From an uncultured virus (IMG/VR IMGVR_UViG_3300042560_002469) (taxonomy: Duplodnaviria; Heunggongvirae; Uroviricota; Caudoviricetes), in the IMG/VR virus record IMGVR_UViG_3300042560_002469: a stretch of 20,000 bases of DNA. One strand, given 5' to 3'. Shown piece by piece: positions 1-20,000 of this stretch (its first letter is position 1; each line of letters starts with the position of its first letter). The notes below the pieces were generated by a model. That model did not search any database, was not told the DNA's origin, and was given only the letters and a program-made list of their open reading frames with translations. The translations under genes were made by a program, and so were the position numbers.

Positions 1-1335
1 AATGGCAACAGAAATCAGCCGCGCAAGCGCATCGACTTGACGATCAAGGGTTTTATCAAATTTGCCAAGGACAAGCCAGACGCAAGACTATGGCTCAATA
101 TGGGCAAAAAAGACATGGGATGGGACTTGGTGCCTCTATTCAAGCGCGTGGCACGAGACGAGGGTTACGACGCAACTGGCAAGCTCATTCTTACCAGTCC
201 GCATTTTTCAACCAGCAACTGCCTTCCCATTGAACAATTGAACAAGGTGTACAACGCCGTCGACATTGGCGTGAACACTTGCATTGGCGAAGGGTGGGGC
301 TTGGTCAATACAGAACATGCCGCCACGGGCGTGGCTCAATTGGTTCCAGACCATACAAGCCTTAAGGAAATCTTTCACGGTGTTCCGCGCATTGCTTGTC
401 ATGGTTCTGAAACAGACAGGAATTATGGACTCGAGAGGCCATTGCCAGAGCCTGATAGCATGGCCGAGCTCTTGACCGGCTATTACAACAATCGTATGGC
501 CCTTAAACAGGCCGGCGATTGGTGTTATCAGCGCGTACATGAACAAGAGCTCTCATGGTCTTCCATCCAAAAGCAAATGCTGAACATCGTCAAGGAACTG
601 CTTGTCACGGCAAAGAAAAGCGCTGCTAAGGGCTTTGCAAAAAAGCCTAAGGGCCAGGGGACGACGAGCTTCCCTGGCCAACAAACTCAATGGATTGATT
701 TCAGCGAAGGTAGCAATGTCTTCTGTATCAGCATTGAAGGAGATGAACGACGCAAGAAGTTTGCCGATCAAATGGGCAAAATTGAACAAAGATTTAATTG
801 GTGGGCGGCGATCGATGGTCGGCAACTGTCTCGCAAGGAGCTAGAAGCGCAAAGTTCAATACCAATCGACTGGGAAATTGACGACGACAAAGACACCTTG
901 AAGCGCACTGGCGAGGCAGCACTAATACTTTCTTCCATTGCTCTTTGGAAGCATGCCTTTGACCAAGGCATGGATCATCTTGTGATTCTCGAGGACGATA
1001 CTGAAGTGATGCGACCGCTGGTTCTTGAAGTGCCAGAAGATGCGGATCTTGTGTTTTTTAATGATCGCAGCATGCGAAACAAGGATGGCCTCACCTGGGG
1101 CTATGTATGTGGCACGGATGGTTACTTGATTACCAGGCAAGGCTTATCTAAGCTCCTCAAGGTTTTTTCGCGGGCTTACTTGCCACTGGACCTGCAAATG
1201 ATTGCCAATACAGAAAGCATGCGAGATTGCGAACATCATCTATTCGCCTATCGAAAAGAAGATTTGCCCTTGTTAAAAAGCTACACACTCCCTCCCATCG
1301 CCTTCCATAACAACTCTCCCTCACGCATCCGATGA
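1..1335 (+). CDS. Two-domain glycosyltransferase, 5'-truncated: GT4/GT-B C-terminal half fused to a GT25-like (LPS-type) domain
   Basis: Frame is open from base 1 (NGNRNQPRKRIDLTIKGF...). GT4 motifs RNQPRKRID and YNAVDIGVNTCIGEGWGLVNTEHAATG are present. After a Lys/Gly/Pro linker (~600-710) come GT25 motifs VFCISI..DERR, AIDG, GEAALILS..ALW, LVILEDD, GTDGYLITRQG and PLD. Confidence 0.85.
   Translation, partial: NGNRNQPRKRIDLTIKGFIKFAKDKPDARLWLNMGKKDMGWDLVPLFKRVARDEGYDATGKLILTSPHFSTSNCLPIEQLNKVYNAVDIGVNTCIGEGWGLVNTEHAATGVAQLVPDHTSLKEIFHGVPRIACHGSETDRNYGLERPLPEPDSMAELLTGYYNNRMALKQAGDWCYQRVHEQELSWSSIQKQMLNIVKELLVTAKKSAAKGFAKKPKGQGTTSFPGQQTQWIDFSEGSNVFCISIEGDERRKKFADQMGKIEQRFNWWAAIDGRQLSRKELEAQSSIPIDWEIDDDKDTLKRTGEAALILSSIALWKHAFDQGMDHLVILEDDTEVMRPLVLEVPEDADLVFFNDRSMRNKDGLTWGYVCGTDGYLITRQGLSKLLKVFSRAYLPLDLQMIANTESMRDCEHHLFAYRKEDLPLLKSYTLPPIAFHNNSPSRIR
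639..679 (+). other. Candidate -1 programmed ribosomal frameshift signal (A_AAA_AAG plus 3' hairpin), truncating type
   Basis: In-frame GCA AAA AAG at 637-645, 6-nt spacer, then stem GGCCAGGGGA (652-661) / TTCCCTGGCC (670-679). The -1 frame reads AAA AAA GCC TAA, with the stop at 648-650. Confidence 0.65.
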
Positions 1336-2267
1336 ATCGCCTCAAGAACGTTCAAATTCAAACGCAAGGAGCCTGTAATGCAAATTGCGTTTTTTGTCCT
1401 TGGATAGAAAGTTGGCACCATGCCAATTACGGCGTCATGGACAGAAAGTTGTTTTCACGCATCTTGGACATGCTGTTGCCATGGAAAGAGAGTATTGAAA
1501 ATGGCGGCAAGATTTGTCCCTATTTAATGCAAGAGCCGTTCGTTGACAAGCGCATTTTTGAGCTGTGCGAAGAAATACAGAGCAAGTTTCCAGGGGCCGT
1601 CCTTGAGCTTTCAACAAACGGAGCGTTGCTTTCTAGAGATAAAACCGAGCGCTTGATTCCGTTGCTAGAAGGCAAGCCCCATGAGGTGTGGGTGAGCCAC
1701 CATGGCGTCGACAAGGCTTCTCATGAAGAGATTATGAAGATCAATCACGAACGATCCACTTCTCATTTGATCAATTTAATTAAAGAAGCTAAGGGGCGTC
1801 TAAACATTCGAATTCGGGGGAGTGGATCTTCTCGTACTGGCATTGGGCGTCACTGGTTTTCTCGTCAGGAGTATTTCGAGTATTGGTACAACCTTTCAAA
1901 AGAGCATGGGTTTGATCTCTCGTGGATTGATCTGGACTATTTCACTTATCACGACAGGGCTGGAACAATCAACAGAGAGGAGCGGGGTGCTGGCGAGAAT
2001 AACTTTGGAAAGGTTCGCGACATTGGCTCAGGTTCGCCGTTCCATTGCAGCCGCCTTGATGAATGGCTCCATGTCATGTGGAATGGAGACATTCGATTGT
2101 GTTGCATGGACTATCACGCCGAAGTTAAGCTCCCCAATCTGAACGATATGACGATTGAAGAATACTATCGAGGAAAGGACTTTGAGCGGGTGACGGCGCA
2201 AGTAACGGGGCAAATTGAAAGTCCAGACGATTTCATTTGCAAAAGATGCACAAGTCCAGGCGGCTAA
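1332..2267 (+). CDS. Radical SAM enzyme with C-terminal SPASM/Twitch auxiliary Fe-S domain
   Basis: CNANCVFC (CxxxCxxC), MQEPF, LSTNG, and a C-terminal C-x17-CC...CxxC with a WNGDIRLCC motif. ATGA overlap with the upstream GT gene. Confidence 0.9.
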   Translation: MNRLKNVQIQTQGACNANCVFCPWIESWHHANYGVMDRKLFSRILDMLLPWKESIENGGKICPYLMQEPFVDKRIFELCEEIQSKFPGAVLELSTNGALLSRDKTERLIPLLEGKPHEVWVSHHGVDKASHEEIMKINHERSTSHLINLIKEAKGRLNIRIRGSGSSRTGIGRHWFSRQEYFEYWYNLSKEHGFDLSWIDLDYFTYHDRAGTINREERGAGENNFGKVRDIGSGSPFHCSRLDEWLHVMWNGDIRLCCMDYHAEVKLPNLNDMTIEEYYRGKDFERVTAQVTGQIESPDDFICKRCTSPGG

Positions 2268-2292
2268 GATAAGGGCAGTCTCTTTGAGCAAA

Positions 2293-2544
2293 ATGACCAA
2301 GAAAGAAAAGCAGGCAAAAATTCGCACTGTCATGAGGGAGTTCAAGGCCGGCAAGCTCAAAAGCAGCAGTGGCGAACCAGTCAAGAGCCCTCAGCAGGCT
2401 CTCGCGATTGCACTGTCCGAAGCTGGAATGTCTCGGAAGCCCAAACAGGATATGGGCGACGAGTATTACATGGCCTTCATGAAAGAACTTGGAGGCGCAG
2501 AAGAGGAAGAAGAGGGCATGAAAGATTCAATGGGAAAGGACTGA
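2293..2544 (+). CDS. Small basic-then-acidic phage protein, DUF6496-like (83 aa)
   Basis: ATG at 2293. KIRTVMREFKAGKLKSSSGEPVKSPQQALAIALSEAG matches, from memory, the common 'VMHEFKxGKLHS..KVxSRKQAIAIALSEA' phage/bacterial family. Confidence 0.7.
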   Translation: MTKKEKQAKIRTVMREFKAGKLKSSSGEPVKSPQQALAIALSEAGMSRKPKQDMGDEYYMAFMKELGGAEEEEEGMKDSMGKD

Positions 2545-2571
2545 GGGGCGACGCTGAATCATTCGCCCCTC
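2532..2571 (+). other. Candidate -1 programmed ribosomal frameshift signal (G_GGA_AAG plus 9-bp hairpin), extending type
   Basis: In-frame ATG GGA AAG GAC TGA with the heptamer at 2532-2538. Perfect stem GAGGGGCGA (2543-2551) / TCGCCCCTC (2563-2571). The -1 frame is open to the stop at 2889-2891. Confidence 0.75.
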
Positions 2572-2891
2572 CATCGTCTGTTCGTGCCGCAGCGCGTCGT
2601 GGTCTCGAGCTTCGCAGAAAATACGGCAAGGGTGGTCTGACCACGCAAGAGGCGGGAAAGCAGGGCATTGGCAGCGGTGTGGCCAGGGCCACGAGTTTGG
2701 CCAGCGGAAAAGCTGTGAGCTACGAAACCATCAAGCGTATGGCTGCATTTTTCTCTCGCCATGCGAAGAATTTTGCCGGCGGAGAAGACGATGCGGGATT
2801 CGTATCAATGCTGTTATGGGGTGGAACTGCGGGTAGGGCCTGGGCCAATCGCATCATTAAGATGGTTGAAAGTCGCGATAAGGGTCAATGA
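2538..2891 (+). CDS. Conserved phage head-region domain with no start codon of its own; probably the -1 frameshift extension of 2293-2544 (fusion ~199 aa)
   Basis: Reads GLRGDAESFAPPSSVRAAARRGLELRRKYGKGG...SGVARATSLASGKAVSYETIKRMAAFFSRH...AGFVSMLLWGGTAGRAWA. I recognise this as a recurrent phage domain (PP..VR.AARRGLE...VARA..LA.G..VS.ETIKRM..FFSRH...LLWGG..GR.WA). The conserved part starts well upstream of the GTG at 2679 used by the ORF track. Confidence 0.7.
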   Translation, partial: GLRGDAESFAPPSSVRAAARRGLELRRKYGKGGLTTQEAGKQGIGSGVARATSLASGKAVSYETIKRMAAFFSRHAKNFAGGEDDAGFVSMLLWGGTAGRAWANRIIKMVESRDKGQ

Positions 2892-3199
2892 GCGAATACG
2901 TGCGTGTCATTGAGGAAGAAGAGGAAGACGGCATTGGCGTCATGAAGGCCCTTGCCATTCTTTCTTCCCAAGAGCATCGCGGCACCTCTCAATGGCGCCT
3001 CGTTGAGCGGCAGCACTTCAGGAATGGAAGGCTTGACGAAACTCACATTTTTGTTGAGAGTTTTTATGACAAGCCCGACGAGCATTTTGAGCCCGTAAAA
3101 ATGCTCACCTTTGAAGCAGAGGCTATTGCCAAGGCCTATGTGATGGAAAACATTGAAGCTCAAATTCGCGAAATTCAGGACGAAGACGACGAGGATTGA
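2888..3199 (+). CDS. Hypothetical acidic protein (103 aa)
   Basis: ATGA overlap with the previous ORF, protein-like composition, acidic termini. No family recognised. Confidence 0.7.
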   Translation: MSEYVRVIEEEEEDGIGVMKALAILSSQEHRGTSQWRLVERQHFRNGRLDETHIFVESFYDKPDEHFEPVKMLTFEAEAIAKAYVMENIEAQIREIQDEDDED

Positions 3200-3474
3200 G
3201 CGGCATTAACCACGAAGTTGGGCATTCCTAGTAACCAAAGCACGGACAGACCATAGAGACCGCTCAGGGTTGCAAGCTGAACTGCAGAAGGCTCTGTTTC
3301 GGCGCTTTCCATTCTGCAATAAGTGGCTTGACCTATGTGCAGTTCCTTGGCAACGGTTCTTTGCGACAGTCCGCTATTCAATCGGGCATCCCTCATGCGC
3401 TCTGCCACAAGCAGTCTCCTTTGGTAGTGGGGCATGCGGAGGGCATTGGCCTTGCTTGCCATTAAGTAGCGCAT
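3175..3474 (-). CDS. XRE/Cro-C1-type helix-turn-helix transcriptional regulator (start uncertain; several Met codons)
   Basis: RMRDARLNSGLSQRTVAKELHIGQATYCRMESAETEPSAVQLATLSGLYGLSVLWLLG is a canonical HTH_3 signature. Confidence 0.85.
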   Translation of the reverse strand: MRYLMASKANALRMPHYQRRLLVAERMRDARLNSGLSQRTVAKELHIGQATYCRMESAETEPSAVQLATLSGLYGLSVLWLLGMPNFVVNAAQSSSSSS

Positions 3475-3535
3475 TTTGATTCGCGTATGGATCAGGAGTT
3501 GTGGATATTGTAATAGATCTTGCTAGTTTTACACT
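3475..3535. promoter_or_regulatory. AT-rich divergent intergenic region between the HTH gene and the head operon; -10-like TACAAT on the minus strand (3507-3512)
   Basis: 61-bp gap between divergent genes with ATTGTA at 3507-3512. No convincing -35 element seen. Confidence 0.4.
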
Positions 3536-4729
3536 ATGAGCGAAACTTCTTTTCGTTACGATGTCGCGCCCATTGAAAAGTATGAGCTAACCCCCGAGGG
3601 TTATCTTCGTACTTGGGCCACCATTGCTCGCACAGGTGTACAGATGTACACCGATGCGGACGGTGGGGTTCGGCGTGAATATCGTCCCGAAGAAGAAGTG
3701 GGCTCGCCAGAAAGCCTCGCTTCGTTTGCGGGCAAGGCTGTAACTTTTGAACATCCCCCCGCTCTGCTTGACAGCGCCAATACGAAGGACTATCAAATTG
3801 GTTTTTCAGGCACTGAAGTGGTTTATGACAACGGTTTCGTCCGTGCCGTCATGACCATTACTGACAAGGATGCGATTGAACGCATTATGCGGGGTGATGC
3901 AAAAGAAGTGAGTGCTGGTTACAGGGTGCAATTTGACCCGACGCCCGGCGTTGCGGAAAGCGGTGAACATTACGACGGCATCCAGCGGATGATCGATGGT
4001 AATCACATTGCCGTTGTTCGCAGGGGCAGGGCAGGCCCGCAGGTGAAGCTTCATCTAGATCGCCTAGATGCCGCCGACCCATCTTTACTATCTCCCATTG
4101 AGGAACCATCTATGACTGCTAAGGTCAATTTTGATGGCGCCGAGTTCGAGGTGAGCGAGAGCGTTGCTCTGGCGATCACCAAAGAGCGCGAAGATGCCAA
4201 AATGTCCTACGAGGACATGAAGAAAAAATACGATGCCATGATGGCCGAAGCTTCCAAAATGAAGGAAGAAATGGACGCCATGGGCAAAGAAATGAAGGGC
4301 AAGTGTGATTCCGCCGAGGGTCGCGCTGATGCTCTGGAGCAAGAGCTTGAGGCCGCCAAGGCCGAGCTGGAAGCTGCAAAGCAAGTGAACATTGATTCGC
4401 TTGTTGAAGAGCGTGTTGCTCTGATCGACAAAGCTCGCACCACCCTGGATAGCGAGTTTGATTTCGCAGGCAAGGATGCCCGTGAAATCATGGAAGCCGC
4501 TGTCAAGGCGGTTCGTGGCGATGCCATTGATCTGTCGGAGAAGTCCGACGATTACGTGCAGGCCATGTTCGACACCCTGGCCGAGTCGGCTCGTAGCGAT
4601 TCTGCCGCCACCGATGAGCTTCGCAAAGCCGTTGCTTCCATCGCCTCTCCCGCCTCTGCACCCTCCTCTTACATGGAGCGACTGCAGAACGCTTGGAAGA
4701 CCCCTCTTTCCATCTCCAAGGAGCGCTGA
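3536..4729 (+). CDS. DUF2213-family head maturation protein (putative prohead protease N-terminus plus coiled-coil scaffold C-terminus)
   Basis: Motifs TPEGYL..ATIARTGVQ.Y, EYRPEEEV..PESLASF.GKAVT.EHP, KEVSAGY and NHIAVV.RGRAG. The C-terminal half is an E/K/A/M-rich coiled coil. It lies upstream of the cement and capsid genes. Confidence 0.88.
   Translation: MSETSFRYDVAPIEKYELTPEGYLRTWATIARTGVQMYTDADGGVRREYRPEEEVGSPESLASFAGKAVTFEHPPALLDSANTKDYQIGFSGTEVVYDNGFVRAVMTITDKDAIERIMRGDAKEVSAGYRVQFDPTPGVAESGEHYDGIQRMIDGNHIAVVRRGRAGPQVKLHLDRLDAADPSLLSPIEEPSMTAKVNFDGAEFEVSESVALAITKEREDAKMSYEDMKKKYDAMMAEASKMKEEMDAMGKEMKGKCDSAEGRADALEQELEAAKAELEAAKQVNIDSLVEERVALIDKARTTLDSEFDFAGKDAREIMEAAVKAVRGDAIDLSEKSDDYVQAMFDTLAESARSDSAATDELRKAVASIASPASAPSSYMERLQNAWKTPLSISKER
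4112..4729 (+). CDS. Putative nested in-frame scaffolding protein (205 aa, MTAKVNFDG...)
   Basis: In-frame ATG at 4112 at the domain boundary, preceded 7 nt upstream by CCATTGAGGA (4095-4104). The same 10-mer and spacing occur before the major tail gene. Confidence 0.6.
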   Translation: MTAKVNFDGAEFEVSESVALAITKEREDAKMSYEDMKKKYDAMMAEASKMKEEMDAMGKEMKGKCDSAEGRADALEQELEAAKAELEAAKQVNIDSLVEERVALIDKARTTLDSEFDFAGKDAREIMEAAVKAVRGDAIDLSEKSDDYVQAMFDTLAESARSDSAATDELRKAVASIASPASAPSSYMERLQNAWKTPLSISKER

Positions 4730-4732
4730 TCC

Positions 4733-5296
4733 ATGGCCGTTACTTTCACCCCTTCGGGCACGGCTACTGCAGGTGGTGTTCAGCAGAGCTATTCGCTTGA
4801 GCTGACCGCCCTCCTCGAAGGCCAACTGTCCGACATTCGCGACAACACCATCAGCACTTTCATCAACGAAACTGGTGCTGTGATTCCTTTCGGTAACATC
4901 GTCACTTGGGCAAGTGGCGGCACTGTTGCTAACTCCGCTAAGACCATTAGCGGCACGAGCGAGACCGTGGTGGGCGTCAATGCTCTCACCTATGTCGACG
5001 AAACCGCTGAAGACGCTAATAGCCGTCCTGGCGTAAAGGCCGCCCAGGCAATGAACGTTGTCAACGAGGGCGCTGTTGCCATGTACGTGCATGGTTCTGT
5101 CACCCCTGCCACTGCAGTGCGCGTGATCCACACCGCTACCGGCGTGCAGTATGCAGGTCAACTGCGTAGCGCATCGCTTTCGGGCAAGACTGCTGTTCTT
5201 TCGAACGCTCGTTACCTCACTTCTGTCACCGGCTCTGGCCTGGCGGTTGTTGAGTTCAACGGTCCTGCCTTCACCCTCACCGCTGACAATTCCTGA
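4733..5296 (+). CDS. Capsid cement/decoration protein
   Basis: 187 aa, rich in Thr/Ala/Gly/Val with a beta-type composition. Its position between DUF2213 and DUF2184 capsid genes is the usual slot for the cement protein. AAGGAG RBS upstream. Confidence 0.7.
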   Translation: MAVTFTPSGTATAGGVQQSYSLELTALLEGQLSDIRDNTISTFINETGAVIPFGNIVTWASGGTVANSAKTISGTSETVVGVNALTYVDETAEDANSRPGVKAAQAMNVVNEGAVAMYVHGSVTPATAVRVIHTATGVQYAGQLRSASLSGKTAVLSNARYLTSVTGSGLAVVEFNGPAFTLTADNS

Positions 5297-5310
5297 TAGG
5301 AGGCCCTCCA

Positions 5311-6216
5311 ATGTCTGATTTTCGCATGGACGAAGCGGGTCTGTTTCTCGAGCGTCAGCTTGAGTACATCCGCCCCCAGGTGTTTGAAGTTCAGTACGCT
5401 GACATCAAATACCCCACTATCCTGCCTGTGACCAGCGAGGCTGGTCCTGGCGCCCAGACCTTCACCTACCGCATCATGGATGCCACTGGTGAATTCAAGG
5501 TGATTGCCGACGCTGCTGACGATCTGCCCCGTGCGGACATCAGCCAAACCGAGAAGAGCATCAACATCCGCTCGATCGGTGGCTCGTTTGGTTACACCGT
5601 TCAAGAGCTTCGTGCTGCACAGATGGCGAACATCGCCCTTGAGCAGCGCCGCGCTTCTGCCGTTCGCCGCGCTTACGAGGAGAAGGTGGAAGACATCGCC
5701 ATGTTTGGCGAAGCTTCTGTTGGCCTGAGTGGTTTCTTCAACAATTCCACGGTCGACCTTGTGGTTGCCGATAAGTGGTTCACTGATAGTGGCACCACTG
5801 CCCAGGAAATGCTTGAGCTGCTGAACTATGGCGTGAGCGCCATTGTCAATGGCTCCAAGATGAAGGAGGAGCCTGACACCATCCTCATGCCCTATGAGGA
5901 CTACAACAAAGTCAGCACCACCCGTAATAGCGACTCTTCGGACGTGACTGTGCTGGAGTACTTCCTGCGCACCAATCCCTACATCCGCAACGTTGAACCC
6001 ATCAACCAGCTTGATGCCGACAACAGCGTGCTGGATAAGAACCGCATGGTGGTATACAAGCGCGACCCCCAGAAAGTGCAACTGCACATTCCTCAGCCGC
6101 TTGAGCTGTTCCCGCCTCAGCAGCGTGGCCTGGAATTCATTGTTCCCGCCCATGCTCGTGTTGGTGGCGTGGCTCTCTACTACCCCAAGAGCGTCATCTA
6201 CGTTCAAGACAACTGA
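5311..6216 (+). CDS. Major capsid protein (DUF2184 family, HK97 fold)
   Basis: Motifs FLERQLEYI.PQVFEV.Y, DDLPRAD, GYTVQELRAAQ, GLSGFFN, RMVVYKRDP and VGGVALYYP. AGGAGG RBS and strongly biased codons. Confidence 0.9.
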   Translation: MSDFRMDEAGLFLERQLEYIRPQVFEVQYADIKYPTILPVTSEAGPGAQTFTYRIMDATGEFKVIADAADDLPRADISQTEKSINIRSIGGSFGYTVQELRAAQMANIALEQRRASAVRRAYEEKVEDIAMFGEASVGLSGFFNNSTVDLVVADKWFTDSGTTAQEMLELLNYGVSAIVNGSKMKEEPDTILMPYEDYNKVSTTRNSDSSDVTVLEYFLRTNPYIRNVEPINQLDADNSVLDKNRMVVYKRDPQKVQLHIPQPLELFPPQQRGLEFIVPAHARVGGVALYYPKSVIYVQDN

Positions 6217-6264
6217 ACGTGATCGGGGCGTTAAGCTTGTTGGCAGTTCTTATAGAACATTCAA

Positions 6265-6651
6265 ATGTTGATCGCTTATCGCCCTGAGCTCGAAAATCCG
6301 CCTCGTGAAGGGGGACTTGGCGTTATTACTGACGCCGGCATGATTCAGCTCAGTCCGGGGGTGAATTCAGACGTGCCAGAGACCAAGTGGGCTCAAGCAC
6401 GAAGCAATGGAACCGTCAAGCGCCTTATGGCAATTGGCGCCATTGAAGAGCTGAAAGAAACCCCCACTGTTCAGGACATTCCCCAAAAGGTGTCCACACT
6501 TGCCGGCCTTCCACTTTCTGATGCCGTCCGCATGATTGAAATTATGCACGACGAGGATCAGCTCCAGGAATGGAAAAAAGTGGAAGGTCGCGTAAGGGTG
6601 CGCAATGCCATCAGCAAGCGTCTTGAAGCCATCCGCATTGGAAAAGCCTGA
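6265..6651 (+). CDS. Hypothetical virion/head-associated protein (128 aa)
   Basis: Clean ORF directly after the capsid gene with a C-terminal helical 'E..GRVRVRNAI.KR' motif. Function not recognised. Confidence 0.7.
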   Translation: MLIAYRPELENPPREGGLGVITDAGMIQLSPGVNSDVPETKWAQARSNGTVKRLMAIGAIEELKETPTVQDIPQKVSTLAGLPLSDAVRMIEIMHDEDQLQEWKKVEGRVRVRNAISKRLEAIRIGKA

Positions 6652-6653
6652 TC

Positions 6654-6965
6654 ATGGCCGTTACCTACGCCAGCTTTCTCGAGCGCTTTCCTGAGTTCAC
6701 TCCCCATCCATCGGGAATTGTGAATGGGGCCATCACCGAGGCAACCGCTGATGTGGGCGACGTGTTTGGCGATCAAGCCGACCGTGCAACAAAGCATTTA
6801 GCCGCTCATATCATCGCCATTCAACTTGCTCAAATGGGCATCCAAATTGGAGCCACAGACGGCAAGGTGTATGGCAAAGGACTTGAGGCCACGCAATATG
6901 GCCAAGAGTTCAAGCGAATGCTTGAAACCGTCGTTGGTGCTTCTTCCATTGGCTTTGTCGTATGA
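6654..6965 (+). CDS. Head-tail adaptor (DUF4054-like)
   Basis: Motifs FLERFPEF, HLAAHIIA and L.ATQYGQEF.R typical of DUF4054; synteny supports it. Confidence 0.75.
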   Translation: MAVTYASFLERFPEFTPHPSGIVNGAITEATADVGDVFGDQADRATKHLAAHIIAIQLAQMGIQIGATDGKVYGKGLEATQYGQEFKRMLETVVGASSIGFVV

Positions 6966-7351
6966 CAAACGTGCTCGCTCCACTTGCTAATGCCACTCTG
7001 GTTTGGCAGGTGGCGTCTGGGTATGTGGTCGAAAGCGGCACTGGCAACTATGTGGCTACTGCCACTGGCGTTACCTACTATGCCTCGTTGAAGCAGAAGC
7101 AAAATCCTCGTTTCGATTATTTGCTTGGTGCGGACAATACAGCGGTGTACATGGAAGGGCGACTGACTGGTCCATTGACCTTGTCGGGAATCACTCCTGG
7201 AAGCTCTGCTGCTGCAACAATCAATGGAAGGGAGGGACGGTTTGAGCTATTGCCAAACGAGCAAATTGCTGACCATTATTGGCAATTCCTCGGCACGCCA
7301 ATCAGGGGTATTTTTAGACTGGTTGGCAAAGGAAGCGTTCAGAACGTCTGA
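6962..7351 (+). CDS. Putative head closure/stopper protein
   Basis: 129-aa beta-rich ORF with an ATGA overlap with the adaptor gene. Assigned mainly by synteny. Confidence 0.55.
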   Translation: MTNVLAPLANATLVWQVASGYVVESGTGNYVATATGVTYYASLKQKQNPRFDYLLGADNTAVYMEGRLTGPLTLSGITPGSSAAATINGREGRFELLPNEQIADHYWQFLGTPIRGIFRLVGKGSVQNV

Positions 7352-7388
7352 CGCTTAACCATTTTCTCTTTCCATTGAGGATCTTCTC

Positions 7389-7967
7389 ATGCTCTATCAT
7401 CCCACCGAGCTGGTTAAGAGCCAAGACGTTATTGTGCGCGTTGGCTCGATTATCACTGCTTCTGGTCGCCCTGTCATCACTCAGAGTGGTGCAACCTTCA
7501 CTGTTAGTGGCGCTCCCACCCTGTACACCCTGCAAGCGGCCACAACTGCTTCCGTTGCCTTTAACGATGGCAACACCGAATTCTACCTGCTGGGCGGCGG
7601 CGGCTTCTCTGACAGCGTGATTGTCACCTCTCAGGCCACTGCCTCCATCACTTCTTACTTCCAGAAGGATGTTGATGGTACCACTTTCGTGCCCGATAGC
7701 TTTGACGAGGCCTTCCAGGTGATCGCCACTGGTCGTTACGACAAGACTGCGGAAGTGTATGTCGAAATCAACAAGCAGCTTGGCTCCAGCGGTACCACTT
7801 ACTACTACGATCGCGTGGCTTATGTTGGCCGCGTGATGAACTATAACGAAAGCTATCCTGCTGACAATCTTGTGGAAGTCACTTTCGACCTGATTAGCCG
7901 TGGTCGCATTGGCATTCATCAAGCCGCAACCAGCTCCGGCAGCATCATTCCTACGGCTCCCAACTGA
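7389..7967 (+). CDS. Major tail (tube) protein
   Basis: 192 aa, Thr/Ser/Gly-rich, with a C-terminal 'NYNESYPADNLVEVTFDLISRG' typical of tail tube proteins. GAGGA RBS, biased codons, followed by a terminator. Confidence 0.8.
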   Translation: MLYHPTELVKSQDVIVRVGSIITASGRPVITQSGATFTVSGAPTLYTLQAATTASVAFNDGNTEFYLLGGGGFSDSVIVTSQATASITSYFQKDVDGTTFVPDSFDEAFQVIATGRYDKTAEVYVEINKQLGSSGTTYYYDRVAYVGRVMNYNESYPADNLVEVTFDLISRGRIGIHQAATSSGSIIPTAPN

Positions 7968-7989
7968 TCTTTTGGGCTGTTTTCTTGCT

Positions 7990-8016
7990 AGCCTCTCCTT
8001 ACGGAGGGGCTTTTTT
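7990..8016 (+). terminator. Rho-independent terminator after the major tail gene
   Basis: Stem AGCCTCTCC-TTAC-GGAGGGGCT followed by a T run (8011-8016). Confidence 0.85.
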
Positions 8017-8427
8017 ATGAACATTCTTCAGCTTAGGGAAGTTGTAGTGGAACTTCTTGGAGCGGCCCCGAATTTGATTGGTACTTACATCCTGCCAAAT
8101 AACAGCACCATTCCTGCAGTGTATGTTGTTGGACAGAAAAGCGTTCCAAGTGAATGGAAGGTGACTGGGCTAGAGGTGACAATGCGACAGTATCCAGAAT
8201 TGTTACCGGCCTCTCCGTTAAGTGGCACTGTCAAGGTTTCGCAAATATGGGAAGTGGTATTGGTTCAATACAATCCAGATGGCAAGCAAATTGCAGAGGC
8301 GATGGAAAGAATGGTCAGGCGGTTTCCAGATTCTACGCCTCGCTATTTCCCTGGTGATGATGTAGCTTACGAGCGTTGTCGCTTTTCAATACCAGACCTT
8401 GTCCTCCATCGCCTTTATCCAGCATGA
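8017..8427 (+). CDS. Putative tail terminator/completion protein (136 aa)
   Basis: ATG at 8017, immediately after the terminator, is preferred over the 7900 start in the track. Sequence MNILQLREVV...PAVYV...WEVVLVQY; assigned by size and synteny. Confidence 0.6.
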   Translation: MNILQLREVVVELLGAAPNLIGTYILPNNSTIPAVYVVGQKSVPSEWKVTGLEVTMRQYPELLPASPLSGTVKVSQIWEVVLVQYNPDGKQIAEAMERMVRRFPDSTPRYFPGDDVAYERCRFSIPDLVLHRLYPA

Positions 8428-8894
8428 GTGCAGTTATTGTTGGAGCAACATTGTCTAGCACCAAAAGACTTGAGGCTCAGTTGACTCAGGCTTTTGCCAA
8501 CTGGGCACGAGAAGATGTTAACGAGTATTTTCGAGAGCAGTTTACAGAGCCAATTTGGCTATACAGCAGAGAGACCACTAGGCGCAATCCTGGCGCTCCA
8601 ATTAAAGAAGCAGGATCTCCTCGAGACATTTACGACTACGGCGAGCTGTACGAAAGTGGCAGAAACAGTTTTTCCATCTCACAAGGCGGTGTCAATATTT
8701 CTGCTTCTTGGCACTGGGATGCTAAAAACAGCTCTGGTCGTCCATACGCTTATTACGTTCACGAGGGAGAGGGTACGAACTACGGAAATCCTCGTCCCTG
8801 GACAGACGTTTTTATTGTGGGAAGCAAGTTTCAAGCCAGTCCTTTGCGGGCGGAGCTCATTTCTCGCATTAGAAGCGCATCAATGAGCCGATGA
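8424..8894 (+). CDS. Putative tail completion/neck protein, HK97 gp10-like (156 aa)
   Basis: ATGA overlap at 8424. Motifs SPRDIYD.GELY.S, PYAYYVHEG and RPWT. Confidence 0.65.
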   Translation: MSAVIVGATLSSTKRLEAQLTQAFANWAREDVNEYFREQFTEPIWLYSRETTRRNPGAPIKEAGSPRDIYDYGELYESGRNSFSISQGGVNISASWHWDAKNSSGRPYAYYVHEGEGTNYGNPRPWTDVFIVGSKFQASPLRAELISRIRSASMSR

Positions 8895-9148
8895 AGATTG
8901 ATTATTTGCATAGCGCCGACAATTTGGTTCACGCCATCAATATCAGCATTGATGGTGCCGCAATGGAAGTGGGCATCCTTTGTCTTATTTCCCATAGACA
9001 GGCGACCATTAGAATTGCGAACGACTACCACTCGTTCCTCGTTGAAATACCTCCTCAGTTTCGCTCTAGTTTTGAGCGAGTGAAAGTGTTCAACGCTCTT
9101 CTCAACATTCTCGATCATGAGCAAATACAGTTTTCTGCTGGAGACTAA
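8891..9148 (+). CDS. Hypothetical protein (85 aa)
   Basis: ATGA-coupled ORF filling the gap between tail genes; overlaps the next gene by 32 bp. Confidence 0.55.
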   Translation: MKIDYLHSADNLVHAINISIDGAAMEVGILCLISHRQATIRIANDYHSFLVEIPPQFRSSFERVKVFNALLNILDHEQIQFSAGD

Positions 9149-9665
9149 GGAAGAAGGTTTTTGCGAGCTTCTGCCTGGCTTGCGCCTGAAAAAGTTTGGG
9201 GGATGGCTTGTTGCTGAGGCCATTGAGCAAGAGGAGATCGGCAAGCTTCAAAGCCAGGCGACGATCAAAGCTGTTCAATTGGCAAAAAGAATTGCCACTT
9301 CAAAGGGCATCAACTTGGACGAAGCTTTTGCCCTGCTCCAAGGCGGAGGTGGCACAATCAGCGAGGCAGAGCTTCTCTCCGAATTTACGGAAGAAACCCT
9401 GAGCATGCTGACAAGTGGCTCTTCTGTCGAAGCTACCAACGCGCGAATGGTCACTGCCTTTATTCGCTCTCGCGGACAAGGGTTGATCGATGGGGAATGG
9501 CGTGATATTGGAGATTGGAGCACAGAGGACACCAACGCGCTTCCACGTCGCATTATTGCCAAGGTGGTTGAATTTATCAGCTCTGAGCAGGAATCAGAAA
9601 TGAAGGAGGCCGGAGAAGCAAAAAAAGCGTCGAAGAGGAATTCCCCTCCATCGCAGAACAGTTAG
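9117..9665 (+). CDS. Tail assembly chaperone (lambda gpG analogue)
   Basis: 182-aa acidic ORF two genes upstream of the tape measure, with an in-frame slippery A_AAA_AAA near its 3' end. Confidence 0.75.
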   Translation: MSKYSFLLETKEEGFCELLPGLRLKKFGGWLVAEAIEQEEIGKLQSQATIKAVQLAKRIATSKGINLDEAFALLQGGGGTISEAELLSEFTEETLSMLTSGSSVEATNARMVTAFIRSRGQGLIDGEWRDIGDWSTEDTNALPRRIIAKVVEFISSEQESEMKEAGEAKKASKRNSPPSQNS

Positions 9666-10093
9666 AAGCCCAGGCCAGAAAGTTTCTGGCCTCAATGACA
9701 AATTGGAATGAGCTGTATTTTCGGCTTGTGTCTTCGGACTTTAGGGATGATCGCTGGAGCTCGCAAAATTTTGGCAGACAAAGACTAAAAGATGTTCAGG
9801 CTGCATTGAAATATCTGGAGAAGCACGACATAGCGAAGTACAACATTCAAAGCATTGCGACGGCAAAGTTTGGCGCAATGGCGTCCACCATGATGGGCGG
9901 CAAGAAGGGTTCGATTAAGGCCGACTACTTTTTACCGTTCGACGTTAAGAAGATTCAAAAAGAGGAGAGCGTCACTGGTGAAAGCATGGCCGTACTACAA
10001 CGATTGATGAAGCAGAGACGAATGGATGGAAGGGTGATTGCGCTGCTTGCTGACGAGCTCAAGACATTCAGCAGCCGTAACCAGGACCAATGA
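9626..10093 (+). CDS. Tail assembly chaperone frameshift extension (gpT analogue; G-T fusion ~325 aa)
   Basis: The -1 frame from the slippery site is open (SVEEEFPSIAEQLEAQARKFLAS) and continues into the 9695-10093 ORF, directly before the tape measure gene. Confidence 0.75.
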   Translation, partial: SVEEEFPSIAEQLEAQARKFLASMTNWNELYFRLVSSDFRDDRWSSQNFGRQRLKDVQAALKYLEKHDIAKYNIQSIATAKFGAMASTMMGGKKGSIKADYFLPFDVKKIQKEESVTGESMAVLQRLMKQRRMDGRVIALLADELKTFSSRNQDQ

Positions 10094-10123
10094 TTATAGA
10101 ATTGACAAGGTAGGGATTTGAGA

Positions 10124-13100
10124 ATGGCAGTTCAAGACGCCGATCTGAAACTTAGGGTAAGTCTTGACCTGGCATTTTTTCGCCAGCAGCTTTCTGGGCT
10201 TGGACAAGCGGCGGCTGGGTATAACTTGCCGATCAACGTTCGCTTTGATCGACGAGCAATTCAAAACGAGCTGAATGCGTTAGGCGCAAATATTCGACGC
10301 AGAAGGTACGACCTTGAGGTTAATACAAATTTAAGCGCAGAAATTCTTAAGGCGCAAAAGCTTGCTGAAGCGCTGCGCAATTTACCTTCGGGCGGAGGAA
10401 CTGGCGGAACTTCGGGAGTCGTTCAAAAAGGCTTCACTCAAGAGGCTCTCAAGCAGTTAAAGCCAGATCAAATTAAGCGACTTTACAGAGCCGCTGCAGA
10501 CGCCGGTTTCTTGGCATTTCAAGAAGGAATCGCAAATAATAAACAAAAGATTGCGAAAGACCTGAGCCAGGTAGGGCAAGATTCGATTGCTGGCTTGCTC
10601 AATGGTTTGCAAAGTGGAGACGAAAAGATTAGGGCCGCTGCAGCAGATCTAGGCATTGGCTTGATCAGAGCCATCAAAGATACGCTTGGCATTGCAAGCC
10701 CCTCTAAAGAGACAGGAAAGCTTGGCAAATTTGCGGCCGAAGGCTTTGAAAAGGGCTTTATTACCAGCATGGTCAAGGCTGAGCGGCAAATGGCCCAAGC
10801 CATTCGTTCGGCCGTCATTGGCGCCCTCAGGGAAGGATTAAGCAATCTGCCTGGACTGGGTGGTGCCCTGGTTGGATTCGAGCGCCAGCTAGCTACCAGC
10901 GTGCAACTTGCTGTACGCAAGGCGATGCGGGAAGGAATTTCTGCCTCCATTGTCCCAGGACTAAAAGGCGGAGCCGTCGGAGCATTGGGAGGAGCTGCCA
11001 CTGGTGCGGCGATGGGCGGGGCAAAGGCCCTAGGTGGCGCGGCTACCGGGGGGCTTGCGAAATTAGGTGCTGGCGGAATATTTGGACTGGCAGGTCAAAT
11101 GGGAAGGCTTGCCATTGGAGACACCAGTGGGCTGACGGCCTTTATCCAAGAAACGGTTGCTCATATTGTCCACACCGCCATGAGCAGTGGCGGGCAAGGG
11201 GCTCTTATTGGAGCTGCTGCAGTTGGTGGCGTTGCGGGAGCTGCGGGCTTCGCAAGAGGAGCCACTGGATCCCTGGTTCTTCAGGCGGCCACCGCCATTC
11301 GAAACAGAATTTTAGCCGCATTGCTTGCCGTGTCTAGCGGCTCGATGAACAATGTGGTTCAAGTGATGGTGAGGGATATAACTACATCGCTCTTCCGTGG
11401 AATTCAGCGTCAGTTAAAGGCAGCTACGGCATCTCTCCCTCCCATTGATTGGCCTGCAATGCGCCCATCTAGGGGCGGGGTGTCGACGGCCGGAACAATG
11501 GCATTGCCTGCTGGGCGTCAATTTGCGGGACTTCCTGGCTCTGCTTTTGCCTCGCAGAAAAGGCTCGTTGGCGACATCCTGAATGCTGGCCTTAAAGAAG
11601 CTTTGCGCGGCGCTGCAAATGCTTTTGTTGATGCTGTTCGTGACGGACTGAACAGTGCTGTTCGCGCTGTCAATGTTCGCGATCTTGGTACGGCGGGCAG
11701 GCCAATGCTTGGCGGCACTCGAGTGGCAGGTTTCTTGCCCCAAGGTGTTGGTCGCGCACCAGCAGGCTATTCATCTGGGCGACTTGGACGCGACGGGGAG
11801 AGTCGAGCTGAGATGTTCGCTCGTCGCGAGCGTGAAGCACGCGTCAGGTCTGCGTTGAGAGGCGTCGACATTATGGGAGGCGGTGGAGGACGCGGCGCAG
11901 CTCCCTATAGCTACGCATATCGCTCAGCGCGTCCCCAGAGCGCAATTGTGCCCTATGCCGCTCCAGGGGCAATTGTCCCCACCCCGTCGAGAGTTGGTGG
12001 AGGAGGGGCTATCCCTCCTGGTGGCGGCGGAGGCAGAGGAGGCGGCGCCGGCGGCGGAGATTTCTTTGGTGCAATTGGCAAGGTTTCACTGCCTGGCGCT
12101 GGTTTAATCAACGAACTTGGTAGCGAGTTTGCATTTGCCACCAAACAAGTGCTGCTGTTTGGCCAGGCCTATAAATTGCTTGCATTCTTGCAGGATTTCC
12201 CGGGACAAGTTGGCAATGCCGTAGGTCAGCTACAAAGTTTCAGGAACACCCTGAATAACATTTCTCCATCGGCCAAGGAAGCAGCCCTCTCAAACCAGTT
12301 CATTCTGGACATCGTTGATCGTTATAACGTTCCTCTCCAGTCCGCACGCGATGGCTTTACGAAGCTTTACGCTTCCATGGCCCCTGCTGGATTCAATGGG
12401 GAGCAAATTCGTGGCCTCTTCACTGGAATCAGCCAGGCGGCAGCAACATTTGGGATGAGTGCCGACAAAGTTGATCGAGTCAATTACGCGTTCGCTCAAA
12501 TGGCCAGCAAGGGCCAGGTGATGAGCGAAGAATTGAAAGGGCAGTTGGGCGATGTTCTTCCTGGCGCGATGGCCATTTTTGCCGAAGCAGCAGGCTTTAA
12601 GGGGCCAGATGCAATTCAAAAATTCTCGGCTGCCCTAGAAGATGGGGTATATAAGGGCAAGGCTATGAACGTGCTCTTGAACAACGTAGGCGTTGTCATG
12701 AGCAAAGAATTTGGCCCCGGCGCCGAGGGCGCTGCGCGAACCTTCCAGGGTGCAATCAATCGCATGCAAAATTCGCTCAGGCTTCTTTATGAAAGCTTTG
12801 AACCAGTAGCGATTGGCTTCTTGAACAGTGTCGTCGTACCACTTACAAGTGGCATCAAGACAATCACTGATGGTTTCAATGCTTTCTTTACTGGCACTCA
12901 GGCAAAAACCGCAGGAGGCATGGCCTTTGCAAAAGAACTTGAAAACCTTAAGCCGTCACTGGAAGGCATTGGTAACAATCTGAAAGAATTAGTCCCTTCC
13001 TTTCAAATGTTTGGCAGTGTTTTATTGAATGCCGCAAAAGTCTTGACTGCAATTGCAGGCAATCCAATCACTGGATTTTTATTAAAAATTTACGCCAATG

Positions 13101-15205
13101 TTTTGTTGTTAAATACTGCGTTTACCTTGCTAGGTGGGCGCGTTCTTGTTGGGTTAATTGCGTCAATTAGCACTGCAACCGCAAGATTTATCGCTCTTAA
13201 TGTCTCTGTCGCCTCTTTGCAGCGAACTAGCGCCGTCGCTAACTCCACGCTGGCCGGAACTCAGTTGCAAATGGCACTTCTAACTCGCAGCGCGACCACT
13301 GCTGTTGGTCCTTTGACTGCGGTTCGGGCTGCACTGGCTGGCATCGCAGCCTTTGGAGTGATTAGTGTCGCTGTAGCAATAAGTATTAGTGGACTACAGG
13401 AGACACTTGCCGCTAATGCAGAGTTGCAAAAACTTCGTGGACGCGCTGCTTCTGGGGGTGCCACGGCAATGCTGCAAGGCGCAACAAAAGAAGAGGTTGC
13501 GAGACAGCAAGGAGTTGCAAGAAAAGTCTTGTCCAACGAGAAGCAAAAATTGCAACAGTTAAATAAGCCTTCGGCTCGACTGATGCAACAACTTAACGTT
13601 GGTGGGGTCTTGAGGCCCTTTGGCGTTGAAAGCGTTGTAGGCGCAGAAGAGAAGCGTCGCTTAGCAGCGGCAAGAATGGCTTCTGCTCGGGACGTTCTTT
13701 CTGTCAGTCAATCTGGACGCCGATCTGAGGTGCCAGTTGTACCCAGTGCAGCGCTGATGCCAGTTGATTTACAGGGTGGCGATGAAAAGAAAAAAAAGAA
13801 AGGAGCGGACAAGGCCGCGAGGGAAGCCGAGCGACTCAGAGAGCAAATTGCAAAACAAGCCCAAGCCGCTTCCGATGCTTTATTCGCGGAACAGCAGCGA
13901 CTCTTGGTTCTTCAGCAAACCAATCCAATAGCCAAAGCATTCGCTGAGTATTCCAGTAAGGAAGTAGCAATTCAGCGTGAGTTGAACAAAGCACTGCAAG
14001 AGGCAAAAGGCGCGAAAGAGAAAGAGGATATCAAAGAAGCATCGCGTCTTCAAAGCATCACCAATTCTTTGGAGCTTGAACAGGCAATTAAAGATGTAAG
14101 GGAAGAGGCTCTTAAGCCTGTTGAGGATTTATTAAAGAGTCAGAGAGAGCAATTGCAATACGAGCAAGATGTTGAAAAACTCATGGCAGAGGGCATGCTG
14201 CCAGAAAGGGCCAAGCAGGTGGCCGAAGTACGCAAACTTGTGCGAGCACAACTAGAGAGCCTGGATCTTTCCATTGCCAATGCGAAGGCTGCCATTGCAG
14301 ATGCTGAAGCCAGAAAAGTTTCTGCCGATCAAGTCGATCGACTTAGAAAAGCGCTGGCAGACCTTGAAGCTGCACGAGGAGGAATCACGGCAAAAGGAGC
14401 GACTGCTGAAGCTGGCGTTCCTATTGACAAGGAAAAGAAAAAAAGTCCGATGGAATTTATTAAAGAAGCATCTGTTGGCGCACAGGAAGAATTGGCAAAG
14501 TTATCCAATTGGGGCTATCAAGTGGCAGAAGGGGCCAAAGCCATTGGCTCCGCCTTTGGCCAAGCATTCAAGGATATTGCCAGTGGCTCCAAAACTACGC
14601 AAGAGGCACTGGCTTCCATGTTCCAGAGTATTGCCGATCATTTCTTTGACATGGCAGCGCAAATCATTTCGCAAATGCTGATCATGTACACACTCAAGTT
14701 GGTCCTTGGACTTTTTGGTGGCGGCGTTAGTGGTGGTTTCTCAAGTAATGCTGCAGGATTTGGAGGTTCGTTTGACGCAGGAATTCCAGGGCTGTCGGGC
14801 GCTCCTAATTACAGCGGGGCTTTCAAATTTGCCGAGGGAGGATTTGTAATGGGTCCAACTCAGGCCCTTATTGGCGAGGGTGGTGAATCGGAATATGTCA
14901 TTCCCGCTAGCAAGATGCGTTCGGCCATGAATCGCTATGCTTCAGGCGCTCGTGGCTCTGCAGTGATCCCTGGCAATGGAGAGAGTGATGGAGGGCCGAC
15001 AAGCGGCCTGGCAGCAATGAATGCCTCTTCCATCGACGTGCGCTACACCGTGGAACGCATCAACTCCGTTGATTACGTCACCGCCGACCAGTTCCGCGCT
15101 GGCATGGCACAAGCCGCACAACAAGGTGCCACGCAAGGCGAACAGCGCACCCTGCGCCGTCTGCAGCAGTCCCGCGCCACCCGTAGCCGCCTCGGCATGA
15201 ACTGA
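10124..15205 (+). CDS. Tail tape measure protein (~1693 aa)
   Basis: Very long Ala/Gly-rich ORF. It contains a tape-measure domain (FTKLYAS...AFAQMASKGQVMSEELKGQLGDVLPGA), an LGIASPS motif, a coiled coil and a lambda-H-like C-terminal FAEGG...LIGEGGESEYVIP. Confidence 0.93.
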   Translation: MAVQDADLKLRVSLDLAFFRQQLSGLGQAAAGYNLPINVRFDRRAIQNELNALGANIRRRRYDLEVNTNLSAEILKAQKLAEALRNLPSGGGTGGTSGVVQKGFTQEALKQLKPDQIKRLYRAAADAGFLAFQEGIANNKQKIAKDLSQVGQDSIAGLLNGLQSGDEKIRAAAADLGIGLIRAIKDTLGIASPSKETGKLGKFAAEGFEKGFITSMVKAERQMAQAIRSAVIGALREGLSNLPGLGGALVGFERQLATSVQLAVRKAMREGISASIVPGLKGGAVGALGGAATGAAMGGAKALGGAATGGLAKLGAGGIFGLAGQMGRLAIGDTSGLTAFIQETVAHIVHTAMSSGGQGALIGAAAVGGVAGAAGFARGATGSLVLQAATAIRNRILAALLAVSSGSMNNVVQVMVRDITTSLFRGIQRQLKAATASLPPIDWPAMRPSRGGVSTAGTMALPAGRQFAGLPGSAFASQKRLVGDILNAGLKEALRGAANAFVDAVRDGLNSAVRAVNVRDLGTAGRPMLGGTRVAGFLPQGVGRAPAGYSSGRLGRDGESRAEMFARREREARVRSALRGVDIMGGGGGRGAAPYSYAYRSARPQSAIVPYAAPGAIVPTPSRVGGGGAIPPGGGGGRGGGAGGGDFFGAIGKVSLPGAGLINELGSEFAFATKQVLLFGQAYKLLAFLQDFPGQVGNAVGQLQSFRNTLNNISPSAKEAALSNQFILDIVDRYNVPLQSARDGFTKLYASMAPAGFNGEQIRGLFTGISQAAATFGMSADKVDRVNYAFAQMASKGQVMSEELKGQLGDVLPGAMAIFAEAAGFKGPDAIQKFSAALEDGVYKGKAMNVLLNNVGVVMSKEFGPGAEGAARTFQGAINRMQNSLRLLYESFEPVAIGFLNSVVVPLTSGIKTITDGFNAFFTGTQAKTAGGMAFAKELENLKPSLEGIGNNLKELVPSFQMFGSVLLNAAKVLTAIAGNPITGFLLKIYANVLLLNTAFTLLGGRVLVGLIASISTATARFIALNVSVASLQRTSAVANSTLAGTQLQMALLTRSATTAVGPLTAVRAALAGIAAFGVISVAVAISISGLQETLAANAELQKLRGRAASGGATAMLQGATKEEVARQQGVARKVLSNEKQKLQQLNKPSARLMQQLNVGGVLRPFGVESVVGAEEKRRLAAARMASARDVLSVSQSGRRSEVPVVPSAALMPVDLQGGDEKKKKKGADKAAREAERLREQIAKQAQAASDALFAEQQRLLVLQQTNPIAKAFAEYSSKEVAIQRELNKALQEAKGAKEKEDIKEASRLQSITNSLELEQAIKDVREEALKPVEDLLKSQREQLQYEQDVEKLMAEGMLPERAKQVAEVRKLVRAQLESLDLSIANAKAAIADAEARKVSADQVDRLRKALADLEAARGGITAKGATAEAGVPIDKEKKKSPMEFIKEASVGAQEELAKLSNWGYQVAEGAKAIGSAFGQAFKDIASGSKTTQEALASMFQSIADHFFDMAAQIISQMLIMYTLKLVLGLFGGGVSGGFSSNAAGFGGSFDAGIPGLSGAPNYSGAFKFAEGGFVMGPTQALIGEGGESEYVIPASKMRSAMNRYASGARGSAVIPGNGESDGGPTSGLAAMNASSIDVRYTVERINSVDYVTADQFRAGMAQAAQQGATQGEQRTLRRLQQSRATRSRLGMN

Positions 15206-15693
15206 TGGACACCAGCTTCAAGACTGAAATAGCCCTAGGTCACATGCTGACGGCCAAGCCCCGCACGGCTGGCGCCGCCCCGCTTTACTTCCAGAACTTC
15301 TGGATTAACGAAAACGTCGCCTACAACGGCAACACCCACGGCTTCCTGCCTTTCGGCTTCTCTGGCGTCACTGTCAACCGCAGCGGCGACAACCAGTCCA
15401 CGCAACTGGCGCTACCTAACAACTCCCTCAGCCGTAGCTGGGCCTCAACGCTGGTCGATGGTAGCTGGGTGGTGATGGTGGACATGCTGATGCTCAACCC
15501 CGACAATAAGGCCGACTACCGCGTGCTCAGCTCCTACGCAGGTCAAGTGGCCGGCGCCATCTGGAGCGACGCCGAACTCCGCTTGGAGATCTCCTCTGTC
15601 ATCGACGCCGTTGGTGGTGACGTGCCGAGACGCCGCATCACTGAAGACGTGTTTGGCCCGCTGCCCACCACTGCACAGGTCCGCCTGAGCTGA
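15205..15693 (+). CDS. Minor tail / tail-tip hub protein (gpL-like)
   Basis: TGATG coupling to the tape measure gene. Motifs FQNF...Y.G..H.FLPF.FSG...L.ISSVIDAVG..VPRRRIT resemble gpL/DUF1833-like N-terminal domains. Confidence 0.65.
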   Translation: MDTSFKTEIALGHMLTAKPRTAGAAPLYFQNFWINENVAYNGNTHGFLPFGFSGVTVNRSGDNQSTQLALPNNSLSRSWASTLVDGSWVVMVDMLMLNPDNKADYRVLSSYAGQVAGAIWSDAELRLEISSVIDAVGGDVPRRRITEDVFGPLPTTAQVRLS

Positions 15694-16073
15694 TGTACGA
15701 CCTGATCGGTCGCCCGTACCGCCTCGGCGCAGACGGCACCGACCCTGATGGCGCCATTGACTGCATCCACCTCGTCTACACAGCCCTCGATCGCCTCAGC
15801 ATCACCACTCCCGCCTTCGACCCCTGCTGGTACGACGCCCCACCTCGTCAAATCCTCAAGGCTATCCACGGCTGGGGACGCCGCGTGCTAGATCCTTTGT
15901 ATGATGGAGACGTGGTTCTCCTACCACACAAGAATTACGCTTTCGGGACAGTTTGGCAGGACGGCATCCTCTACATAACAGCCAGTCTGCAAGCGGCCAC
16001 TTGGCACCCGCTTACGGCGTTTCCTGCACTCCGCTGCTACCGCAGCAACTGCTCCCTTACGAGCGCCAATTAG
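15693..16073 (+). CDS. NlpC/P60-fold tail assembly protein (gpK-like)
   Basis: LIGRPYRLGADG....IDCIHLV and GDVVLL motifs; located between the L-like and J-like genes. Confidence 0.75.
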   Translation: MYDLIGRPYRLGADGTDPDGAIDCIHLVYTALDRLSITTPAFDPCWYDAPPRQILKAIHGWGRRVLDPLYDGDVVLLPHKNYAFGTVWQDGILYITASLQAATWHPLTAFPALRCYRSNCSLTSAN

Positions 16074-19000
16074 TCCAAGAGCTGGGCTGTACCGAACAGG
16101 AATATCTCCAATTCAAGCAACGCATCGACTGGCTCAGCCGCGAACGTCCGGCGGAATATGCACATATTCCAGACGTACAAAACGATGCTTTAACTGTTGC
16201 GATTATTTCACTGGTTCTCGGCGTCGTTTCCCAAGGCCTTTCGCTGCTACTGGCGCCCAAGCCGCCATCGGCGCCCAAAGGGATTGAAAACCGGCAGCTA
16301 GATAGCATCGTCGGCCGTGACCGCTTCGCCCCGACATACGGCTTCCAGGCCAGCCAAGAACTAAGCCGCTACGGCGAAACGATTCCCATTGTCTTCGCCA
16401 GGCAAAAGTACGTCCAGCTCCCTCCTAGCCGCAGCGACTTTTCCTACGTCGGTGGCATCATGGTCGCCCCCAAGCTGGTGTGGAGTCGCATGTACTCCCA
16501 CGGCAGCTACCAGTCCGTCGACTTGGTCTTCCTACTGGGGCAGTCTCCTGTATCCAGAGGCCCATACGACACAGAAGCAGCCCGCAACGAAGACCGCGCT
16601 GGTATTTACATCGGCCAAGCTCCTCTTGATGCCCTCCAAGAATCTGACTTCCGGTGGTATTACTATTCCGGCGGTGAGCCAGTGCCAAATAGCTCTGACT
16701 ATCGACCAGCAACATTTGAGGGCAACAAAAATACAACCGGGCAAAGCAGGCTTCTGGGACTCCATCGCCGCTACGGAGATTTCTGGATTGGCGAAGGCGA
16801 ACGCGACAACGCATTTAGAAACCACACATTTAGCGGCTTGGAAAGCACAGGGTTTAGCCATGCTTATTCCTTGACCAACCGCGCCGTTTTTGGCGTGTAC
16901 AACGGCTTACCGAACGGCACGCCCTATCGCCTTAACTGGGAAATCGTGCCCTATCCCGGCGCATCCTCAGAACAGGCCGGTCAAACCCCAGTTGCCAAGC
17001 GCTTCCAGATCGCCGGCAACCCCAAAATGGCTGGCGTGGGACGTAACTATGCTCGCCAGTTCGGAATCGTCGAGCACATAAGAAACGGTCAAGTGACAAC
17101 TGCACCAGGCGATCGAAGCCAGGGCTTAAAAGTAGACACGCAAGTAGGCGATCAAATCACGATCATTTACAACGAGGGGCGCGTCAGGGACGAGCTTTAC
17201 TACGACAACAACAACCCCAACATCGTTGCAAACAAAAACCGCAACACAGGCGATGGCTTTTTGTATGCCAACCCCGACGTTAATGCCGTGGACAACCGGC
17301 AAGTGCGCGACGCCATCCAAGCCGAACACGAACAGCAAGATGACTTACTAAAGATCGGCACCAAATGGATGATCGGTAACTGTATTTTTCAAGTTACCGC
17401 CAGAAATCCAGCCAATACAATATACGATCGCAGCGACTTACAGCCTCGCACTGTTACTTTGGTATGCAAAGAAGTCTTCGATGGGACAGTCGGGAAGGTC
17501 GGCGTGTGTCACCGTGGCTTCGTCAACACCGAAACCAACCTCCCAGAAGGGCCAGACGGGGCAATCTATGACATCGGCCAAGCCTGGTTCCCAATCTGCA
17601 AAGCTGACATTGCATCGTTCCAAAATAGCCGTAGCTGTAACGTCACTGAAATCGGCATAAAGAGCAACGTCTGGAACAAACTAAACGGCATCTGCAATTT
17701 CAAGTCGGTACCCAACGTAACAAAACTACGGGATTACGACGTTCAAAACATTGCACTAACCGCTGGGACAAACCAGTCATACATACAGCGGGCTTCGTTT
17801 TTTGACGTCTACGTCAGGCCTGCAAACCAGTCATATGCTTTTAATCAGGGCTGGGAAAAACTAAATGACCATCCCTTTGCGGTGGTTGGATCAGCCCCGC
17901 AAGATCAGTTCAACTTTATCCGCATTGCCCATGGATTCGGGCAGTACGAATTCAGACTGCGCCCTGTTACTTCAGGTGAAATAAACCAGATACGCAATGC
18001 CGACGGTTCCTACACAAAAGCAACCATCAATGGCATAACCGTAGAAGGCCCCTGCTACCGACTCTATGTAGAAGGCGCCGTTCCTTATGCTGAAGGCCAG
18101 TACATTTCGCAAACAAAAACAACAAACTACGGGCTGTTCACGCTGTACATGATGGCAAAGCCTGCCAGCGTAAAAGAGCTGGCACTGGCGCCGGAAATGA
18201 TCAGCAATCCCGTGTATCAAGGAGGGGCCTCAACATACACTCCTCCCCCATCGCGTGTCCGGTTCCTTAAGGCAGTAGCCTCGGATGCGTTGGACATAAA
18301 CGCAAACGGATTCCGTATTAGCAACGGTATCGCTAAAGCCATCGACAAAGATCCTGATCCACGAGGAGCAGAACACAACACTTTCCATGGCACTCCAGTT
18401 ATCACATACTTCCCCTTCAACGTTGGCGGCATTTACACATTTTCCGAATCCGATAGCACCGCATTTCGCTACGACCAAGGTGGTCGCGTTGTGCGACTAA
18501 AGATAAAGCTGCGCTTGTACACCACGCCAGAAAACATAACAGCTACAAACTTCCTGAGTCACTGGTGGGAAATTGTAGAGCCAGACAACATCGAAATTTT
18601 GCAGTTGACCGGCAGTTGGACTGGCAACGAAATCTTTGTCATTCGTAGTCTTCTGCGAAATCCCGCCATCACCATTGACTACTACTTCCAAATTGTTGCG
18701 CCAGTTCCCATCAGTTCTCCGCCCACCCTCGGCGGCGAAAGAACATTTGAAGGCAATGTAGGCATTGCCGAGGTATCACACTACGCAAATTTGATTTCGC
18801 GCAGTTGCGACAACGGCCCAGAGCACGAAATTGTCTACATCAACGAAACCGTGGCTGTTCGCAGCAACAGCCCAGCTACATACACGGGTTGCGCCATGGC
18901 GGGCCTCAAGCTCCGCAGCACAGCAGAACTGAACCAACTGGAACAGCTTCACATTTACGCAAAGAACGGCATCAGCGTTACCAATCTGCGCCTGACCAGC

Positions 19001-20000
19001 AACGGCAACATTGTTGAAACCACTAGCTCTTCCAACATTTTCACTGACCTCGCCTACTACTTACTCACCAACATCCAGACCGGCGCTGGCGAACTGATCA
19101 GCTCTGATCTCATTGACAAAGCTCAGTTTGCCCGTACGGCAATGTTCCTTGAGGCCAACTACTTGTATTACGACGACGTGATCGTCGAACCTCAAAACCT
19201 GCGCGAATTTCTGGCACGCATCAGTACCTCGCTGCTTTGCAACCTTGTCATGCGCGGCGGCAAGTTTTCAATCGAACCCGCCCTCCCCATCGACACCACC
19301 CGCGACTACACGATGTTCGATGTCAAGGTGCCCATCTCGGGCATCTTCACCGAAGGCAACATCATCGAGGACTCCTTCCAGCTTGAGTACGTCCAAGCCC
19401 AAGAGCGCCTGCCCATTCGTGCCATGGTGCGCTACCGCACCGAACTGCCCAACCGCTTCCCACAAGAGCAAACAGCAGTCGTGTACTACACGGACCAACC
19501 CAACGGCCCACTGGAGGAGTTCAACTTCACCCACATCACCAGCCGCTACCACGCCGAACTGTTCGCCAAATATGCCCTGAGCGCCCGCCGCCACCGCACT
19601 CATGTGGTCAGCTTCCAGACGCTGCCCTACGGCCTCGGCTTGGCGCCCGGCGACTTCATCCGCGTGGTGACACAAGCCAGCTACGTCCAGCCTGGTGCAT
19701 CCGGCATCATCAAAGACAACGGCGCCATCATCACGCCCGCCCAGCTCACCAACGGCCAGAGCGTGCAGGTGTACTACTGGGACCGCAACGGCAGTCAGGT
19801 CAACGAAGACACGCTCACCGTCAGCATCGTCGACGGCCAGCCCAAAGCCAACAAACTGTTTGGCTCGATCTTCGCCATCAAAGACACAACAACGCGCTCG
19901 CTTGTCTACATGGTCGACTCCATCGACCTTGACGAAGAAGGCCTGGCACGCATCAGCGCCAGCTACTTCCCCATCGACGAAAACGGCTACAGCGTGGTCG
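16001..20000 (+). CDS. Tail tip / host-specificity protein (gpJ-like), 3'-truncated; missing from the supplied ORF track
   Basis: Read by hand, this frame shows no stop from 15905 through to the window end, and the track lists no complete ORF in it. Probable TTG start at 16001 (alternative TTG at 15953). Motifs LLPYERQLVQELGC, LLLAPKP, ELSRYGETIPIVF, SNIFTDLAYYLLT, IFTEGNII..SF and LAPGDFIRV. Confidence 0.88.
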   Translation, partial: MAPAYGVSCTPLLPQQLLPYERQLVQELGCTEQEYLQFKQRIDWLSRERPAEYAHIPDVQNDALTVAIISLVLGVVSQGLSLLLAPKPPSAPKGIENRQLDSIVGRDRFAPTYGFQASQELSRYGETIPIVFARQKYVQLPPSRSDFSYVGGIMVAPKLVWSRMYSHGSYQSVDLVFLLGQSPVSRGPYDTEAARNEDRAGIYIGQAPLDALQESDFRWYYYSGGEPVPNSSDYRPATFEGNKNTTGQSRLLGLHRRYGDFWIGEGERDNAFRNHTFSGLESTGFSHAYSLTNRAVFGVYNGLPNGTPYRLNWEIVPYPGASSEQAGQTPVAKRFQIAGNPKMAGVGRNYARQFGIVEHIRNGQVTTAPGDRSQGLKVDTQVGDQITIIYNEGRVRDELYYDNNNPNIVANKNRNTGDGFLYANPDVNAVDNRQVRDAIQAEHEQQDDLLKIGTKWMIGNCIFQVTARNPANTIYDRSDLQPRTVTLVCKEVFDGTVGKVGVCHRGFVNTETNLPEGPDGAIYDIGQAWFPICKADIASFQNSRSCNVTEIGIKSNVWNKLNGICNFKSVPNVTKLRDYDVQNIALTAGTNQSYIQRASFFDVYVRPANQSYAFNQGWEKLNDHPFAVVGSAPQDQFNFIRIAHGFGQYEFRLRPVTSGEINQIRNADGSYTKATINGITVEGPCYRLYVEGAVPYAEGQYISQTKTTNYGLFTLYMMAKPASVKELALAPEMISNPVYQGGASTYTPPPSRVRFLKAVASDALDINANGFRISNGIAKAIDKDPDPRGAEHNTFHGTPVITYFPFNVGGIYTFSESDSTAFRYDQGGRVVRLKIKLRLYTTPENITATNFLSHWWEIVEPDNIEILQLTGSWTGNEIFVIRSLLRNPAITIDYYFQIVAPVPISSPPTLGGERTFEGNVGIAEVSHYANLISRSCDNGPEHEIVYINETVAVRSNSPATYTGCAMAGLKLRSTAELNQLEQLHIYAKNGISVTNLRLTSNGNIVETTSSSNIFTDLAYYLLTNIQTGAGELISSDLIDKAQFARTAMFLEANYLYYDDVIVEPQNLREFLARISTSLLCNLVMRGGKFSIEPALPIDTTRDYTMFDVKVPISGIFTEGNIIEDSFQLEYVQAQERLPIRAMVRYRTELPNRFPQEQTAVVYYTDQPNGPLEEFNFTHITSRYHAELFAKYALSARRHRTHVVSFQTLPYGLGLAPGDFIRVVTQASYVQPGASGIIKDNGAIITPAQLTNGQSVQVYYWDRNGSQVNEDTLTVSIVDGQPKANKLFGSIFAIKDTTTRSLVYMVDSIDLDEEGLARISASYFPIDENGYSVV

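Follow-up and report, generated by a model that had tools for sequence, protein, structure and literature searches.

The stretch of DNA analysed in this work (hereafter the window), 20,000 nucleotides long and recorded in IMG/VR as IMGVR_UViG_3300042560_002469, belongs to the genome of a tailed phage. The major capsid protein of this phage shares 86% identity with its counterpart in Synechococcus phage S-CBS4, and near-identical DNA was found in 20 lake or freshwater metagenome runs, no RNA run being among those listed; the window phage is an S-CBS4-like cyanosiphophage. At one end of the window lies an open reading frame in frame 1 (1..1335, with its stop codon at 1333-1335), whose 5' end is cut by the window start. 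The window holds only the 3' portion of this gene, and the upstream part was taken from the near-identical contigs L003 and L004, in which the full fused gene consists of 631 codons. Downstream of the fused gene there are a radical-SAM/SPASM gene and a DUF2213 head-protease-like gene, followed by structural and tape-measure genes; the GT-B locus sits between the portal and the head-protease genes. We may speculate that this head-morphogenesis location hints at virion proteins as the glycosylation target.

A candidate tail-chaperone G/GT site was also observed in the window at 9618-9626. Probing PHROGs with the two ORFs upstream of the tape-measure gene did not retrieve any match, and their reading as G/GT comes from position alone.

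The features of the fused gene are the following:

1..1335, plus strand: fused GT-B (GT4-like)-GT25 gene, 3' two-thirds (open reading frame; PHROG phrog_2170, E 6e-33).

1..636, plus strand: GT-B (GT4-like) domain, C-terminal half (Pfam sub-threshold; PDB 3oy2; conserved KGF motif at 628-636).

639..645, plus strand: slippery heptamer A_AAA_AAG (in phase; invariant in 9/9 lineages).

646..651, plus strand: spacer CCTAAG of 6 nt (read from the sequence).

648..650, plus strand: stop codon TAA of the -1 frame, which would end a short product ...KGFAKKA (TGA in L009 and L011).

652..679, plus strand: predicted stimulatory hairpin (5' arm 652-661, loop 662-669, 3' arm 670-679).

715..1194, plus strand: GT25 (Glyco_transf_25) domain (Pfam PF01755, E 2e-14, 54 bits versus a cut-off of 24).

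The N-terminal ~400 residues of the full fused protein match the PHROG glycosyltransferase phrog_2170 with the E value given above. The initial annotation had labelled this half GT4, and the label holds at the level of homology to a solved structure but not at that of the Pfam thresholds. Indeed, homology to the solved viral glycosyltransferase B736L (PDB 3oy2; E 1e-14) extends over the whole N-terminal half, residues 4-387 aligning to residues 4-390 of B736L, which we take to be a GT4 enzyme with a GT-B fold. The Pfam scores were around 20 bits, that is, 17.7-22 bits for Glyco_trans_1_4 and Glycos_transf_1 versus cut-offs of 26.4-28.5, and the N-terminal half did not reach the gathering cut-off for Glycos_transf_1, Glyco_trans_1_4 or Glyco_transf_4. 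As for the C-terminal half, the GT25 domain (PF01755) scored 54.3 bits in the window, versus the cut-off of 24, and 48-62 bits in the relatives; the same half gave weak profile matches to solved GT25 proteins and to procollagen galactosyltransferase 1 (E 2.5e-4 to 2e-3). Relatives of the GT25 half were retrieved neither from 50,697 phage records at E<=1e-8 nor, by means of two peptide patterns, from the bacterial and archaeal genome collection.

The candidate frameshift site falls between the two transferase domains, as the initial annotation had claimed: the phrog_2170 match ends at window residue 200, the Pfam GT25 match spans window residues 239-398, and the stand-alone relatives described below end near the same GF motif. 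An AlphaFold model of the fused protein, obtained with a six-row alignment, was poor (mean pLDDT 48, pTM 0.37); it would place residues 394-415 in a coil running from the last GT-B helix to the first GT25 strand.

The codons GCA (637-639), AAA (640-642) and AAG (643-645) set A_AAA_AAG, at 639-645, in the X_XXY_YYZ phase. After the 6-nt spacer CCTAAG there is a 10-bp stem, whose arms GGCCAGGGGA (652-661) and TTCCCTGGCC (670-679) enclose an 8-nt loop and form eight Watson-Crick pairs plus G660-U671 and A661-U670. Following a slip, the -1 codons would be GCC (645-647) and TAA (648-650), and the product would end ...KGFAKKA*. The phase of the heptamer, the spacer and stem, and the -1 stop one codon past the heptamer are thus all as they had been described in the initial annotation.

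The region 646-690 folds with -20.0 kcal/mol (z -3.68), a stability reached by none of 200 shuffles, and the region 630-700 with -28.9 kcal/mol (z -3.27). The heptamer by itself is not rare and arises by chance, AAAAAAG being present six times on the plus strand of the window and once on the minus strand, with a second in-phase heptamer at 13792 in the tape-measure gene. The folds following five other A-runs (at 106, 6574, 9620, 13792 and 14439), which were used as controls, had energies of -5.7 to -11.5 kcal/mol and z values from -1.58 to +1.18, and none was comparable to the cassette hairpin.

Two additional elements were considered. An upstream stem at 630-648, seen in the 630-700 fold, is not kept in L009. 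A 5' Shine-Dalgarno-like stimulator (AAGGG/GAGGG, 6 nt upstream) cannot be told from the conserved Lys/Glu-Gly of the KGF motif, and the same letters are also present in relatives without the cassette. The Rfam search (cmscan of 500-800, E<=10) gave two chance-level minus-strand matches and no frameshift-element family.

The scan with the window protein retrieved 159 relatives, 80 of which were kept, and the following three layouts can be depicted. In the first one, represented by 71 of the 80 relatives kept (L012-L082), the GT-B enzyme stands alone, without GT25. The C-termini of 70 of these 71 read ...KGFG(T/A)PA(K/R)I(V/G/A/N), while the remaining one runs off its contig; such enzymes (e.g., ...KGFGTPAKIV) stop seven residues past the GF motif, and they are followed by a gene that has an ATG of its own and codes for a transferase of a different family (PF04488, DXD sugar-binding region, in L012; GT2 in S-CBS4). 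The heptamer was found at the site in none of the 71. In the second layout, GT-B and GT25 are fused in one frame; it comprises four lineages, i.e., the window clade (L003-L008), L009 (81% identical), L011 (68%) and the distant L096-98 (43% identical in the GT25 half). In the third layout, found in five lineages (L090; L091/L095; L092; L093/L094/L101; L100/L117), the gene is split: the GT4 frame stops 0-3 codons past the heptamer, and GT25 is open in the -1 frame for 228-229 codons. The A-run is A6 in every lineage, and the distance from the heptamer to the TTC of FP is 24 nt in the window versus 20 or 26 nt in the split forms; the frame difference between the layouts is due to indels in the loop region and not to the length of the run.

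A further scan with the pattern GGNTTYGSAAAAAAGNNNNAGGG gave 20 matches, 14 of them in the GT4-GT25 gene family and six unrelated. One of the latter, in L123, looked similar but was rejected, since an HNH endonuclease gene ends there and the ribosome-binding site and ATG that come after it are those of the gene downstream.

A-runs are error-prone, and homopolymer errors during sequencing or assembly might in principle make the apparent frames. Two sequences resemble such indel-bearing variants: L010, one of the eight window-clade contigs fetched, in which a 7-nt deletion just upstream of the heptamer puts GT25 out of frame and which could be either misassembled or a defective variant, and the singleton protein P0026, where a GT4 tail and GT25 share a reading frame and the residues spanning the site differ. 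The probability of an artefact is nevertheless negligible in our opinion, as the run is A6 throughout, contigs from separate samples share the same split layouts (L091 and L095; L093, L094 and L101; L100 and L117), and four further lake metagenomes showed no indel across 300-1300 and no substitution between 520 and 710.

The split relatives are particularly informative about GT25 expression. Their GT25 segments match Pfam with E values of 1e-15 to 1e-16, and the dN/dS of GT25 is 0.06-0.22 in the split forms versus 0.04-0.07 in the fused ones; judging from these sequence data, the split segment is clearly coding and under purifying selection. In L090, L092, L093 and L100, no ATG, GTG or TTG precedes codon +21 to +67 of the GT25 frame, and translation from the first available starts would delete conserved N-terminal GT25 residues. 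Given this lack of a usable start codon, a -1 shift would be needed to express GT25 in four of the five split lineages; in L091/L095 an ATG does occur upstream, at codon -27, and no ribosome-binding site is evident for it. Public gene calls start the split GT25 fragments at inconsistent internal positions (19 clusters, eight of which were inspected). The simplest interpretation is that in split phages GT25 would be expressed fused to GT4, by means of a -1 slip on the heptamer. The predicted short products end in GFGKK*, GFGKKQ* or GFGKKQKG* in the split forms versus GFAKKA*, GFAKKD* or GFGKKA* in the fused ones, and in both layouts they end near the natural terminus of the stand-alone GT4.

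The nucleotide-level comparison of homologues that the initial annotation had suggested was carried out on the nine GT25-bearing lineages with available DNA (four fused and five split), whose synonymous sites are saturated (dS 1.2-2.9). The sequence NNA AAA AAG is in phase with the GT4 frame in all nine. Given the amino acids and the codon usage of the gene, the probability of the exact heptamer is 0.017-0.083 per lineage, values that are not to be multiplied as such, given the common ancestry of the lineages. In 9/9 lineages, likewise, the heptamer is followed at a distance of 2-8 nt by a hairpin, with z between -3.3 and -5.8 in eight of them; that of L096 is weak (z -1.48).

For the window-type stem, aligned in eight sequences, 80 out of 80 cells pair. 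Three of the ten pairs change on both sides (A-U to G-C, C-G to U-A and G-C to A-U), two vary on one side and five are invariant. When the partner strand was slid by 1-3 columns, 35-69% of the cells paired, and three of 500 shuffles reached the observed values. Among the fused lineages, the stem variants are A-U to G-C in L011 and G-U to A-U in L009 and L011. Moreover, L090, L093 and L100 harbor a 12-bp stem built around a shared AGGGRA/UUCCCU core and extended inward rather than outward, in which a C-G pair is swapped to U-A by two synonymous changes (three sequences, hence without statistical power). The FPG motif encoded by the 3' arm is kept even in P0005, a methyltransferase-GT25 fusion, which implies that the stem is partly constrained by the protein.

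The conservation of the -1 stop was verified in part: it occupies the same position in three fused lineages (the window clade, L009 and L011, with TGA in the latter two), but lies six codons further on in L096-98. The T of this stop is a four-fold degenerate third position of the 0-frame codon and is kept while the first two positions vary (CCT, ACT, CTT). In the synonymous-site scan, the segment holding the cassette was at the top of the gene, although tied (0.79 and 0.79 versus a gene mean of 0.50). The pattern that had been named as contrary to the proposal, i.e., a synonymously disrupted heptamer and stem with no -1 stop, was not observed among the homologues.

These data bear on the possibility that there is no recoding at all, the heptamer just coding for Lys-Lys and the hairpin being a by-product of the G-Q-G...F-P-G codons. 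The linker is indeed Lys-rich (AKKSAAKGFAKKPKG), FPG is conserved at the protein level and, as mentioned above, in-phase heptamers arise by chance. Such an explanation would leave unaccounted for the five lineages with an intact GT25 under purifying selection in the -1 frame, in four of them lacking a usable start codon, the synonymous positions invariant in 9/9 lineages together with the compensatory pairs, some of which involve synonymous changes, and the absence of the heptamer from 71 out of 71 relatives without GT25 (among the 80 kept of 159). Hence, we strongly disfavour it and find it scarcely credible.

According to these data, the locus very probably carries a conserved programmed -1 ribosomal frameshift cassette joining the GT-B (GT4-like) and GT25 domains. 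The claim that one gene makes both a GT4-only and a full GT4-GT25 product is supported, chiefly by the split relatives and by the conservation of the cassette, and the production of a short one-domain enzyme and of a long two-domain one from the same gene appears the most likely outcome. The slippage, which we infer to take place in the host, would proceed as follows. Ribosomes staying in the 0 frame would synthesize the 631-aa GT4-GT25 enzyme. The hairpin would pause other ribosomes with two Lys tRNAs on AAA AAG; a paused ribosome would move one base backwards, decode GCC and terminate at TAA, releasing a GT4-only enzyme of ~403 aa (...KGFAKKA), much like the stand-alone GT4 of the relatives. 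The slipperiness of AAG depends on which Lys tRNAs the host possesses, and a single tRNA-Lys(UUU) would be consistent with a high one. In this way, the cassette would set the ratio of the one-step to the two-step enzyme. If the signal drives the shift in the split relatives, then a truncated product is to be expected from the window gene.

The same two proteins could also derive from different mRNAs, in the case that RNA polymerase added or dropped an A in the A6 run by homopolymer slippage; the dnaX gene of Thermus works by transcriptional slippage. A6 is shorter than the runs on which RNA polymerase usually slips. Furthermore, the covarying hairpin lies downstream and is untranscribed while the polymerase is on the run, which fits a ribosomal stimulator, and the final base is G in every case, which yields the A_AAA_AAG phase. 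A transcriptional origin of the two products is accordingly very improbable.

A different issue is whether the ribosomal signal is still of use in the window lineage. The cassette might be a relic, working in the split relatives and left behind when an indel fused GT25 to the GT4 frame in the window lineage, the GT4-only protein being a tolerated by-product. The fused frame requires no shift and the synonymous-constraint peak is merely tied for the top; besides, the tree of the GT25 domain leaves a trichotomy, with at least one polarity switch in the family, whose direction the tree does not give. We consider this scenario unlikely. The heptamer, the stem and the -1 stop (TAA changing to TGA) persist in fused lineages across dS values of 1.3-2.9, the T of the -1 stop is kept at its four-fold degenerate site despite the CCT, ACT and CTT changes, and all the other layouts of the family also yield a GT4-only protein, with a near-identical C-terminus in every layout. 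The persistence of the heptamer and stem, the -1 stop held by that T and the GT4-only protein common to every layout together suggest, on comparative grounds, that the truncated product is selected for in the window lineage and not just tolerated.

The ribosomal cassette proposed here closely resembles that of E. coli dnaX (tau/gamma), with which it shares an identical heptamer, a 3' stem-loop and a -1 stop one codon on. In dnaX, the stem-loop follows a short spacer, the stop lies one codon past the heptamer, the shifted product is the truncated one, and the shifting is reported to be near 50%. Unlike dnaX, the cassette resides in an unrelated phage glycosyltransferase gene, and relatives of this gene carry it in the opposite polarity. 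According to the review PMC5009743, A_AAA_AAG, the dnaX site, shifts more readily than any other heptamer assayed in E. coli, and a truncating -1 shift in E. coli copA yields the free N-terminal domain CopA(Z) plus the full protein; the term "glycosyl" does not occur in the first 300,000 characters of this review. The window gene is similar to copA in that a free domain and a full multi-domain protein would come from one gene, and differs from it in that copA is a cellular gene and not a phage one. The shift site and stimulator of copA are different from those of the window cassette, and we know of no reversed-polarity relatives of copA. The cassette is outside the dnaX and copA gene families.

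The split relatives (L090-L095, L100) have the same layout as the tail-chaperone G/GT genes and the IS3-family OrfA/OrfAB, with a stop in the 0 frame and a domain added in the -1 frame. The window gene shows the inverse polarity with respect to G/GT and IS3 OrfAB, and its products are enzymes rather than chaperones or transposases. S-CBS4 gp014/gp015 and the stand-alone GT4 relatives harbor a homologous GT-B enzyme at the same locus, but in these the second transferase is a separate gene of another family, and both the heptamer and GT25 are missing. To our knowledge, the programmed frameshifts annotated in tailed phages lie almost exclusively in tail-chaperone genes. A literature search covering main texts retrieved no account of a frameshift in any phage glycosyltransferase gene, and "glycosyl" is absent from the main texts of bioRxiv 10.1101/2025.10.02.679949 and PMC10885494. 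The mechanism is a known one; what is unusual is the presence of both polarities of one cassette within one gene family.

This aspect allows us to advance, tentatively and with more doubt than confidence, a broader reading, namely that the cassette is a portable "frameshift joint" tethering GT25 to GT-B, whose polarity flipped at least once while the heptamer and the hairpin were kept. Since the product made with the shift and that made without it trade places in a flip, the flip would be near neutral only if shifting were about 50%; this reading, in turn, predicts a GT4:GT4-GT25 ratio of ~1:1 in both layouts. If it were true, the two forms would perhaps cooperate on a two-sugar glycan, with virion or host-surface targets.

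As far as annotation is concerned, public data wrongly present the split form as two genes, a GT4 and a GT25 that lacks its N-terminus and whose start is placed inconsistently, and the fused form is annotated as one protein, so that the predicted short product is missed. The finding draws attention to the glycosylation genes within the head-morphogenesis module of freshwater cyanophages, and the cassette would extend phage programmed frameshifting to an enzyme pair. The family represents a natural experiment in which the same heptamer and hairpin would be truncating in the window and fusing in its relatives, and the occurrence of both polarities would allow the cost and benefit of product ratios to be tested directly.

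The sequence just around the proposed frameshift heptamer A_AAA_AAG of the fused GT4-GT25 glycosyltransferase gene was compared with that of its relatives, and the following features of the window were considered:
630-648, inverted repeat GGGCTTT/AAAGCCT
1332-2267, radical-SAM/SPASM gene
9618-9626, in-phase GCA AAA AAA inside the gene 9117..9665
13792-13798, second in-phase copy of A_AAA_AAG, within the tape-measure gene

In the fold of 630-700, the two arms of the inverted repeat pair and the heptamer falls in the loop of the resulting hairpin; comparison with L009, a fused lineage 81% identical, revealed that this repeat is not conserved there. The window-clade contig L010 carries a 7-nt deletion immediately upstream of the heptamer (L010:2380-2460), which adds about 75 out-of-frame codons to GT4 and leaves the GT25 frame intact.

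The tape-measure heptamer is probably a chance occurrence; folding revealed no notable structure downstream of it (z -0.16). The GCA AAA AAA site is 13 codons short of the stop codon of its ORF, which is the second gene upstream of the tape measure; from the site an open -1 frame (9626-10093) continues into ORF 9695..10093. Judged by its position, the site is a candidate for the G/GT frameshift typical of tail-chaperone genes. The structure that follows it is weak (-8.6 kcal/mol, z -1.58), and neither ORF matches a PHROG.

The radical-SAM/SPASM gene overlaps the glycosyltransferase stop by 4 nt (ATGA), and its product may act in one modification pathway with the glycosyltransferase. In Synechococcus phage S-CBS4 the equivalent position is occupied by a SAM-dependent methyltransferase.

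Three stand-alone 407-aa GT4 proteins (P0014, P0015, and P0018) share one 90%-identity cluster with the fused 631-aa P0004, diverging from it only in the final ~25 residues; this sequence pattern hints that recombination has a boundary close to the KGF motif that ends the GT4 half. In P0005 and P0021-P0025 (463 aa) an FkbM-family methyltransferase takes the place of GT4 as the fusion partner of the same GT25 module, whose N-terminal FPG motif is retained; the module is thus mobile between partners.
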